Of a stretch of DNA of 64,000 nt, positions 1-64,000 are shown one piece after another. The DNA lies in IMG/VR virus record IMGVR_UViG_3300042282_000085; one strand, written 5' to 3'. The translations under genes and the position numbers were made by a program. The first letter of the stretch is position 1. The number at the start of each line of letters is the position of its first letter. The notes under the pieces were generated by a model. It worked only from the letters and a program-made list of their open reading frames with translations, ran no database searches and was not told the DNA's origin. The stretch comes from a virus (Duplodnaviria; Caudoviricetes).

Positions 1-451
1 TTCTAGAGAGAGCCGCATCCAGTGTAATGCTCTGAACGCCCTTTACAGTCGGTAGCTGAAATCGACCCTGCGCCCCTGTGTCTGCAGGGGTACCCAGTGT
101 TTGACCCTGTAATTCCGCTACCTCAAAACACCGTACGTAGTTACGAATAGCGCCATCATTTAACAGTGCCGTAAAGCAGCAGGTACCAATAGTGCCATCC
201 TCACTGGCCGATAAGGAAATGTGTTCCCGCATAATGCGGTTACGATCAAATCCCAATCCGTAGGGGTACAGTGTAACCGTACCCATGTCCGCCGTACGCC
301 CCATAGCGATGTGGACTCCACCCTCTTCGATAGGGTGAATTACAATACCTGCCCCTGGGTGAATCATAGACGACCCCCCATTGGCCGGACGAGGTACCTC
401 ACATACGCTGAGGTAGTTAAGGTATTCCTCGGTATCATCAAAGAGCTTCAT
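1..451 (-). CDS. Hypothetical protein, partial (runs off the left edge of the window)
   Basis: ATG at 451 overlaps the TGA of the upstream HTH gene (ATGA). The frame MKLFDDTEEYLNYLSV... stays open to the window edge. Not in the ORF track because no stop lies inside the window. Confidence 0.65.
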   Translation of the reverse strand, partial: MKLFDDTEEYLNYLSVCEVPRPANGGSSMIHPGAGIVIHPIEEGGVHIAMGRTADMGTVTLYPYGLGFDRNRIMREHISLSASEDGTIGTCCFTALLNDGAIRNYVRCFEVAELQGQTLGTPADTGAQGRFQLPTVKGVQSITLDAALSR

Positions 452-777
452 ACGCCACCTCCTTTAGGTACGTTACGATCACTGCGCCTAGTCTTCGGGT
501 CCTCCAGCCGCGCCAGTAATTCTGTAACGGCCTTTTCACTCACCCGTACAGTAAACCCACCGTCTTTTAATTCCTTGCTGAAGGTGACCCCCATGTCCGC
601 CAGTGACTCCTCCATGAGTTCAACTGTAGACAGTCTCATCTCCATCTCCAGTATCTCATTGCGTGCAATCGTAGATTTAGCCAGCCCTAATAAGTCTGCA
701 AACTCTTGCTGACCCATGGCGACAGCACTTCGCCCTACCCGCATCATTAGTGCGGCTCGTGCAGCAGAATGATTCAT
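448..777 (-). CDS. XRE-family helix-turn-helix DNA-binding protein
   Basis: MRVGRSAVAMGQQEFADLLGLAKSTIARNE matches the XRE/Cro HTH pattern; strong RBS AGGAGGAGG upstream. Confidence 0.8.
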   Translation of the reverse strand: MNHSAARAALMMRVGRSAVAMGQQEFADLLGLAKSTIARNEILEMEMRLSTVELMEESLADMGVTFSKELKDGGFTVRVSEKAVTELLARLEDPKTRRSDRNVPKGGGV

Positions 778-812
778 GTTAGTCCTCCTCCTACCTATAG
801 TAAACGCAGCCC

Positions 813-1007
813 TTAAGAGGCTGCGTCCTTTATTGCATAGTCTTCTTCTTCCAGCCAGTTAGCCAGTACACCAACATCTACCTCCGGTAGACTCGATGCC
901 CCGTTAAACTCTCCAGGATCCGTATACGAATGGATACCGTAATGTGGGCGGTAATACTCAAACGCATCGTGTTGCTGTTTCGAGAGCGCTATCATGCCTG
1001 ATAGTTG
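813..1007 (-). CDS. nvRNAP beta-prime N-terminal subunit (phiKZ gp55-56.1-like), exon 3
   Basis: Begins CAA CTA TCA GGC (QLSG) immediately after the intron-terminal G at 1008. It completes NADFDGD-QL and ends ...VLANWLEEEDYAIKDAAS, resembling the gp56.1 segment. Confidence 0.85.
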   Translation of the reverse strand, partial: QLSGMIALSKQQHDAFEYYRPHYGIHSYTDPGEFNGASSLPEVDVGVLANWLEEEDYAIKDAAS

Positions 1008-1412
1008 CGAGGTCTTCACCTAAGTTCGTTAGACTTAAGCAGTTCTCTTATGAACTTCTCCGGGTGTTACCCGGACGTCGAGGTCATATCTTCACCCTCC
1101 ATATAGAAGGGGGCTCCCATTTCTGCCCACTTGGGCTCTACACCGTGGTTACCGGTTGACCGTCGGACCTGGACCCTAGCCTACTTCACAGTAGTCCTTA
1201 GGTCATTGGCTGCGTGGTTGAACATTGTCACGCGCCTTAGGCTTACTATTGCCATAGCGCATCTTGTCTATTTTTTCTACTTTCGTAACCTTCACACTTG
1301 GCCTTTCGACCTATGTTGTGGTTAGACAAGCTTTAGCCCGTTCCCGCAATTAGAGAGCGATCACTATACAGTTACCCGTATAGCGGACACATGTCTTTAG
1401 TTAAAGACGTTT
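1008..1412 (-). mobile_element. Group I intron, no ORF (405 nt), second intron of the nvRNAP beta-prime gene
   Basis: The 5' exon ends in U (GAU) and the intron ends in G. P-element-like CUAAUUGCGGGAA near 1342-1354. R/S elements CCGACGGUCA (~1167-1176) and AAGAUAUGACCU (1081-1092) give a covaried P7 (GGUCA/UGACC). The P2 hairpin resembles that of the phuZ intron. Confidence 0.85.
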
Positions 1413-1424
1413 ATCACCATCGAA
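1413..1424 (-). CDS. 12-nt micro-exon (exon 2) of nvRNAP beta-prime, encoding FDGD
   Basis: TTC GAT GGT GAT, preceded by G (end of intron 1) and followed in frame by AAA CGT CTT TAA. It supplies the missing part of NADFDGD between exon 1 (...PNAD) and exon 3 (QL...). Confidence 0.85.
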
Positions 1425-3633
1425 CCTTTTGTCCACTGTAGGCGCTACACTACAGCCGGTGTGCTCAGACACCCGCCCCTGCTTTCACAGGGGAGCAGAC
1501 CATATCACCTTCCTTCCACAGTGTGGTTAGGAAGCCTCCCGTTTGGCAGGCGCTTGCCCGCTACTCCGCGCTACCGGATGGCCGTTGAACTCACTCCGTG
1601 TTACCCACAGGTAATGTAGGAGCTTCGCTGCGTCGGTTGCCCAATCTCTAAGGGTTTTTACCATACCTCTCACTTCCATTACTGGGAGAGGGATTACCCT
1701 ACCTTTCGGTGGGTAAGGGGTACCTTAGAGCTGTAAAGGGGTTTCCCGCAGTTAGAGAGGATCCCTTAAACATCTCTGCCTAAGGGGACTTTGTTTAACA
1801 AGTTATTAATTTCAGTGATCAGGCTACGGCAGTGCCGGTGACATTAGCCTCTTCACTGAAGACCCACTTAGTAGCCTTAACGGTGAGTCCATTTACCCTA
1901 TATACGCCGTCGTGCTGGGACAGTGCGTCGCGCAATCGCTTTAGCTCCATGTTGACCGCAGCGGCTACATCCTCTAACCGTAGATACAGTGTACGATTAC
2001 CACTGTCATCGGCAGTCACCGAGTACGCATATGTAATGCTGTATGCGTCCCGGTACTTGATTAACTCTTCGATAGTCGGCCAGGGCCTATAATCGTTCTG
2101 TACCCTAACTAACCACCTTGACCTTACCAGCCTGCTGTTAATTCTTGCTGCCGTTATGCTGGGCCTCTTGGCCCCACATATGGTTGAGGCCTGACTCGTA
2201 TCCAGGTTGCAGAACTCTTGCCCAGTTACGTAGTCCTTAACCTTAAGGGTTAAAGGTTTACCGGTCCTAGCCTTTGTAATGTACTCTAGGTCTATTTCCG
2301 GGAAGGGATACTTCTCCAACTCGTCCGTGTATCTGAATACATACCCTTTAAGGTCACAATCCCTTCGTTTCCTGGCATTTGTAGCTATCTGATATTTAGA
2401 TATCTTAAGACGCTCTGCGGCCTCATTGACGCTATCGAAATCATGTCGCCGCTGTGTCTTAACAGAAAGTGCAACTACCGGCCGAGCTCTACCCCTAGTG
2501 TATGTGGATAGCTCCTCCAAGGAGGGCCACTCCCTATCGTCTAGAAGCTTTTTAACTAGGTACCCGTTAATTGGGTAGAAGTTATCCCGTCTTAGGGAGG
2601 CTGAAAGAGTTCCAGGTTGCACACCAATTGCCGCGCCCAGCGCTATGCAGTTTGGTCGGACGATCTCTGTGCCGTTGGAGAGGTCTAACGCCACAACGTC
2701 ATTTGAGCATTTGACCGTGGCGTCGGCTATCTCGCTCACCGTAGGTAGGGCGTCTTTGTTGCCAATGAAGCTAAAGGCATGTCCGTTAATGGCGTGCTTT
2801 CTACCATAACGGCAAATGTCCCTCACAGTGGCCGGCAACACGTTATGTGCCCTCGCAGCGCTTGCGACGCTTGGGTATATGGTAATCGAACCACTACATG
2901 CGTTTATGGCAACGACCTCGATGCCAAGATGCGAGGTACTTTCGACCCTATCGACCCTAGCCAACTCCGTCTTTGTGAGTTTCTCTGAAAGGTATCTGAA
3001 AACGTAGCGTCCAAACCTAATTTTAGGTTCGCCATTTACCCACCTGTGGATGTTCTCTTGCCCAACGCCGTTGTCCCTAGCGGCGGCGTTTAAGGTTACC
3101 CATTCACGGGTACTGCCGTCCACGAGATCGTGCCGTATGATAGCCCTATTGTCATCCCTTAAGCCATTTTGATACGCATGGTGGGAGTTGTATCCCCAGG
3201 TACACCATTCTAGGTTAAATGGACTGTTGTTAAATTTATCGCCATCCTTGTGATTTACAACTACATGCGTGGAACACTCCCTTTTTAGGAAGGTCAAAGC
3301 CACAAGTCTATGGACCGCAACGCTCTTCTTCCGACCGGCTTTTTCATCAAACGTCTGAACAGTGGAGTATCCCCTCTTACCATTGGAATTACACTTTCTA
3401 CCCAACGGTTCCCCGTTAATGGCAGATATCGCCTCCCCGACGCCGTTAACTAGCACATCAGGATGGTTAGGTACAACGTAGTATCCAGGGAATTCTTTAG
3501 ACTCCTCGGGAGTTCTAAACCCTCTAGATACTTCATTGGATAGGTTTTCCATTATCTTACACCTCATTTCATGTCACTGACCGTCGATATAAGATAACGG
3601 CACAACGTATTAATTAACTTGTTAAACTAAAAA
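1425..3633 (-). mobile_element. Group I intron (2209 nt) carrying an HNH homing endonuclease gene in its 5' (P1 loop) region
   Basis: Junctions GAU|UUUUUAG and AAAAGG|UUC. A perfect 13-bp inverted repeat (1793-1805 / 3615-3627) loops out the ORF. Core motifs CUAACUGCGGGAAAC, UUCAACGGCCA and GAUAUGGUCU lie between 1497 and 1760. Confidence 0.9.
1819..3567 (-). CDS. Intron-encoded HNH homing endonuclease with repeated NUMOD1/IENR1-like DNA-binding modules
   Basis: VHRLVALTF...VNHKDGDKFNNSPFNLEWCT HNH motif, followed by several F/Y-x-S-x2-AA helix-turn-helix repeats. Confidence 0.92.
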   Translation of the reverse strand: MRCKIMENLSNEVSRGFRTPEESKEFPGYYVVPNHPDVLVNGVGEAISAINGEPLGRKCNSNGKRGYSTVQTFDEKAGRKKSVAVHRLVALTFLKRECSTHVVVNHKDGDKFNNSPFNLEWCTWGYNSHHAYQNGLRDDNRAIIRHDLVDGSTREWVTLNAAARDNGVGQENIHRWVNGEPKIRFGRYVFRYLSEKLTKTELARVDRVESTSHLGIEVVAINACSGSITIYPSVASAARAHNVLPATVRDICRYGRKHAINGHAFSFIGNKDALPTVSEIADATVKCSNDVVALDLSNGTEIVRPNCIALGAAIGVQPGTLSASLRRDNFYPINGYLVKKLLDDREWPSLEELSTYTRGRARPVVALSVKTQRRHDFDSVNEAAERLKISKYQIATNARKRRDCDLKGYVFRYTDELEKYPFPEIDLEYITKARTGKPLTLKVKDYVTGQEFCNLDTSQASTICGAKRPSITAARINSRLVRSRWLVRVQNDYRPWPTIEELIKYRDAYSITYAYSVTADDSGNRTLYLRLEDVAAAVNMELKRLRDALSQHDGVYRVNGLTVKATKWVFSEEANVTGTAVA

Positions 3634-4869
3634 ATCTGCGTTTGGTGCACGGGTACATAGCACTGATAGACTGCTAACATTATCAGAAATATCGTTTATA
3701 TGGAGGGCTTGGATACTTCCCCTAGCAAGGGTCGGATACCTCACGAACAGACAGCGTACGCCTTTGCCACCCGGGGCCTCTTGGAAGATCTCATAGAGTA
3801 GCTCTTCTAGCAAGGCATCACGTGTGATGGTGTGTCGGTCGATATACTCCCAGGCATCTCGATGGGTATAGCCCTTCTTATAGAGTTTATTCAACAAGTG
3901 GACTTTAAACATCGTAACCGCTTGAGAGTACGGGATCTTTATTTGCTCATAGTCGTGTACCCCTGACTCCGACACAATTACTGACCGGAATGCAAACGGT
4001 GTGCGGCCACCAAAGACGGTGTTACGGAGGAGACCTTCCTTTTTGGAGAAAGGATCACCAAACATGTCACTGTAGTAGCTAGCCAATGAGTTAATGATGG
4101 AGGTAATCTTGCCTTCTAAGCGGCGTACGTTGGCATAGGTCTCCTCATCGATAGAAGTAATAGTACGGGCCGCGTCTAACGCTTCACGAATAGCCGTATC
4201 GGCATAGGTACCTGTAGCCGTGTTCTCCATGACAAATGCAATCTTATTTGGCATGGGGAGGTGTTGTGGGAAGAAGCGGTCCCGGTAGACGGTGAAGAAC
4301 GCCTGCATCGACTCGCGCTCATGTCGGGGCATTAGCGTTAGAATGGCTTCGGCTATGTCATCGAAATGTGCAATGAAATTATTCAGGCCTCTGGGTATCC
4401 CCGTTTTCATTAACCGGTGCATAATCATCGAGGCTTTCTTATTTGACTCAGGGGGATCCTCCATGAGTGGGGCACAAAACCATTGAAGTACGTTAAACCG
4501 GGATCCGGTCATGAGGGGAGAGAGAATCATCCAGAGCATGGGGTTTACCAGGCTGTGGACGCCTTGTGGTGCACGGAACCAGACGTTCGAGACGATCTCT
4601 TGATCACCGGCGGCTTCTACACGGGTATTGCACTTAGGACAGAGCTGCCCTAGGTTATAGCCATAGGAGAGGTGTCCGCAGCTGCAGGAGGGGATAGAGT
4701 CCAGTGTATCGGTGTGATCATAGGTCGTCATGATCATAGCGTTCAATGCATCCCGCTCTTCCTTCGTTCGGGCCGGAACATCATTCAGGATGATCGGAGT
4801 GAAGGGTAGAGAGTGGAAGGCACGGTCATGGTCATGGATCGAGAACGCAATCATTTCATTCTCATGCAT
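3634..4869 (-). CDS. nvRNAP beta-prime N-terminal subunit (phiKZ gp55-like), exon 1; spliced product about 480 aa
   Basis: Zn ribbon CSCG...CPKC, KEGLLRNTVFGGR, RSVI, RYPTL and terminal APNAD motifs of beta-prime; adjacent to the chimallin-like gene as in phiKZ. Confidence 0.92.
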
Positions 4870-4879
4870 GGGTGACTCC

Positions 4880-5086
4880 TTAAAGGTTAAAGGTAGGGTC
4901 TACGTAGCGGATGAACGTGTGGAGATCGGCGTCTCTGACGAAGAGTGTGGGATCCCCTATAGGGCGTGGGTAGGTATTGGTATATCGGTTAGTGTAGGAC
5001 TCCTGACTGCGAAAGGGCAAAACGATGGTAGCGAGGGTGGTTTTATGTCCCCACCTGAGATAGTAGTAGGTATTCTTTTTATCCAT
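4880..5086 (-). CDS. Small hypothetical protein
   Basis: 68-aa ORF with an AGGAG RBS, filling the gap between the chimallin terminator and the RNAP gene. Confidence 0.55.
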   Translation of the reverse strand: MDKKNTYYYLRWGHKTTLATIVLPFRSQESYTNRYTNTYPRPIGDPTLFVRDADLHTFIRYVDPTFNL

Positions 5087-5155
5087 GGTCTTCTCCTATA
5101 CGAAATAGACATAGGGGGTTAAAGTTTATTTCTACACTAAAAGACATAAAAAAAT

Positions 5156-5179
5156 AAGGAGACCCCGAAGGGCCTCCTT
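5156..5179 (-). terminator. Intrinsic terminator after the chimallin gene
   Basis: GC-rich stem with a UUCG-type loop, followed by a U-tract on the minus strand. Confidence 0.75.
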
Positions 5180-5193
5180 AATCCTGGACGTGC

Positions 5194-7149
5194 TTACTGA
5201 CCGTAGGGCTTGTTGAATACGGGGTTAATGTAGCTACCGCGCATCTGCTCACCCATCGGGCCGGTCTGGCCGTACGGAGACTGGTAGAAACCAGCCGCGT
5301 TGTAGGTGCCACCGAAGTTCGGGTCAATACCCTGACGCTGCATGCCCTGATCGTAGGCGACCATGTCATCGGAGATGATACGGACGTCATTGTTGATCAG
5401 TGCCTGTACCAGACAGGGAATGAAGTTCGGTGAGAAGTACACGCGAGTGGCCATGCCAGTGATGTTGCAGTCACCGGCAACGGACATCAGGCAGCGACGA
5501 CGGTCTGACAGGTTAATGTTGTTAGCAATGCCCGGAGTCATTGCAGCGGTAGCCTGAGCTACGAACTGCAGGTCCTTCGGAGACGCAGACAGCATGGTCA
5601 GATAGTCGATGGTACGCAGGTCACGAGCGCGACCATCCTTATCGGTGTAGGTACCGAGGTGAACGGTCACAGTGTCGTGGTGCATCACTGCCGCCTTAGC
5701 GTTGCCGTTGTTAGCCTGTGCCCAGACCTGAGAGAAGGCACCACCGGTCAACGCATCACATTCAGCGATGATGTCATCATTGGCGCCAGAGCGCGGGTTC
5801 TGTGCTGCCGCAATGAATACGGACTGCACCCACTCCAGACGACCACCCTGCTCCACATCCAGTGCAACCGCTACGTTCTGCGTACACCACTTAGTGGCCA
5901 TGCTGAACGGAGTTTCCTTGCCTTCTTCCGGCGCCTTGTTAAGGGATACCGATTCAACCGGCACCTTACCCAACGCTTCCGGACCACGGCCGTAGGGATC
6001 GTATTCCAGACCCAACATGCCAATGGACTGCTTCTGTACCTTCTGACCCGGGTAGGTTTCGAAGACACGGACCCAACCGTGATTAGCGGTCATGGCCAGA
6101 GTTGCAACCAGACCCATCAGCTGGGTACGCAGATCCTCAATGGAGCGACCAGAGTTCGCCAGACCGGCGACTTCAGTCAGTACCACGACCGGCATGTAAC
6201 CAGGCTTGGGTACCTGAGGCTGCTGCAGCTGAGCGTACGGGCTAGTCTGCTGCTGGGTAATAATGTTGAAATCCACATAACCAGACACTTCAGCCAGGTT
6301 ATGCTCCTGAGTACCAGTATGAACCTGGTACATGTCACCCTGCTTCTGATTAACGCGGGTGAGTTTGATGGAGGTATTGAAGTCGGCTGCAATTGGTTGA
6401 CCAATCCGGTTCAGGCGACATTCGCCCGGAGTGACTGTAGTGCGCTGACGCACTGCAACCTGTGGGTTGCGCAGGTGCTTCGCGTTAACACGTCCCACAC
6501 CCTGACCACCTGCGGCATCAATGATGGCCAGATGTGCAGAGTCAAAGTACACTCGAGTCACCTCTGCTGAGGAGAGATCCGCTGCCTTGGGCACCACACA
6601 GTGACCGATATGAACCACTTCGGCCGGATTCACTTTGTACTGGTTAGCCACGAAGGTGGATACCACTTCACGCAGCTTCTCATCGAAACAGCGGGTTGTG
6701 GGGCGATCAGTGATCACGTCCTTCTGACCAGAATAATCGCGGATGGTTTCCACGATCGGTTCCAGCTTAGAGGACATCATGCCCTCAATCAAGAGGTCAT
6801 ATACGACAACCTGCTTGGTGGCGCTGGATACTGCACACAGTGCCAGCACCGGCAAGTAGAGTTGCTGGCTGGAAACGGAAACCACCTCCAACTTCAACAT
6901 GTTAGAAATCTCTGGCAGCGCTGCCAGACGTTTCATTTCTTCACTGAAGGCGGCGAAGCCTTCAGTATCCATGCCACCACTCAGGGTGGCTACACCCAGA
7001 CCCTCGAACGGGTCCGCGCCGTCATACTCGTTGTAACGAGTATTATTGGTATACCCCTGCTGTGGTTGTGGCTGCTGAGTCTGCTGTGCAGCCTGCGGCT
7101 GTGCAGTCTGGTCAGCAGTTTTGTTCGGGTTGTTGTCATTCACACGCAT
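5194..7149 (-). CDS. chmA: Chimallin-like phage nuclear shell protein (phiKZ gp54-like)
   Basis: 651 aa with a Gln-rich flexible N-terminus and low-complexity C-terminus. It lies between the gp52-like and gp55-like genes (conserved synteny), has an early promoter upstream and strongly biased codon usage. No alignment was run. Confidence 0.75.
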   Translation of the reverse strand: MRVNDNNPNKTADQTAQPQAAQQTQQPQPQQGYTNNTRYNEYDGADPFEGLGVATLSGGMDTEGFAAFSEEMKRLAALPEISNMLKLEVVSVSSQQLYLPVLALCAVSSATKQVVVYDLLIEGMMSSKLEPIVETIRDYSGQKDVITDRPTTRCFDEKLREVVSTFVANQYKVNPAEVVHIGHCVVPKAADLSSAEVTRVYFDSAHLAIIDAAGGQGVGRVNAKHLRNPQVAVRQRTTVTPGECRLNRIGQPIAADFNTSIKLTRVNQKQGDMYQVHTGTQEHNLAEVSGYVDFNIITQQQTSPYAQLQQPQVPKPGYMPVVVLTEVAGLANSGRSIEDLRTQLMGLVATLAMTANHGWVRVFETYPGQKVQKQSIGMLGLEYDPYGRGPEALGKVPVESVSLNKAPEEGKETPFSMATKWCTQNVAVALDVEQGGRLEWVQSVFIAAAQNPRSGANDDIIAECDALTGGAFSQVWAQANNGNAKAAVMHHDTVTVHLGTYTDKDGRARDLRTIDYLTMLSASPKDLQFVAQATAAMTPGIANNINLSDRRRCLMSVAGDCNITGMATRVYFSPNFIPCLVQALINNDVRIISDDMVAYDQGMQRQGIDPNFGGTYNAAGFYQSPYGQTGPMGEQMRGSYINPVFNKPYGQ

Positions 7150-7226
7150 GATTTCTTCCTTTTCATGAAAGTGTAGGGATTGCGGTTAAACTATTCGAAT
7201 AGCCTAACAGATGCTAGACCACTATT

Positions 7227-7236
7227 GTAATATAGG
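7227..7236 (-). promoter_or_regulatory. Early (virion RNAP) promoter motif CCTATATTAC upstream of chmA
   Basis: Contains the phiKZ early consensus TATATTAC. The same 10-mer recurs at 17636, 38130 and 53158, with a variant at 25944, always intergenic on the minus strand. Confidence 0.75.
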
Positions 7237-7500
7237 TCTTGAATTCGCTTGAATTGCCAGTTTTACACCGATTAGGCGAAGTAGACGTCAGTCTGCTCCT
7301 ATCCAATCGGGTTAGAAGGTGAAAATTAATACATCGAGAACTCGCGCACCGCGTATTTCTGGTCGTACACCAATGCCTTGCGGCACTGGCGAGTTCTTTG
7401 TATATAATAGTGTCACTGTGATTATTTTTTACAATTCACACATTCTAATAATGATTATCGACTGGAATCCTATAGACACCCCCGTATTCATGGAGCCATT

Positions 7501-8574
7501 ATGCACGCTATACTTAAACCCTCGCATACTAACCGGGGGCAAATCAGTCAGTCTAAATTAAACCGCGTCTCTGGTTTAATGCGTACTCAGATTACCCGGG
7601 TGCAGGACCACTACCGCAGCCGTCTAGAGGCCGCAGACGGTAATCACCCCCTCGTTCGACTCGTGTACTCCTTTCTATTCTCACCGCATCAGGAACCTAT
7701 GGCGGTCTATGAGTGGGCGGTTGAGAATGAAGTTGAACTCGCGCAGGCGGTGGGATTCAGTAACAGTATCCAACACCGTAAACCACTAGAGTCGGTATGC
7801 TATCCAGACTGCGATGAGTACTGGGTGACCCATCGCCCTAGCCACATTCGTATGACCTTTAATGGGGCGGATGAGATCCTGCTCAACACGACACCCGTTA
7901 CAGTGCTATATCAGCCCTACATTCTACCCGTCCATTATATCCCTAAGGGAGGGAAGGGCAGTAATCATTGGGCGGTGATCGGCGTCGATATCCCTGCACT
8001 GGCACTGATGTATCAGGCCTGGATGCAGTACAATGAAGCCCTACCGGCTGGACAGAAGCAATCCATTGAGCAGTTCGTAGGTAGTTACGTGTTACCGGGT
8101 ATGCTGGTCAGTCAAGCAAACAGTGTACGGTTGAATATGTTATCCCGCTATATGGACGACAGTGTACCTAAATTGGACACTCGATCGAATATCGGTATGA
8201 CGGATCACACGGGTGAACTGCAATCGATTCTACACGACATTATTGTCGACAGTGATAGCCGTAACTATCCGTTAGGGTACCTTTATTACCTTATTGGCGC
8301 TATCCAAGAAGGACAGTCGTTACTGGATAACTTTCCCCATATCGCCGCCCCTGAGGTATTCCCGCTCTATACCTGCCGTTATTTGGCAGCAGTTGCATGG
8401 GTGCGTACTGCAACCATGTTGGAACTATCCCCCTCGGATGCACGGGAATACGGGCAACGGGTACGCGCCATGTCCCGTCAAGTAAGGGCCCGCTTCACCC
8501 ATCAGCAGTTGGGTAAGGGATATGTGGATAAGGTGGAAAGCTGGCACAGTGACATTGTGAACCTACTGACATAA
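7501..8574 (+). CDS. Conserved phiKZ-like protein (gp52-like by position)
   Basis: 357-aa ORF divergent from chmA and convergent with the DNA polymerase gene; motif AVIGVDIPALALMYQAW...FVGSYVLPGML. Confidence 0.6.
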   Translation: MHAILKPSHTNRGQISQSKLNRVSGLMRTQITRVQDHYRSRLEAADGNHPLVRLVYSFLFSPHQEPMAVYEWAVENEVELAQAVGFSNSIQHRKPLESVCYPDCDEYWVTHRPSHIRMTFNGADEILLNTTPVTVLYQPYILPVHYIPKGGKGSNHWAVIGVDIPALALMYQAWMQYNEALPAGQKQSIEQFVGSYVLPGMLVSQANSVRLNMLSRYMDDSVPKLDTRSNIGMTDHTGELQSILHDIIVDSDSRNYPLGYLYYLIGAIQEGQSLLDNFPHIAAPEVFPLYTCRYLAAVAWVRTATMLELSPSDAREYGQRVRAMSRQVRARFTHQQLGKGYVDKVESWHSDIVNLLT

Positions 8575-8578
8575 GAAA

Positions 8579-8606
8579 GACAGGACTGGCCTTAGCCAGT
8601 CCTGTC
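8579..8606. terminator. Bidirectional terminator hairpin
   Basis: GACAGGACTGGC-ctta-GCCAGTCCTGTC between convergent genes. Confidence 0.8.
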
Positions 8607-8608
8607 CT

Positions 8609-10810
8609 TTATGCTGTTTTATAGATATTCACGTCGACCTCTTTCGAGAGTAGACGCGTTTTCTTTTTGTTTCTAAGGTAGATACCCATGGTTTCAAGAA
8701 TGATCAGGAACCCGGCCATCATCTCCGACTCAATGTGCTCGACGTTAATTACCTTCAGTATCTCCTCAGGTACCTTGCCCTTTTGTAAACGTGAGCGAGG
8801 GATCAAGAAGTTACTGAAGCTGCTACGGCCTGTTGCCTTGGTACCGCAGGTCGGGCAGACGGCATCCTTCTCACTCGTCTCCTCACACTGACAACTATAC
8901 GAAGCCGCTAGCCATTCGCGTAACCCCTCCTGCATCTCAGGTTCCAATGTCTCCATCCACTCTTTAAGTTTAACGGGTGAACCTAAGTCCACCGGGACCT
9001 TCACTGCTGCGTAAGGAGGGGGGTCAGCCATCCCATAACGGCAGGCAAAGACCTTATTCCAAAGGTCATAGTGAACGTGGTTCGATTTCGATGCATTCTT
9101 ATACGCCTTGGCGGCCTTTATCTGCATAGAGGCTAGATACGTGGACTCACCGGCCAGGATAGAGCGGTTAACCTCATGGGCGAGGGTAACGGGTACCCGA
9201 AGGGCCTCATACATCGTAGGGCGGTTATTCGCCATAATGGAATCCATAATCCATTTGATGTAGTTACCCAGTGTCTCGGTAATGATACTCGGAAGACGAG
9301 AGTTCTTAAGGTTTACGCCCTTAGAGTCAAACTCAGGTTCTGGGTATACGTTGCCCTCACAGGCACGAATGTACGAAAAGTAATGTTTCGCCATATTCGT
9401 AACGCCCAATACCGGCTGATAGAACTCAGACTTCATTGCCAGTCTAAAGAGCTTATCGTCTTTGACCCCTAAGTGTCTGGATAATTGTGCCAGTACATGC
9501 TTAAGGACCTGAGAGTCAATGTACGCCATCGCACCCGCTACCGACATGCCTCGACGGGTAAAGTCATTTTGCCCGATATACCAGACCACCCAGTCTTCGG
9601 TGGTAAAGATCGTGGAGTCAGTATCCGAAACCACCGCACAGTCCCTTAAGATGGTGGGGACACTGTGTACACCGTGTGGCATGTGGTCTGACTTAAGGAA
9701 CGCATCGATGTAGAGCTGGTAGTTAGATAATGCCTCCTGTGTTTGTTTAATGGCCGCACCATAGAGCTTATATCCCTCAGGATTATCCTTGGCCATATCG
9801 CGAACAGTCTTACCACTGAGCTCTTCGGACATCACCAACCCGATCATGGCAACCAAATCAGGATGTGCACCCTGTACATAGACATCAGGGTCCTCTACAC
9901 CCTCTAGAGGCTTCTCCACCAACTGACCGATAAAGGCACGCATGAACCCTTCATTCACATCCCGCATCGCTCTAAGGTCATAGGTAAAGGCTACGACCGC
10001 CCGTTGCCAATCTTCCATCTTATCAATAAAAGCACTGACCTGCTCCACACCCTTAGGGGAGCGCCAGTATCGACGACAGCTTCTAAAGATATGGTCCTTA
10101 AGGTAGTCGGGGGTAGGGGCTGTAAGCTTATAGGTTGCGAGTGCCTCTTTAACCAAACTCTCGTCGGCGAGTCGAATCGAGGCTGCCATTTCCGATAAGG
10201 TGACCTCACTATTATAATAATGTCGGTTTCCCATAAGCAGTCGTTCAGCCACCGCATTGGAGTAACTAGTCGCACAGCGGCAGATGGAGGTCAGTGTCGT
10301 ATGGGCAGAGGCATTATAAATCGGGTTATGTGGACTGGAGTGGGCACCCGAAATAGAGTTGTTCAGGATCTTGATGGTAGATTGTTGGTTATTACAGAAG
10401 GTAGCCAACTCCATATTACCTTCCATCTTAGCCTTCTGCCCTTCTTTCTTCACCTTAGATCGCCGCTGCAAGCCCTGATCGATAAAGTCAGGCAAGAACC
10501 CCAACTTCTTATCGGGATTCGAATACATGATGAGGTTAGGGCCCAGGATGCGACCGGTATGCTCGATCTCATTCAGGTAATTCGTTAACGGCTGTTTCTC
10601 TTTACGTCGATCGGGCGAGCCGTCTCTGCGGGCCAGGGTCTTGAGAACCGGCTCTTGAAACTGACTATTGGCCTTTAGCCATTCTAAAGCAACGTCCTTA
10701 GGCTTACCCGACATAATGCTTATATACTGCGCCATGTTTTCATGGTAGTTGTTCAGGATATTAATGTCGCGCGTGTACTCTGACGGTGCGCGTACAAATG
10801 GATCTTTCAT
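8609..10810 (-). CDS. Family B DNA polymerase, polymerase subunit (phiKZ gp50-like)
   Basis: KILNNSISG (motif B), VVSDTDST (motif C), KHYF and KGVNLK motifs. No N-terminal exonuclease domain is evident, as in the split phiKZ polymerase. Confidence 0.88.
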   Translation of the reverse strand: MKDPFVRAPSEYTRDINILNNYHENMAQYISIMSGKPKDVALEWLKANSQFQEPVLKTLARRDGSPDRRKEKQPLTNYLNEIEHTGRILGPNLIMYSNPDKKLGFLPDFIDQGLQRRSKVKKEGQKAKMEGNMELATFCNNQQSTIKILNNSISGAHSSPHNPIYNASAHTTLTSICRCATSYSNAVAERLLMGNRHYYNSEVTLSEMAASIRLADESLVKEALATYKLTAPTPDYLKDHIFRSCRRYWRSPKGVEQVSAFIDKMEDWQRAVVAFTYDLRAMRDVNEGFMRAFIGQLVEKPLEGVEDPDVYVQGAHPDLVAMIGLVMSEELSGKTVRDMAKDNPEGYKLYGAAIKQTQEALSNYQLYIDAFLKSDHMPHGVHSVPTILRDCAVVSDTDSTIFTTEDWVVWYIGQNDFTRRGMSVAGAMAYIDSQVLKHVLAQLSRHLGVKDDKLFRLAMKSEFYQPVLGVTNMAKHYFSYIRACEGNVYPEPEFDSKGVNLKNSRLPSIITETLGNYIKWIMDSIMANNRPTMYEALRVPVTLAHEVNRSILAGESTYLASMQIKAAKAYKNASKSNHVHYDLWNKVFACRYGMADPPPYAAVKVPVDLGSPVKLKEWMETLEPEMQEGLREWLAASYSCQCEETSEKDAVCPTCGTKATGRSSFSNFLIPRSRLQKGKVPEEILKVINVEHIESEMMAGFLIILETMGIYLRNKKKTRLLSKEVDVNIYKTA

Positions 10811-10895
10811 TAGGGATACTCCAGACGTAAGGGTCGAGTAATCAATTCTACTACCTTATAGGGGCTACCGATCTAAATAGAAAAAAAAATAACCC

Positions 10896-10911
10896 CACTC
10901 CCGAAGGAGTG
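10896..10911 (-). terminator. Intrinsic terminator hairpin
   Basis: CACTCC-cgaa-GGAGTG with an A-run on its left (U-tract on the minus strand). Confidence 0.6.
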
Positions 10912-11008
10912 AGGGTGCCTAATATTAACGGCTAACCCACCGTAGTGGGACCTTTAACCAAGGGGTAAAGCATGTACATCTTCCACATGAGATAGGGGTG
11001 ATGAGTAA

Positions 11009-11476
11009 TTATTCACTGACTTCAATTTTATCGATCTTGTATCCATTCGACAGCAGCAGAGCACGGATCGCGGTTGTATCGGGATCCCGAAAGTCAGTCA
11101 GGGTGATAGTGGCCTTGGACACCGTATTGACGTACAGGGCAGATTCAATAATCCAGGCCTCTCCGACATACAGAATAGCACTGTCGTTTGCCTTAATCAT
11201 AAGGTAGTTATAGGCTGTCCAGTCATCCGGGTAGATGGCCTTAACGTTATCCGGCAAATGCCGATAGATGTTGGCATGATGCGTAGCTGCATTGGCTGAC
11301 GCGGGCACCCCGTCACTGTTTAGACGGGCCAGTATTTTACCTTCAATCTCAACCCGTCCAGACATAGCGCTGTACAGCGACATCTGTACGTTATCGTTCA
11401 GGGTGAGTTGGTGTACCGTGACGGCGTTTAACATGTTGTAATCTCCGTGTTCGCGCGGCGTAGGTACCGAGCGCAT
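11009..11476 (-). CDS. Conserved phiKZ-like small beta-barrel protein (gp49-like); true start probably at MLNAV
   Basis: HANIYRHLP...DDWTAYNYLMIK...VGEAWI...LLSNGY pattern; position directly upstream of the polymerase gene. Confidence 0.6.
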   Translation of the reverse strand: MRSVPTPREHGDYNMLNAVTVHQLTLNDNVQMSLYSAMSGRVEIEGKILARLNSDGVPASANAATHHANIYRHLPDNVKAIYPDDWTAYNYLMIKANDSAILYVGEAWIIESALYVNTVSKATITLTDFRDPDTTAIRALLLSNGYKIDKIEVSE

Positions 11477-11738
11477 CGATGAACTTTAAAGTAGATAGAT
11501 CAAGCTCAGCTTTATACCACTGATCAATGATCTCAACCAAGGGTTCTTGAAGGGCTAGGGGGAGCGACTCCAGAGGTTCTAAATCTCCATCATCCAAGGC
11601 TAGGACGACCTCCGTCAACCGCTCTAGCCCCTGTGCAATGATAAGGGGCGTGATGGGGGTGTCAGGTGAGTCTTCTAATAGCCACGTCATGATGAGGGGC
11701 ACTATCTCGACCCGACGGTCTATTATAATTGTAACCAT
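11391..11738 (-). CDS. Hypothetical protein
   Basis: Part of a chain of overlapping same-strand ORFs; no motif recognised. Confidence 0.5.
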   Translation of the reverse strand: MVTIIIDRRVEIVPLIMTWLLEDSPDTPITPLIIAQGLERLTEVVLALDDGDLEPLESLPLALQEPLVEIIDQWYKAELDLSTLKFIDALGTYAARTRRLQHVKRRHGTPTHPER

Positions 11739-12153
11739 CTTCCGTCCTTATTAACAGACTGTTCCCACCCAACAACTCTACCCTTGCGATAGGGGCTAGG
11801 TAGAGGGCATGGTCCGGTGGTATCACTTTGAGTTGCTCGTAAATCTCTGAGCACAGCGTATGGAGGCAGTAGTATATCATCTCCTCCAAGTCACTGCGCC
11901 AGCCTGTGTCTAGAAATGACATTATATCATCGACATAGGTGTCGGATAAAATTATGTCAATAACCTCATCCACAATGTCTTCATTCCACCCATGGTTAAT
12001 CGCTGCGGCTAAGTGTTCAACTGCACCGGGGAGGGGTTTGAACAGATAGTAGTACCAGCGGTTAATCGTTGCGGGGTTAGCCCCTACCTCAGCCTGCAGT
12101 GGGTATAATAGATGATACAGGTGTGGGATACTGATAATGACAATCGAAGCCAT
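11662..12153 (-). CDS. Hypothetical protein
   Basis: 163-aa ORF with a GGAGG RBS in the same operon. Confidence 0.55.
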   Translation of the reverse strand: MASIVIISIPHLYHLLYPLQAEVGANPATINRWYYYLFKPLPGAVEHLAAAINHGWNEDIVDEVIDIILSDTYVDDIMSFLDTGWRSDLEEMIYYCLHTLCSEIYEQLKVIPPDHALYLAPIARVELLGGNSLLIRTEDGYNYNRPSGRDSAPHHDVAIRRLT

Positions 12154-12167
12154 ACCAACGACCTCCG

Positions 12168-12647
12168 TTAAATAAAGGATACCACGACATTATTAGGGCC
12201 GATAATAGCCGCACGGGTAACAGGCTTACCCAGATACGGCATGATTAGCGCCTCTTGCGGATATTCGAATCCTGCAATGAGTTCCATTAGCCATTCCTGT
12301 ATAACGTCGTACTCTAGCATAAAAAGGGCGTCCCGAATAACCCTCCCCTGATCTGACTCTAAAAGATGGGTGGCGAGTATGTCAGCCGATTGCAGTCCGT
12401 CTGGACGCCAGCGATCAATAACGTCTACTGATAAAAGGTGGTTATAAAGGATAGGCAATATACCCCCCACTACCGGATGGTAGTGGGGGTCTATGGTGTT
12501 TTCCTCTATACCGTAATGCGTGAGTATCAGGCTATGGTAGCCTCTCATTGGACCCTCCTGCCCAATACGGGTTATCAACAGTAAGGTTTGGCACAATGTT
12601 AATCGCCACTGCAGCCGGTGGCAGTAGCGCAACACTTTTATCCTCAT
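12168..12647 (-). CDS. Hypothetical protein (start probably at MRGYH, near 12548)
   Basis: GGAGGG RBS before the internal ATG; operon context. Confidence 0.5.
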   Translation of the reverse strand: MRIKVLRYCHRLQWRLTLCQTLLLITRIGQEGPMRGYHSLILTHYGIEENTIDPHYHPVVGGILPILYNHLLSVDVIDRWRPDGLQSADILATHLLESDQGRVIRDALFMLEYDVIQEWLMELIAGFEYPQEALIMPYLGKPVTRAAIIGPNNVVVSFI

Positions 12648-12975
12648 GGATGTAGATCGACATCGGTACCGGTACTACGCTGTTTTTAACCGCCTCCAGT
12701 ATCTCGTAGGCCACCGACTCCCATTGGTAGGCACGGGTACAAACGTCACAGTCATGACACCCGCACTCTAGCGTCGGCATGTGGCCCATCCAATCGCTGT
12801 CTAGTACGTACGTAACCACATCGTCCATCCGTGCATCCGGATCCTGCTCAGCCAAATAAAAGAGCGCATACAGGTCTTCGGCCAATGCCATGAAGTCGGT
12901 ACCCGCCTGCAAGACTTGTGGCGGTATGGGCTGGCGATGTATTATTAGTCGTGTCATATTCATGCGTGTCCCCAA
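12532..12975 (-). CDS. Hypothetical protein with a CxCxxCxxC cluster
   Basis: ECGCHDCDVC possible metal-binding site; operon context. Confidence 0.55.
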   Translation of the reverse strand: MGTRMNMTRLIIHRQPIPPQVLQAGTDFMALAEDLYALFYLAEQDPDARMDDVVTYVLDSDWMGHMPTLECGCHDCDVCTRAYQWESVAYEILEAVKNSVVPVPMSIYIHEDKSVALLPPAAVAINIVPNLTVDNPYWAGGSNERLP

Positions 12976-13370
12976 CCACTGTTATGGGTAGGTGCAATCG
13001 CGTGTCGGACCGGGGGATCGGGCCACCATTTAATGACGCCGGTTCCCTGTGAGATCCACTCCACCACATAGGTGTAATTCCACTGAGGAGCACCTACTGT
13101 GGACTGCAACAGTGCATCTACCGCATCATAGAGTTGCTTCTCTATATAGGTACGGTAGTCTGTCGGGATGGAGAGTGCGATCATTACATCCGTAAGGGGA
13201 TCGTTACAATGGGTACGGAACATAGAACCGTAAAGCTGACAATCCACCTCATGGCGTACGATGTCGCACGTATCCACCACTGAGGCTGCTGTGTCGAATT
13301 GTACAAGCCAATCTGACAAAGCCTTAGCTGTAGGCACTACACCTACTATTCCGCACCCTTCACTCATCAC
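12960..13370 (-). CDS. Hypothetical protein
   Basis: Start overlaps the upstream stop codon; operon context. Confidence 0.55.
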   Translation of the reverse strand: MMSEGCGIVGVVPTAKALSDWLVQFDTAASVVDTCDIVRHEVDCQLYGSMFRTHCNDPLTDVMIALSIPTDYRTYIEKQLYDAVDALLQSTVGAPQWNYTYVVEWISQGTGVIKWWPDPPVRHAIAPTHNSGWGHA

Positions 13371-14023
13371 TCACCTCGCATTCGATGCCAGTCCTGTATG
13401 CGATAGTCCCCATCGTGGATTAAAACGTGGAGCTTACCCGCTAGATGTAAACTCCATACGTCATATGGGTTTTCGCTACGCACACGGCTCAAGGCATCAT
13501 TCAAATGGTAGATTGGCTCAATGTCGTCAAAGAAACACAGGATCTCTTCTATCTGACGGACAATGTCCTCTTCTGATTCGGAAGGTTTGTTAAAGTTAAT
13601 ATCCTCACCCGACAACTGTCGAACAAGTTCCGCCATTTGAACAGGGCTAACCTTCGCTTTCGAGAGCACCTGTTGTAGACCAAAGCTGGGACCATTTTGA
13701 ATATAGTCCTCTATGGCCGCCAGGAGAATGGCGTCCTCCATTACATTGCGGTAGGTGCCGGTCTCCACATAGCTCTTCGCCAATGCCCCCCGTACCTTAG
13801 CCACCACATGGTTACGGGTGTATTCTGGTACAGTCCACCCCATCACTCGGGCGAGCGGCGCCTCGATGACGTCACGTACATGGGCAACGACGAGATTGTA
13901 ACAGAAGGCCTTGTCATAGTTAAGGTTCGGGATGAGACCCGCTTTAGCGCCCCCCACAAAATAGCTGTGTAACAGGGCGCCATAGCGGTTAAGGTCTAAA
14001 ATAACACGTTTGTTCTCAGACAT
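13367..14023 (-). CDS. Hypothetical protein (phiKZ-like, DYRIxDW C-terminus)
   Basis: 218-aa ORF in the operon downstream of phuZ. Confidence 0.6.
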   Translation of the reverse strand: MSENKRVILDLNRYGALLHSYFVGGAKAGLIPNLNYDKAFCYNLVVAHVRDVIEAPLARVMGWTVPEYTRNHVVAKVRGALAKSYVETGTYRNVMEDAILLAAIEDYIQNGPSFGLQQVLSKAKVSPVQMAELVRQLSGEDINFNKPSESEEDIVRQIEEILCFFDDIEPIYHLNDALSRVRSENPYDVWSLHLAGKLHVLIHDGDYRIQDWHRMRGE

Positions 14024-14045
14024 ACGTCTATCCTTGATACGTCAC

Positions 14046-14501
14046 TCATCGTCGAATGATTGCAGTGGGTGAATGGGCTAGAATCAATGCAACGTCGCCT
14101 GGCCCTAGGATTTCAACATCAAATCCTAGATTAGCCGCCGCCTCACCGAACTCAGGGGTAGGTGAGAGTGCACGATAGAGGTCACTGGAGTATTCCTCCA
14201 ACGCACGGTTAATGGATACCTCCATCTCCAGACAAGGTGGCCGATACCGGGTCGGTACGTAGGTAAGCAAGAACATGTCTTCTAATCTACGCCCCAGCCA
14301 GTAGCGGTAGAGGTCCATTACACTGTTACCCCGATCATCCTGAGGCTCTACCATCGTAAAGTCTCTAACCTGCAAACAGGCGTGGATGATTTCCCGTATG
14401 TCCCGATCTACACTGCGATCAAAATGATGAATAATCGTAGTAAAGGGAAGCTTACTCACACCAAGCTCCTTCGTTAAGAGGGGGAGAGGCTCCCCCTGCA
14501 C
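14046..14501 (-). CDS. Hypothetical protein
   Basis: ORF immediately downstream of phuZ; start uncertain. Confidence 0.5.
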   Translation of the reverse strand: MQGEPLPLLTKELGVSKLPFTTIIHHFDRSVDRDIREIIHACLQVRDFTMVEPQDDRGNSVMDLYRYWLGRRLEDMFLLTYVPTRYRPPCLEMEVSINRALEEYSSDLYRALSPTPEFGEAAANLGFDVEILGPGDVALILAHSPTAIIRR

Positions 14502-14506
14502 CCTAT

Positions 14507-15262
14507 TTAGAACACCATACCACTGTCGTCCGTAGTACGGTCACCCTTATCCATCACCTGATGAACACCCACTGGGGTAGCGGTCGCCAGTGATTCCCGT
14601 ACGCTGTCGTATCCACGGATTGCCATTTCAACACCCCCCATGATTTGTCCAATGCGACTAGCTGAGGTTGCGAAATGGAAGTTAGGCAGGTCCTTAGCAC
14701 CCCAGACCTTACCATCGTAGTAACCGACACAGCTATACGGCTGACCCAAGGATGGAATTTCATCGCCATCGCTATTGAGCAGTGAGGCTGTCGAGATAAC
14801 AGCACCGTCCAAGGCCGTAATATCGGTACCCTGCCATTCGGGTTTACCACCAAATGTCTGTTTAAAGGGTAGTACCTCAATCAGCTGAGACGGGATATCG
14901 GCGTGGTTACGACTATGATCCAACCAGTTCACCAGGTCAGTGTGGTCCAGTTCATGGTGACTGCCACAGAACAAGAGACCCAGCTGACGTACAATCTCTT
15001 CGACACGGTTATCGATATCCGGACGAGAGCCCAGGTATCCATCGTTAGCGTGATTATCGCTAGCGGCGTTTTCCTGATAGATCATCATAATGGGACGATT
15101 GTTGGTAGCCTTACCCATGGCCATAGACTGTAGCGTTTCCAGTGTACGCAGCGTATTCTTGGCCTCAATACCTGAATAGGTACTGCCCACCACCAGCGTA
15201 ATGACGTTTGCACCACGTCGCAACAGTTCTGCCGTTACAAGGGGGCCCACCACAGAACCACT
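14507..15262 (-). CDS. phuZ: PhuZ phage tubulin, exon 2
   Basis: Starts AGT GGT TCT GTG GTG GGC CCC (SGSVVGP) right after the intron-terminal G. Contains NTLRTLETL, ELDHTDLVNW and the acidic tail TDDSGMVF typical of PhuZ. Confidence 0.9.
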   Translation of the reverse strand, partial: SGSVVGPLVTAELLRRGANVITLVVGSTYSGIEAKNTLRTLETLQSMAMGKATNNRPIMMIYQENAASDNHANDGYLGSRPDIDNRVEEIVRQLGLLFCGSHHELDHTDLVNWLDHSRNHADIPSQLIEVLPFKQTFGGKPEWQGTDITALDGAVISTASLLNSDGDEIPSLGQPYSCVGYYDGKVWGAKDLPNFHFATSASRIGQIMGGVEMAIRGYDSVRESLATATPVGVHQVMDKGDRTTDDSGMVF

Positions 15263-16914
15263 CGTTATCTTCAACACTGTTCGTTAATCAGTGTCCGCAA
15301 CATTACTTGCAGCTCCCACCTTTCAATGGGAGACGAGACTATATCAATATCCTAATTTTGAATAGGTTTATTTAAGCGCACTATGTGAATGTTTGGGTCA
15401 TTCAGTTGCTTATAAACATATTCTAGACTGAAGTATTTACGTTTATCTGCTATACCAAGCTCATCTAGAAGAGCCTCGTCGCCCTGGACGAGTTTAGTGG
15501 TACTTCCATTGGTTACCCTATACATTCGCATAGGGGCCTTACATTTAAAGTAACTGGAGAGTATGGTCTCCTCAGTAAAGGGATACCACGCATACCTATG
15601 AAGGCTAGATCTTAAACCCAGCCCGTGTATGAGTGTAGTTCCCTTACGCCCTTTACATTCGCCAAGTTTAGTCGAAACGTCGCGCTGATCGTAGTTTCCA
15701 CCGTAATGCTCATTAACAAATTTCGCCACAGCTTCTGTACTGTAAAACTTTGTAGTCGTCTTTGTGTAATAGTCGTAGAGCTCGTAGTACTGTTTTTTGG
15801 CCCGATATGGTACCAACTGATAGCTCTCCCTAATTGCCATGGCCTCTTCTTTACATACGTCCGTTGCAGTTGGGAGATCATCCTCGTTGAGTGCAACGTA
15901 GTATCCGGCAATATATGCGCACTTTCTAATCTTAAATATATTAGAAAGTGATCGGATACCGGTAAAGTAAGCAGCTATAAAGTAACTAGGGTATACTAGG
16001 CGCTCTCCGTTTACACAATCCAATACAAATACGTTGGTGCCGAATTTAGCACTGTTCGAGGAACAAAACAGTGTCTGCTCGTCTTCTAATTTAACTATCC
16101 ATCGACCGAGCAAGGGTGCGTCTTTAGATCGACGTATCAACGGTATAAGGTTATTGGCATGTATGTTAATGTAATTAGCAGCACTCTTGATTGAGTTGAA
16201 CGTTAATGTCTGTCCGGACTCTAGGTCTTCCACTAACGTTCTATTCGCATTCGCATTTAATCCGTTGGCAACCGCATGTATGTGGTTCTTATGTGCCGTT
16301 ACCCACTCTAGGTTGTCGGCGCGGGGATTTAGTTTATTACCATCAATATGGTTGACCTGTAGATTGGCGTCCCAACCCGGTACAAACTCTTCTGCCACCA
16401 ATCGATGGATGGTACTATATCTTTTGCCGCCGTCATCGTTGAGTATGGATATTTTCAAATACCCGTATTTATCGATGCCCTGCTTCAAGAGTTTGCCAGT
16501 TCTAACATTTCTAACTCGGCCAGTGTCACTGACTTCATAATTAGAACACCCTGTTATTTTCTTCCACTTTTCCAATAATGCGTTCTCCATATTCAGGTCG
16601 CCCAATCGACCTTTGGTTTACACTATTCAGTCATTATTAGGATAGTCCCCGTTTCGATTTAAGGATCAATGTCCACCCACTTGGGCCCTACACGCTGGTC
16701 AATGCGTTAGTCGTTGGACGTTCCCCCTAGCCTGTCTCCCGACAGTCCTTAGGGGCTTCGCTGCTGATTGTCCAATTGCAGATATTTTCAAGCATTCACG
16801 TTTGCCTTTTCAGACTACGTTGTAGCTACCTGCACTTAAGGAGTTTCCAGCAATTAAGGGACGTGTCACCATACAGTTACCTGTACGGCGGGCTTATGTC
16901 ACAACGTGACGTTA
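15263..16914 (-). mobile_element. Group I intron (1652 nt) in phuZ carrying a NUMOD4-HNH endonuclease gene
   Basis: Junctions GGU|UAAC and AACG|AGU restore GG-SGS. Core motifs UUAAUUGCUGGAAAC, CCAACGACUAA (~16707-16717) and GAUAUAGUCU (~15336-15345). The ORF lies between the R and S elements (P8 region). Confidence 0.92.
15352..16605 (-). CDS. Intron-encoded NUMOD4-HNH homing endonuclease
   Basis: EKWKKI...YEVSDTGRVR (NUMOD4) and IHRLVA...VNHIDGNKLNPRADNLEWVT (HNH). Confidence 0.92.
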   Translation of the reverse strand: MGDLNMENALLEKWKKITGCSNYEVSDTGRVRNVRTGKLLKQGIDKYGYLKISILNDDGGKRYSTIHRLVAEEFVPGWDANLQVNHIDGNKLNPRADNLEWVTAHKNHIHAVANGLNANANRTLVEDLESGQTLTFNSIKSAANYINIHANNLIPLIRRSKDAPLLGRWIVKLEDEQTLFCSSNSAKFGTNVFVLDCVNGERLVYPSYFIAAYFTGIRSLSNIFKIRKCAYIAGYYVALNEDDLPTATDVCKEEAMAIRESYQLVPYRAKKQYYELYDYYTKTTTKFYSTEAVAKFVNEHYGGNYDQRDVSTKLGECKGRKGTTLIHGLGLRSSLHRYAWYPFTEETILSSYFKCKAPMRMYRVTNGSTTKLVQGDEALLDELGIADKRKYFSLEYVYKQLNDPNIHIVRLNKPIQN

Positions 16915-17220
16915 ACCACCTGAGGCAGAGAACATAACCAGGTTGTAATCAGACGGTTTGTGCTCCACCAACATGTTGTTGACGTGATCGTTCACGCCTT
17001 CGAAGGCTTGCTGGCGCTTCTTACCAGCACCCCGCAGACCCGGTACCAAGAACGTCTTAATATCGCCACCCAGATCGCGGATGTTTGAATCCGAGGTGTC
17101 CAGTGCGTATTTGCGCACAGTGGGATAGTACGGCACCTCAGTATCCTGAGGCAGACGTACAAAATCTTTGAGCAGGTTAATACCTGCACCGCCGCAGGCA
17201 TAGATTGACATTGTGGACAT
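16915..17220 (-). CDS. phuZ: PhuZ phage tubulin, exon 1; spliced product about 353 aa
   Basis: IYACGGAGIN, ALDTSDSN, GAGKKR and FSASGG tubulin/FtsZ GTPase motifs. Confidence 0.92.
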
Positions 17221-17279
17221 GTGTTTTCCTCTTGGTTAATGATTACAGGGCTCCGCCCTTATACGATAGGGGTAGGCCC

Positions 17280-17570
17280 TTATTTTTTAGACGTTTTTGT
17301 TACCCAACCCAAAGGCATACGAGATGCCTCGATATCCGCCAATCGTGTACGGTAGGCGGCCAGCAAATTGCCTACTGGATACAGGTACCGATTGGCCTGT
17401 AGGCTCTTAATCTGACGGTTACTGTCCGTATACAGATTGAGGTAATTGTTGCGCTCCAGAATGCGCTCCACAACCAGTGCCATACGGCCATCGTCTTTAA
17501 ACTTCTGAAGATGCGCCAGACACTCTTCGTATGTCTCCAGTCGCTTATCGCCTGCAATATTCAAGTACAT
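17280..17570 (-). CDS. Hypothetical protein
   Basis: 96-aa ORF with an AAGGAAG RBS directly downstream of an early promoter motif. Confidence 0.6.
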   Translation of the reverse strand: MYLNIAGDKRLETYEECLAHLQKFKDDGRMALVVERILERNNYLNLYTDSNRQIKSLQANRYLYPVGNLLAAYRTRLADIEASRMPLGWVTKTSKK

Positions 17571-17635
17571 AGTTTCTTCCTTCTGTCTACATTGAATAGG
17601 TGGTTATTGCGTAGATTAATTCTACTGGCATTGGG

Positions 17636-17645
17636 GTAATATAGG
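17636..17645 (-). promoter_or_regulatory. Early promoter motif CCTATATTAC upstream of the phuZ operon
   Basis: Exact repeat of the motif at 7227. Confidence 0.75.
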
Positions 17646-17686
17646 TTTTCCCTAGAATTCATTGGCCTGGGTCGATCCTATGACAC

Positions 17687-18448
17687 GTGACAGTATTAAG
17701 GGGTGCCCTTATGGCAAACATGGTAACATACGCGGTAAGCCGCATCATGCGGGAGATACCGCACGAGGTGCTCTATCAGGCCTTTGGCTCGAATGAGTGG
17801 TATAACCACCTTAACCAACTCAGCATTGAAGAGCGTATTCGACGAGAAGTGATTAACGGCATCGTACTGCCTGATTGCAATATTGTAGGCGGTGAGTCCT
17901 ACGTTGTGAACTTGGGTGGACTGGTATGGCAGTGGCTGGAGAACGGCGCACGTATTGAAATACCAATGTCTATGACATTGAACCGACCTATTTCATCCGT
18001 ACTGTCAATTGAGACGACCTACCGTAACTCTGAGCCTTATGGTAGTATGCCGGGTCAGCCCGGTCCAACCGGTTTGAACGAGGTCTATCTCGTAGGCCCT
18101 AACGTTATCTTTACACCGATTAACCCCGGGAACCTGAACTGCTTCTTGCGATGCATACTCGAAAACGATGAGCAGTTAGCAAACATTAGTCAGAAAGCGA
18201 TGTACGTGTTCGGGGACCTCGCTGTACTGGCTGCAAAGATGTATGTCCATAACAAATTGTCCGTTAGCACCACCATCACCGCAATGACCGGTGGACAAGT
18301 AGACGGTCGACTGCGGGGCATTATCGATGGGTATAGTGATGCAGCGCAGATGTACGGTGAGCTGCTACAGCGGCGTATTAAGAAAATCGCAATGATACAG
18401 GACCGCAAATGGCACCATCGCTTTATTGGTATGGGGCTAAACGATTAA
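17687..18448 (+). CDS. Conserved phiKZ-like protein (gp42-like)
   Basis: YAVSRIMREIPHEVLYQAF...VLPDCNIVGG...LAAKMYVHN pattern; divergent from the phuZ operon; a TATG late-type motif lies just upstream. Confidence 0.6.
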   Translation: MTVLRGALMANMVTYAVSRIMREIPHEVLYQAFGSNEWYNHLNQLSIEERIRREVINGIVLPDCNIVGGESYVVNLGGLVWQWLENGARIEIPMSMTLNRPISSVLSIETTYRNSEPYGSMPGQPGPTGLNEVYLVGPNVIFTPINPGNLNCFLRCILENDEQLANISQKAMYVFGDLAVLAAKMYVHNKLSVSTTITAMTGGQVDGRLRGIIDGYSDAAQMYGELLQRRIKKIAMIQDRKWHHRFIGMGLND

Positions 18449-18457
18449 GGATTAGTT

Positions 18458-19546
18458 ATGTACAGTGCAGATGTAGAATTTAACCGCTGTGTCGATGAGT
18501 TGACATGGTTAACCGATACTTTACCGGGCCTTGTAGAGTTGGGGGTAAAGGGCGATGCCGACTCTCCGGTAATACGTGCCGTGGAGACCAGCTTAGGGGT
18601 TGAGGGACTTAAAGATTGGTTGGAAGATGCAGCCGATGCGATTGTTGCCCTTCTGCGTCGATTGAAGGAGTGGTTTCTAAACCTAGTGAACCAAGCTTTT
18701 GGTCGGGCCTCCCGTAATGAACGTACGCAAAAGGCACAGGAAGCAGACCTCAATAAACGTGATGAAACGGTTACTGCAACGGCCACGACTGACAGTGGAG
18801 AAACGCAGGATATCGATGAGGTTCGTAAGATCATTGAGGGGATGGAAGCTGAGATTGATCTACTTAAAAAGGCACAAGAGCTTCAGTCAGAACTCATCAT
18901 AGAGATGACTAAAGACCTTAAATTGGCCATGGAGGATATCAAGCGCACGGGTCACCCGGTTGTACGGGATAAGGCTAAAGCACTTTTATCTGAGCGAATT
19001 GCGGCTACAATGGACCGTGACCTCTTACGGGGCAAGAAGCCTTATCGTACACAAAAACAAGCCAATGGGCTGGTAACCGAATTTATTATCCTTTACGGCA
19101 TGGGTAAGAAATATAAGGTTGCTGTGATCTCACGCGATGGTCCCTATCTTGTACGGTATGAGGAGAAATGGGTAGGTCGGGACATGGATCCCAAGTTACC
19201 AGAGCGGACTGGCTATGGTACCAATACGGTACTGGCCCTTAAACGCTGTAACAAGGCTATAGCACGCTACTTAAAGGCGGCGGAACGTGCCGGTGTGAAT
19301 GAGGATACTCGTCGCCAAATGGAAGCCCATACCAAAGTAGTGGAGGAGTTGACCGCGCGTTTTAAACAGTTAGCGAAGGATTATGAGCTAGACGGTGAAG
19401 TACGAACACAGTTTAACGCTAAACTGAACGATATCAGTACTAGAATTACCGGACTGGCTCAGCGGGCTGCCACCCATGTCGATGGCGATCAGAAAGCCAT
19501 TACTGAGATACTCAGTGCAATAGACGAGTTAGCTGAAGTATATTAA
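18458..19546 (+). CDS. Probable internal head (ejection) protein with an N-terminal propeptide
   Basis: LGVE-GLKDWLEDAADAIVALLRRLKEWF resembles phiKZ head-protein families cut at S/A/G-x-E; rich in coiled coil. Confidence 0.6.
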   Translation: MYSADVEFNRCVDELTWLTDTLPGLVELGVKGDADSPVIRAVETSLGVEGLKDWLEDAADAIVALLRRLKEWFLNLVNQAFGRASRNERTQKAQEADLNKRDETVTATATTDSGETQDIDEVRKIIEGMEAEIDLLKKAQELQSELIIEMTKDLKLAMEDIKRTGHPVVRDKAKALLSERIAATMDRDLLRGKKPYRTQKQANGLVTEFIILYGMGKKYKVAVISRDGPYLVRYEEKWVGRDMDPKLPERTGYGTNTVLALKRCNKAIARYLKAAERAGVNEDTRRQMEAHTKVVEELTARFKQLAKDYELDGEVRTQFNAKLNDISTRITGLAQRAATHVDGDQKAITEILSAIDELAEVY

Positions 19547-19550
19547 AGCC

Positions 19551-19578
19551 CACACTCCCTCCGATCGGAGGGAGTGTG
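19551..19578. terminator. Bidirectional terminator hairpin
   Basis: CACACTCCCTCCG/CGGAGGGAGTGTG inverted repeat between convergent genes. Confidence 0.8.
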
Positions 19579-19581
19579 TCT

Positions 19582-19980
19582 TTATGCTGTAAACAACGTA
19601 ACGGTACGCACGGCATAGTCTAACCCTGCCCGACTAACGAGTCCCGGATAATAAACAGGTGTATGCCAATTAACCGAGGTCGTGTCAGTAGGCCACTCGA
19701 CAACGTAATGGCTTGTACGACCACTGGGGTAAATGTATTTCGTAATACGCTTAGGGGCATGGCGGGTACCCGGTGGCTCTCCCCTACGCGCTGCCTTCTC
19801 CATCATGATCAGCCTACGGTTCACCCAGACGTGTTTACGTATAGCCTGTCTCCGGTACCGCCTAACATAGTAGGTGACTATTACGGCATTCAGTTGAAAC
19901 CGATGCCGTAGTAAGAACACCCCATCCGCTAGGAGGTACCGAAGGGCAAGGATGAGGCGATTAAAAATCAAAGCCATCAT
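19582..19980 (-). CDS. Hypothetical basic protein
   Basis: 132-aa ORF overlapping the end of nrdB. Confidence 0.45.
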   Translation of the reverse strand: MMALIFNRLILALRYLLADGVFLLRHRFQLNAVIVTYYVRRYRRQAIRKHVWVNRRLIMMEKAARRGEPPGTRHAPKRITKYIYPSGRTSHYVVEWPTDTTSVNWHTPVYYPGLVSRAGLDYAVRTVTLFTA

Positions 19981-21202
19981 CGAAGTTACCGAGACTATCG
20001 ACGTCTACACTGCTGTCGATTTGACCAACCAGATAAGACGACAGTTCTGTTTCCTGTGGGGCGGGCTGTACCGCATCAGAGGTTACCCAACTGCGCATCC
20101 AGGGTAGGGGGTTTGACTTCAGTTGCCCTACGATAGGTCCCCAGCCCAGGGTATCTGATGCCTCATCAGTAACCCACTCCAGGTACTCATTCAGGATACG
20201 GGCATTAAGGCCTATCATGCTACCATCTTTAAAGAGGTACTCGATCCATTCAGACTCCTGATCCTTACAGTCCACCAGAATCTGTTTAAACTCATCATGA
20301 TGGGTTTTAAAGATTTCCTGCATCACAGGGTCATTTTCACGTGACCCAACCAGCAGGCTCAAGATATGTTTGGTACCTGTCTTATGCAAGAGCTCGTCCC
20401 TGCATATGAAACGTACAATCTTAGCGTTACCTTCCATGATACCGCGTTCGGCAAACGCGAAGGTGCAGGCAAAGGACACGTAGAAACGAATCGCTTCCAG
20501 TGCGTAGACAGATACCATCGTACGCGCCAAGCGATACTTCATGTTGTATTCGCTGCAATCGTAGGTAATTCCGTTGACCGTGTGCTGTCCAAAGTGCCCA
20601 ATCACCGAGTAAACATTCGTCAGCTCAATAAAGGCATCGTATTCCTCTGTTACCGCCGATGCACGCTTGATGATTTCAGGCGTCAGCATAATCTCATCGA
20701 GGATGGCAGAGGGATCATTAAATACATTACGCATGATGTGCGTGTAGGAGCGAGAATGTATGGCTTCTGAGAAGGTCCAGTTTTCGATCCAGTTCTCTAG
20801 CTCGGGAAGCGAAACGATCGGCAGGAACGCAATGGTTGGGGAACGGCCCTGAACCGAATCCAGTAACGTCTGGTACTTCAAGTTCGAGATGAAAATGTGT
20901 TGTTCGTGTGGCGACATGTCGTTGAAGTCTTTCTTGTCCTGCGTCAGTTCGACTTCTTCTGGACGCCAGAAATAGGAAAGCTGTTTTTCCGACAACTTCT
21001 CGAAGATGGAGTATTTTTGTTGATCATACCGTGCAACATTAACGTTCTCACCAAAGAACATCGGCTGCACCGTGGCATCTACCGCCTTCTTATTGAAGGT
21101 TGTAAACGGCTTATGGGTAACCGGTGCAGGTTTTACACTATCGTCCAGAAACGCAACGTGGTCTTCTACATAGGCAGGCATTGGGATAGATTTACTATTC
21201 AT
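19961..21202 (-). CDS. nrdB: Ribonucleotide reductase class Ia beta subunit
   Basis: FWRPEEV, QTLLDSVQGR, EAIHSRSY, EAIRFYVSF, RDELLH and APQETELSSY motifs. Confidence 0.97.
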   Translation of the reverse strand: MNSKSIPMPAYVEDHVAFLDDSVKPAPVTHKPFTTFNKKAVDATVQPMFFGENVNVARYDQQKYSIFEKLSEKQLSYFWRPEEVELTQDKKDFNDMSPHEQHIFISNLKYQTLLDSVQGRSPTIAFLPIVSLPELENWIENWTFSEAIHSRSYTHIMRNVFNDPSAILDEIMLTPEIIKRASAVTEEYDAFIELTNVYSVIGHFGQHTVNGITYDCSEYNMKYRLARTMVSVYALEAIRFYVSFACTFAFAERGIMEGNAKIVRFICRDELLHKTGTKHILSLLVGSRENDPVMQEIFKTHHDEFKQILVDCKDQESEWIEYLFKDGSMIGLNARILNEYLEWVTDEASDTLGWGPIVGQLKSNPLPWMRSWVTSDAVQPAPQETELSSYLVGQIDSSVDVDSLGNFDDGFDF

Positions 21203-21247
21203 TTTACATCCTTTAAACGTAGGGGAGGATACCCTCCCCGGTTTACA

Positions 21248-23512
21248 TTAAAGCTTACAGGCACCACCTTCACAACCATCATCCATCTTCGCAATGGCAT
21301 CCGCGTCGTTACCGTCACGCGTATTATGGTAATAAAGGGTCTTGATACCAATGTGGTGAGCGTACACCATTTCCTTCAGTACCGTTTGAATGGGCACCTT
21401 GCCATTAGGATAACGAGCCGGGTCATGGTTGGTGTTAGCAGAGATTGCCTGATCGACAAATTTCTGCATGATGGCCACTAGGTTCAGATAACCCCGGTTA
21501 GACTTAATGTCCCAGACGCACTCATACACGTCCTTCAGGTTCTCATAGTCGGCTACGACCTGTGCCATAATCGCGTCTTTATTGGTCTTGTACATGACCA
21601 GACCACGCGGTGGCTCAATGCCGTTAATGGAGTTGGTAACCGCTGACGAGGTTTCACAGGGCATGATCGCGGTGACTGTCGAGTTACGTAAGCCATGTGC
21701 AAGAATGTCCTTACGCAGCCCCTCCCAGTCACACAGGTATTCGAAGGTACCCAGCTTATCGACATTCTTGCAGTAGCGGTCGATCGGAAGTACACCCTGG
21801 CTATAGGTAGTTTCATTAAACTTAGGACAGGGGCCAAATTCCTGTGCTAGTTTATTCGAGGCCTTGAGTAGCCAGTACTGCATTGCCTCGAACAAATTGT
21901 GCGTAACCTCTAACCCGCTATCGTCACTGTAGCGTGCTCCGTGTTTAGCCAGGTAAGTTGCAAAGCCAGTTACCCCGACACCTAGGGCACGACGATCCAG
22001 TCCACCACGCTGTCCAGCTGGTACTGGGTAATTCTGGTAATCCAGCAAGGCATCTAGCAAACGAATAATGAGCTCTGATAGCTCTTCCAGTTCATCCAGG
22101 TTTTCGAGTGCCCCTACGTTGAATGCAGCCAAGGTACAGAGTGCAATCTCGCCTTGATCGCCGTTGACGTCATTCATTGGTTCTGTGGGCAAACAGACCT
22201 CTAGGCAGAGGTTCGAGAGGTAGATTGCAGCGACTTTAGGATCGAAGGGACCATTGTTTACGTGATCGACGTTCATCACATAAATGCGGCCCGTAGCCGC
22301 ACGTTCCATCCCCACTAAACCGAATAGATCAACCGCCTTTACGGTCTTCTTACGTACAGAAGGATCAGCCTCGTACTTTTCATAAAGCTCTGCAAAGCGT
22401 ACTTGGTCTTGGAAGAAGGCATCATAGAGACCCGGTACGTCAGAGGGACTGAAGAGTGTAACGTTCCCACCTGTTTTTAGACGGGTATAGAGGAAGTCAT
22501 TAAACTGTACTCCGTAATCCAAACCTCGACAGCGACTTTCTTCAGTACCTTTATTGTTCTTCAGTACCACCAAGTCTTCCACTTCATAGTGCCAGAGTGG
22601 GAAGAAGAGTGTGGCAGAGCCATCCCGCACAGCCCCCTGCGAGCACGACTTAACGGCACTGTGGAAATGTTTAATAAAGGGAATGAGCCCTGTGTGTTCT
22701 GCTTCCCCATTACGGATGGAGGACCCTTTTGCACGAATACGGCCTGCATTGATACCGATGCCGGAGCGTTGGGAAATATATTTTACGATCGCTGAAGCAG
22801 TCGCGTTAATAGAATCCAGGGAATCCCCACTGTCCACTTTCACACAGGAGCTAAACTGACGGGTAGGGGTACGGGCTCCAGCCATGATGGGTGTAGGTAG
22901 AGAAAGCTTACCATTAGACAGTGCCGTGTAGAAACGCTTAACCAAATCCAACCGCTGTTCTTTAGGGTACCCCGAGTACAGGGCCATGGGGATAAGAATG
23001 AACGCTTGCTGGGGACTTTCGAATAGCTGACCCGTTACACGGTTCTGTAAAAGGTATTTCTTCTGTAGCTGACGGGCTGCAATATACGCAAGGTCCAGAT
23101 CCTTAGTGTGATCCAGTACGGAGTTTAGCTCCTGGTACTCTTCCCAGCTATAGGTGTTGAGTAGATCTGGGTCATAGCGACCGGCTTCAACCTGGGCCTT
23201 CACATGGTCATACAGATGTGGCGGTTCAAACTGACCAAAGGCGCGTTTACGCATCTGGAAAATCAGGAGACGGCCAGCGGCATATTGCGTATCAGGATAT
23301 TCTTCTGAGATTAAACCGGCGGCTGCGTTAATAAGTTCTTCGTGCAGTGCATCGGAGGTAATGCCATCATAGATACTTCGGCTGGCGGACATAAGAATCT
23401 GTGACGGATACGCGGTTTTCAGTCCTTCACAGGCCCACTGGACGGGCTTATTGACTTTATCCGCTTGGTAACTTTCCAATCGGCCATCACGCTTGAGTAT
23501 TTTAATATCCAT
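21248..23512 (-). CDS. nrdA: Ribonucleotide reductase class Ia alpha subunit with ATP cone
   Basis: ILKRDG ATP cone, PTPIMAGARTPTRQFSSC, SNLCLE and C-terminal CEGGACKL. Confidence 0.97.
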   Translation of the reverse strand: MDIKILKRDGRLESYQADKVNKPVQWACEGLKTAYPSQILMSASRSIYDGITSDALHEELINAAAGLISEEYPDTQYAAGRLLIFQMRKRAFGQFEPPHLYDHVKAQVEAGRYDPDLLNTYSWEEYQELNSVLDHTKDLDLAYIAARQLQKKYLLQNRVTGQLFESPQQAFILIPMALYSGYPKEQRLDLVKRFYTALSNGKLSLPTPIMAGARTPTRQFSSCVKVDSGDSLDSINATASAIVKYISQRSGIGINAGRIRAKGSSIRNGEAEHTGLIPFIKHFHSAVKSCSQGAVRDGSATLFFPLWHYEVEDLVVLKNNKGTEESRCRGLDYGVQFNDFLYTRLKTGGNVTLFSPSDVPGLYDAFFQDQVRFAELYEKYEADPSVRKKTVKAVDLFGLVGMERAATGRIYVMNVDHVNNGPFDPKVAAIYLSNLCLEVCLPTEPMNDVNGDQGEIALCTLAAFNVGALENLDELEELSELIIRLLDALLDYQNYPVPAGQRGGLDRRALGVGVTGFATYLAKHGARYSDDSGLEVTHNLFEAMQYWLLKASNKLAQEFGPCPKFNETTYSQGVLPIDRYCKNVDKLGTFEYLCDWEGLRKDILAHGLRNSTVTAIMPCETSSAVTNSINGIEPPRGLVMYKTNKDAIMAQVVADYENLKDVYECVWDIKSNRGYLNLVAIMQKFVDQAISANTNHDPARYPNGKVPIQTVLKEMVYAHHIGIKTLYYHNTRDGNDADAIAKMDDGCEGGACKL

Positions 23513-23690
23513 CTATACAACCTTAATGGTGGTCAGGTGAGAGCAATAAGGACCTCTATAGCCAAACGCTATAGAGGCTCCTAATGAAAGGGGGTGTGGG
23601 AATCGTTTTGGTCTTCCCTATGACACATGATTCTGTCTGGAACTTCCTCGTACAGGATCGGGGTCTAGGATAAAAGAAAAAATAAAGGAA

Positions 23691-23720
23691 TACTACCCCA
23701 GCCCGAAGGCTGGGGTAGTA
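23691..23720 (-). terminator. Intrinsic terminator hairpin
   Basis: TACTACCCCAGCC-cgaa-GGCTGGGGTAGTA with a T-rich tail on the minus strand. Confidence 0.8.
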
Positions 23721-23724
23721 GGAG

Positions 23725-24267
23725 TTACAGTGCGGCAACCTTTGGGGTTACTCGAACGTGATATCCATCTTCGAATTGACCCTTGCATTCGATGCCGGGG
23801 GTACCTTCGATTAGTTCCCAAGCTTCTTTAGACAACAACCCTTCTTTCTCCTCGAAGATATAGTCCAGCGCCAACAATCGCTGGGTGTCCCTCCAGCCTT
23901 CGTCTTCGGGAGACATGTCGACCAAGGCCTCAATCCCCAGTGTCTTAAAGACACGTCGTTTACTACGCTCAACCCACTCCTCAGGTGGTGGCCTGAAACC
24001 TTGTCTAGAAGCACTGTCACACCTTTCCTGACGAGTCGCCAGTAATAAATGCAATGGGTACATGTGACCATTACCTAGATGTACAGCGCCCCTTGGCACT
24101 ACCGCCTTTTGATATAGGCGAGAGCGACTGGGTTTAATATTGAGAATATCCTCGATAAGGGTAGACAAGACAAAAGGCGTATTGTCTTGCTCACCTAACA
24201 GGATCTCATATCGATCGTTAACGTCCTCACGATAATAGAGGACACCGTCTTTTTCAGGATACAGCAT
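23725..24267 (-). CDS. Hypothetical protein
   Basis: 180-aa ORF with an AAGGAGG RBS. Confidence 0.6.
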   Translation of the reverse strand: MLYPEKDGVLYYREDVNDRYEILLGEQDNTPFVLSTLIEDILNIKPSRSRLYQKAVVPRGAVHLGNGHMYPLHLLLATRQERCDSASRQGFRPPPEEWVERSKRRVFKTLGIEALVDMSPEDEGWRDTQRLLALDYIFEEKEGLLSKEAWELIEGTPGIECKGQFEDGYHVRVTPKVAAL

Positions 24268-24279
24268 GATACGTCCTCC

Positions 24280-24735
24280 TTATTTAATGTCTTTGAGGAA
24301 GGTATGGTCCTGATACGTCAGAACCACTTTCTTTGGATCATACCAAGACATATCTTTAGCGGTCTTGGTATTCAGGTAGTGCAAAGTGTTGCGCGGAAGC
24401 ATGCGCTCAGGATTCTCATACAGGTAGGTATAAGCTACCTGCGCAGCGGCACGCTCCTCTTCAAGCGTATAATTACGACGCTTCTCAGCTGGTGTCGAGG
24501 TCCAGCTAAACTGTTTATAGTCATGGACTATGGTGCAGCTGGTATCCTTATACCGGTAACCGGCTTCCAGACGGTTAAGGGCAACCTCAGTAGCCAGGGC
24601 CATGCCCTTAGGGCCCTGATCAGCCGCCTCGTATATGGCGTTCTCGATCAGGCACTTCTGTTCCAGAGACACACGTGCGTCTGTGTGTCCGGCCATCAGT
24701 TCAACGACAAGGGCCATCTCCATTAATGGAATCAT
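24280..24735 (-). CDS. Cell wall hydrolase, SleB/Hydrolase_2 family
   Basis: CLIENAIYEA...VALNR...QFSW...HTF motifs. Confidence 0.85.
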   Translation of the reverse strand: MIPLMEMALVVELMAGHTDARVSLEQKCLIENAIYEAADQGPKGMALATEVALNRLEAGYRYKDTSCTIVHDYKQFSWTSTPAEKRRNYTLEEERAAAQVAYTYLYENPERMLPRNTLHYLNTKTAKDMSWYDPKKVVLTYQDHTFLKDIK

Positions 24736-24771
24736 AGTGTCCTCCTTAGGACTCGGTATCTGTATTAACTG

Positions 24772-25116
24772 TTAGTTGTTTACGTGCTTACGGATACGCG
24801 CTTTAACGTCATCCAACGACCCGTACTCACCATTCTCTTCAATAAATGGTTTAATAATCGCCAGTGAATCTTTACGCACCTTGACGATCAACTTACGTTG
24901 GGTCAAATTATTGACGATCTCGGTCAAGAAGGCGCTGCGCAGGCGCTCTCGGCCCATCATGTCTTTAAGCTCTGAAAAGCTGAGATTCAAGGTGGGGGAT
25001 AAGTCGGTCAGGGCATGTCGGTTATCAGTCTGTAAGTTGCGTTTACCAATCGCTTGCAGAATGGTAAGTTGTTCTTCAATATCAGCCAATACGGCCAATT
25101 CCATTTTCTTCATCAT
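24772..25116 (-). CDS. Hypothetical protein
   Basis: 114-aa ORF with an AAGGAG RBS. Confidence 0.6.
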   Translation of the reverse strand: MMKKMELAVLADIEEQLTILQAIGKRNLQTDNRHALTDLSPTLNLSFSELKDMMGRERLRSAFLTEIVNNLTQRKLIVKVRKDSLAIIKPFIEENGEYGSLDDVKARIRKHVNN

Positions 25117-25125
25117 CTTATCTCC

Positions 25126-25749
25126 TTAGGCCTTACCGGCCCACTCTATCTTACGCGCCAACAGCATGTTTTTGCCATGCTCTTTGTCATAGCAGTTTTT
25201 ACCTTCGAACAGACGCACGAAAGCCTCTTCGGCAGCATCGTCAATCTCAACCTCGTCAGACGGGATGGCGACCCACCCATAGGAGCATAGGTTGACGTTA
25301 TCCCCATCTTTTACAAACTGGTCCACCATAGGTGTTAAGTGGTGGTCAATGTCTTTGGACGTCCCATAGAGGGGCTCGAACAGAGCCGAACTGTACTGGG
25401 TAACTCCGGTAGGCTTATCCTTATAAAAGACAGCACACCAGAACTGCCAGTTCCGGGGGTAGGTCTTATAGTGATTAAGGACGAACTGGATAGCTTCCGC
25501 TCGCTTTTGAGTACCATTTACATAATTGCCAATGGCCTCACACCCATACACCTCTACGCGTTGGGTAAGTAACCCCCCTACAATAAGAACCTTACGGGCC
25601 ATGTTGTTGACCAGCGACTTCTGGAACGCCGTTAACTGCTTACCTTTGATAGTAGTAAGCTTGACGTTGTGTTTCTTTGCCATCAGTGGTGTACCCCCAC
25701 TTGACGGAGGGAAAGGGCACGGTTTATTTCCTTGACTCGGGCAAGCCAA
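25126..25749 (-). CDS. Hypothetical protein (start may be MAKKH at 25683)
   Basis: WQFWCAVF...SYGWVAIP; operon context. Confidence 0.6.
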   Translation of the reverse strand: MACPSQGNKPCPFPPSSGGTPLMAKKHNVKLTTIKGKQLTAFQKSLVNNMARKVLIVGGLLTQRVEVYGCEAIGNYVNGTQKRAEAIQFVLNHYKTYPRNWQFWCAVFYKDKPTGVTQYSSALFEPLYGTSKDIDHHLTPMVDQFVKDGDNVNLCSYGWVAIPSDEVEIDDAAEEAFVRLFEGKNCYDKEHGKNMLLARKIEWAGKA

Positions 25750-25907
25750 GGTTCCAGATCAACCTCAGCCTTTATGAGATCGTGTCCCTCCTTAAGGAGG
25801 GACGCCACAAGGGAATCCTCATCACTGAGGTGGCGGCGGTCACCTACCATTAGCTCGAGGGAGCGAATAGCCTGTGCGACATCGAAGGCGGGTGATTGAA
25901 TGTTCAT
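25683..25907 (-). CDS. Small hypothetical early protein
   Basis: AAGGAG RBS directly downstream of the promoter variant at 25944. Confidence 0.6.
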   Translation of the reverse strand: MNIQSPAFDVAQAIRSLELMVGDRRHLSDEDSLVASLLKEGHDLIKAEVDLEPWLARVKEINRALSLRQVGVHH

Positions 25908-25943
25908 GGTAGTCTCCTTAGACTGTTGGGTGTATTCATTAAG

Positions 25944-25953
25944 GTGATATAGG
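25944..25953 (-). promoter_or_regulatory. Early promoter variant CCTATATCAC
   Basis: One mismatch to the recurring motif; intergenic, AT-rich upstream. Confidence 0.6.
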
Positions 25954-25980
25954 TGTAAAATTGAAATGAAAGCATAAATT

Positions 25981-26004
25981 CCATTACCCCATAGTGGGTA
26001 ATGG
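25981..26004 (-). terminator. Terminator hairpin after the DGR RT gene
   Basis: CCATTACCC-catagt-GGGTAATGG followed by AATTTATGC on the minus strand. Confidence 0.7.
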
Positions 26005-27138
26005 CTATATTTTTATTAAACGGGTGTAGTTTGAATCGGTGGTAAGGATGCCGGGTATGCAATGTCTGTCCGCTAAACGTCTGCGGTTATTAAAGGAAGC
26101 GGTGTGTACCATATGCCCTAAGTAACTATTAATAGTAGACTGTATCCGATCACACTCTGTCCAAAAATCACTATAGTCGGCTACAATTGCACTAGCGGTA
26201 GCTAACGTACTGTTGCGTGTATATCGACGCCACGGCTTATGTACGTAACCTACAAAATTAATGCCCTGTGAGGCAGGCGCGATAGTACACTTATCCGGAT
26301 GTACGGTTAGCTCAAGGTGTTGCTTCAGGTATTGGATAATGGCACCCATCCATTCCTCCAACGCCAAGCGGTCGGTTGAGAAAATAACCGCATCGTCTAC
26401 ATAACGAACATACGCCTTTACACCTAAAACATGTTTTACAAATTTATCAAAGTCATCTAGATACACGTTACTTGCAACTTGACTCAACAGATTTCCGATC
26501 GGTAACCCATAGTTATACGGTACGTTCCAAAGTGACTTGTGCTTAGGTACGAGCTCAAACTGGCTATTCGGTTTTATAATCGGATTTACCGTAGGGTCGT
26601 TCCACAGTACCCGGTAAAGTAGATTAGATGTGAGGGACGATGAAGGTTCACCCACATGTCGTTCAAACTTATCCCACAGTATGTACTTGTTTATAGATAC
26701 GAAAAAGTTCTTTATATCGAACTGTAGAACGAAGCAGTCAGTTGCGTAATTTCGGGTTACCCTGCGATGCAGCGCGGTGACCCTATTCGAGGCGGCGAGC
26801 GTACCCCTACCCTTAATACAGCTGTAGGTATCCTCAATAAAGCGCTCCTCTAAGTATCGGCCAATATCGGCGTAAATAAGGTGATGAACGATACGATCCC
26901 TAAACTGCGCCGCCCATATCTCCCGGGGCTTAGGGTGTGTGACCACAAAGACCTCGGATCGACCTATCTCATAATTGCCGTTGTTCACCTCGTCTAATAG
27001 AGTTAAAAGATTGTCCTCGAACCTTAACTCAAATTCAAGGGCTGAACGCTTGTTGCGCTTCAAACGCCTACAGTCTAGATAGGCATAAAGTATATCTTCG
27101 TACGTGTACCGGTCCCGAAGGACTATCGGTGTAGACAC
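26005..27138 (-). CDS. DGR reverse transcriptase
   Basis: 377 aa; KPREIWAAQFRDRIVHH, DIKNFF, GLPIGNLLSQ (the SQ signature of DGR RTs), YVRYVDD and GINFVGY. No maturase or endonuclease domain. Confidence 0.96.
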   Translation of the reverse strand: MSTPIVLRDRYTYEDILYAYLDCRRLKRNKRSALEFELRFEDNLLTLLDEVNNGNYEIGRSEVFVVTHPKPREIWAAQFRDRIVHHLIYADIGRYLEERFIEDTYSCIKGRGTLAASNRVTALHRRVTRNYATDCFVLQFDIKNFFVSINKYILWDKFERHVGEPSSSLTSNLLYRVLWNDPTVNPIIKPNSQFELVPKHKSLWNVPYNYGLPIGNLLSQVASNVYLDDFDKFVKHVLGVKAYVRYVDDAVIFSTDRLALEEWMGAIIQYLKQHLELTVHPDKCTIAPASQGINFVGYVHKPWRRYTRNSTLATASAIVADYSDFWTECDRIQSTINSYLGHMVHTASFNNRRRLADRHCIPGILTTDSNYTRLIKI

Positions 27139-27146
27139 TTGCTTTA

Positions 27147-27271
27147 TCTCCGGAAAGGCACTACCCAGTTACTGTTGTTCTTGTTGTTGTTGTTCCAATT
27201 CCCATTGCCAAAGTTCAGGTTCCAGGCGTTGTTGGAATTGTTCTCGGTAGAGGACCAGACGTTCGTCGTGG
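27147..27271 (-). ncRNA. DGR template repeat (TR), 125 bp
   Basis: Aligns without gaps to 28075-28199 with 13 mismatches, all A in the TR sense strand; 16 AAY codons in the VR frame. Confidence 0.97.
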
Positions 27272-27430
27272 TGTTAGACCATAGACTCGAATCACACCGA
27301 CATGTCGCCACCTCGGTTAGACGCTTTTAGCATTTTACCTCATGGGTGCTATGGTCCGAGATAATGGACGTCTACGCCGACCTTGGTCTAAGCGCACTCT
27401 GTCTGTGTCCCCGATAGCCCATTCGTATGT

Positions 27431-27871
27431 TTAAATTCTAGCGTCGGTTACAATTGCACCAACCCACTGTTTTTGTTGAACAGTACTTGCAACGAGTCTT
27501 TGAACCTGCTTGCCAAAGCCTATCTGCCCGCGCTCTCCAGTAGAGACCGCACGCACATCATAGGCGATACGGTAGGATAAGAGCAGTGCTTGGATGTGGT
27601 GGTTAATATCCTTTACTAGCTGCAGCTTTCTATTTCTATCGTTAACCTCCTCATACGCTAAAAAGATTGAAAGAGTCAGACTGGTAGCCTGATCGATTAA
27701 CTTTGTACCTAAGGTAAATTTATACTGCTTAGGCATTCGCGATACTAAAATGTGAGTGTCCTTTAATATGCTCCTTGCTAGCTGATATAGTTTTGTACGC
27801 TCGTGTGGTTGAATTTGATGCTCTAGATTTGTCATACAGAATACAGTGGTCCGGTAAATAAAAAAAAACAC
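27431..27871 (-). CDS. avd: Accessory variability determinant (Avd, four-helix bundle); start probably MTNLE at 27835
   Basis: Small basic helical protein with the pattern LYQLA...RMPKQYKFTLGTKL...KQWV, located between target and TR. Confidence 0.88.
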   Translation of the reverse strand: MFFFIYRTTVFCMTNLEHQIQPHERTKLYQLARSILKDTHILVSRMPKQYKFTLGTKLIDQATSLTLSIFLAYEEVNDRNRKLQLVKDINHHIQALLLSYRIAYDVRAVSTGERGQIGFGKQVQRLVASTVQQKQWVGAIVTDARI

Positions 27872-27900
27872 CCTATAACCGCGCGTGTGCGGTTATAGGG
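27871..27900 (-). terminator. Terminator between the DGR target gene and avd
   Basis: CCCTATAACCGC/GCGGTTATAGGG stem followed by TGTTTTTTTT on the minus strand. Confidence 0.75.
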
Positions 27901-28052
27901 TATATACAATTTTGGACCCAGTCCCTACAAAGGGCCTGGGTAGCCTGTAGGGCTTTTAAATGTATTCAAAGTAGTAAGGGCAGCCCTACAAAGGGCAAGC
28001 CCTAAAAGCAGTGTCCTTTAAAGGACACTCACAGGGACAGAGTATTAAAAGT

Positions 28053-28076
28053 GAATACCCGTTTAAACGGGTATTC
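28053..28076. repeat. Perfect 24-bp palindrome at the VR 3' end (candidate DGR targeting hairpin/cruciform)
   Basis: GAATACCCGTTTAAACGGGTATTC spans the target stop codon and is absent after TR. Confidence 0.8.
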
Positions 28077-29400
28077 TCCGGAAAGGCACTACCCAGTTAC
28101 TGACGTACTTGCGGTTGTTGCGCCAATTCCCATTGCCAAAGCCCAGGGTCCAGGCGTTGTAGGAATTGTACTCGGTAGAGGACCAGACGTACGTCGTGGG
28201 TAGGTTACCGGTACCATCCGCTGCATCAATCTGAGCTCGATTATTGTAGATCAATTGCAGATCCTTCGCATTGGGTAAATCATAGCCCAGACTACGGCAG
28301 TACTCTGCAGCGGGAGACCCAATACTACCCTGTCCATCGTTAATGGAGTTATAAGTAGGACTCGTCAGTACGTCAGTATTGTATTCTGATGAGTTAGGGT
28401 CAGTCGGGGTAGTAGTAGTACCGCTACCAGTCGTCCAGTTTGGAAGACTGGTATCGGTACCGTAGAGTCCCCACATTTTAGTCGTACGCTGTGAAGCCGG
28501 GGCTACTACCAGCCAATCGCCTCCTTCCTGACCGAAAACGATACCGCCGTCCGGTAGTGTAGTACCGACCCCGATCAGTGTTTCGGTTTTAAATCCAATG
28601 TATGCACTCCAAGCCGACCAATCGCCGGTACTGTCCTTATACCGCACACGGGCGTAATATTGGGTACCCTCTGCTAGGTTACTACTCGGCTGCCAGCTAC
28701 TCACAGCACCCAATTCGCCACTGTCTACCAGTCCAGTCGTAAAGCCGGTGTTGGTTGCTAATTGAAACTGGGTGCCACTATGTGTCTCATTGTTCTCAAT
28801 TGCAAAGGCAGAGGCACTCAGAGTAGGTCGCAGTACTACATCGGTAGAGCCATTTGTAGGGCCTGTCACAGATGGCGTACTGGGTGCAATCGACGTGGTT
28901 GTGAAGGTGGTTAGGGGCGAGGTAGCTGTTCCGCCGGTACTGCCTTCATAAATAACCTCTACATAGACAGTGGTAGACGCTGCAAATGCATAAAACCCTT
29001 CAACGTCAAAGGCTGTCAATGCAGTGGTGGTGCGCCCACTGGTAAACAGTAGATTGGTTTTGTTAGCATCTCCATAGAAATTCCAGATAGATGCAACGTG
29101 GGTATCCTGGGTGCCATCGGCCAGTACCCCATTAAAACTGGAGGCAGTAATGATGGGACGAATACTTACCCCGGTTGCACCGTCCAAAGGAGAAATAATG
29201 GTGGGACGTGCAATGCCTTCGAAAGATACGTCCATTGACATAACGACCCCACCTGGAGTAACACCGTCACAGATATGGAGCGAAGGTACGCCGGTACGCA
29301 GGTCAATAATCGGTTCACCCGGGGTCCCTAGATATTGTTCAATCGCATTGGACGTAAACCGCTTCCAGAGCCACGGCTCTCGCATGATTTTTGTAGCCAT
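28063..29400 (-). CDS. DGR target protein: Mtd-like N-terminus, Ig/Fn3-like domains, C-terminal C-type-lectin-fold variable domain; probable receptor-binding virion protein
   Basis: GEPIIDL...HICDGVTPGG resembles the Mtd N-terminal domain; YYARVRYKD...WSAWS is Fn3-like; AAEYC...LPNAKDL...VWSSTE...NAW...VVPFRR is CLec/DUF1566-like. Confidence 0.88.
   Translation of the reverse strand: MATKIMREPWLWKRFTSNAIEQYLGTPGEPIIDLRTGVPSLHICDGVTPGGVVMSMDVSFEGIARPTIISPLDGATGVSIRPIITASSFNGVLADGTQDTHVASIWNFYGDANKTNLLFTSGRTTTALTAFDVEGFYAFAASTTVYVEVIYEGSTGGTATSPLTTFTTTSIAPSTPSVTGPTNGSTDVVLRPTLSASAFAIENNETHSGTQFQLATNTGFTTGLVDSGELGAVSSWQPSSNLAEGTQYYARVRYKDSTGDWSAWSAYIGFKTETLIGVGTTLPDGGIVFGQEGGDWLVVAPASQRTTKMWGLYGTDTSLPNWTTGSGTTTTPTDPNSSEYNTDVLTSPTYNSINDGQGSIGSPAAEYCRSLGYDLPNAKDLQLIYNNRAQIDAADGTGNLPTTYVWSSTEYNSYNAWTLGFGNGNWRNNRKYVSNWVVPFRRIPV
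28075..28199 (-). repeat. DGR variable repeat (VR)
   Basis: 3' end of the target gene; nine TR AAC codons appear here as TAC x4, ACC, GGC, CGC x2 and GTC. Confidence 0.97.
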
Positions 29401-29465
29401 AATAAGCCTCTATAAACTGATATCGATATCGATGTGCCATGCACAGAGGATTCGGTTTAACAGCA

Positions 29466-29498
29466 TAGTCTCCCACTCCATTTAGGAGTGGGAGACTA
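29466..29498 (-). terminator. Terminator hairpin after the tRNA cluster
   Basis: TAGTCTCCCACTCC-attta-GGAGTGGGAGACTA. Confidence 0.75.
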
Positions 29499-29543
29499 CT
29501 ATTCATTATGGTGGGCCTTACGTGATTAGACCCCTACCTTACA

Positions 29544-29628
29544 TGGTGCGGAATGGGAGACTCGAACTCCCACAGCTTGCGCCACTGGATCCTAAATCCA
29601 GCGTGTCTACCAATTCCACCAATTCCGC
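29544..29628 (-). tRNA. trnL: tRNA-Leu (anticodon TAG), 85 nt, CCA encoded
   Basis: Acceptor GCGGAAT/ATTCCGC-ACCA, D-loop GGAATTGGTAGAC, anticodon arm CTGGA-TTTAGGA-TCCAG, long variable arm, GTTCGAG T-loop. Confidence 0.95.
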
Positions 29629-29973
29629 GTAGTTAGGCCCGCAGTGAGGGGGCGAATAGTTTCCAGCTAAACACCACCTGCCAGTCCACACACGGTGTAC
29701 CGGCCACCTCACCACTTGTGCTATCTCAGCTTAACCGTCGGATATTCTCGCACCTTATATCCTCACGTACCCCTACATCCCACCAATAAAAGGCTAGGAC
29801 ACCTTACCCAAGTCCGTCCATTGGCAACAGTCGACATTACGTCGACCGGCAGTTATGCGTTAGCCGTTGTGGCATGACCTATCCCATCCGAGGATTTGGA
29901 TGGTTAAAGGGAATAGTCACCTATTGCTACTGTACCAGCCGATGACACTCTGATACAGGGAACTCGTTTAGAA

Positions 29974-30058
29974 TGGTACCCGGAGCGGGACTCGAACCCG
30001 CACACCATAAGGCAGGTGGACTTAAAACACCAATGTCTACCAATTCCATCATCCGGGT
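29974..30058 (-). tRNA. trnL: tRNA-Leu (anticodon TAA), 85 nt, CCA encoded
   Basis: Acceptor ACCCGGA/TCCGGGT-ACCA, anticodon arm GGTGT-TTTAAGT-CCACC (one U-C mismatch), GGTTCGAGTCC T-arm. Confidence 0.92.
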
Positions 30059-30094
30059 ACTGTTTCTACAAACTATATACTGCGCATGTAGAAA

Positions 30095-30412
30095 TTAATC
30101 AGACACCGTATACACCTTTCCCATAGCGCGACAGACTGCACGTTCAAATTCCATCCGTTGACACGCACCGGCCTCCATGAGCCGTATACGGGAGTAGGTC
30201 TCAGCTAACGTACTGCAGTTCTCTACTATAGTTGAACATAGTCCTAACCAGAAACCCCCTACCGCTAAGACGCCTTCTGACAAGTGTATTTCTAGCGTAG
30301 AGTGCGGGGTTAGCCCCATATGGCATGCGAGATGTTCACCCTGGGTACGTGTCATTAAGGGTCGACCGACCCACTCATACCCCAGTGCAAGTTTTTTAAC
30401 TGACCCATCCAT
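30095..30412 (-). CDS. Hypothetical protein, weakly STAS-like (DUF4325-like)
   Basis: Pattern RTQGEHL...LEIHLSEGVLAVGGFWLGL; TAATG coupling to the upstream ORF. Confidence 0.4.
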   Translation of the reverse strand: MDGSVKKLALGYEWVGRPLMTRTQGEHLACHMGLTPHSTLEIHLSEGVLAVGGFWLGLCSTIVENCSTLAETYSRIRLMEAGACQRMEFERAVCRAMGKVYTVSD

Positions 30413-30870
30413 TACACTTCATCCAGCCATTCGATAACAATATCAGTAGGGTATATAAAGTACCCTCTCCCCGGCGTGTTGTACGCCTCACTCTGCTCAA
30501 ACCCCCTAGGGCGATACACCTTCACTCGACCATTGTGCACCATTTTAACAGGTTCCAATATCCAGTGCTCCCCTGTAATGTGGGCGGTTGCGACATGTGA
30601 ACATTGTGTTAAAACGTCGCTTGTAAGCAGGTGCTTATCCGAAACCCCTAAGGGTCTATAGGTGTGTAAGATAAGGTACTCTAACGCTGGATCGTTTTTA
30701 AAGAAACGACCCAGGCCTGGATACAGGGACTGCACACATTGTTCAATGGTGGGACATGCCGAGATATGGGCAGGCTCACCTATTACCTCCTTACGGGGAT
30801 ACCAGACGGTCTCCAGGGTGCGGTCGAACGAAAGATGCCATAGCTGTAGATGCGGTTCAGTTACTGACAT
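30412..30870 (-). CDS. Hypothetical jumbo-phage protein
   Basis: LWHLSF...ISACPTIEQC...TGEHWILEP; operon context. Confidence 0.6.
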   Translation of the reverse strand: MSVTEPHLQLWHLSFDRTLETVWYPRKEVIGEPAHISACPTIEQCVQSLYPGLGRFFKNDPALEYLILHTYRPLGVSDKHLLTSDVLTQCSHVATAHITGEHWILEPVKMVHNGRVKVYRPRGFEQSEAYNTPGRGYFIYPTDIVIEWLDEV

Positions 30871-31069
30871 GTGGAAATGCCTTAGCCTCTGGGTTGGTTT
30901 CTATAAGGGCACGGTCCGGATCTAGCCCACGTTCGTTGTTAGGGTCGCGACTCGTCCCTTCGCCTTGCGTAATAATGCTACGTAGCATACTCAGGTGATA
31001 CCGATACAGCGCCTCTACCTTACACAGGCGTTCATACTCAGCCTGTGTGATCTCGATCGTATTTTCCAC
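30857..31069 (-). CDS. Small hypothetical protein
   Basis: GGGAGG RBS and GTG start. Confidence 0.5.
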   Translation of the reverse strand: MENTIEITQAEYERLCKVEALYRYHLSMLRSIITQGEGTSRDPNNERGLDPDRALIETNPEAKAFPHVSN

Positions 31070-31081
31070 ATCGCCTCCCCA

Positions 31082-31627
31082 TTACCATAGAAACCAATCG
31101 TCCACACGGGACTCCATGGAGACTTCGGTATGTTTGAGTAACCGTTTTCTAGCCGCTGCTTTGTTCGCCTCATTAAAGGGTAGGGTGGATTTCCATCCCC
31201 ACTGCAGCAAGGCCTGTCGCTGCTTCAAACGCTTCGTCTCATCCTTTAAATCCCCACTGGCGACTATCTGTCCCTGGTGCCGTGCTATAAAGGATTTCCA
31301 CCGCCCAATCTGCCACGCATCCTCTTCTGGAAGCCGTCTACCAAGCCAATAGAGACAATACCACCCATGCCAGCCCCAGGGAGAATCTTTAGTCGTCCAC
31401 CCCTTTTCCTTCCAATGGGAGAGCGGGAGTCTGGATTTTACACCGTAATAATTAAGGCTAGGGTCCGGCTCAGCGTCTTTGGATAGTACCTTCTTAATCT
31501 GGTACCAGCTTTTAGGGAGTCCCTTAATAGCGTTAATGTATTTACCTTCAAACACCCCCATCTCCAACATCTCTACTGGGGTATAGTAGGGGGTGAACTC
31601 AGGGTCCCATAGGGGTGTTTTAGCCAT
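31082..31627 (-). CDS. Conserved Trp-rich uncharacterised protein of large viruses
   Basis: FTPYYTPVEMLEMGVFEGKY, NYYGVKS, WYCLYWLGRR...QIGRW and RQALLQW motifs. Confidence 0.7.
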   Translation of the reverse strand: MAKTPLWDPEFTPYYTPVEMLEMGVFEGKYINAIKGLPKSWYQIKKVLSKDAEPDPSLNYYGVKSRLPLSHWKEKGWTTKDSPWGWHGWYCLYWLGRRLPEEDAWQIGRWKSFIARHQGQIVASGDLKDETKRLKQRQALLQWGWKSTLPFNEANKAAARKRLLKHTEVSMESRVDDWFLW

Positions 31628-31638
31628 AGGGGTACCTA

Positions 31639-32103
31639 TTAAGGCGTCTCAGTGGGTGGGAGGAAAATAAGGGGTGTTTCGGATACGGTCGATGTATCTG
31701 TGGTAGTCTGATTATAGCTGTCACTAACCATTACATCCGTACTGGTTGTAACCGTTTCACTGGTACTGCTATTTGCTTCTATCTGGGTACTGGTCGTGGT
31801 GGAGGAGCCGTTCATGTACTCGAAGCCCTTAGCGATTGCCACATAGGGTGCTACCCCTAAGAGTACCGATGAGAGGTGACGCATTGCATTGTTCGCAACG
31901 TCATATCCATTGGTCGGTAGATCCACCTTTTTATTGGGATCAAAATACTCAAACCGTGAGAAATTACACCCCTGTGTAGGGCACTCAATTCTAAACGTAG
32001 GCTGCGCTAACTGCGCCTCTATCAGTGCCTGTTCGCCCGGTTGCATGCTGCTGCATCCTGTAGCCACTAGAACTGCGGCAGATACTGCCAATGTACGGTA
32101 CAT
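31639..32103 (-). CDS. Predicted lipoprotein with a Ser/Thr-rich tail
   Basis: MYRTLAVSAAVLVATG-C signal peptide and lipobox. Confidence 0.7.
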   Translation of the reverse strand: MYRTLAVSAAVLVATGCSSMQPGEQALIEAQLAQPTFRIECPTQGCNFSRFEYFDPNKKVDLPTNGYDVANNAMRHLSSVLLGVAPYVAIAKGFEYMNGSSTTTSTQIEANSSTSETVTTSTDVMVSDSYNQTTTDTSTVSETPLIFLPPTETP

Positions 32104-32142
32104 AGTGACGCTCCTTTGTTATATACGTCTATACGATCGTCC

Positions 32143-32703
32143 CTACCCTAACAGACGCCGCTGCTCATCGGACAGGCTTATTAATGTAGGAGAGGCGACT
32201 CCGTCGGGACTATGTAAGTACACTGTATGGTCATCCGCGCTGCGACACTGATAGTAGGTACCTTCTTCTGTTATCTTCGTACGGTACATCATGAACGGTC
32301 GGACACCTACGTCAAGCGTCTTACCAGTAGGGGTAAAGCTAAACCCCACTACGTCCACCATCGGCTTATGCATGTAAGTCGATGTGACCACTAACAGAAT
32401 GTTGCACTCGTCCACACGGTGCAATGTAACACCCTGTATTTCAGTTTTATACAGAGCCGTTTCACTGTAACCGGTTACGAGACTTTCCGTTTCGCTACAG
32501 AACCACTGTCCGTAGACACCTAGCATATCGCCCTGCTCGACTGAACGCAGTAAAGGGCGAATCACGACCACTCCGGCACTATGGTTCAGCCCCTCCTCAA
32601 ACAATACCCGCCCTTCGCAGACCGTGCTGGAATATAACAGGTGACGTTTACGTACCTTTAACCATGCACCGTCTTCTTTATAATCATACTCTAAATAGTC
32701 CAT
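32143..32703 (-). CDS. Hypothetical beta-rich protein
   Basis: 186-aa ORF with a GAGGG RBS. Confidence 0.55.
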   Translation of the reverse strand: MDYLEYDYKEDGAWLKVRKRHLLYSSTVCEGRVLFEEGLNHSAGVVVIRPLLRSVEQGDMLGVYGQWFCSETESLVTGYSETALYKTEIQGVTLHRVDECNILLVVTSTYMHKPMVDVVGFSFTPTGKTLDVGVRPFMMYRTKITEEGTYYQCRSADDHTVYLHSPDGVASPTLISLSDEQRRLLG

Positions 32704-32710
32704 ACTACCC

Positions 32711-33124
32711 TCAATGTCGTATCTGAATGACGCTTAACGTACCCTTCGTCCCCTCACGCCGTACCGTAAAGGCACCGCCGTTCCACGTAAAGGTATGGAG
32801 TGTATCGTCCCCTATGGTGTGGATGGGACCTCTTTGGCACCGTGTCACTGCTACGGTTCCTTCTCCTACACTGAGGGCGATTAGCTCCACGTCATCTGTA
32901 GAGTCATAGTGACCAACGTATATCCCTAACTCATCATAGACGGTGACAGGCAGCGTCTTTATACCCACTACGCCTAATGGTACCCGTACACTGTAGTTCA
33001 CATCCCCCATCACACCGATAAGACGTAAGTGTCCACTAACCCCATCGACTCGTTCCTTCGACACTCCGACGCAGTACTCTACCCGCCCCATAGGCGTCTC
33101 TACTGCCTTTATTACATAACCCAT
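32711..33124 (-). CDS. Hypothetical beta-rich protein
   Basis: 137-aa ORF with a GGAGGG RBS. Confidence 0.55.
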   Translation of the reverse strand: MGYVIKAVETPMGRVEYCVGVSKERVDGVSGHLRLIGVMGDVNYSVRVPLGVVGIKTLPVTVYDELGIYVGHYDSTDDVELIALSVGEGTVAVTRCQRGPIHTIGDDTLHTFTWNGGAFTVRREGTKGTLSVIQIRH

Positions 33125-33153
33125 ACATTACCCTCCACGTGTAACATAATCCC

Positions 33154-33780
33154 TTAGACGGCCTCAGCGGCCGTTTCCACCATATTGATTCGCAGGGTAT
33201 ACCGATCCCCTAAACAATTAACCAAAAGGTCACGCGCCTCCTCACCCTCAATGGTAAAATCCACCTCAATTGAACCAATATGGGTAATGTCCGAGACTAC
33301 CCCTTCATGTAACTCCCCTCGATGGGATATCAGGTATATGTCCGGTATAACCTCATCCTCACAAACTATCATTAGATAGGTATCCAGTCCGGGGTTACTA
33401 ATATCTACGATCTGGGGTGGCGACTTTGATTCGATCTCTGTACTGGTAACCGACGGTGGGTAGTTACGCACCGGTGCATCTAAGTCCACCCGCGTAATGC
33501 GTTGACCGTGACGTTTATCGTAGCTGTAGATAGAGAACTGGCCACGGCTATACCAGTAGTGCATATAACGATCGTCCTCACACTCGACCAAGGGTACCTC
33601 TATAGGGGTCATGAAGATACGGCGCAGTGTACGTGTAAACCAGTTGCCCCCTATCATGGCTGGTTCGATTCGAAGTACAAATCGTTGGATTAAATGATCT
33701 TTAGGTCCTTCTACTGTCTCAGAATAGATAATAGCTAGACCCTTCTCTGGAGTACCGATCTCTAAAATGACACTGCGCAT
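33154..33780 (-). CDS. Hypothetical protein
   Basis: 208-aa ORF with an AAGGA RBS. Confidence 0.6.
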   Translation of the reverse strand: MRSVILEIGTPEKGLAIIYSETVEGPKDHLIQRFVLRIEPAMIGGNWFTRTLRRIFMTPIEVPLVECEDDRYMHYWYSRGQFSIYSYDKRHGQRITRVDLDAPVRNYPPSVTSTEIESKSPPQIVDISNPGLDTYLMIVCEDEVIPDIYLISHRGELHEGVVSDITHIGSIEVDFTIEGEEARDLLVNCLGDRYTLRINMVETAAEAV

Positions 33781-34373
33781 GGTTACATTTCCTTTATTAA
33801 AGACTCTATCTGATTCTTACCATGTACACTTTTTAACCAGAATATAGAGCATATACCCCAAACCCCAATGTTTACAGGGGTCTGGTTTCTTAAGTGCTTG
33901 ATTTTAAAGGGATTTTCGAAAATCCAGAGTTGTAAGGCCCCTCTCCCCCTTCCGGTCGTCTCTCCTGGTTCGTGTCTCGCTTTCCAGCTCGCCCCTCCCA
34001 GGGCGAGCCTGGAAGTGGTTGAGGTCTTTTTTTCTCTCTAAAAAATACATACGTCTTGTGAAAATTCACAAGACTTGTAAAATAGTCAATAAAATCAGAG
34101 GTAGGAGGAACGACTACCGATAACAGTAATTAGCCCTACACCCTTTTAGGGGGTGTAGGGTTTTACAGGTTTGAATAGAGGGTACTCTGTAGTAGAGTAC
34201 ACTGTACACTAGAATGCAGTAGACATAAACACCAGTAGCCCAGCGAAGCGTTACACCTAACCCAGCGTAAGCTAAATTGGCCTTACCGGCCTGAGGTCAC
34301 AAAAATGGGTGGCGCGCGCGGCACCGATTATTTTACTATAGTAAGAATGTACAATAAAAAAAAAAATAGATAG

Positions 34374-34403
34374 TCCCTACCCACCCATAAGGGCAGGTAG
34401 GGA
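34374..34403 (-). terminator. Intrinsic terminator after the NUDIX gene
   Basis: TCCCTACC...GGTAGGGA stem with a long U-tract on the minus strand. Confidence 0.75.
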
Positions 34404-34409
34404 TAATAG

Positions 34410-35216
34410 TTAGCGCTTACTGAACCACTCTTTAAGGGTCAACTCACCGCCACACTTGATCTTGTGGTACAGGTAGTCTTCCAGTATGATCTCGGTCCAA
34501 CGCTCACAGTCGAACTCATCCAGAATATCCTGAGGATCCATGAAGCCATTGAATACCAACTCATCCTCAGCGGTCGTCCACTCCTCAGTCGTCACCGAGA
34601 TAAGGATAGGACAGCCAAGGTGAACGGCTTCAACACCGCCTTCAGCTGCAATCTTATTGCGCATATGAACGGACTTTACCTTGAAGCCCAGTACCGATGC
34701 AATCTGTCCATGCCAGCCACTATCGGTCTTCTGATAATAGCCAAAGCCACCCTCTACAAACTCACCGGCATTGACCTCAGCCGTCGGTACCAACTCTTCC
34801 ATCAACTCACGCATGATAGCCTGATGGTAAGTGGTGTCCCAATCTAGCCGCTCAGAACGACCATTACTCCAGGCCAAATCGGACATATCAATGTGGCCGC
34901 CCAGACCTACGGAGTGCTTGCCCAGCAGGCGATCTTCCCCAATGCCTTTAGTGCGCTGGTAGGTAAAGAGCTTACCGTTGCACTCTACGAGGACATAGGG
35001 GAGAACCTGACGGTAGTTAGGATTAACCTCTAGTCCAGCCCGCTGGCCGATAAAGATGTCACCCCCCTCTACAGTAAAGGGGACCAGGTTCGTATTGTCC
35101 GCTTTAGGGACGATGTTAGCCGGTACAGCGAAAATATGTTCTTGATGTTTCATGACGTGTCCTTTTATGGAAAATGAAGTTATTTTCAGCTCGTACATTA
35201 GGGCAATGCCTACCAT
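34410..35216 (-). CDS. Predicted NUDIX-family phosphoesterase (start probably MKHQE at 35153)
   Basis: YRQVLPYVLV...YQRTKGIGEDRL...SVGLGGHID...RELMEEL...VHLG. Confidence 0.8.
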   Translation of the reverse strand: MVGIALMYELKITSFSIKGHVMKHQEHIFAVPANIVPKADNTNLVPFTVEGGDIFIGQRAGLEVNPNYRQVLPYVLVECNGKLFTYQRTKGIGEDRLLGKHSVGLGGHIDMSDLAWSNGRSERLDWDTTYHQAIMRELMEELVPTAEVNAGEFVEGGFGYYQKTDSGWHGQIASVLGFKVKSVHMRNKIAAEGGVEAVHLGCPILISVTTEEWTTAEDELVFNGFMDPQDILDEFDCERWTEIILEDYLYHKIKCGGELTLKEWFSKR

Positions 35217-35253
35217 ACGTTCAGTAGGCGTACAGTGTTTTAGTTACTTGTTT

Positions 35254-36342
35254 TCAATGGCCCATGTAGCCAAACCCTTTGACTCTATGGTTAAGGTCCA
35301 TTGAGGTGGAGGTAGCTTCAGCCAACGTAGCGGTGGTAAGGTCAACCGGCGGAAGACCCATGTGGGTGCGTACACGTGTCACCTCCTCACCCTCCAGTGG
35401 TCTAAATTTCAAAATGCCGTAGCATCGACCCGGCCGCAGTAGGGCCGAGTCTACCTTACTGGTACTCTCCAGGTTGGTGGATATAATGATTTTAGCGCGC
35501 GTACTCACAAGTCCGTCCGCACCATTCAGTAGGGTCGACATAAGGACATTGCCTTCTGTACGGGTGCGCACAAATGCATCAGCATCCTCCATTATCAATA
35601 GTCCCACCTCATCGTCCTGCATGTCCTCTGCAAGTTTAGTGCTCACGCCGGGGTGCTCCAATACCGCGGCGTCCTGATATAGGCTGACATTCTCTACGCC
35701 CTGCCTGGCTGCCGCCATGGTTAACCCTTTGATGTAGCTGGTTTTGCCGGTACCCGGAGGGCCAATGATAAAGAGTACGTTGGAGGTCGACCCCATAAAG
35801 GCGGCCATCAAATCCTCCGGTGACTGGTCCAGATACGGATAATGTTCCGCTTTAAAGGTGGGAACACTATCCTCCGTCAAGGGTAGTGCCTTGCTAGTGA
35901 TGCCACGGGCGCTAACACGGTAGACGTTGACCATTACCTGTGTGGCGAGTGTGAAACAACTATTCATCATCTCCAGGTATTTTTTCTCCCACTCATCGTC
36001 TATGACTCCAACGACGGTTAACGTCCCGTGAGTATTTTCCCGTACGCAAATGCGGCCAACCAGTTCATTAGGGTCGTCCCGATTATAGAGGACGACTGTG
36101 CGAGGTCCATAAATGGCCGCCCCCATCGTCATGCACTGATTATCGATTGCCCGTGCCAATGCCCCCAGCGCACCCGTAAGGGTATCAGGCGACTCACCCG
36201 TAGTAATGCGGTGTCGGTGCAGGATGGGGCAGATCCCCATGTTGTAGAGGCGGGCATCCAAAAAGATCTCGGGATACTGTTTATCGTTTGCCATAGCGGC
36301 CTCTTGTGCGATTTTCTCTACCAGCACGTTGCGTTTTAACAT
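35254..36342 (-). CDS. AAA+ ATPase
   Basis: Walker A GPPGTGKT, Walker B LLIMEDAD, SRH region STN...DSALLRPGR. Confidence 0.9.
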   Translation of the reverse strand: MLKRNVLVEKIAQEAAMANDKQYPEIFLDARLYNMGICPILHRHRITTGESPDTLTGALGALARAIDNQCMTMGAAIYGPRTVVLYNRDDPNELVGRICVRENTHGTLTVVGVIDDEWEKKYLEMMNSCFTLATQVMVNVYRVSARGITSKALPLTEDSVPTFKAEHYPYLDQSPEDLMAAFMGSTSNVLFIIGPPGTGKTSYIKGLTMAAARQGVENVSLYQDAAVLEHPGVSTKLAEDMQDDEVGLLIMEDADAFVRTRTEGNVLMSTLLNGADGLVSTRAKIIISTNLESTSKVDSALLRPGRCYGILKFRPLEGEEVTRVRTHMGLPPVDLTTATLAEATSTSMDLNHRVKGFGYMGH

Positions 36343-36387
36343 ATAGACTCCTCACCTATGTATTGGGTATTTTACAGAATGCGCCAT

Positions 36388-37041
36388 TTACTCATCAGCG
36401 ATTGATGAGCAGCTACACATTCCACCACACGCGAAGCATACGGGGGAGAACATGAGTTGCCCACGGTAAGCCTTGAGCTCTCTATACGTTTCACGTATAT
36501 CTGCCAGGGCGGTGTGGGCGTAAACTTTATCGATGGGCTTAAGTAGACCCGGGAAGGCGTACTTGAAGCCCGATACGTCCACCATCTGGTAATGCAGGTA
36601 TGAATCCAACGTGGGCATTTGGTGGCGAATAAAGTCCCGATCAAAGCCGATGCTGTTGCCCGTCAGTACACCGTTATTGTCTGGATTATCCCGATTGAAC
36701 TGGGTAATCCCCTGCTCTTTCAGGAACTGAATGAGTTGCTCCTCTGCGTCCTTCAGAGTAGTATTGGACTGCTGACATTTCTCCAGTAAGCCACTTTTGG
36801 TGTGTTGCTCCAGTGCCCAAGGGTGGAGCTTGGCAATGTCATCACTGGAGGCATGTATCGCTACCTCAAAGACGTTAACCTTTTCGATGTCCTCGGACAT
36901 TTCCAGGTCGGTGACAAAGCAGGCTACCTCCAAGATTGGATAAGTAGCTGCCCCATAGAAGCCTCCCTCCTGATAGCCGCTCAGACCACCCGTTTCCATA
37001 TCCAGCCAAACCAACTTACGTTTATAAAGATTCTCTAACAC
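36388..37041 (-). CDS. orn: Oligoribonuclease (DEDDh 3'-5' exonuclease, Orn-like)
   Basis: LVWLDMETGGL, ILEVACFVTD, HTKSGL, GNSIGFDRDFI...LHYQMVDVS and HTALADIRET. Confidence 0.88.
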   Translation of the reverse strand: MLENLYKRKLVWLDMETGGLSGYQEGGFYGAATYPILEVACFVTDLEMSEDIEKVNVFEVAIHASSDDIAKLHPWALEQHTKSGLLEKCQQSNTTLKDAEEQLIQFLKEQGITQFNRDNPDNNGVLTGNSIGFDRDFIRHQMPTLDSYLHYQMVDVSGFKYAFPGLLKPIDKVYAHTALADIRETYRELKAYRGQLMFSPVCFACGGMCSCSSIADE

Positions 37042-37042
37042 C

Positions 37043-37432
37043 TTAATATCCTCTCACCGTTATTGGTATCTGCTTATCTGTATCCAAGATAACAATCTCA
37101 GGTACCTCTGACTCTGTTAGAATCGCCCTTACACCGTTTGCGTGCCACTCAACCGGATCATCCGGATGCACGTAGTTACAGTCAGCTTTACGACACGCCC
37201 ATCCAATGTACCGTAAAGTTAAAGTTTCTGTTACAGTGTCCCCTATCCACCATGTGCCTTCCGCATCCACCATCCAGTAACTGTCTGTGTAATCTGCGAT
37301 TGGATAACTATACACTGACCGACCTAGTAGTCCAGCAAACAGGTTACGCCGTATACGGTGGTATTCCGCCATAGCGCGGGTAACACCAGTCGATCGTACA
37401 GCGTTAACATAACGACCATCTTTGATATACAT
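37043..37432 (-). CDS. Hypothetical protein
   Basis: 129-aa ORF in the early operon. Confidence 0.55.
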   Translation of the reverse strand: MYIKDGRYVNAVRSTGVTRAMAEYHRIRRNLFAGLLGRSVYSYPIADYTDSYWMVDAEGTWWIGDTVTETLTLRYIGWACRKADCNYVHPDDPVEWHANGVRAILTESEVPEIVILDTDKQIPITVRGY

Positions 37433-37442
37433 GCTAACCCCC

Positions 37443-37559
37443 TTATAATGGAAGGCGATCTACGGCATCTGCCAGGCCGTACATTGCAATTATAAAGAGT
37501 AAGACAAACAGTGCCTTGACAGATTCCGGGACACGTGAAACGAGTCGTTTAACGTTCAT
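37443..37559 (-). CDS. 38-aa single-pass membrane peptide
   Basis: MNVKRLVSRVPESVKALFVLLFIIAMYGLADAVDRLPL with an AAGGAG RBS; below the ORF-track length cut-off. Confidence 0.55.
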   Translation of the reverse strand: MNVKRLVSRVPESVKALFVLLFIIAMYGLADAVDRLPL

Positions 37560-37692
37560 TCGTCTCTCCTTTAACAATCCTGCGCTGCATGCGCTTTAAA
37601 CGAAAGCACAGGTCGGAATGTGACCCCTGTGCCATTAACACCTCACGCGCTTCCCGCAGGAGGGCGATCAGTTCTTTTTGGTCCTTCGGCAT
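37549..37692 (-). CDS. 47-aa hypothetical peptide
   Basis: MPKDQKELIALLREAREVL... with a GAGGAGG RBS, overlapping both neighbours. Confidence 0.5.
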   Translation of the reverse strand: MPKDQKELIALLREAREVLMAQGSHSDLCFRLKRMQRRIVKGETNER

Positions 37693-37871
37693 TTTGCAGC
37701 CTCCTCTAAATTGTCTAACCACCAGTCATAGCGCAGCTGTAGCAAATCCACCTCATGCTGTACCATTGAGGTGACGTCACCACCTAAATAAATAACTCTG
37801 TCACCGTCCACTCCACAATGTAAGCGGTGGAGGTCTTCTTTTAACGTGACAGGTAGATCTACGTTACGCAC
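37668..37871 (-). CDS. Small hypothetical early protein
   Basis: AAGGAG RBS and GTG start. Confidence 0.5.
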   Translation of the reverse strand: MRNVDLPVTLKEDLHRLHCGVDGDRVIYLGGDVTSMVQHEVDLLQLRYDWWLDNLEEAAKCRRTKKN

Positions 37872-38129
37872 ACCCTATCTCCTTAATCTGTATCATATGT
37901 TACTCCGTTAGTGACACGCTGACCGTTTAGCCATTACGGTAAGCTCCTTGATCCGTCCGCCCCCGGCCAAGGGGCGGACCCCTATGCCCTTACTCGATAT
38001 CCTATGTAAGTGTCCTGCATCATTTACATTTCCTTTTCGTTTAGAGGACATGTCGTTGAGATGTCCTCTCTTTTTATATACCTCACTGGCGTCCGTTAGG
38101 GACGCACTTTATGCCGCCTATACGTATCG

Positions 38130-38139
38130 GTAATATAGG
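38130..38139 (-). promoter_or_regulatory. Early promoter motif CCTATATTAC for the orn/AAA/NUDIX operon
   Basis: Exact copy of the motif in a divergent intergenic region. Confidence 0.72.
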
Positions 38140-38208
38140 TTTACGTTAATATTCAAAAGCAGTTACTTAGGCCGATGCTATAGATTCCCTTAAGTACCAA
38201 GGTAGACT

Positions 38209-39996
38209 ATGAACACATTACTTATGCAAAATGACGCTGTCGCCCAGGCGAAGTCTACACTGTCTAGGCTCCACGCGGCAGTAGGTCGTACCAGTACCCT
38301 ATCCCTCAGTGGCGCGTTAGTACCACGCGTGGTACTGGCAAAACTGGTATCCCGTCTCAAAGGGTTAAAACTTTTGCCCTGCCCTGAACTCGAAACCCAT
38401 TTAGTCGCCATCGGTAATGGTATCGATAAAGAAGCCCTTTATACCGTACCCTATATCGGTGCCCGTGTTACAGTAGAGCTCTATGGCATACTGGAAATCA
38501 GTGAGCGCATTGAGACTCTACTGGCTAATAAACAGTCTGCTACCGATAACCGATGGTATTTGCCCATTGGCCGACTCCACCCGCTATCCGTTGAGGTGTG
38601 GATCTACACAGACGTCGAGAACCGTGTACGCGTAGAGTACGTAGACGGGGAGACACGTACGCCGTTTAATGGGACGTTAGGTGACTGGTGTAAGACCATT
38701 TCACCGGCACCACCCACGACATCCAATGTACTGCCGCCTCACCCGACTGGTTCACCTGCGATGGAAGCACGGGGTGAGTCCACCTATGTGAATATAAAAG
38801 CGGTGTACGATGAGTATTGTAAGTCGGTAACCTTCGACCGACGATGGGGTAAGCTCACCCTAACGACGATTCGGGCCTTTGAAGGTCGTGATGAGGAACA
38901 CATTAATTTCCTAGGGGGAAATCTGGTAGGTGTTTATCGGTTACACTGGCGTGCCGATGATGCATCAGAGTGGTATGAGCGACTGCGTATCGATGACGTA
39001 CGTAGCCTGAAACAGGATTTCCACGACCTTCCGACCATTAACCCTGACTTCCATGTCGTGGGGAACCCGATAAACGCAAGTTTCCTATACGCAGTGCACC
39101 GGGTACTGACCGGTGATCTACCCGAACGCGAGCGTACAGAGGTTGCGGTGGCAATCCTTGCACACATGCATTACCAGTTCCTATCCTCCCTACTGTACCA
39201 CCAATTCCCGTACCGGGCACAAGAGGCGATTGCACTGGCACTGTATGACTCTTTGAGTCGTAAATCTATGCTGAAGCAGTACCATACCTGGGGTAACCTT
39301 GTACGGGCGCGGTCGGAAGACATTATCAGTAAGGGTAGCATTCATTACCAGACCCTAATTGACTTTTCAGATGACGAGAAGATCATTTACGCTATCAGTG
39401 ACATCCAGTCTCGTATCCGTGAGGTCGTTAAGAAGTTAAAGTCTGAGTACATGCGTCTACGGGATCAGGATGCACGGGTCATGTCACAGGGCTCTACCTT
39501 AGTGACCCGAGAGGGTGAGACGGTGTTGCGGGAGTTTGAGAATAAAGCCGCCGGGCTGCAACGTGCGCTTAAGGATATCATACTGGATCCCCAGGACCTT
39601 ATTCGCAATGAGGTGCTAGAGAGTACCTTGAAGATGGTCACTACCGCAGATGAACGGTATCTGCGTACCGCACTCCTTTATCTATCCGACGCGATGGGTA
39701 GCAAGGAACGGGCCTCCGTTGAGGCCTTGGTCGATGCGTTAGTAATCTTTATCCAGGGGTATTTGCGTCGTGCACCGGCTAGTGAACGTACCCTTATTCA
39801 TGTGGTCATGAAAGTGCGTAACCTGATGCGCTCCTCACAGCTTGCCGCCTCGGACGCCATTGCCTTACGTAGCCTGACGGCCGATCTTATAGAAAAGGCA
39901 TTGGAAAAACGTAACACTACGGTGCAGGCCTCTACCCGTATTGCAGTCTTAGTTTACCTAACCATTCGCCTACTCACCCTTAATCATTTCAAATAA
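38209..39996 (+). CDS. Conserved phiKZ-like virion protein (gp32-like) with an N-terminal extension
   Basis: HINFLGGNLVGV, INPDFHVVGNPIN and LKQYHTWG motifs; Pro-rich linker ending in A-M-E near residue 186. Confidence 0.6.
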   Translation: MNTLLMQNDAVAQAKSTLSRLHAAVGRTSTLSLSGALVPRVVLAKLVSRLKGLKLLPCPELETHLVAIGNGIDKEALYTVPYIGARVTVELYGILEISERIETLLANKQSATDNRWYLPIGRLHPLSVEVWIYTDVENRVRVEYVDGETRTPFNGTLGDWCKTISPAPPTTSNVLPPHPTGSPAMEARGESTYVNIKAVYDEYCKSVTFDRRWGKLTLTTIRAFEGRDEEHINFLGGNLVGVYRLHWRADDASEWYERLRIDDVRSLKQDFHDLPTINPDFHVVGNPINASFLYAVHRVLTGDLPERERTEVAVAILAHMHYQFLSSLLYHQFPYRAQEAIALALYDSLSRKSMLKQYHTWGNLVRARSEDIISKGSIHYQTLIDFSDDEKIIYAISDIQSRIREVVKKLKSEYMRLRDQDARVMSQGSTLVTREGETVLREFENKAAGLQRALKDIILDPQDLIRNEVLESTLKMVTTADERYLRTALLYLSDAMGSKERASVEALVDALVIFIQGYLRRAPASERTLIHVVMKVRNLMRSSQLAASDAIALRSLTADLIEKALEKRNTTVQASTRIAVLVYLTIRLLTLNHFK

Positions 39997-40007
39997 GAGT
40001 ATCCCTC

Positions 40008-40379
40008 ATGAGTTGTTTACCGGATAAATGTCTCTGTAATAAGACCTCCCTTACGGCATTGCTGGATCCCGGCAAAATCGACAGTGAAAACTTCGCCTAT
40101 ACCCTGACCTGTGCCTTAACTGACTTCAATAACACCATCATGGAAGTGAAGCCTCTCCCCCAGTCGGTGAATGAGGCGAATCTTCATACCACAATTGTAG
40201 AGCTGTTGAAACCCACGCTGAATGCCCATAACTGGGACATCAGTGTAGAGGTGGCAGGCCCATATAGCTGGGCTGTAACCACTTGGCCCCTTCAGGCGGT
40301 TACAGAAGAAGGGTGCCTGTGTCAGCTTTCGTGGGACGTTAACCTTATCTGTATTAAACGGGTGAAGAAAAATACATGA
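40008..40379 (+). CDS. Hypothetical Cys-containing protein
   Basis: 123-aa ORF coupled (ATGA) to the next gene. Confidence 0.55.
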   Translation: MSCLPDKCLCNKTSLTALLDPGKIDSENFAYTLTCALTDFNNTIMEVKPLPQSVNEANLHTTIVELLKPTLNAHNWDISVEVAGPYSWAVTTWPLQAVTEEGCLCQLSWDVNLICIKRVKKNT

Positions 40380-40846
40380 TCTCGACTAAATGGACAGAGC
40401 GATTTGTGGAGCTAAGTCGTCACGTCGCTACCTGGTCAAAGGACCCCTCAACGCAGGTAGGCGCACTGTTAGTGAACATGGATAAGAATGTACTGGCGTT
40501 GGGGTACAATGGGTTTCCACGGGGGATGGATGATACTCCAGCCTTTTACCATGACCGGGCTTTTAAGTACAAACACATCTTGCATGCAGAAACGAATGCC
40601 TGTTTAAATGCACTCTCCAGTGGCAGCCGGGTAGAGGAAAGCATTCTGTTTGTAACCCACCCGCCGTGTACCCATTGCACAGGGGTAATCAAACAGGCCG
40701 GTGTCGTTGCCTGCATCTTTCCAATGCCCGATGATGACTTCCTCAGTCGCTGGCCGTTAGACGACACGATTGATCACTTCAAGCGCGTGAAGTTAGGGCT
40801 GGCAATGTGGGATGGTTATAACCTGGTATGGCTACACAGCATATAA
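40376..40846 (+). CDS. dCMP deaminase
   Basis: SKDPSTQVGA, GYNGFPRG, HAE and PCTHC zinc motifs. Confidence 0.93.
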   Translation: MISTKWTERFVELSRHVATWSKDPSTQVGALLVNMDKNVLALGYNGFPRGMDDTPAFYHDRAFKYKHILHAETNACLNALSSGSRVEESILFVTHPPCTHCTGVIKQAGVVACIFPMPDDDFLSRWPLDDTIDHFKRVKLGLAMWDGYNLVWLHSI

Positions 40847-40850
40847 CACG

Positions 40851-40884
40851 AATACTCCACTCCCCACCCGGGGAGTGGAGTATT
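40851..40884. terminator. Bidirectional terminator hairpin
   Basis: AATACTCCACTCCCC/GGGGAGTGGAGTATT between convergent genes. Confidence 0.8.
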
Positions 40885-40888
40885 ATTA

Positions 40889-43027
40889 TTAATAGCCTCT
40901 ATTTCGCAACACCGCCCCTCGTAAGCTGTTTGTCTTGCGCTTGGACTCTTTGACCTGCTCTAAAATACTGTCCATTGACATGGCGCTACCGCCATCCACC
41001 TCCGTACGCGCAACCAACCGTTTAAGGTTTGCTTCAATACGAATACGTTCTGCCGGACTATCTGCGTCTTTAAGCTGTTCCTTAAGGTCTTCAATCTCTA
41101 ATCTAAGTTTAGCCTGCTCACCCCGTTTAACGGCATCCTCTTCTGACAGAGTTGCCCCGTCGTCCGATACCAATGACATTACGTCCCGGGTATCCAAGCC
41201 GTATTCATCCAAGTGGCGTCCGTGGGATAGGAACCAGTGCCCCAATAACCACCCCATGACCAAATCATCGTGGCCCCCTTCTGGATGGTCCACCCGCCCA
41301 TTGCGGGTAACCAATCCCCGTATCTCAGAGGACAGGGTGCGGTCTCGCACTTTATGTGCGGTGGTCTTCGCCGCTTGCTGGAGGACTGTATCGTACAGAA
41401 ACGCCCTGCGGTTACCCGTGGTCATAAAGCCAAACTTACCTTTATGTCGTAAGTAGAACTCCTCCTTACGCTGACTCAAGGGACGACACAGCTCCTTGTA
41501 GTCTTCGGGGTACTCAGCCTTATTGTCAATCAATCGATTGTAAATGCGACGGAAGGGGTCAACACCGTACGTCGGTAGTTTCGCAATCAAATAGTCCAAG
41601 ATGCCCTGTGCTGAGGATTTGTTCTCGATCATCAGGATGGTTTTTGGGAACCGCACCATGAGCTGTAATAACCATTCTGCATAACGGTACAGGTTAGCCT
41701 CTGAAATATCGGAGGCTGCGGTAATCGAAAGGTCACGACTATCGAGTACCGCAAGTCCATTGCTATCGCGCCCTACGGCGTTCGAGCTATCCAGTGATAA
41801 GATGTGCCAATGGCTCTCCATCACCCGTGTAATGTCCGCATGTGGGTGGTACCACCGAAGTATGTAGTTGTTACTACTACGCTCAATATAAAGCGGATCC
41901 ATCTCAGATAAGGCGATGGCTTGGTTTAACTGTATAGAGAGAGGCGAACTCTCCGTACCACTGGTCCAGATATTGAAGAAGTCACGGTTTGCCAAGTCTT
42001 CAGATGCACGGGCGTTATCGATCGCTTCTCGTAACCACTCGTCCGTTTTACCCAACTGACGGTGACTAAAGGTACCGTTAATCATGGGACTGTTTGAGGT
42101 AGAGTTAGCTTTAATAACCCGCACTAGATCCTCAATGTTCACACAGTCGTACAGGCATTCATTCCAGTACATGCCATTATGTACAAGGTTATAAGCAAAA
42201 CGTCCTTCTTTCGTATCCTTACGACCCGCTGTCGTGGTAAAGATGTTCCCATAGAGTCCTCGTGCCATCTTCGCATTCTCACGCGCCGCTGTAGCCGCCG
42301 CCAGTGCAACCGGCAAGGAGATGTGGATGTTCGGGATGTAGGGTAGCTCGTCCGCTTGGAGTATAGCCGCCGTCAAACCACGACCCAGGTTATCCGCCCC
42401 CTCACGCGACTTCTGTCCCACTGCGGTGAGGTATTCATTGGAGCGCTCAACCATGGTAATGATTTCGGTGTTATCCGCATCGTTACGGGTTGTCGGATTA
42501 AGGTAATTCGGCAATTGATCGCGTATGGCCTTTATACGGGCGACGTTCTGTCGACGTAGGGGATGGTCCTTGGTAATAAGCTGTACTTTGGTACTCCACG
42601 CCATCATGGCCAGGATAATGACCATGAGTACATCTGTGGATGCCGATTTACCGGTCTGACGCGGTTGAATGAGTGCATAATCGATGTGGTTGAAGAAGCA
42701 CCACATCATGGAGATATTGCCGCGATTAGCCTTAAAGGGTATAGGGGCAGGACCACCCTGTGGCGGCAAGCGAATTACCTCACGTACAACGTACCAAGGG
42801 TTCCACTGACATTCAGTGGCAATCGCGACCTTCGTTTCAAAATCCAAATTAGGGTCATGGGGATTTATGCCTTGCAGTGCGGGATTTAACAACGATAGGT
42901 GAAACGCATGGTTCTCAACCCCCATCTCACGGTAGACCGCTGCTAGACGTAAGAAGGACTCGTTTGTCGTGCGAGTATCTGCAATGGCGGTACCGTATCG
43001 GTTCCAATCAGATTTGAACAAAATCAT
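40889..43027 (-). CDS. terL: Terminase large subunit (phiKZ gp25-like)
   Basis: QPRQTGKS Walker A, LQADE Walker B, TTTAG motif III; nuclease motifs LDSSNAVGRD and HDDLVMGW. Confidence 0.93.
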   Translation of the reverse strand: MILFKSDWNRYGTAIADTRTTNESFLRLAAVYREMGVENHAFHLSLLNPALQGINPHDPNLDFETKVAIATECQWNPWYVVREVIRLPPQGGPAPIPFKANRGNISMMWCFFNHIDYALIQPRQTGKSASTDVLMVIILAMMAWSTKVQLITKDHPLRRQNVARIKAIRDQLPNYLNPTTRNDADNTEIITMVERSNEYLTAVGQKSREGADNLGRGLTAAILQADELPYIPNIHISLPVALAAATAARENAKMARGLYGNIFTTTAGRKDTKEGRFAYNLVHNGMYWNECLYDCVNIEDLVRVIKANSTSNSPMINGTFSHRQLGKTDEWLREAIDNARASEDLANRDFFNIWTSGTESSPLSIQLNQAIALSEMDPLYIERSSNNYILRWYHPHADITRVMESHWHILSLDSSNAVGRDSNGLAVLDSRDLSITAASDISEANLYRYAEWLLQLMVRFPKTILMIENKSSAQGILDYLIAKLPTYGVDPFRRIYNRLIDNKAEYPEDYKELCRPLSQRKEEFYLRHKGKFGFMTTGNRRAFLYDTVLQQAAKTTAHKVRDRTLSSEIRGLVTRNGRVDHPEGGHDDLVMGWLLGHWFLSHGRHLDEYGLDTRDVMSLVSDDGATLSEEDAVKRGEQAKLRLEIEDLKEQLKDADSPAERIRIEANLKRLVARTEVDGGSAMSMDSILEQVKESKRKTNSLRGAVLRNRGY

Positions 43028-43088
43028 ACCGAATATCCTTAAAGGTAAAGTTAACTAATAGATTCAATCGCACGGTACCTTTTAAAGA

Positions 43089-43123
43089 TACTCTCCCTAT
43101 CCCCAGTGGGGATAGGGAGAGTA
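43089..43123 (-). terminator. Terminator hairpin
   Basis: TACTCTCCCTATCCCC-agt-GGGGATAGGGAGAGTA. Confidence 0.75.
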
Positions 43124-43128
43124 TGGTG

Positions 43129-44796
43129 TTAAATGTCGTTTTCGATAGACAGTGGCGTAATCCCCACTACCTTTTCACGGCCGTTCGCAATAACCAACCA
43201 GACGATGTTCAGTGGCCACGCACGGTCCCATTCGCGGTCCACTCCCAAGCGGAACGTTTGATTCCAGTCGTCTACGGAGTAAGTGCCAATTTCCCAGTCA
43301 CCTTTGTCCCCACCATTCTCTAAACGGAAATGGGTTGGCGTGGGGGCGGCATCCAGTAGCTGTGGGTCGTAAATTGGATCCATACTACTATAGAGCACAG
43401 ATAGCCAATCGTAGACCACCACCTGGTTACAGCTAATGTTGAACGGCTTCTCATCCAGTGAACTGGCCACCGCGTAGACATCATGTCCAAACTGCGTATA
43501 CCCGTCCCCCAGATAGTCAATGATCCAGTTATCCACCTCAGTGGCGTTGGGCGGGTTCAGAGTCAGCGTCACCTGTTGTGTATGGATGTGCCCAGGGTAT
43601 GCGCCCGGCATTACAGCATCCAAGTCCAGTGTAAGGTTAAGGATCTGTGTAATGCCAAATGAGAGTCCGTTAAAATCCCAACCGTTACTTTGTTTGACCG
43701 TAACGTGTTCGGTCACATCTAGGTTCAGTGTATATTCCACGTCCGTTAACCGCACACGCAGTTCGTATTGGGTTCCAGTCCAATACGGAATAACGTACAG
43801 TTTAAACGCAAAACTCTGGCTGGTAGGTACGTTCGCCAGTTTATAGGTTTTACTGATCGAGGGCGTAGGTGTGCCCGACAGGTTAATCGATTGTTCCTGT
43901 GCACTCGGATAGTAGGTTAACACTACGTGGGTTGTAGGCCCTAACAAACTGGTGTTAAAGTTACTTAACCCATGGAGCTTTACCCGCACCCCGTCAATCG
44001 CATGGTCCTGGTAGTTCCCATCGCTATAGTGAACACGACAGGTCAACATGGACGTGTTAAAGGGTACGTTAAGTTGATTCTCAATCAGTAGCGGGTCATG
44101 GTCAGAGAGCAGGTGGGAAATAAGCTCTACGTCCTCTACATAGACGTTAGAGGCAGTAGGACCTGCAATCATGTTTGCATTGCGTACAATGAAACTATGC
44201 TCCCCACAGGCTCGACCTGCGGCATTGTAGATAATCGCGGTGACAATCTCACCGTCCTGTAGATCCTGGCTGGTATGGCAACGGGCTGGGCGTTTGAGCG
44301 TAGCGTTACCCTGAAACAAAGGTACAAGGTCTACAGACTCTGAAATAACCGCACCCCGACTGTCAACGGATTGAGAGATAACCGTGCCCTCTGGCGAGGT
44401 ATCGGTACCCAGATAGAGTTTCATCTGAGTCGCTTCACTACCGTATACCCGATACCGACTATCAATGGACAGGGTAAAGGGTTTGGTCATCTTATCAATA
44501 AAGATGCGGGTTGCAATATGGGGCTGGTAAAGTTTAAGCCCTTCGTGCAGGTTATCGGGATCTTTGATTTCATTCTCAAACCGAGCGGCCGGGTTAAAGG
44601 GTACCAGGGTAGGAATTGCGGTTACCGCATCCACCGCATCCACTCGATAGAAAAGGTCAAACCCGTCAAATACAATGTCCCCTACGTTAGGGACATATAG
44701 CGTATCGGACGTGTCAATGTTTTCACCCGTATACACCTCTCGCAAGGTCCATACGCGAAACCCTCGTTCAGGGTCCCGTCTGTATACAACTGACAT
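43129..44796 (-). CDS. Virion structural protein (phiKZ gp26-like)
   Basis: 555 aa; YRRDPERGFRVW...YVPNVGDIV start; position next to terL. Confidence 0.7.
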   Translation of the reverse strand: MSVVYRRDPERGFRVWTLREVYTGENIDTSDTLYVPNVGDIVFDGFDLFYRVDAVDAVTAIPTLVPFNPAARFENEIKDPDNLHEGLKLYQPHIATRIFIDKMTKPFTLSIDSRYRVYGSEATQMKLYLGTDTSPEGTVISQSVDSRGAVISESVDLVPLFQGNATLKRPARCHTSQDLQDGEIVTAIIYNAAGRACGEHSFIVRNANMIAGPTASNVYVEDVELISHLLSDHDPLLIENQLNVPFNTSMLTCRVHYSDGNYQDHAIDGVRVKLHGLSNFNTSLLGPTTHVVLTYYPSAQEQSINLSGTPTPSISKTYKLANVPTSQSFAFKLYVIPYWTGTQYELRVRLTDVEYTLNLDVTEHVTVKQSNGWDFNGLSFGITQILNLTLDLDAVMPGAYPGHIHTQQVTLTLNPPNATEVDNWIIDYLGDGYTQFGHDVYAVASSLDEKPFNISCNQVVVYDWLSVLYSSMDPIYDPQLLDAAPTPTHFRLENGGDKGDWEIGTYSVDDWNQTFRLGVDREWDRAWPLNIVWLVIANGREKVVGITPLSIENDI

Positions 44797-44805
44797 ACTG
44801 TCACC

Positions 44806-47376
44806 TTATGCTTTTACTACATTGAAGTAGGTATTAAAGACCAGCCGCTTGTGGAAATATAGTTCATTCAGTATCCGTAAGAACATGAACTCATCTTCCG
44901 TTACCTGTATCTGCTCATTCGCAGGACAGGGATGGACGTCGATCATGTTCCATTCCAGGTCTTCTGATAGAACATCACTCTCAAGCTCACCTAAGTACTC
45001 ATGCATGGCCACAACGGCGCCCCCACGACTCAGTCCGATGCGCGCTACGTCGATTACTTTATCACGAATACGCTGTACCGTACGGTATACGAAAGGACTG
45101 TGGATCGCGTGGGCATGTGTAATAAAGACCGGCACCTCTGTGTAGGGTCGCTCCAAGATGGGATAAAGCAAACGACTGGCGTCTGACTCTGACGTTTGGT
45201 CTAGCCCGTAGCGTACCAGTGCCCACTCTGACAGGGTCCGTACCGGTGTCTCTCGGTAGTAGAGTCCTCCTTCACGGATTGAAGGGGCAATGACCTGATC
45301 TGGACGCTCCGCTAAATCCCACTCATCCACTGACGAGAGTGTACCGTCCACCACGAGGGTATGGAAACGAAGATCACTGAAGCGAGTCGACTGCCCGTCC
45401 ACCATTCTACGGTTACGGACAAACCCTGACTCGGACCAATAATCGGTTTGATCGGGTAGACCGTAATGAAAGACCTGTACCCGTACACGATCGTTTAAAT
45501 GTCCTAGGTGGTATTCCTTAGCGTAGAGCTGAATGTTGGGGTAGTCTACTTTAAAGTCAATGCCCTCTACTAAACGCCGTCCATCCAGATAGATTTCTAG
45601 ATGTGAAAGACGTAACAGTGTGGCTGGACCTTCATCGACATAGATCGAGAATGGGTGGTAAAGGAGTTCAGGGTCTACCGACAGGTCACGGTAAATACTG
45701 TCACGGATTGAGCGACGCATCCGCTCATCGTTCTTATGATGATCCAGCCACGTTAAGGTACCTGTGGACTGATCCACGCTATAGTCGGTATCCAGGTAGG
45801 CCGGGTGCCATTCCTCACTCGGTACTGAACGCCAATAATACTGATCCCCAAACCAATCCGCCTGAGTAATGTAATCAGTATCCCGATCCATCCCATCGCC
45901 GGTTTCACGTCCATCCCCAGGAATACACCGTACCCGTTTAACCACTTCGCTTAACTGAACGCTACTACCGTAATTACCTTCGGGTACCTGCACGACTTCA
46001 ATCAGAACACCGTTTACATCATATCCCAAGACCATACAGCCGATGGTGGCTATCCAGGGCAAGCGGTAATTCCATTTATTTGAGCTTGCATTCCATACAA
46101 AGTGAGACTCGGGATAATGTCCCTCCAATACACGGCGGTTCACCTCATCGTAGCTATAGAGGCCTGCAAGCGTATCCAGTGAAAGGGATCCAGCAATGCC
46201 GTTCTGCCACTGCATGTAGGCAGACTGTTCCAACTGGGTGGGCTGCCAGCCTGTAAAGGTACTCGTCGTCCCCACCATTAGACTGCGACGGTATGTCTCA
46301 TCCACCCGATAGAGGTCCAGTGTATGCTGGCCATCGACCTGAGGGAACCGCTTTACCGCATCGGTGGTCTTACGGAAGAAGATTCTGAAGAAAGGCTCTA
46401 CCAACGGCAACGTGTCCCAATGCTCCTGAATCAAGGCCTCGACCCGACGACTATCTACCCCAAAATCTTGATGGGTAAGCTGTCGGATATCAGCATCTTG
46501 AATGCGACTAAAGAAGATACCCTTATAACGAGGATAACTCCCTACATTCGCCTGGCGCCCTACGAGATAAATATCGAGCTCATCGGCCGGTACCGCTTGC
46601 TCAGGGTCATCCAAGTTTAAAGACACCAGCCACTTATTGACCTGATCGAGTTCAGAATAGTAATGCATTAGGTCGTTGATGGGTAAATCCAGATACCCCA
46701 TCCCAGACTTATCCACATGCACGGCTAACGTATCGCCCGCCTGCAGTTCACTGACACTGATGTCGTTAACATAGTAGCCATTATGGAATAAGAGCTTATG
46801 ACCTTCTTCCTCTAGCCGCCATCGCGTAATAATGGGACCTGCGTCATCCACCACGTTTAGCTGTCCGCCCACATAGTTAATGGGCGTATCTAGATGCTGT
46901 CCCTGTTCCTGTAGCCAGTCATTTGAAAAGACTCGCAGATAAAGAGGCTGCTCCGTTTCCAGCAGTATCTCATTTATCTGCGCGTTAACCGCTAGGGTTA
47001 GCTGCATGCGTTCATTACGACGAATATAGATGCTGGACAAGGGGAGTTGTCGCTGTGCGATATGGACGTTGACCACCATTTCATTATCCCGGGCCACCTC
47101 GTCCAGACGAATCCAGCGTAGCATTTCCAAGCGACTGTACTCTAGCCCCAGAAAGGCACTGCTTTGTTGTCCAAAGCCATAGACCACGTAGCGGTTTGTA
47201 CTATCCGGTAAATAGTGGTCGGTATAGCCTAGATTAATGCGTACACGATCGCCCCGCAGGCGGTTAAACCGTGCGGGTACGATGGTGAAGTGTCGGTCAT
47301 CGTGTGGGTCAAACCACATTTCTTCTGCAGCGGCCTTAATAAGGTCCTGCTCAAACTGATTCGTCGGCATCTTCAA
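44806..47376 (-). CDS. Virion structural protein (phiKZ gp27-like)
   Basis: 856 aa; YLDGRRLVEGIDFKVDYP motif; synteny. Confidence 0.7.
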   Translation of the reverse strand: MKMPTNQFEQDLIKAAAEEMWFDPHDDRHFTIVPARFNRLRGDRVRINLGYTDHYLPDSTNRYVVYGFGQQSSAFLGLEYSRLEMLRWIRLDEVARDNEMVVNVHIAQRQLPLSSIYIRRNERMQLTLAVNAQINEILLETEQPLYLRVFSNDWLQEQGQHLDTPINYVGGQLNVVDDAGPIITRWRLEEEGHKLLFHNGYYVNDISVSELQAGDTLAVHVDKSGMGYLDLPINDLMHYYSELDQVNKWLVSLNLDDPEQAVPADELDIYLVGRQANVGSYPRYKGIFFSRIQDADIRQLTHQDFGVDSRRVEALIQEHWDTLPLVEPFFRIFFRKTTDAVKRFPQVDGQHTLDLYRVDETYRRSLMVGTTSTFTGWQPTQLEQSAYMQWQNGIAGSLSLDTLAGLYSYDEVNRRVLEGHYPESHFVWNASSNKWNYRLPWIATIGCMVLGYDVNGVLIEVVQVPEGNYGSSVQLSEVVKRVRCIPGDGRETGDGMDRDTDYITQADWFGDQYYWRSVPSEEWHPAYLDTDYSVDQSTGTLTWLDHHKNDERMRRSIRDSIYRDLSVDPELLYHPFSIYVDEGPATLLRLSHLEIYLDGRRLVEGIDFKVDYPNIQLYAKEYHLGHLNDRVRVQVFHYGLPDQTDYWSESGFVRNRRMVDGQSTRFSDLRFHTLVVDGTLSSVDEWDLAERPDQVIAPSIREGGLYYRETPVRTLSEWALVRYGLDQTSESDASRLLYPILERPYTEVPVFITHAHAIHSPFVYRTVQRIRDKVIDVARIGLSRGGAVVAMHEYLGELESDVLSEDLEWNMIDVHPCPANEQIQVTEDEFMFLRILNELYFHKRLVFNTYFNVVKA

Positions 47377-48280
47377 TATCCCCTAAAAAGGACACGACTG
47401 CCTTCAAGTTAGCGGTGCGCTGCATTGAAGCACAGGTACGCCCGATGCGAGTTTTAGATTTGTACATGTTCGTGGTTTCCGCCAGGGCTACCATCTGTGA
47501 GAATACCGGTGGGTACTCCAGTGCCATAACGGATAGACCTACGGCCTCATGACCAATCCAGCTCCCACTGCCCATTAACTGAATAAGGGTATTGGAGTTA
47601 AACTGACCCATGTGGGTGGTAACGCTCTGTCGGATAGCTAAACACAAACCCTCTAGGTTAGCAGGCCGTTCTTTCAACCACTCCTGTACCTCTGCATTCT
47701 CTAAGGTATCCATGACCATCTGTGGCGGTACCCAGCCACCGCGTGCACCCAACAGTCGAATTGCCATCGCGGTGAGTTCTTCAGGGTCGACACGGTAATC
47801 TTTACGCGCCTTATGACCACTGGCCTCTAGGTAGAGTGCCAGATAGTAAACCGCTGCAAGAATGCGGATGGTGGCGCCGTCGGTCGCTGGCATGGCAAAG
47901 CGGCTGGCTAAGCCATTAGAGATCCACTGGCTGAATACTAACGCTGTAGGACGCATCACGGCGTCATAGGCATCGGGATTTGACTGCCAGAGGTACTCAA
48001 GGTATCCCCGCTGCACGAGGTTACGGTACTCTGGCATGTTGCGAATGCCACCGGCTTTGTTATAGAAAGGACGACCATCCAGGAACACCTTACCATCGTG
48101 AAAGATCGGATGGCTCCAGTGGTCCAATTTTTCGTTCTCAGCCGTGGTGATATAAATGTGTTTCGATACAGGCTTGAGTTGCCCCTCTCCCCCCAAGGCC
48201 AACTGCTCATCAATGCCTTGTTTAATCTGCTGGATGCGCCCTGCAAACTGACGTCCAATTGTAGTGCCGTATGGTCCCAT
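47351..48280 (-). CDS. Virion structural protein (phiKZ gp28-like)
   Basis: PYGTT start and ALEYPP motif; synteny between terL and the sheath gene. Confidence 0.65.
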   Translation of the reverse strand: MGPYGTTIGRQFAGRIQQIKQGIDEQLALGGEGQLKPVSKHIYITTAENEKLDHWSHPIFHDGKVFLDGRPFYNKAGGIRNMPEYRNLVQRGYLEYLWQSNPDAYDAVMRPTALVFSQWISNGLASRFAMPATDGATIRILAAVYYLALYLEASGHKARKDYRVDPEELTAMAIRLLGARGGWVPPQMVMDTLENAEVQEWLKERPANLEGLCLAIRQSVTTHMGQFNSNTLIQLMGSGSWIGHEAVGLSVMALEYPPVFSQMVALAETTNMYKSKTRIGRTCASMQRTANLKAVVSFLGDIEDADESV

Positions 48281-48623
48281 GGCGGGTACTCCTGTTATCG
48301 GTTAAATCGTATAGGCCTGTTAAAAATTATCGTAGCAGTATATAGAGCCAATTCTTACTATTCGCCTTTGGCTTTATTGAACATACGATTCCACTGGCTT
48401 GCCTGTGGTTAATGGGCATCCCGCTCGCATTACGTATCTCACTTATGTCGGTGAATTGATCACTCGCCGCAGGGTGTCGTTGGGACTGGATTCTATGTGT
48501 ACTCTGCCTTGTATTTAGGTATATGGCGTGTCATGTGGAGTCCATGCCACTCATAACTTTGCAAAGTTAAAAGGTTAAAAATATGCGCATACATAAACCT
48601 AGCATTTTGGGAGGTAACCTCCA

Positions 48624-50663
48624 ATGGCTACAATGATTAAGAACGCATCCCCTCGTCCGATTCTCACAGGTATTCGGGACGAATCGGGTCGCGCCTTACC
48701 CGTTATCCGGGAACAGATTCCCCAGCACCTCCCTCTCTTCTATATCCAGACCCAGCGTGGACCTATTGATCCTCAGTTGGTATCTGGCGGTGACATGCTG
48801 GAAATGTACGGCCGTAAGTCGTTTGAAGAGCGGTCTAAGTACTTCTCTCACCAGACTATGGGTGTCACCACCTGTAATGGTGCGGGTAATGCGGTCTTCA
48901 TTAAGCGTGTACTGGCAGACAATGCTGCCCGTGCAGGTATGGTGTTCTTCCTGGAACTGGTCGCCGATGACGTTCCTCAGTACCAGCGTGATCCGGATGG
49001 TGAAGTGATCCGTGATCCGTCTGGCGTTAAGCTGATTGACGGTAGTGTCACCGTAGACGGTTACAAGATGCGTTGGGTGGTTGAGCCGGTATCGGACATC
49101 AACAACCTGCGCGGTGAATTTAAAACCAACGGTACTTTGGCGGGTCGTGCAGGTGAAACCGCACAGCGTTTCCCGATCTTCGCCTTTGGCATGTACTACG
49201 GTGAATACGGTAACAACATCGGTATCCGTTTCTCCTTCCCGGGCCCGGCTACCAGCGATCCGGCTGACCTGTCTTTGGTTGAGTCTGAGCGTGCCATGAT
49301 TTACCGCGCCCAGTGGGTCGAGCGTGACGATGCGTTCTCTCTGCCGCGTACCACCTACAGCATGAACGCTGAACCCTTCGTTGACTTTACGTTGAAAGAA
49401 GGCGTGGTAAACCCGAAGACGGATCAAGAACTGGCAATCGGTCGCATTAAGTCCGACTACGAGAACATTGAGCCGACCTCTGGTTTTATTCCCAAACACG
49501 GTCCGGTTCAGGACATGCACATCTACCAGGAGAACATCGAAGAGATCCTGGAGATGCTGTTTGAGAAAGAAGTTGCTGCCGGTGGCCCTGTCGTTGACAA
49601 GCATCAGCTGAACATCTTCAACTGCCTGGATTACAACGGTAACGACCATTACAGCTTTGTACTGGATGCATCGTCCGCTACCATGTCCTCCTCCACTGTT
49701 CATTATGGACAGGGCGGTTCTGACGGTGATGTAAATGAAGCGGTACTGGATGAGCTGGTACGGGAAGAATGTTTGAACAACTGGGAAAACATTGATTACC
49801 CGCTGCTGGACTCTGCCCGTTACCCGTTGAGCGTGGTCTATGATACTGGCTTTACGCTGGAAACCAAGAAAGCCATTATCAACGTACTGGCGTACCGTAA
49901 AGACATTTCTGTCGGTATCTGTACTCAGGACGTTCTAAACCGTCCGAACAGTATCTCGGAAGAGACGTCTGTTATGACAGCACTGCGCGCCTATGCACGC
50001 CTCATCCCGGAATCCACCATCCACGGTACTCCGGTATGTCGCATGGTTTGTATTGGCCATGTAGGTCGCAAACAGTACAGCAACTACAAGTACAAGGTAC
50101 CGTTGATTCACGATCTGATCGAGAAGCGTGCCAAGTACATGGGTGCAGGTGAAGGTCGTTATAAGACCCGTTTCGCGTATGACGTTGCTCCGGCAAACCG
50201 CGTAGAAACCATGTCTGAAATCAACCATCCGTGGAAGCCTGAGATCGTACGCTCGCGCGATTGGGAACTGGGCCTGAACTGGGTACAGTTTGCCGACCGT
50301 CAGAGCCTCTTCTATCCGGCTCTGCAGACTATCTACGACGACGATACCTCTGTACTGAACTCTGACATCAACATGCTCATCGCAGTCGATGTTGTGAAGC
50401 AGTCCGAAGAAGTCTGGCGCCGTATGACCGGTAACACCACCTATACCAATGAGCAGTTCATCGAACGCTGTAACCGTGAACTTCTGACCCTGGTAGAAGG
50501 TCGCTACGACAACCGTGTTACCATTGTACCGAACACCTACTTCACTGAAGCGGATGAGGCACGCGGATACTCGTGGACCATGGACGTAGCGGTTTACGCT
50601 AACAACATGCGTACTGTGGGTATTATTAACGTCATCACTCGCCGCAGCAGCGATTTGGACTAA
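48624..50663 (+). CDS. Contractile tail sheath protein (phiKZ gp29-like)
   Basis: 679 aa; IKNASPR...GIRDES...PQHLPL N-terminus and YANNMRTV C-terminus; highly biased codon usage. Confidence 0.88.
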   Translation: MATMIKNASPRPILTGIRDESGRALPVIREQIPQHLPLFYIQTQRGPIDPQLVSGGDMLEMYGRKSFEERSKYFSHQTMGVTTCNGAGNAVFIKRVLADNAARAGMVFFLELVADDVPQYQRDPDGEVIRDPSGVKLIDGSVTVDGYKMRWVVEPVSDINNLRGEFKTNGTLAGRAGETAQRFPIFAFGMYYGEYGNNIGIRFSFPGPATSDPADLSLVESERAMIYRAQWVERDDAFSLPRTTYSMNAEPFVDFTLKEGVVNPKTDQELAIGRIKSDYENIEPTSGFIPKHGPVQDMHIYQENIEEILEMLFEKEVAAGGPVVDKHQLNIFNCLDYNGNDHYSFVLDASSATMSSSTVHYGQGGSDGDVNEAVLDELVREECLNNWENIDYPLLDSARYPLSVVYDTGFTLETKKAIINVLAYRKDISVGICTQDVLNRPNSISEETSVMTALRAYARLIPESTIHGTPVCRMVCIGHVGRKQYSNYKYKVPLIHDLIEKRAKYMGAGEGRYKTRFAYDVAPANRVETMSEINHPWKPEIVRSRDWELGLNWVQFADRQSLFYPALQTIYDDDTSVLNSDINMLIAVDVVKQSEEVWRRMTGNTTYTNEQFIERCNRELLTLVEGRYDNRVTIVPNTYFTEADEARGYSWTMDVAVYANNMRTVGIINVITRRSSDLD

Positions 50664-50675
50664 AGGGGATAAACA

Positions 50676-51542
50676 ATGAGTAACATTCTTGTAGCCGAAG
50701 ACCATTCCCTGTCGGCTGGTCGCACACGTGCCTTGAACGGCGCCGTCGGCGGCCAACAGGGCGCCATGTCGGATCCCCGTAACTGGATGTCCAGTGCCAC
50801 CTACGTTAAACAGAAGCTGATCCCGGTACTGATTGAGGCCCCTGGTCACATGACGTACATGGATAATGGTGCTGACCGCATCAAGATCCTGAAGGCTCTG
50901 GTTGAACTGATGGCCACCTCCATTACGGGTCTGACCAGTACACTGGAAGTGGAATATGGTGAGCACCGCGTCTCTAATGCCGGTGAGTTCCATGAGACCA
51001 TGACCAACGTAAACCGTGCTCGTTCAGTGCCGTCCTTTGTATGGCCTGAGAAAGAGGGTATGGCGGTTTACAACTTCTTCAATGATTGGATTGTCGAGTT
51101 GTTGGCGGATCCTGAAACCATGCATCCGGGTCTGGTAAATAAAACAGCCTATCAGGAAGCGGGTTATCCGGAGTTCTTGCCGGATGCGATCTCAATGACC
51201 GTGCTGTTCATTGAACCGTCTCGTGACCTGAAGCGCATCACCAATGCGTGGCTGTGCACCAACATGATGCCGAAGTCTTCTGGTACCAACGAAGGTTCTC
51301 GTGTCATTGGTGAAGCGAACGAAACGGTTGAACAGACCATCGAGTTCACTGCAACCACTCAGATCGGTAAAGAAGTTATCCGTCTGGCTCAGACCTACCT
51401 GGATGAGCTGAACAAGACTGGCTTCCAGCCGGCGGCACTGCCTGCTGCGTATGAAGAGATTTCAGCCGACGTTAATGTCGACTCTGAAAGCTACAAAACC
51501 AAGGTTGAGCAAGTTGCCGACGCCGCTGCGTCTCAGGGATAA
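50676..51542 (+). CDS. Tail tube protein (phiKZ gp30-like)
   Basis: 288 aa directly after the sheath gene; TVLFIEP...NAWLCTNMMPK motif. Confidence 0.82.
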   Translation: MSNILVAEDHSLSAGRTRALNGAVGGQQGAMSDPRNWMSSATYVKQKLIPVLIEAPGHMTYMDNGADRIKILKALVELMATSITGLTSTLEVEYGEHRVSNAGEFHETMTNVNRARSVPSFVWPEKEGMAVYNFFNDWIVELLADPETMHPGLVNKTAYQEAGYPEFLPDAISMTVLFIEPSRDLKRITNAWLCTNMMPKSSGTNEGSRVIGEANETVEQTIEFTATTQIGKEVIRLAQTYLDELNKTGFQPAALPAAYEEISADVNVDSESYKTKVEQVADAAASQG

Positions 51543-51551
51543 GCATAGTAC

Positions 51552-51581
51552 AATCCCCATGGGCTTCGGCCCATGGGGATT
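51552..51581. terminator. Bidirectional terminator hairpin
   Basis: AATCCCCATGGGC-ttcg-GCCCATGGGGATT between convergent genes. Confidence 0.85.
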
Positions 51582-51588
51582 TATGCTG

Positions 51589-51972
51589 TCATCCAGTTAT
51601 AGTGTCACCCTCACTGTCAAGGGGGTATTCCTTTAATTTCTCCAGTCCATTTTGAATAAGTAGGTCAGCCAGTGAATCTTCACGGGTACCCTCTGGCGTC
51701 ATGAGGTAAAGATCCGCTACATACCGACCGTAGACCCCTAGCTTATGGGTTACTAAGATAACCTCCTTACCTTCAATTAAACTGCGTACGAAATCGGTCG
51801 CTTCTTTCCCATGTACCCGCTCAGCCTCACACGAAGGGCGATAGGTTTCAGGGGTGTCTACCCCATTCAATCTGAAACTGTGGGTAATGGTAATGGAGAA
51901 GCCACAATCTACTTCAGCCCAAAAGCTATCTCCATCCACCACTCGGGTGACTCGTGCCCTATACTCATACAT
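51589..51972 (-). CDS. Thermonuclease (SNase-like) family nuclease
   Basis: VTRVVDGDS, RLNGVDTPE and YGRYVA motifs. Confidence 0.9.
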   Translation of the reverse strand: MYEYRARVTRVVDGDSFWAEVDCGFSITITHSFRLNGVDTPETYRPSCEAERVHGKEATDFVRSLIEGKEVILVTHKLGVYGRYVADLYLMTPEGTREDSLADLLIQNGLEKLKEYPLDSEGDTITG

Positions 51973-52037
51973 AGTGAATCCTCTTTACAAACCCTGTGGT
52001 TAGGTACAGAGGATCTAAAGAAAAAAAAGAATCATAT

Positions 52038-52059
52038 CCACCCGCCCGAAGGCGGGTGG
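52038..52059 (-). terminator. Intrinsic terminator hairpin
   Basis: CCACCCGCC-cgaa-GGCGGGTGG with a U-tract on the minus strand. Confidence 0.75.
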
Positions 52060-52065
52060 GTTAAA

Positions 52066-52218
52066 TCAATCGTCATCGGGCCCATTGTTGTAATAGGCTA
52101 TGTCTTCGTCTTGAGCTTCGACATCGAGCTCATCTTCGTCTTCCATTTCATCCTCCGCATCAAATAGGAAACACCCCTTACGCAGGGTAAAAATATCCTC
52201 ATCATCGCTACACATCAT
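52066..52218 (-). CDS. 50-aa highly acidic peptide
   Basis: MMCSDDEDIFTLRKGCFLFDAEDEMEDEDELDVEAQDEDIAYYNNGPDDD; ATGA overlap with the upstream gene and a terminator directly after; not in the ORF track. Confidence 0.6.
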   Translation of the reverse strand: MMCSDDEDIFTLRKGCFLFDAEDEMEDEDELDVEAQDEDIAYYNNGPDDD

Positions 52219-52610
52219 GCCCAGCCTGCCCCATTAGAGCTCCCAATAATGCGGGTCAGTGCCTGGTTAAGGTCGCCATAGGGCGGCATATGGTAGTGGG
52301 CTTGGTTAGGCTGTAGGGCAGCGTTATTAATCTCTATAGATACAAATACATTGGCCTTGGCCCATACAAAACCAATGGATGTGATAATGCCCCCCATAGT
52401 TGCTTGTGGATAAGGGGCATTGGGCCATTGGCTAACATGGCCCATGGGGTTTCTGATCACCAAATCGGGGGGAGTATCGAATACATTTCCCTCTACCGGA
52501 ACGTTATCGCAAAACCAATTCTTCAGAAGATCGTAGGGTACTGTTATGGTACCCCGATCTTCGACAATCCCGTTTACTAAATCACTGATGTTGCCTACAA
52601 AAATAGTCAT
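52215..52610 (-). CDS. Hypothetical protein
   Basis: 131-aa ORF with a GGAG RBS. Confidence 0.55.
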   Translation of the reverse strand: MTIFVGNISDLVNGIVEDRGTITVPYDLLKNWFCDNVPVEGNVFDTPPDLVIRNPMGHVSQWPNAPYPQATMGGIITSIGFVWAKANVFVSIEINNAALQPNQAHYHMPPYGDLNQALTRIIGSSNGAGWA

Positions 52611-52696
52611 AGTGTATCTCCAAAAATATAAAAGGTTACTAAGTCTAAATCAAGCATAGATACCCTGGCTCCCAGAAGGAAGCCAGGGCATTCTAA

Positions 52697-53098
52697 TTAG
52701 CCTACCAACATACGGCTTATTTCGGCCTGGGCTCCAGAGAGGAGCTCCTCACCGGTCAGGGTACGTTCGACGCCAGAGACCATACTCCACTCGCCGTCTT
52801 CGGCGTTCTTATGGATGGAGTGGTTGACCTCCACTCCAGGGCCCATATGGAAGGTACCGGAGATCAGATCCGCATCCGGATTATCTTTCAGGTACGTCTC
52901 CGTTGCTGTACCCAGTGCCTTGGCACTGGAGACAATATAGTCCGATTCGTACTGCCGTACGGCAGTCACCGTTTCAGGGGTAACTGCTTCAGGGGCGTTT
53001 GACCAAAATGCCCCTTCATCGAGTTCAACACTACCGTCAGTAACGGTAGTCAGTTCTGTCAATGCTGCGGTCAGGTTCTTGATGGTATCGTTAGACAT
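52697..53098 (-). CDS. Acidic early protein with its own promoter and terminator
   Basis: 133 aa with a GGAG RBS, flanked by the promoter at 53158 and a hairpin at 52663-52688. Confidence 0.7.
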   Translation of the reverse strand: MSNDTIKNLTAALTELTTVTDGSVELDEGAFWSNAPEAVTPETVTAVRQYESDYIVSSAKALGTATETYLKDNPDADLISGTFHMGPGVEVNHSIHKNAEDGEWSMVSGVERTLTGEELLSGAQAEISRMLVG

Positions 53099-53157
53099 CG
53101 TTAATCTCCATTAAATGTCATGTGATGTAAAGAGTATAGTGCACTGTACTCCCCTAA

Positions 53158-53167
53158 GTAATATAGG
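53158..53167 (-). promoter_or_regulatory. Early promoter motif CCTATATTAC
   Basis: Exact copy of the motif 60 bp upstream of the start at 53098. Confidence 0.75.
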
Positions 53168-53184
53168 GGTGAACTATTATTGAA

Positions 53185-53652
53185 TTACGATAGGCAACCG
53201 GCACGGCGCACTTGAGCAAGGGTCAGGTGCTCCAGTAGTAGCAGTACCAACAGATACGGGGCGGCCTTTAACTCTTCCAGGATTTGGCGACTGAGGGTAG
53301 GCCCTGGATTGGTGTAGTGGACTACGGAAGCCTCTGCAAATTGCTCTGTGATCGCCTGTAAACCTTTACTACCAACCCTGACAGTCAGTCGCCCATAAAG
53401 CAATCTAAGGTCTTGGATAGTCTCGTCGGTTAGTCCCGATAAGAAACGGCCATAGAGTACCTCATCCCCTAGGATCGCGAGGAGGGAGGGTGTACCGGCC
53501 GCCAGGGCGTAGAGGTTACGGACATGTGTCTGTAGGGGTGTGGCATTGAGTTTACGAAGTGTGGTCCGGGCTGCAAACGCAGCCTCTAATATCTCCGTCA
53601 GTACCTCGGTCACCTGGTTGAGGTCAACGTCGACGTCATTGCGTTTAATCAT
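53185..53652 (-). CDS. Hypothetical helical protein
   Basis: 155-aa ORF in the sbcC operon. Confidence 0.6.
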   Translation of the reverse strand: MIKRNDVDVDLNQVTEVLTEILEAAFAARTTLRKLNATPLQTHVRNLYALAAGTPSLLAILGDEVLYGRFLSGLTDETIQDLRLLYGRLTVRVGSKGLQAITEQFAEASVVHYTNPGPTLSRQILEELKAAPYLLVLLLLEHLTLAQVRRAGCLS

Positions 53653-54160
53653 GGTGGGCTCCCGGTGATTTACGGTGCCGTAAAAGGAAGCGCTGCTGCT
53701 GGTGTATTAAAGCAGGGGCACCTGTTACAACAATTGATGCTAAACATCCAAGCTGCAAAATCATGAGCGGCCAATAGTAGCTGAAGTCCTTTGCTAGAAA
53801 GGAAAGGGTGGGTAACATCGTGATTGTAAAGAGGCTTACAATCAAATACTCATATAGTCGACCCTTTACCGTATCTTTAATAGGCTCACGCTCCCCAATG
53901 GACAATACAAAATACGGGTTGACCACTACCAGTACTGACATTGCAATGACGTAGACGGGATGGGTAATGCCGGGTATAAAGAGCATGGCCATTGATAGGA
54001 AAAAGGAATTAACCAATACGTTGGTTAACAATAGTCCCATGTGGGGCTTTATACCAGGATGACTTACATCTTTAGGGGCGTAGATATACGCAAGGCCCCA
54101 ACCAATAACATTAAAGTAGACAAGCAGCTGCATAGCAGCTGTGGTTTCGATTGCGTTCAT
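53645..54160 (-). CDS. Multi-pass membrane protein
   Basis: About five hydrophobic segments in 171 aa. Confidence 0.7.
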   Translation of the reverse strand: MNAIETTAAMQLLVYFNVIGWGLAYIYAPKDVSHPGIKPHMGLLLTNVLVNSFFLSMAMLFIPGITHPVYVIAMSVLVVVNPYFVLSIGEREPIKDTVKGRLYEYLIVSLFTITMLPTLSFLAKDFSYYWPLMILQLGCLASIVVTGAPALIHQQQRFLLRHRKSPGAHHD

Positions 54161-54167
54161 ATGAACC

Positions 54168-56624
54168 TCAATAATAACGAAGGGTGGCGTGGTTGTTATA
54201 GTCTCTAGGTACTACGATGTTTTGGGGCGATAGAACCAAGGTATCGGCATTGGCCAATCCACCGTATTCGGAGGAGAAGTGATTCACCATGAAGAGTTGC
54301 TCACATTGACGGGTATCTAGCATATGCTTAACATACTGCATAAACCGACCTCGGTGGGTGTGGTCAAACGCTGCACCGACCTCATCCAGAAATAAAGGAT
54401 ATTGGTTCAACCCTTTATAAGCCAGTAGAACGACTGTAAAGGCAAAGTTAATTACCTCTTGTTGTCCCTTTGAGGTTAACCCTATATCCGGCACAACTTC
54501 GTCCTCGACACGGACAGGAAACTTATAGTCCAGTTTCCCCTTTTCTATGCCACAGGGCAAGACCGACAGATCATACTCCCAGATTGCACCGATCACTCGA
54601 TTCATTTGGGAGACAAAGTCATTGATGAAGCCTTGCATCTGCTCGGCAATAAAGCCATCCTTAGGTGAAAGTTCGTTCAGTAGTAGACTATAGGCTTCTC
54701 GTTTACCCCTGAGTTCCTTTACATCCCCCTCGAGACGACCGATATGGTCCTCTAAATGTTTGGCTTTATTTACCCGTTCCGATATGCCATACAGTTCAGC
54801 CTCTAGTGTTTTAAGTTGCTCCTCCACACCCTGGTAACCAATGGCATTGCCATAATCCGCAAAGGCTTCTCCCGCCTCTCCGACTGCGGCTTCAATCTCC
54901 GTGTGTAACGCTGTGAGGGTTTCGAATACCGTAATCAGGGATTTAGTGTCATTGAGCTCTACCTGTAAGGTGCGTTGTAATTTGAGGATATCCTCATACC
55001 GCGCTTCTAGAGCAGTGGCTTGTCCCTGTACATCCATTCGACCCGCATCCTCAATCGTTTTAAGGGTCCCCTCAATATCGAGCTTACGTTTAATCAGTGT
55101 CTGATAATTAGCTTGTACCTCTAGCGTACGACGATCACGGTCCAAGCGATCTACCACGGTACGTAGGTCAGCCTCAATATCCACCAATGACACGTACCCC
55201 AGTGTTTGGAGATATTCCATTACTGCAGGCTCTGCATCCAGTACCCGTTTAATACGGTTAACGACCTGCACGTAGTTACGGTAACCGGTCAATATGGATT
55301 CCTGCTCAGTAAGCTGCATAGAGAGGGTCTCCGCACGCCTACCCAAGGCTTCTACGGCATCGACCAATACACTGAACCCAGCATCATCTAATGCCCGTGC
55401 CGGATACACCTTTGTACTGCAATTTGGACAGGTCAGTGCGCCTGAACGATGGTGCTCTGCGTGTATCAAACGTTCCTGTTCTACCTTAAGCTGCTCATTC
55501 GCTTTTAAGTGGTCGGTCGCCAGTGCACGACAGGTATCCTGTTGCGTAAGTAAGGTAGCGCGATCGCATGGCTGATATTGGTCGGGATAGTCGATCGCAA
55601 TTTCATAGAGTGCCTTAGAGACGTAGTGCATTGGTCGGATAAGCTCTACACTTACGTCTAAGGCTTTGGGTGTTCCCATTTTCTCTAGTGAGGCTTCAAT
55701 CTCATTAAGCTCACGCCGAAGACGGTCGGTACCCGCATCGGTATTCTCCACCATCGCCTTGTGCTTGTTTAGCTCATCCAGCTGCACCAGTACAGAACGT
55801 GCTTCACCCTCTAACTGATGGTACTGTTCGGTAAGTCCGGCCCGTCTTTCCAGTGCAGCGCCATAGCTACGAAGTCCATTCGTGGATACGGATTTAACAT
55901 CCTTCGCCTGTTGAATATACGCCAACAGCTCATCCCGTACCCTCAATACACGCTCACTGTACCGGGACATATCCACTTTCTCATTTAAAGAATGAGGACG
56001 CAGGGCGAAGATCGCTTGCTCTAACACGTTATAGCGCTGCGCGGCCAATTCGCGATCCTCAATCAGTCCGAGCTCCCGATGGAGCGACTCGATTTTGGTC
56101 TCTAGATGTTTAATGGCGCCAGTGGTGTCTCTCTGCCCCGTACGCAGGCGATCGTACAGACCTAGGGCATACGTCAGGTCTAGATGAGAAATCGACATGA
56201 GGACGTCCTGGCGCTGTGCAGGGCCCATCTGTGTAAAGTGGGTTTCCTGAAGAAGCAGTTTCTGTAGTTCAGCCGTGTAATTCAGTTCCCGTTCCATGTG
56301 TTCCTTATAGACAGGAGCCACTGCATCTTCACACAGGGACTGACCGTCACAGATAAAAGTATGCTTCGCACTGCGACCGTGTATTTTGGAGATACCGATA
56401 TACTGCTTACCCTGGTGCTCGATATGGATCTCTTTATAGCCCTCTTTGGTAAAGTCACCCGGTGAAATTGGCATCGGGTTAAGCTGCCTAAGAAGACTAC
56501 TTTTACCTGACCCATTCGTACCGAGTATAAGCTGCAAGAGTGAGTCAAGCTGTACATCAATTTCCTTAATCATGGATAGGGCTAAGTTACGGTATCCATG
56601 TAAGACCAGCCGTGTAATGCGCAT
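54168..56624 (-). CDS. sbcC: SbcC/Rad50-like ATPase (phiKZ gp165-like)
   Basis: GTNGSGKSS Walker A, coiled coil with CPNC zinc hook, SKGQ signature, LFLDEVGAAFD Walker B/D-loop. Confidence 0.92.
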   Translation of the reverse strand: MRITRLVLHGYRNLALSMIKEIDVQLDSLLQLILGTNGSGKSSLLRQLNPMPISPGDFTKEGYKEIHIEHQGKQYIGISKIHGRSAKHTFICDGQSLCEDAVAPVYKEHMERELNYTAELQKLLLQETHFTQMGPAQRQDVLMSISHLDLTYALGLYDRLRTGQRDTTGAIKHLETKIESLHRELGLIEDRELAAQRYNVLEQAIFALRPHSLNEKVDMSRYSERVLRVRDELLAYIQQAKDVKSVSTNGLRSYGAALERRAGLTEQYHQLEGEARSVLVQLDELNKHKAMVENTDAGTDRLRRELNEIEASLEKMGTPKALDVSVELIRPMHYVSKALYEIAIDYPDQYQPCDRATLLTQQDTCRALATDHLKANEQLKVEQERLIHAEHHRSGALTCPNCSTKVYPARALDDAGFSVLVDAVEALGRRAETLSMQLTEQESILTGYRNYVQVVNRIKRVLDAEPAVMEYLQTLGYVSLVDIEADLRTVVDRLDRDRRTLEVQANYQTLIKRKLDIEGTLKTIEDAGRMDVQGQATALEARYEDILKLQRTLQVELNDTKSLITVFETLTALHTEIEAAVGEAGEAFADYGNAIGYQGVEEQLKTLEAELYGISERVNKAKHLEDHIGRLEGDVKELRGKREAYSLLLNELSPKDGFIAEQMQGFINDFVSQMNRVIGAIWEYDLSVLPCGIEKGKLDYKFPVRVEDEVVPDIGLTSKGQQEVINFAFTVVLLAYKGLNQYPLFLDEVGAAFDHTHRGRFMQYVKHMLDTRQCEQLFMVNHFSSEYGGLANADTLVLSPQNIVVPRDYNNHATLRYY

Positions 56625-56654
56625 TCCTGCTTCCTATTATGGTAGATATATGGT

Positions 56655-57026
56655 TTAGTCGACCTGCTCAAGAATATGCCAGCGACCCTGTTTATAGTAG
56701 AGAGTAACCCAATTATGCGTAAACGTATCGCCTTCTACAGGAGACTCTTTCTTGGCATACGCCATACAGAGAGCTTCCTCTCGATCCTTCATCATGGACC
56801 TCAGACCCGCGGCTGAGCCTTTCGTATCACCTTCAAGCTTCTTACGGATCAAACGGTCCAATACCGGGTTACCCGATTCAGGTATCAAAAGCTCCAAACA
56901 AAAATATTCCTGTTTAGTGAGTCCCTGTGAGTGCCCATTGGGGTAAACGGGTCGATTGTCAGTCTGTGTCTCATCGGTACGCCCGACCGGACGACCTTGG
57001 GAGATAATAAGTGTATCGTCGTGCAT
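56655..57026 (-). CDS. Hypothetical protein (GLTKxEYF motif)
   Basis: 123-aa ORF with an AAGGA RBS. Confidence 0.55.
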   Translation of the reverse strand: MHDDTLIISQGRPVGRTDETQTDNRPVYPNGHSQGLTKQEYFCLELLIPESGNPVLDRLIRKKLEGDTKGSAAGLRSMMKDREEALCMAYAKKESPVEGDTFTHNWVTLYYKQGRWHILEQVD

Positions 57027-57092
57027 GGTTAGTGTCCTTTACTATAGTTAGATCATTGAAGGGGGCAATATAATTAAATTCGAGCATAGGGT

Positions 57093-57116
57093 CCCCACTC
57101 CCCGAAGGGAGTGGGG
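57093..57116 (-). terminator. Terminator hairpin
   Basis: CCCCACTCCC-cgaa-GGGAGTGGGG. Confidence 0.7.
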
Positions 57117-57136
57117 GGCGTTGCTAGTGCTAGCGG

Positions 57137-57427
57137 TTAAAGGTGAATACAGAGACCCACAATGACCGGCAGGACTGAGACAACAGGGATGGCCAAATAG
57201 TGTACAACCTTGTGTACAGTTTCTTCAGCCCGGTGTACCTCGTCTTTAGACACAAACGAATTGCGCCGAATCGACAGATACGTGTTGCGACGGGATAATG
57301 GTCGTAACCCATAAAGGCGATATGTCAACTCAATGAGCAGGGGGTGGTTATCGTTTACCCATGCCCGCAGTGCAAACCATACGACCAGACTCGCCACGAT
57401 TGAAATCGCAAGAACCATCGATTCCAT
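57137..57427 (-). CDS. Small two-pass membrane protein
   Basis: Hydrophobic N- and C-terminal segments; GAGGAGG RBS. Confidence 0.6.
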   Translation of the reverse strand: MESMVLAISIVASLVVWFALRAWVNDNHPLLIELTYRLYGLRPLSRRNTYLSIRRNSFVSKDEVHRAEETVHKVVHYLAIPVVSVLPVIVGLCIHL

Positions 57428-57478
57428 GTTGGCCTCCTCGCGTCTGAGTTGCCTAGAACGGCATAGGATAGGCGCGTA

Positions 57479-58231
57479 TTACCACTTAAACCAGTTGCTA
57501 TCGGCGTTGACGGTCTGTACGGTTTCCCACCCCAATTCCGTCAGGACCCGGCTGATGCCCTCACGACAATCTTCCATACCGACTCCGGCCATATCACGCG
57601 CCTTAACCATCTCGGTTCGAGGAATGAGAATGTCTGTATCAATGGATTCCAAGGTCGGGGTCTGGTACTTATTCGCCAAACTGATGCCCGGTTCATTGAC
57701 GTAGTCCCAGGTCACAATGTTCGTGACATGGAGTTCCCGTCGACCCGGCCCCATGCGCTCATTCGTCAACGAGCGAATCGAGAAGGCGACATTCTCTTCT
57801 GGATTGGTCAGGGATTCGTTCAGTACATTCCCGTAGGGACCAGAAGGCTTTACACGGCCAATACAGAGTACCACTGGGCGCCCCTGTTCATCCTTAGATT
57901 CTTCCAGTCGTACTGAAGCGATATGATGTGACACCCGATCGGCTTTAATGGTCACGACTCGTTGAATGAAATCAGTAAGGGATTGACCCGGTTGAGGGGC
58001 AGGATGTTCAAACTCCCCTCGACATTGTCCGTTGTCCAAACGACGGCGCAGGGTACCGCCTACGTCGAACATCTTTTTAACGCTATCCAGTAGCGGATAA
58101 TACTTACCCGCACTGTTGTACACATTAAATGCGCCCAGGGTATGTTCGAAGTACCCATGGTCGTCACGCTTTAGCTGTCGCTTCTTATCCCCTGCGATAA
58201 TCGCACAGCTGTACTTTACACTATCACCCAT
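57479..58231 (-). CDS. Prohead (head maturation) protease (phiKZ gp175-like)
   Basis: GEFEHP, RVSHHI, GRVKPSGPYG, AFSIRS and TWDYVNEPG motifs of the prohead serine protease. Confidence 0.9.
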   Translation of the reverse strand: MGDSVKYSCAIIAGDKKRQLKRDDHGYFEHTLGAFNVYNSAGKYYPLLDSVKKMFDVGGTLRRRLDNGQCRGEFEHPAPQPGQSLTDFIQRVVTIKADRVSHHIASVRLEESKDEQGRPVVLCIGRVKPSGPYGNVLNESLTNPEENVAFSIRSLTNERMGPGRRELHVTNIVTWDYVNEPGISLANKYQTPTLESIDTDILIPRTEMVKARDMAGVGMEDCREGISRVLTELGWETVQTVNADSNWFKW

Positions 58232-58244
58232 GAGAGTGACTCCT

Positions 58245-58964
58245 TTAACTCAGCAACAGTTCTTCCACTTTCTCTAACCGTTCAGTGGGGTTCACCAGGG
58301 CACTGGTGAGGCCTTCATTCAGGTAAGAGCCCAATAGCTTTGAGGTGGTCGAGGTGGCACCAAAGGCTACGGAGCGCAGTGGAATCATGTCAGGTTTATA
58401 GGTCCCAAGATCTGAGTCCTTTTGAATGATGTTACGGTAATACTTGGTGCGATCGTCCGGATTACGGGCCCGTGCGGCTGCGATCATCTCTAAGATGGCA
58501 CGGTCGGCGTTCAGGTTCATGTTGGCATGGTGCTGGGCAGTATCAAAGAGCGATCCCAAATCCACATAGTCCAAGTACCAGGGCGTTTTACCCTTTGCAA
58601 CAATCTCATCGTAGATGTTGAAGACCAAAGGTGCGGTGCGCACTAAGTCTAATGACGGCATTATTGTATCGCCTACATTAAACTTTAAGATCAAGTAATC
58701 CTCTTCCTCGATCTTAACCACATTGATTTCACTGGGCACTAAGGTCACAATCGCACAGACGTTTGAAACCGCATAGTACCCGTCCACGACCACCGCAAAG
58801 AACCCCACACAGCGAACGGCTGTCTCAATTGACCCTAGCTGACCACTGGCATAGGTACGTGGGATATGGATGGATAGCGCCTGCTTAGCCACAAGGCGCC
58901 CCCCTACCTCATCCAGAGCACTATGGACACGCGCAGCATCTCGTTTTAGTTGCGAGACATTCAT
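58245..58964 (-). CDS. Conserved phiKZ-like protein (gp176-like); start at MNVSQLKRD
   Basis: GKTPWYLDY and STTSKLLGSY motifs; AAGGAG RBS before 58964; synteny. Confidence 0.7.
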   Translation of the reverse strand: MNVSQLKRDAARVHSALDEVGGRLVAKQALSIHIPRTYASGQLGSIETAVRCVGFFAVVVDGYYAVSNVCAIVTLVPSEINVVKIEEEDYLILKFNVGDTIMPSLDLVRTAPLVFNIYDEIVAKGKTPWYLDYVDLGSLFDTAQHHANMNLNADRAILEMIAAARARNPDDRTKYYRNIIQKDSDLGTYKPDMIPLRSVAFGATSTTSKLLGSYLNEGLTSALVNPTERLEKVEELLLS

Positions 58965-58977
58965 AGCGACTCCTTTT

Positions 58978-60456
58978 TTATACGGTGGCCTTCGCCATCT
59001 GCTGGACAATCCAGCGTGCAACCAGACGGGTTGCGGCACAGAGTGCAGCCGCCTTAGGGGTAAGCTGATCGTCATCCGCCATCAAACTGCGCATGGTGGT
59101 TAGAATCAGGTACGCATCGGAGTTCTCACGGCCCAGTCCACAGCACACCGCCTTCAGTACATACATGTCCAGTTGCATGGTGTGGGTGTACTCACCCTTA
59201 TCCAGCATTGACATGGTGCGCTCAATCGCAGCACGGCGGGTCTGTTCATCATCCGCAAAGGTCTCACGAATCAATGCGGTGACCTGACTGCGGACCGTAC
59301 GGTTAATAGCGGCTGTGGCCTTAATGCGACCGGTTGCCATATCGGTGCGACGGCTGCGCATGTAGTACTGCTCAAACTGCTGAGGTGCGTTGTAGAGCGA
59401 CTGGTTTGCACCGGTAGAGGCGTAGTTATTGCGGTTTACATACGCCCAGCCTAGGAAGGCTTCCGGTGTACCGCCCTGCTCTTCCAACCAACGGCGGTAG
59501 GTTACTGCGTTCACCAGGTACCGTGTGGCCTCCGTCGGGTTACGGCCTGCATCGGGTGCCTGTACCAGCAGTACGTTATCGGCGATCATACCGGCAACCG
59601 TTGTCAGCTGAAGGTTCAATACGTACCCGAAGTAATTGATTGCGTAGGCAACCTGATTACGCTCATCCGCAGTCAGTGTACCTTCACCGTTTGAACCCGA
59701 ACGGCCCGACTTCACACCGACCAAGAACAGGTAGGCGAACAGTGCATTGGTGTAGGTAAAGGGACAATCACCATTTACCCGGTTAAAGGACACCATGTCA
59801 GTCAGGCATGTGCCATCCATCAGCTCAGCGGGCATACCCTGAGCTTCAATGTGGGCCGCAACCAGATCGTCAAAGGCACCGGAACCGGTCTTGATCGTTG
59901 CTTCGGCTTCTTCCAATGTCAGGTCTTTGGTTAGCTTCTCTGCCAAACGGTACGTCAAAGGTACGTCATCATTTACCTTTGTACGGTGGCGGGATACCAT
60001 GCTTTCCAGAAAGCCTGTTGTAAAGACATCCGGCAACTCAACCATCTCAATGGCTGGGTCCCCTACCTGACCTTCCAGGGCATCACGGGCAGCCGCTTCT
60101 GCTTTTTCAATGATCTCTGCCACAGCCGGGTTAATGGTGTTGCGGGCAAAGTTCAGGCTGGCCGATACACGATCGGATACATACTTAGCGGTCTCAACCA
60201 TGAAGCCTGTGTGTACCTCAACCCCATTGGCATCTGGGGCTTGACTCTGTGCAATCAAACGGCTTTCCAGTGGCTGCAGCTCGGTAACGTCACCATCAGT
60301 AGAAACCTCTACGTCAGACTCAGTAATAAAGTGCAGGCGAGCGGCATTGTTCATTTCCGCCAAGGGGGTACCCGGAATCGCTGTCAGCGGACAGCCTCGG
60401 TACATCTGACCATCAACCAGAGGACGAACGTGTAATACATCTTTAGTACGCAGCAT
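58978..60456 (-). CDS. Conserved phiKZ-like protein (gp177-like)
   Basis: 492 aa; TPLAEM, NFARNTINP and YRRWLEEQGGTPEAFLG; lies between the gp176-like and gp178-like genes. Confidence 0.65.
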   Translation of the reverse strand: MLRTKDVLHVRPLVDGQMYRGCPLTAIPGTPLAEMNNAARLHFITESDVEVSTDGDVTELQPLESRLIAQSQAPDANGVEVHTGFMVETAKYVSDRVSASLNFARNTINPAVAEIIEKAEAAARDALEGQVGDPAIEMVELPDVFTTGFLESMVSRHRTKVNDDVPLTYRLAEKLTKDLTLEEAEATIKTGSGAFDDLVAAHIEAQGMPAELMDGTCLTDMVSFNRVNGDCPFTYTNALFAYLFLVGVKSGRSGSNGEGTLTADERNQVAYAINYFGYVLNLQLTTVAGMIADNVLLVQAPDAGRNPTEATRYLVNAVTYRRWLEEQGGTPEAFLGWAYVNRNNYASTGANQSLYNAPQQFEQYYMRSRRTDMATGRIKATAAINRTVRSQVTALIRETFADDEQTRRAAIERTMSMLDKGEYTHTMQLDMYVLKAVCCGLGRENSDAYLILTTMRSLMADDDQLTPKAAALCAATRLVARWIVQQMAKATV

Positions 60457-60458
60457 GA

Positions 60459-60674
60459 TTAGGCTCCTTTTTGCAGAGCTGATTTTTCCAACTCATCCGC
60501 CAGCGCTGCGAGCAGGTAAGTATCCACATCCACCTCAGGGACACGCGCAAGCTCATCCCCGATCAGGTTTTCAATTGCACGACTACCCAGGGCCTGCGCA
60601 TTGGCCAAGGTGAGTCGCGTCTCTTCACGCTGCGCCGTTGAAGGCGCTTGCATGGTATCAATAATCTTCATCGA
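60459..60674 (-). CDS. Small hypothetical protein (MKIIDT...)
   Basis: GAGGAG RBS before the internal ATG of ORF 60459-60728; start coordinate approximate. Confidence 0.55.
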   Translation of the reverse strand, partial: SMKIIDTMQAPSTAQREETRLTLANAQALGSRAIENLIGDELARVPEVDVDTYLLAALADELEKSALQKGA

Positions 60675-60775
60675 TGTATCTCCTCGATACGTTTTAGAAT
60701 CCGGATTCTCCAGCGGGAGAAGGAGCAATAGGCCTCAAACGATTCATTCCAGTTATCCCCTACTGCCCCTCTACC

Positions 60776-61883
60776 TTATTTACGATACACGTCCACTACA
60801 TGTCGGTTCAGTGCCCGTAACGCTTTGTTCGTGGTCCCTACAATGGTGCAGCTATAGAGTATGCGGTTTGCTACGCTCTGATACCCAAAGATTGCGTCTA
60901 ACGGCTCACCCGAGGCGGTCTCATTACGTCCCTCCATGACACGACCTACGATGGTTTTCAGCGCGTTATCGAATACCGCTTTATCCCCTACCGCTGCGGT
61001 AATGTCATGGTCCATGTAGAACGTAATGGCCAAGGTATTAGGCGTTAGCTTCTGACCCCCGACAAAGGTAGGCTCGTTTACTTCACCGGTTGCAGCCGGT
61101 AAGCTCCCTTTATAGCTAACCTCTCGCTTACGCTGACGTGTATCCGCCTTCACAATCTCAGCTAAACTCGGATGCATGTCGTCAGGGTTTCCAAAATACA
61201 CCACCTCACGACGCGTCACCTTACCAACAAACCCGGCCTTAGGTGTTTGGTTTGCAAGTTTAGACAGTCCTAGCAGTGCATCGTCCCCTTGACTGAGTGT
61301 GGCTAACTCAGCCTCCTCGATCACACACAGCGGTACGTCTAGGTCAACCTCTTCTCCGACACCCACAATGTTAGAGACAGCCTGATCGAAACGCACCAAT
61401 ACCGTCTTCATTTTACTGATAGGTGTGGACAGACGTTGTGAAAGTGCAGGGGAAATTGCACACCCATCCTCCAAGGTATCCGCATTCTCCATAAAGGCTA
61501 CCTTCGCCATTACCCCACCCTTCATCGAGACTCCGTTTGGATTTAACCGGTCCCGTTGGAAGTAATGTGTATTCCACGTAACCGCGTACCCTTCTGCTAC
61601 ACTATCCCCTTCCTGTAAGTCCGTTACAATATCATGAGGTAGGACAGCACCCGCGGCTTTACCGTGTCGGATACCCAAGGGCAGGGTAACCGTCTCGCCG
61701 TCCTCATATTGAACCGTTATAGAGTCACGACTCACCTTACTGACCTTACCAGGTTTACTGGCAATATACGCAAAGTTATCCCCACAACGATCAGCAATGA
61801 CCTGCTCATACCCGGTGCGCACAGGCGTAAGCGTGGCATCTTTCGCCGATACCATAGACGATTGCTGTACTGATCCCAAGTTT
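60776..61883 (-). CDS. Virion RNA polymerase beta subunit (phiKZ gp178-like), 3' exon
   Basis: Resumes A AAC TTG GGA after the intron-terminal G; contains the beta motifs VRTGYE, TLEDGCAIS, VGDKAVF...KTIV and SVANRI. Confidence 0.9.
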
Positions 61884-63496
61884 CCTTCTGTCCACTACAG
61901 TCGCGACTCTGTAGCCGGTGTGCTCAGACACCCGCCCTGGGCTTTCCCCAGGGAGCAGACTATATCTTCGCCCTTACTCTTAAGGACGGACGCCGTTTGG
62001 AGCCACCACTGACTTGTGGCCCTACACCGAAGCAACTCGGTTAGTCGTTGAACTCATCCCTTAGCCATAGCCTTAGGGACTTCGCTGCGTCGGTTACCCC
62101 ACACGTTAACCTTTTTACCGTATCGAAGTGGTTAGCTTCGCCCCCATGGGGTGTAATATACACCGGTCACTGTTTCCAGCATGGGTTGGTAGTTAACGCT
62201 CAAAGGGCTTTCCCGCAATTAGACGTCGTACCCAGTACCTTCTGTTACTGGGGCGCACTAAAGTTCTTTAAAGTAATATCCGTAATATTCCACATTTGGA
62301 TGCTTAAGCCCACGACGTACATCATTGTAACTGATGCCTAGCTCCCTAACACAGTCACCCATACACGCAAAGTATCTCTGCTTCCCAGTATCCACGGCAG
62401 TCACCAGAAATGGTCGACCTCGCATCCGCTTAGCCCAATCTACGAAGGGGTCGTCTACAGTGCGCCATGGGTTAGGGTCAGACTTTCGTTTAACCAGAGC
62501 GTAGCGGTCACCAAGTTTAAAAACTGGCTGCTTGTCACCTTTGGATAAGTGTGTTGTCATCGTACCAGAAGTCACCTCTAACGCCTCAGCGGCGGCATTC
62601 TGACTCGAGTACTCCACTACTTCACCCGTGCATAGCCATTTTACTAGCACTTCATTGCCATGGTATACCGGATGTTCGCCTCTACTCACTGCAAGCTTAA
62701 CCTCACCGACTTTAGCTTTCCGCCAACTCTCCCTCTCATAAATGCCGAGGTGTGCAGAGACGTCTACCCATCCAACAAATTCACGCTCTCGCCTGAACTG
62801 AAGGCCATCTTTAAATAAAAGCTCTAGTGGCGCAGCTAAGCGTTGCTGGATGGTGAAAACAGAAAGACCTGTTGCAGCGGCAGCGTCAACGACTTTATTG
62901 AACCGCCCCTCTTCACCTGTTCTTAGGTTTCTCCAGAGTACAGCCGTTGTAGGCTTCTTACCTAAGTCGGCAACCTCAACAAGGGTACCGTTGTGGTTCC
63001 AAGGGTTCGTTTTTCTGACACCTCTAGCCATTGTACTGGGGTGAATGCCAATCGCTTTGGACGCTGAGACTCTAGTGGGGTATATCTTTACAGTGCCGTC
63101 GGGGAACGTTACCTTTGTTTCCTGGCCATGGGGAGTTAAACCGGTGTCAATGGCATGTTGTCGGTTCTCAGATCCACTACACCATTCTAAATTTGTGTAG
63201 TGGTTATTTGACTTCACGCCATCAATGTGGTTAACTTGTGTCTTGGTAGTAGGATCAGGATTGTCCACAAATGCCAGCGCGACTAATTTGTGAACTTTAA
63301 TCCCCGAAACTGACTCGTATCCACGTGACGTTACTGGGGTTCTAAACTTTCCCCTAGCCACGTCGTAGACCCTGCCATCCGGATAAATGCGGAAATTTGG
63401 ATATTCTTTTAAGACTTTAAATTCGGTTTCCATTGTCCATGACTCATGTTGTTAATACATACCATACACAGTCATAGTGACAATTTAACCTATCGT
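61884..63496 (-). mobile_element. Group I intron (1613 nt) in the vRNAP beta gene with an HNH gene in the P1 loop
   Basis: Junctions CGCGU|ACG and AAGG|AAAC restore DPKRV-NLGSVQQS. IGS GUGCGC (62253-62258) pairs with exon GCGCGU. Core motifs CUAAUUGCGGGAAAG, UUCAACGACUAA and AAGAUAUAGUCU. Confidence 0.92.
62258..63433 (-). CDS. Intron-encoded HNH homing endonuclease
   Basis: VHKLVALAFV...VNHIDGVKSNNHYTNLEWCS plus NUMOD1-like repeats. Confidence 0.92.
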   Translation of the reverse strand: METEFKVLKEYPNFRIYPDGRVYDVARGKFRTPVTSRGYESVSGIKVHKLVALAFVDNPDPTTKTQVNHIDGVKSNNHYTNLEWCSGSENRQHAIDTGLTPHGQETKVTFPDGTVKIYPTRVSASKAIGIHPSTMARGVRKTNPWNHNGTLVEVADLGKKPTTAVLWRNLRTGEEGRFNKVVDAAAATGLSVFTIQQRLAAPLELLFKDGLQFRREREFVGWVDVSAHLGIYERESWRKAKVGEVKLAVSRGEHPVYHGNEVLVKWLCTGEVVEYSSQNAAAEALEVTSGTMTTHLSKGDKQPVFKLGDRYALVKRKSDPNPWRTVDDPFVDWAKRMRGRPFLVTAVDTGKQRYFACMGDCVRELGISYNDVRRGLKHPNVEYYGYYFKEL

Positions 63497-64000
63497 ACGC
63501 GCTTTGGGTCCATTAGGTCCGAACCTGGACCTAGTAAACCAGTTGTAGAGATCAGACTACTGGTACCATCTTTATCAAAATCAAAGCGATCGGTTGTTCC
63601 CCTTAGTGAGTTAACCTTCGCATTGGGGGTCATGTAGGTACGGATTGCAACCTTCGCACTGTCTGGTGTTGTTTCAGAGATAGTTCCCATGTCGTTCGGA
63701 TGGAAGATACGGGTACGCTTCACCATGGTCTTTGCAGATCGACCACCCTGGCCAGTGTAGGTGACACTCTCCTTTTCCTTTAGGTTATGGATCGGGTTAG
63801 ACTCTTCAACCAACATGGTTGCTGGGTCTTTGAGAATATCGTCCCACACGGCATTCGGACGTAAGGAGACCTGTGCGCTGCCAGGGTGACCGGCAGCGCG
63901 CTGTTCCCGTACCGCTTGTACGAGTTGGTTATATACAAAACCTGAGAAACGCTCATACCCACGAATGCGCATTTGAGAACTGTCCATTTCCTCGGTATGT
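63497..64000 (-). CDS. Virion RNA polymerase beta subunit (gp178-like), upstream exon, partial
   Basis: RIRGYERF, SNPIHNLK, GQGGRS, RIFHPNDMG and DPKRV motifs; the frame is open to the window edge. Confidence 0.9.

Follow-up and report, generated by a model that had tools for sequence, protein, structure and literature searches.

Very short exons enclosed by group I introns have been described in Staphylococcus phage Twort, where orf142 holds three group I introns and the 23-nt exon between two IA2 introns is subject to exon skipping (Landthaler and Shub 1999, as summarized in PMC10136302), and in the 23S rRNA gene of Coxiella burnetii, where two group I introns surround a 34-nt exon (Hicks et al. 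2011, cited in PMC10136302). Among nucleus-forming phages, the PhiPA3 gp210 intron lies in a gene coding for a virion RNA polymerase (RNAP) beta subunit (Birkholz et al. 2024, PMC11620839), and competition between such phages has been shown to be decided by an intron endonuclease (PMC11620839). In phiKZ, the gp55/gp56/gp56.1 locus is split by one intron, as the earlier note had correctly stated; this is a group I intron (RF00028, 75.6 bits) that carries an HNH ORF and lies inside the NADFDGD codons. In Escherichia phage Goslar, one Intron_gpI is annotated at the gp247 locus (NC_048170).

The window analyzed here, a 64,000-nt stretch of phage DNA, contains a gp55 homologue that is very probably interrupted by two distinct group I introns lying 12 nt apart, both of them spliced with retention of the micro-exon between them. 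It is the same gene as in phiKZ, in the same order after the shell gene (gp54-gp55), and shares an HNH-bearing group I intron within the same motif codons. The phiKZ intron is single, however, follows the Asn codon (CCTAAT/...ACG/GCTGAT, slashes marking splice sites) 6 nt upstream of the first site in the window, and leaves no micro-exon. Twort orf142 resembles the window in having tandem IA-type introns around a very short exon that may be skipped; the 12-nt exon of the window is about half as long as the 23-nt Twort exon and codes for catalytic residues of an essential polymerase, one of its introns carries an HNH gene, and the two introns are only ~63% identical. In the C. burnetii locus, too, group I introns of two subtypes are near neighbors separated by a short exon, but this is a bacterial rRNA gene, where the 34-nt exon is non-coding and holds no protein catalytic motif. 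PhiPA3, also a chimallivirus, has a group I intron, again with an HNH gene, that interrupts an RNAP subunit just behind its conserved catalytic aspartates; unlike in the window, the intron is single, lies in another subunit, and has a demonstrated competitive function. Goslar, on our reading, has two introns flanking a 13-nt micro-exon, CGACGGTGACGCT, in the NADFDGDAL codons. Its insertion sites differ from those of the window, falling after NADF-TT and after GCT, as does the location of its HNH ORF, downstream of the first ribozyme core. The second, putative Goslar intron scores only 16.7 bits with Rfam. Goslar is a culturable relative in which micro-exon splicing could be tested.

Anatomy of the interrupted polymerase gene

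The features of the locus are as follows.

4869-3634, minus strand: exon 1 of the predicted non-virion RNAP (nvRNAP) beta-prime N-terminal subunit gene (phiKZ gp55 homologue), 412 codons, ending APNAD
3633-1425, minus strand: intron 1, group I by predicted structure, endonuclease ORF in the P1 loop, 2209 nt, terminal G at 1425
1819..3567, minus strand: predicted HNH/NUMOD homing-endonuclease gene inside intron 1, 582 aa from the first ATG
1424-1413, minus strand: micro-exon TTCGATGGTGAT coding FDGD, 12 nt, with the second and third catalytic Asp
1412-1008, minus strand: intron 2, ORF-less, group I by predicted structure, IA-like with P7.1/P7.2-type hairpins, 405 nt, terminal G at 1008
1007-813, minus strand: exon 3, starting QLSGMIALSKQQ (QLSG), 64 codons plus stop
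5194..7149, minus strand: chimallin-like nuclear shell gene, the upstream neighbor, with PF25677 in the equivalent gene of relatives

The boundaries that the earlier note had proposed for exons, introns and micro-exon are each correct on the minus strand. Exon 1 ends ...CCA AAC GCA GAT, with this GAT at 3634. The micro-exon is followed directly and in frame by AAA CGT CTT TAA, and CAA CTA TCA GGC directly follows the terminal G of intron 2. The sequence also bears out that each 5' exon closes with U and each intron with G, and that ORF callers miss the four-codon exon: ORF calling at the locus gave only a truncated 415-aa ORF and a 68-aa GTG ORF. To judge from sequence, the genomic context is Chimalliviridae; PF25677 (Chimallin_Phikzvirus) was found in the shell-gene equivalents of four relatives (L001, L002, L003 and L004). 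Elsewhere in the window, the genes for PhuZ and for virion-RNAP beta contain further HNH introns.

Joining the three exons yields 1443 nt encoding 480 aa with one terminal stop, in agreement with the earlier expectation of a protein of about 480 aa carrying NADFDGDQL. This double-spliced reading aligned without gaps to intron-less phiKZ gp55 homologues, a comparison that had been suggested as a check; NADFDGDQLSG is collinear, again without gaps, with P0003, P0009 and P0013, as is exon 3 with the tails of these proteins. PHROG 2987 matched exon 1 at profile positions 2-418 (E 5.8e-118) and exon 3 at positions 423-477, leaving exactly four positions (419-422) that are filled by FDGD. The alignment of exon 1 to PDB 7ogp_A (PHIKZ055; E 6.1e-63) stops at NAD. 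Exon 3 alone is too short for a PDB search, which gave chance matches only (interferon gamma, E 0.13), and therefore PHROG and the homologue tails were used instead. With the subunit as query, tblastn matched 289 phage records, and no isolated phage exceeded 36% protein identity; a near-identity DNA search of positions 813-4869 against 50,697 phage records gave no match. By homology, the gene product is the N-terminal beta-prime subunit of the nvRNAP (phiKZ gp55 family). Extrapolation from phiKZ suggests that middle and late transcription would rely on this enzyme.

The micro-exon had been claimed to be required for the catalytic motif, and the intact NADFDGD metal-binding motif was indeed found only in the double-spliced reading. 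Splicing of exon 1 straight to exon 3 keeps the frame and gives a 476-aa protein that lacks two of the three Mg-binding aspartates. A full-length, catalytically competent 480-aa subunit is thus predicted to require splicing by both ribozymes together with inclusion of the 12-nt exon. We considered and rejected a single 2.6-kb intron (3633-1008), which would delete FDGD, each element having its own complete core; likewise, no other pairing of a 5' exon ending in U with an intron ending in G restores the motif in frame.

Both splicing events at the locus are predictions. The string diagnostic for spliced RNA is GCAGATTTCGATGGTGATCAACTATC, and the peptide span diagnostic for the exon-included subunit is APNADFDGDQLSG. 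Scans for exact sequences came up empty: the doubly spliced junction was absent from both IMG/VR and JGI metagenome contigs, that of exons 2 and 3 from JGI metagenome contigs, and the micro-exon in its unspliced context from IMG/VR. A near-identical 480-aa product, which would be a sign of a spliced RNA contig, was absent from the protein database.

Structure and predicted splice sites of the two introns

Each intron sits after a GAU Asp codon of NADFDGD, and in the P1 of both this GAU pairs with a GUC guide, placing a U.G pair at the splice site. Intron 1 is, by structure, a group I intron with a recognizable core, a P1 with U.G, and a terminal G. The covariance model search that had been advised for 1425-3633 scored above the Rfam threshold, with a full-length RF00028 match at 1809-1476 (52.2 bits versus a gathering score of 50). 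Cofolding gave a P1 of GAUUUU/AAAGUC with U3634.G, plus a 13-bp extension that closes the ORF loop and, by inspection, covaries in L001 and L002. Introns that occupy the same site in L005, L002 and L001 are homologues of this core (E 1e-103 to 8e-56). The ORF within intron 1 is predicted to encode an HNH homing endonuclease with NUMOD-type modules. PHROG 59 (HNH endonuclease) matched it at E 1.4e-34, and two domain hits were marginal, just below their cut-offs: Pfam HNH_3 (24.0 bits; cut-off 24.8) and I-HmuI NUMOD-like (25.4 bits; cut-off 27). An alternative ATG start at 3552 has the better Shine-Dalgarno sequence (GAGG).

For intron 2, the earlier note had claimed a separate group I core within 1008-1412. 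The claim is upheld by the fold. The Rfam score, 20.6 bits (RF00028; E 0.079 over 8 kb searched), falls far below the gathering threshold of 50, a detection criterion that carries no structural definition. A family alignment for intron 2 (532 columns) comprises 75 pairs, including the P3/P7 pseudoknot, and 88.6% of its cells are paired versus 32-43% when the alignment is slid. Compensatory changes on both sides were seen in 59 of the 75 pairs, a figure matched by none of 500 shuffles, and the intron of the window forms 70 of the 75 consensus pairs. Clear relatives of intron 2 are also sub-threshold (L006, L049 and both introns of L004), which indicates that RF00028 under-scores this subfamily; a Rfam search of L004 gave no match, though both introns can be recognized there from homology and structure. 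Furthermore, blastn with intron 2 matched annotated phage group I introns. Collectively, a covariation-backed fold that includes P7 identifies intron 2 as a group I intron by structure.

UU opens both intron 1 and the micro-exon, and consequently shifts of 1-2 nt could not be told apart in mature mRNA; the splice positions 3634/1424 are fixed by the U.G pair in P1 together with the terminal G. In intron 2, P1 consists of U1413.G, A-U and G-C with the conserved GUCC element, followed by a 6-bp hairpin. The exon contributes only ~3 bp to each P1. P10 is weak in intron 1 (2 bp), and none was found by inspection for intron 2. With three GAU triplets lying within 15 nt around the 12-nt exon, such short pairing means that splice-site fidelity is not guaranteed.

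Relatives of the locus and the possible spread of its introns

The metagenomic source of the window, and the existence of close relatives with a single intron (L005 and L002), raise the question of a chimera in which an assembler merged variants having an intron after NAD with variants having one after FDGD. This we regard as extremely unlikely. Such a merger would have required joining within an overlap of just 12 nt, and a second metagenome contig from another JGI sample (L055) is 100% identical over window positions 340-4141, covering exon 1 sequence, both introns and exon 3, with 27 SNPs just downstream of the identical stretch; the locus is therefore no assembly artifact. JGI samples 3300042255, 3300042276 and 3300042277 of the source project contain this phage or relatives of it. 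The same layout was also read in the unrelated assemblies L004 and L046 and, by our reading, in the isolated phage Goslar.

The two-intron micro-exon layout is not, on comparison of sequences, unique to the window, related phages having the same or denser arrangements (L004, L046, L038, L031 and Goslar). A 56% relative has the same layout with another micro-exon sequence (YDGD). The micro-exon of L046 is the same 12 nt as in the window; that of L004 is TATGACGGCGAT, differing in DNA but retaining [F/Y]DGD coding. In more distant phages the same spot holds tandem arrays of three or four introns separated by exons of 9-12 nt, and our readings across relatives give at least seven different insertion sites in a stretch of ~35 nt. 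We found no paper describing this layout. L005, at 95% amino acid identity, has intron 1 only, and L002 likewise lacks intron 2. Exons 2 and 3 differ from those of L005 at 17 positions, all synonymous (exon 3 amino acid identity, 100%). The last 103 nt of exon 1 show 38 differences from L005, versus 7-20 per 103 nt elsewhere.

These comparisons bear on whether the gene has decayed, with intron 2 or the pair missplicing to leave a pseudogene or a mainly exon-skipped, catalytically dead protein. The sub-threshold Rfam score of intron 2, the short P1 exon pairing, the weak or absent P10 and the in-frame 476-aa skipped product are all compatible with decay, and exon skipping is documented for the Twort 23-nt and Coxiella 34-nt exons (PMC10136302). 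We nonetheless consider decay quite improbable. Intron 2 retains 70 of its 75 family pairs, changes from L005 in the micro-exon and exon 3 are exclusively synonymous, and independent phages hold the same layout with a conserved [F/Y]DGD. The locus recurs unchanged in a second sample, and the HNH protein of intron 1 has an identical copy on 10 contigs. Moreover, the gene for this nvRNAP subunit belongs to the chimallivirus core genes. We thus favor a functional gene from which both introns are spliced with the micro-exon retained.

Homing or recombination may have brought both introns into the gene. Differences from the nearest relative without intron 2 cluster beside the insertion sites, the pattern expected of co-conversion tracts, and an ORF-less intron such as intron 2 could spread by co-conversion when a neighboring HNH enzyme cuts an intron-less allele. 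We infer homing with hitchhiking as the probable mechanism.

A further question is whether stacked introns are kept for the benefit of the phage. Occupied sites would be lost to rival endonucleases, co-infecting relatives would suffer damage to their polymerase gene from the HNH enzyme, and splicing might also time polymerase production. An HNH enzyme from an RNAP gene intron gives PhiPA3 a competitive advantage over phiKZ (PMC11620839), and the multiplicity of insertion sites, along with the additional HNH introns in the PhuZ and virion-RNAP beta genes, would fit such a role. However, the pile-up can be accounted for just as well by selfish homing into a highly conserved target, and intron 2 has no endonuclease, leaving benefit to the phage a rather doubtful proposition. 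Equally tentative is a broader proposal that the ~35 nt coding (P)NADFDGD(A) form a contested homing hot-spot in chimallivirus nvRNAP genes, where one IA-type intron family with a minimal GAU/GUC guide could occupy several neighboring sites at once. Intron stacks with 9-13-nt exons might then be maintained as a shield from rival endonucleases and a weapon in co-infection, and correct micro-exon inclusion might act as a checkpoint on middle and late polymerase production.

Implications for jumbo phage biology

Gene callers cut this core polymerase subunit at NAD and overlook its four-codon exon, and both jumbo-phage annotations and catalogues of 'intact' RNAP genes will be wrong at the locus. 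The 12-nt exon would serve as the 3' exon for one ribozyme and the 5' exon for the next. The shortest natural case that we found in the literature, 23 nt in Twort, is about twice as long; the exon of the window would therefore bound the minimal exon context for group I splicing and offers a natural system for the study of exon skipping. Finally, the presence or absence of introns among close relatives, together with site-concentrated divergence, affords a view of homing, and possibly of the hitchhiking of ORF-less introns, in nucleus-forming phages.

Anatomy of the interrupted polymerase gene

The gene for the N-terminal beta-prime subunit of the non-virion RNA polymerase, a phiKZ gp55 homologue, occupies 813-4869. 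Re-reading the minus strand confirmed the two introns and intervening micro-exon described in the earlier note, with all coordinates correct:

Exon 1, 4869-3634, minus strand: 412 codons, ending ...TRAPNAD
Intron 1, 3633-1425, minus strand: 2209 nt
Micro-exon TTCGATGGTGAT, 1424-1413, minus strand: encodes FDGD
Intron 2, 1412-1008, minus strand: 405 nt
Exon 3, 1007-813, minus strand: encodes QLSGMIALSKQQ..., including the stop codon

As reported there, each 5' exon ends in U and each intron in G. Joined, the three exons comprise 1443 nt encoding 480 aa with a single terminal stop. ORF calling returned nothing beyond a 415-aa ORF (exon 1 plus three codons of intron 1) and a 68-aa GTG ORF, so the four-codon exon is indeed missed.

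Assignment of the gene to RNA polymerase held up. Exon 1 matched PHROG 2987 (E 5.8e-118), named "RNA polymerase beta subunit" and representing the phiKZ gp55 family, over profile positions 2-418; it also matched PDB 7ogp chain A, a fusion of PHIKZ055 and PHIKZ056.1 (E 6.1e-63), in an alignment that stops exactly at NAD. Exon 3 matched PHROG 2987 positions 423-477; the four positions lacking between these matches are supplied by the micro-exon. Alignment to intron-less gp55 homologues, a check proposed earlier, was gap-free for the 480-aa product through NADFDGDQLSG in all six (P0003, P0009, P0013, P0018, P0019 and P0023). The gene upstream of exon 1 is the counterpart of the relatives' chimallin gene, in the order of phiKZ gp54-gp55, which identifies this as a nucleus-forming jumbo phage. 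The closest isolated phage by protein shows 36% identity, and no near-identity DNA match to the locus was found among phage records; judged by sequence, this phage is without a close isolated relative.

Ribozyme cores and proposed mobility of the two introns

The group I core expected within 1425-3633 was recovered by Rfam model RF00028 at 1809-1476 (52.2 bits; gathering score 50). The intron 1 ORF (3567-1819, 582 aa) encodes an HNH/NUMOD endonuclease. When the 5' end was cofolded with the sequence 3' of the ORF, the predicted P1 was GAUUUU/AAAGUC, in which U3634.G marks the splice site, continued by a 13-bp extension; because this P1 forms across the ORF, the HNH ORF is located in its loop. 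By nhmmer, the core is closely related to those of same-site introns in three relatives.

Same-site introns: core match to intron 1, and exon 1 amino acid identity to the window
L005: E 1e-103; 95%
L002: E 2e-64; 64%
L001: E 8e-56; 99%

At L001:7237-9369, on a contig ending short of the intron 2 position, a similar core at the same site is joined to an unrelated 5' segment and to another HNH ORF (568 aa), which points to swapping of the endonuclease gene within one intron. From established knowledge of homing, we infer the role of the intron 1 HNH enzyme and a spread of ORF-less intron 2 by hitchhiking.

Other elements were detected in the window:

61883-63492, minus strand: group I intron with HNH gene (RF00028 67.2 bits at 61935-62285; HNH ORF 62258-63433)
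16393-16945, minus strand: third above-threshold group I intron (RF00028 53.5 bits)
29547-29628, minus strand: tRNA gene (RF00005 59.3 bits)

The first interrupts a large gene of RNAP beta type, whose exon pieces match PHROG 3148 at profile positions 887-1054 and 1057-1422. At its 3' end (GGACAGAAGG) this intron is similar to intron 1, so that intron 1's family seems also to occupy this second polymerase gene.

The group I core claimed for 1008-1412 scored only 20.6 bits with RF00028 (E 0.079), yet P3, P4, P6, P8 and the J8/7 GAAGAUAUG element are visible in the alignment, and a covarying fold supports it. Sensitive blastn matched intron 2 to phage group I introns that are annotated or otherwise known, among them those of Clostridium phage D-1873/c-st and Twort-like staphylococcal phages, and its nhmmer family includes both L004 introns, the site-A introns of L006 and L049, intron c of L046, and others. 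Several clear members likewise fall under the Rfam threshold, so the low score probably reflects a limit of the model rather than of the intron. In an eight-sequence family alignment (RNAalifold structure, P7 pseudoknot added by hand, 75 pairs), 88.6% of cells paired versus 32-43% with partners slid, both sides changed in 59 of 75 pairs, and 0 of 500 shuffles reached the observed values. Intron 2 itself forms 70 of the 75 consensus pairs, with two hairpins between P7 and P3' resembling subgroup IA P7.1/P7.2. Its P1 pairs U1413.G, A-U and G-C with the conserved GUCC element, followed by a 6-bp hairpin with a 4-nt loop; a P10 was sought in intron 2 and not found.

The micro-exon and insertion sites among relatives

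Comparison with relatives provides evidence that the micro-exon is genuine and used. In L002 and L005 the sole intron follows NAD, and FDGDQLSG is uninterrupted. L004, from a different sample and 56% identical, has the layout of the window with both introns ORF-bearing; its micro-exon is TATGACGGCGAT (YDGD) and its exon 3 begins VLSGYIALSKDQ, such that coding is maintained despite different DNA. Relative to L005, all 17 differences in exons 2 and 3 are synonymous, with 7 in the first 21 nt, and exon 1 is 87.5% identical overall, its last 103 nt holding 38 of 155 differences. Co-conversion tracts flanking homing sites would produce such a concentration of differences at the exon 1 end. The intron 1 HNH protein occurs in identical copy on 10 contigs.

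An assembly chimera was excluded: L055, from another JGI sample (3300042277), is 100% identical over window 340-4141, a stretch that holds the micro-exon and its two flanking introns; in the 340 nt directly downstream of the intron region (window 2-339), however, 27 positions differ. So sharp an end to the identity suggests that phage variants recombined recently.

Among 48 IMG/VR loci and other contigs, the gene is mostly uninterrupted at the motif, and interrupted copies use many different sites.

Insertion sites in the window gene and in other interrupted copies
After N: phiKZ
After NAD: window, L002, L005, L006, L013, L045, L049, L004, L046, L038
After FD: L014
After FDG: L043, L031, L038
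After FDGD: window, L004, L046, L003
Inside the F codon, after NADF-TT: Goslar intron 1
After FDGDA: Goslar intron 2
Before PNAD or FNAD: L038, L046

As a GAU codon precedes both window sites and a GUC(C) guide is common to the family, related introns can occupy either. The densest stacks by Rfam, with every intron above threshold and micro-exon lengths from our own reading, were:

L046:8208-9361: three tandem RF00028 matches (83.6, 58.6, 64.5 bits); micro-exons of 11 nt and 12 nt, the latter identical to that of the window
L038:8132-9652: four tandem RF00028 matches (79.1, 87.7, 68.5, 68.4 bits); micro-exons PNAD (12 nt) and FDG (9 nt)

In the isolated phage Goslar (NC_048170 reverse complement, ~4751-6545), a 13-nt micro-exon, CGACGGTGACGCT, apparently lies between two introns and would restore NADFDGDALNTT. 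A single Intron_gpI is annotated in its record, and introns go unmentioned in its genome paper.

Splicing outcomes and precedents

Exact scans found neither the doubly spliced junction in JGI metagenome contigs and IMG/VR nor the exon 2-exon 3 junction in JGI metagenome contigs. Skipping from exon 1 to exon 3 would be in frame (476 aa), with two catalytic aspartates lost from the product. That middle and late transcription depend on this polymerase is presumed from phiKZ.

The phiKZ gp55 precedent in the earlier note is established: PMC11512511, citing Ceyssens 2014, lists introns in the phiKZ RNAP genes gp55/gp56, gp72 and gp179/180, and gp55 has one site, after N. In PhiPA3, another chimallivirus, the HNH intron of gp210 follows conserved aspartates of a virion-RNAP subunit and gives the phage an edge in competition (PMC11620839; review PMC12908238). 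Tandem group I introns separated by short exons, with exon skipping, are described in PMC10136302: the exon measures 23 nt in Twort orf142 and 34 nt in Coxiella 23S rRNA, compared with 12 nt here. Because the cores of introns 1 and 2 are only ~63% identical, the "single large ribozyme" route proposed for Twort should be disfavored. We found no published description of micro-exons in NADFDGD codons of phage polymerases. Collectively, the earlier interpretation is supported at the level of DNA and predicted structure. By this evidence the locus is a dense variant of a mobile element of known kind, the mechanism not being new; its importance lies in gene annotation and in the natural test it offers of how little exon is required.

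Follow-up and report, generated by a model that had tools for sequence, protein, structure and literature searches.

Evidence for a complete BPP-1-type diversity-generating retroelement in an uncultured, chimallin-encoding jumbo phage

Studies of diversity-generating retroelements (DGRs) have dealt with temperate phages and bacteria, in which the template RNA, the enzyme, and the target DNA share one compartment. In phage BPP-1, the DGR has the gene order mtd-avd-TR-spacer-brt and adenine-specific TR-to-VR differences, both of which recur at the locus described here. Le Coq and Ghosh reportedly described, in 2011, a Treponema denticola DGR with one TR and several variable proteins. The first-pass annotation of the present locus held that phage DGRs are known mainly from temperate phages, a statement that needs qualification, since DGRs have already been described in crAss-like phages, which are not known to be temperate. 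None of the 224 jumbo phages in one survey had the lectin-fold (FGS) domains diversified in other phages by error-prone reverse transcriptases (RTs) (PMC7824862). The annotation also knew of no described compartmentalised DGR, and the literature that we searched likewise contains no report of a DGR or a DGR-type RT in Chimalliviridae or nucleus-forming phages. The DGR mechanism is well known; its chimallivirus context is new within the literature searched.

We analyzed a 64-kb stretch of DNA (hereafter, the window), on the minus strand of which the target gene (28063–29400), avd (27431–27835), TR (27147–27271), and the RT gene (26005–27138) follow one another in this order. The locus is very likely a standard, complete DGR of the BPP-1 type, carried by an uncultured jumbo phage that is phiKZ-like and encodes chimallin, and working through the steps set out below. 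A complete element of this kind had been proposed at first pass, and the anatomy, the RT, Avd, the lectin domain, and the VR end all bear the proposal out.

The TR contains 42 A in 125 nt and, in the reading frame of the VR, 16 AAY codons (13 AAC and 3 AAT). The VR (28075–28199, minus strand) comprises the final 42 target codons ahead of IPV-stop. The ungapped alignment of the two sequences spans 125 nt, and each of its 13 mismatches lies at a TR adenine (hypergeometric chance for 42 A in 125 nt, 1.7e-7). The gene order, this alignment, the nine altered AAC codons with the peptides quoted for them, and the count of AAY codons had been given in the first-pass annotation, and the ORF coordinates, the realignment, and a recount agree with it on each. 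The TR is identical in a sister phage, in which 15 of 15 TR/VR mismatches are at TR adenines. No second VR was found inside the 64-kb window.

The 3′ end of the VR is an IMH-like invariant stretch of 22 nt, CTGGGTAGTGCCTTTCCGGAGA (28075–28096, minus strand; TR counterpart, 27147–27168). Its three adenines are unchanged in the window VR and in three clean VRs of the sister genome, and the adenine immediately upstream of it is changed. A DNA fold and a terminator scan both identified a perfect hairpin with a 10-bp stem and a 4-nt loop (28053–28076, minus strand), which begins in the last two VR bases and spans the target stop codon; the 101-nt stretch holding it has a DNA fold z of −5.3. An abutting hairpin was present only at VRs with 0–2 non-A mismatches, and the TR is without one. 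The VR therefore has the IMH-type invariant end and the downstream hairpin by which a DGR sets the VR apart from the TR, and the hairpin is a candidate target-recognition hairpin or cruciform.

The longest perfect run shared by the two phages is a block of 304 nt (27028–27331, minus strand; 100% identical). The block extends from 60 nt upstream of the TR to 119 nt past its end, where it takes in the first 37 RT codons; elsewhere in this region, identity is about 85–90%. From this conservation, the block is a candidate for the DGR RNA, including the spacer-equivalent. It showed no significant RNA fold (z −0.68), and the alignment of eight relatives downstream of the TR revealed coding conservation only; therefore, we claim no spacer or priming structure. 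An intrinsic-terminator-like hairpin with a T-run (27868–27903, minus strand; a 15-pair stem followed by T9) lies between the target gene and avd, and the terminator scan placed a terminator-type hairpin for both strands directly past the RT stop (25981–26004).

The RT (377 aa) starts at a GTG 8 nt past the TR, with a putative ribosome-binding site, GGAG, within the TR end. Its translation contains the motifs IGNLLSQ and YVDD, which had been reported as intact and which conform to the [I/L]GxxxSQ and YxDD pattern of DGR RTs. Profile matches were obtained to Pfam RVT_1 (1e-17) and PHROG 1423 (2.4e-90); the best PDB match was 8ub7, the BPP-1 DGR RT (bRT; 4.3e-30), and the identity to Brt was 30% (E 3e-36). 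Adenine-type TR/VR pairs were found at all eight related RT loci (40–92% identity). A search of bacterial genomes returned RT relatives at ≤39% identity only, giving no clue to the host.

For avd, the likely start is the ATG at 27835 (134 aa), the GTG at 27871 merely opening the mechanical ORF. The product (accessory variability determinant) matched NCBIfam DivGenRetAVD (6e-7), PHROG 3206, "Avd protein of DGR" (1.4e-7), and Pfam bAvd (4e-4), all under the curated cut-offs, and these Avd models were its sole matches in NCBIfam, PHROGs, and Pfam. When the query was aligned with its remote homologues, 14 of the 29 sequences matched bAvd (best, 7e-16). The AF2 model is a four-helix bundle (pLDDT 93), for which Foldseek gave a probability of 1.00 to BPP-1 Avd (4dwl) and to the Avd chains of 8ub7 (TM 0.79–0.82). 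Neither phmmer nor a profile search against the PDB returned anything significant, and BLASTP detected no similarity between the window Avd and that of phage Magia; the assignment therefore rests on the profile matches, the remote homologues, and the fold.

The target (445 aa) is composed of a short N-terminal segment, an FN3/Ig-like stalk, and a C-terminal Lcl_C/DUF1566 domain containing the VR. Pfam gave Ig_Rha78A_N (7.6e-7) and a weak match to Lcl_C (3.5e-4); Lcl_C (formerly DUF1566) is precomputed for many target homologues, some of which carry PF18454. One homologue, P0017, is recorded on a 340-kb contig. The AlphaFold2 model has a pLDDT of 85–98 over residues 290–445 and low confidence over 135–239. 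In VIA-align comparisons, the C-terminal domain matched that of Legionella Lcl (8q4e) with Z 12.6 and rmsd 2.3 over 117 residues, and residues ~61–275, a range that includes the low-confidence 135–239, matched FN3 domains with Z about 10. We take the Lcl_C/DUF1566 domain to have a C-type-lectin fold. As modeled, the VR sits in a lectin-type C-terminal domain, the kind of domain that DGRs target. Whole-target Foldseek results were dominated by FN3 repeats, with 1yu2 at rank 31 (TM 0.2). Pfam returned nothing for the N-terminal 80 residues, Mtd_N being absent even at E 10, and BLASTP against Mtd gave E values of 0.16 in the lectin part and 1.6 in an N-terminal G-x-x-GE...DG-x-T-x-GG-like stretch. 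The Mtd-like adhesin of the first-pass annotation thus stands as to layout; its sequence similarity to Mtd is below significance, and the variable domain is of the Lcl_C/DUF1566 type. The target is most likely an FN3-stalked receptor-binding fibre of the virion. Its neighbors are ribonucleotide reductase, an endolysin-like gene, and tRNA genes, outside any tail module; this position away from the tail module was counted against the main explanation.

Variation among alleles points to an element at work. Three alleles of the orthologous target in the sister phage (P0003, P0041, and P0042) are identical over residues 1–389 and differ at 8 positions, all of them adenine-containing TR codons. For 12 of 17 alleles, drawn from three target genes, A-to-N changes in the TR codon can account for all the altered residues; the remaining five have one exception each, which in three is the same G-to-S change. 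The window and sister VRs differ at TR-adenine positions only, in a gene that is otherwise about 85–90% identical. These results show that the DGR is active in the lineage, with ongoing mutagenic retrohoming, and agree with the expectation, raised at first pass, of VR variation restricted to adenines.

The window's own VR allele, P0001, did not vary among the four contigs on which it is recorded, so that the evidence for activity pertains to the lineage and not to the window strain. This single allele would be in keeping with a recently acquired passenger that has fallen silent in this phage, its VR pattern being left over from earlier retrohoming that may have taken place in another phage before the transfer. 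A motif scan found no canonical early promoter motif near the cassette, and the closest RT relatives reside in 83–94 kb phages without chimallin, suggesting horizontal acquisition. Nevertheless, no part of the element is damaged, from the RT, avd, and TR to the IMH-like end and the hairpin; the non-adenine positions of the VR are 100% identical to the TR despite the diverged surrounding gene; and in the sister phage, with an identical TR, adenine-templated codons are all that sets the three alleles apart. We therefore consider a silent passenger unlikely.

The diversity might also have arisen mainly by recombination among paralogous lectin tips instead of reverse transcription. One protein, P0002, is indeed a chimera, combining the N-terminal 300 residues of this target with a lectin domain that ends as paralogue P0048 does (the last 45 residues, VR included, are identical), and the G-to-S change is common to several VRs. 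Recombination, however, is unable to confine differences to template adenines, and the differences between alleles that match over 389 residues are scattered among AAC codons, which leaves recombination a very improbable main source compared with mutagenic retrohoming.

One target was seen with the cassette at first pass. The sister genome has a single RT and a single TR along with ten VR-like copies, indicating that the DGR is multi-target and no one-target cassette. The intact end and hairpin are kept by three of the ten copies. The longest recorded contig is 155,597 bp for the window target and for two paralogous targets alike, which suggests that all three share it. A metagenome scan with the VR-end pattern added a single relative, more distant than the others, which has two VRs.

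The window also contains a chimallin homologue, the phage-nucleus shell protein (5194–7149, minus strand). It matched Pfam Chimallin_Phikzvirus (PF25677) over its full length (3.7e-19; 68.8 bits against a cut-off of 27), PHROG 4795, "nuclear shell protein" (5e-56), and, in the PDB, phiPA3 PhuN (1.4e-10) and chimallin 7sqt (7e-4). Upstream of it lies the early-promoter motif TATATTAC (7227–7234). The other phiKZ-type genes in the window encode PhuZ, RNAP beta pieces, DUF7193, and the tail tube, together with a gp28-like vertex protein (VTX), an S80 prohead protease, and the tail sheath. The 64-kb window hence holds a ChmA gene along with core genes of the Chimalliviridae, and from this gene content the phage probably builds a closed nucleus. 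Megablast with 8 kb gave no match to isolate phages.

The GC content of 0.45 in 26–28 kb, compared with about 0.49–0.50 in the flanks, and the presence of RT relatives in smaller phages could be taken as signs of an assembly chimera, a fusion of jumbo-phage sequence with the DGR of a smaller phage. An independent 195-kb IMG/VR assembly of the sister phage, however, has the cassette in the same backbone with the same junctions on both sides (reductase gene, cassette, downstream genes), and is collinear over 20 kb further (window 36–56 kb); in addition, four contigs on record encode the target protein. Because the same backbone recurs in the independent assembly, we regard the cassette as genuinely part of this genome and give a chimera almost no credence. 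Both the phiKZ-like backbone and the continuity across the cassette borders, on which the first-pass annotation depended, are upheld. No integrase was found in the 195-kb sister contig. An IMG/VR pattern search yielded no chimallin relatives; the sister contig stops just before the expected chimallin position.

In the mechanism that we propose, avd, TR, and RT would be transcribed as a unit, and RT-Avd would copy the TR RNA into cDNA, with random bases placed opposite template adenines. The cDNA would then replace the VR at the 3′ end of the target gene, homing being directed by the shared invariant 22-nt end and by the abutting DNA hairpin that the TR is without. Re-randomization would reach as many as 25 codons (16 AAY) at the lectin-domain tip, and the same TR would serve further VRs elsewhere in the genome. 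Either RT and Avd would be imported and act on the TR RNA inside the shell, or an RNP or cDNA made in the cytoplasm would be imported.

The need for import follows from the replication of the target DNA only inside the shell: we infer, on sound grounds, that RT/Avd or the cDNA would have to enter the phage nucleus. According to a review (PMC12908238), studied chimalliviruses keep their genome shielded throughout and admit proteins by a selective import that reads surface residues. A further basis for the inference is that the efficiency of BPP-1 retrohoming varies with the direction of replication at the target (PMC12875486). Relative to their homologues from phages without chimallin, RT and Avd showed no extension that might serve as an import signal. 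The compartment would pose no problem to the DGR if the divergent chimallin, which is just 22–26% identical to characterized chimallins, did not seal, or if retrohoming took place on DNA transiently outside the shell. Against this stand the full-length Pfam match well over the cut-off, the presence of PhuZ and the two-RNAP system, and the shielding just mentioned, which make such an arrangement quite improbable.

Taken together, import of RT and Avd via the chimallivirus pathway (or of a cytoplasmic RNP or cDNA) would allow an RT system to work inside the phage nucleus and to rewrite several fibre genes during lytic replication, and the shell may exclude host factors that curb retrohoming (ExoI), so that the burst of a virulent jumbo phage would carry diversified receptor-binding tips at several loci. 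We hold the chances of this joint reading to be about even; diversification within a single infection had been proposed at first pass.

The target DNA here should be sealed by a shell that admits selected proteins only. The phage therefore offers a natural setting in which to ask whether phage-nucleus import takes an RT or ribonucleoprotein as cargo, and at which site cDNA synthesis and integration occur. It also indicates that programmed variation of the host range, acting on several fibre genes, can exist in a large phage that is apparently virulent, with a bearing on the ecology of jumbo phages and on their use as programmable phages.

Compared with the BPP-1 element, the locus is alike in the RT, for which bRT is the best structure match, in the four-helix bundle of Avd, in a receptor-binding-type protein whose extreme C-terminus carries the VR, and in an invariant VR end with a hairpin directly downstream. 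It is unlike BPP-1, a 42-kb temperate phage, in residing in a chimallin-encoding jumbo phage, in having several VRs per TR (sister genome), in a TR that ends 8 nt before the RT start instead of a 144-nt spacer, and in a target without significant sequence similarity to Mtd and with a variable domain of the Lcl_C/DUF1566 type. The T. denticola DGR likewise has one TR and RT for several dispersed lectin-fold targets, whereas the present element is viral and has ten VR-like copies in the sister genome. The closest RTs are those of Burkholderia phage Magia, which encodes a tyrosine integrase, and of Pseudomonas and Shewanella phages (42–57 kb; 44% identity), and those of the 83–94 kb IMG/VR phages (53–60% identity); among the matches listed, no isolate phage with an RT match was above 112 kb. 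In the IMG/VR relatives, the TR also abuts the RT start, TR/VR differences are adenine-only, and targets are lectin-fold, but none has chimallin or a phiKZ-type sheath, one of them being a complete 94-kb genome. With the Chimalliviridae (phiKZ, 201phi2-1, PhiPA3, Goslar, and RAY), conversely, the window phage shares chimallin with TATATTAC upstream, PhuZ, split multisubunit RNAP genes, the gp28-like vertex protein, the S80 protease, the sheath, and the tube.

The window carries a real and complete diversity-generating retroelement (DGR), active in its lineage, with several targets and canonical parts, in a jumbo phage that encodes chimallin. The minus-strand ORFs are, in order, target (28063-29400, 445 aa), accessory variability determinant (avd; ORF 27431-27871, likely ATG start at 27835) and reverse transcriptase (RT; 26005-27138, 377 aa), as given by the first-pass annotation. 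A repeat finder and an ungapped comparison reproduced the 125-nt minus-strand template repeat (TR, 27147-27271) and variable repeat (VR, 28075-28199), which lie 928 nt apart, and their 13 mismatches, every one of which (13/13) is an A in the RT-proximal copy. With adenines at 42 of the 125 TR nucleotides, the probability that 13 random mismatches would all fall on A is 1.7e-7. The earlier codon count, 16 AAY codons in the TR in the VR frame and nine AAC codons altered in the VR, also agreed.

The RT matched Pfam RVT_1 (1e-17) and PHROG 1423 (2.4e-90), and its best solved-structure match was the Bordetella phage DGR RT (8ub7, 4.3e-30). It shares 30% identity (E 3e-36) with Brt, the RT of Bordetella phage BPP-1, and the motifs reported as intact, IGNLLSQ and YVDD, are both present in the ORF. 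Avd is strongly divergent: a word-based search retrieved its own cluster only, and a full HMMER scan yielded 38 relatives. Its matches to NCBIfam DivGenRetAVD (6e-7), PHROG 3206 (1.4e-7) and Pfam bAvd (4e-4) all fell below the curated cut-offs, and these Avd models were its sole matches across the three profile libraries. The bAvd model was matched by 14 of the 29 aligned sequences of the Avd set (best 6.9e-16), one of which is a fusion with an RT domain. The AlphaFold2 model of Avd is a four-helix bundle (pLDDT 93), matched by Foldseek with a probability of 1.00 to BPP-1 Avd (4dwl) and to the Avd chains of 8ub7, a DGR ribonucleoprotein structure (TM 0.79-0.82).

The TR/VR homology terminates at ...CCGGAGA. 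The final 22 nt of the VR are invariant, including their three adenines, and the adenine immediately upstream is mutable. A perfect hairpin (10-bp stem, 4-nt loop) starts in the last two VR bases and covers the stop codon; no counterpart was found at the TR end. One strong terminator-like hairpin was seen between target and avd (27868-27903), and a second terminator-like hairpin lies 3' of the RT. Between the TR end and the RT start lie 8 nt, against 144 nt in BPP-1. Because the TR also abuts the RT in 8/8 related loci compared, the short spacing is a trait of the RT clade, not a peculiarity of this phage. Directly upstream of the target, on the same strand, are two tRNA-Leu genes (anticodons TAG and TAA; 29544-29628 and 29974-30058).

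An independent assembly of a related phage, the sister contig IMGVR_UViG_3300042255_000023 (195.5 kb, estimated 71% complete), matches the window on both sides of the cassette, at 82-92% identity across the reductase gene, the cassette itself and the genes that follow, and is collinear with window 36-56 kb at 88-94%. This answers the question of assembly continuity: judging from the two assemblies, the cassette is not an assembly chimera. The sister contig encodes one RT, no integrase match was found on its 195.5 kb, and the position of the window's chimallin would fall just beyond its end. A third, more distantly related contig (CEGF01001846.1, 12.7 kb) is 75-79% identical in nucleotides to window 34.5-37 kb and carries, beside homologues of window genes, two VR-like members of this repeat family; because of these copies, the DGR-bearing lineage is broader than two close genomes.

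The TR is identical in the window and the sister. Relative to it, the orthologous VRs carry 13 (window) and 15 (sister) changes, all at TR adenines and none at the other 83 positions, and the two VRs differ from each other at TR adenines only. The alleles P0003, P0041 and P0042 of the sister orthologue are identical over residues 1-389, and their eight differences fall at seven AAC codons and one ACC codon. Among 17 alleles of three paralogous targets, every altered residue was reachable by adenine-only change of the TR codon in 12, and the other five had one exception each, the same G-to-S change in three of them. This pattern bears the signature of repeated mutagenic retrohoming. The predicted adenine-restricted VR variation was therefore seen for the lineage but not for the window strain, for which a single target allele, present on four contigs, is recorded; because of this, we infer current activity in the strain from the lineage.

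A 304-nt block (27331-27028) is identical between window and sister, in surroundings of ~85-90%. The RT gene is 97-100% identical over its 5' two-thirds and 67-85% over its 3' third (26005-26440), with avd and target at ~85-90%. This mosaic conservation over 26005-27331 suggests either that the segment containing the TR and the RT 5' part was recently exchanged or that the DGR RNA is strongly constrained.

The search for further VRs found no other repeat copies within the 64-kb window but ten VR-like copies, for one TR, on the sister contig. Three of these (the orthologue plus a pair located at 82-84 kb) have 0-2 non-adenine mismatches, an intact end and an abutting hairpin. The other seven (65, 104936, 106117, 106774, 108330, 108968 and 109408; six within 5 kb) differ from the TR at 4-23 non-adenine positions, none of them (0/7) is abutted by a hairpin, and all except the copy at 106774, which retains CCGGAGA, have an altered 3' end. 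BPP-1 needs a hairpin at the VR for homing, and the non-adenine mismatches in the hairpinless copies are consistent with this need. These seven copies are probably rewritten rarely or never, and may have decayed. Two paralogues of the target in the protein collection, P0044 and P0014, have the same longest contig on record as the window target (155,597 bp), which suggests that all three lie on one contig. A further relative, P0002 (459 aa, 7.8-kb contig), shares the window target's first 300 residues, and the last 45 residues of its lectin domain, including the VR, are the same as in the paralogue P0048; it reflects either recombination of paralogous targets or a chimeric assembly.

The predicted structure of the target is confident from ~residue 240 (>85 over most of 290-445). 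Its C-terminal domain matched that of Legionella Lcl (Z 12.6, rmsd 2.3, 117/131 residues, 26% identity) and also a Bacteroides fimbrial protein. Alignments to FN3 domains cover ~61-275 of the model (Z ~10), a range that takes in the low-confidence residues 135-239 (pLDDT <50). Pfam matches were Ig_Rha78A_N and, weakly, Lcl_C. Similarity to Mtd, the BPP-1 target, was not significant; the description of the target as Mtd-like refers to its layout rather than to an established family membership.

The window's chimallin, the phage-nucleus shell protein, matched Pfam PF25677 over its full length (68.8 bits, cut-off 27), the PHROG "nuclear shell protein" (5e-56) and PDB PhuN (1.4e-10). A PhuZ ORF (14507-15277, 2.6e-28) encodes the C-terminal part only, covering positions 102-323 (the C-terminal two-thirds) of the tubulin profile. 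The window also encodes pieces of two multisubunit RNA polymerase beta genes, DNA polymerase, ribonucleotide reductase, terminase, tail sheath and tube, a gp28-like vertex protein, S80 prohead protease, DUF7193 and HNH endonucleases (1819-3567, 15352-16605, 62258-63433). The phiKZ early-promoter motif TATATTAC has five exact copies, all on the minus strand (7227-7234, 17636-17643, 38130-38137, 53158-53165 and 62153-62160), one of them 78 nt upstream of chimallin and none near the DGR, a count that alone is not significant (>=5 in 14/100 shuffles). Since the chimallin is 22-26% identical to those of isolates, and the region had no nucleotide match among isolate phages, the carrier is, on these comparisons, a new, uncultured phage branch.

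The nearest relatives of the RT, at 53-60% identity, are encoded by IMG/VR phage contigs of 24-94 kb. One of these contigs is a complete 94-kb genome, and none of them matched chimallin or the phiKZ-type sheath. The next closest (44%) belong to Burkholderia, Pseudomonas and Shewanella phages of 42-57 kb, among them the integrase-encoding Burkholderia phage Magia, and no isolate-phage record with an RT match exceeded 112 kb among ~75 of 113 listed. The simplest reading is that a chimallivirus horizontally acquired the cassette together with the lectin tip.

The anatomy, adenine signature and variation come from the present data, and the enzymology is taken over from BPP-1. The chimalliviruses studied so far keep their genome enclosed at every stage, export mRNA and take in only selected proteins, which are recognised by their surface residues (PMC12908238). 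The efficiency of a reconstituted BPP-1 DGR varies with the replication direction at the target, and ExoI is inhibitory (PMC12875486). Integration of the cDNA at replicating target DNA would require the cDNA to be present within the shell. By this analogy, the RT system would have to work across or inside the phage nucleus, and in the simplest model, RT and Avd would be import cargoes that join the TR RNA there. Compared with their homologues in chimallin-less phages, RT and Avd showed no extension or added domain. This neither favours nor excludes import, which is signalled by a surface patch.

Full-text literature searches on DGRs with jumbo phages, phiKZ, chimallin or the phage nucleus, and on RTs with chimallin, turned up no account of a DGR in nucleus-forming phages. 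A survey of 224 jumbo phages found no FGS (lectin-fold) domains of the kind diversified in other phages by error-prone RTs (PMC7824862), and Staphylococcus jumbo phages have an RT described explicitly as not being a DGR. Lysogenic gut phages and crAss-like phages frequently carry DGRs. The parts of the present element are themselves canonical, and its interest lies in the context, an RT system that would have to operate across or within a phage nucleus.
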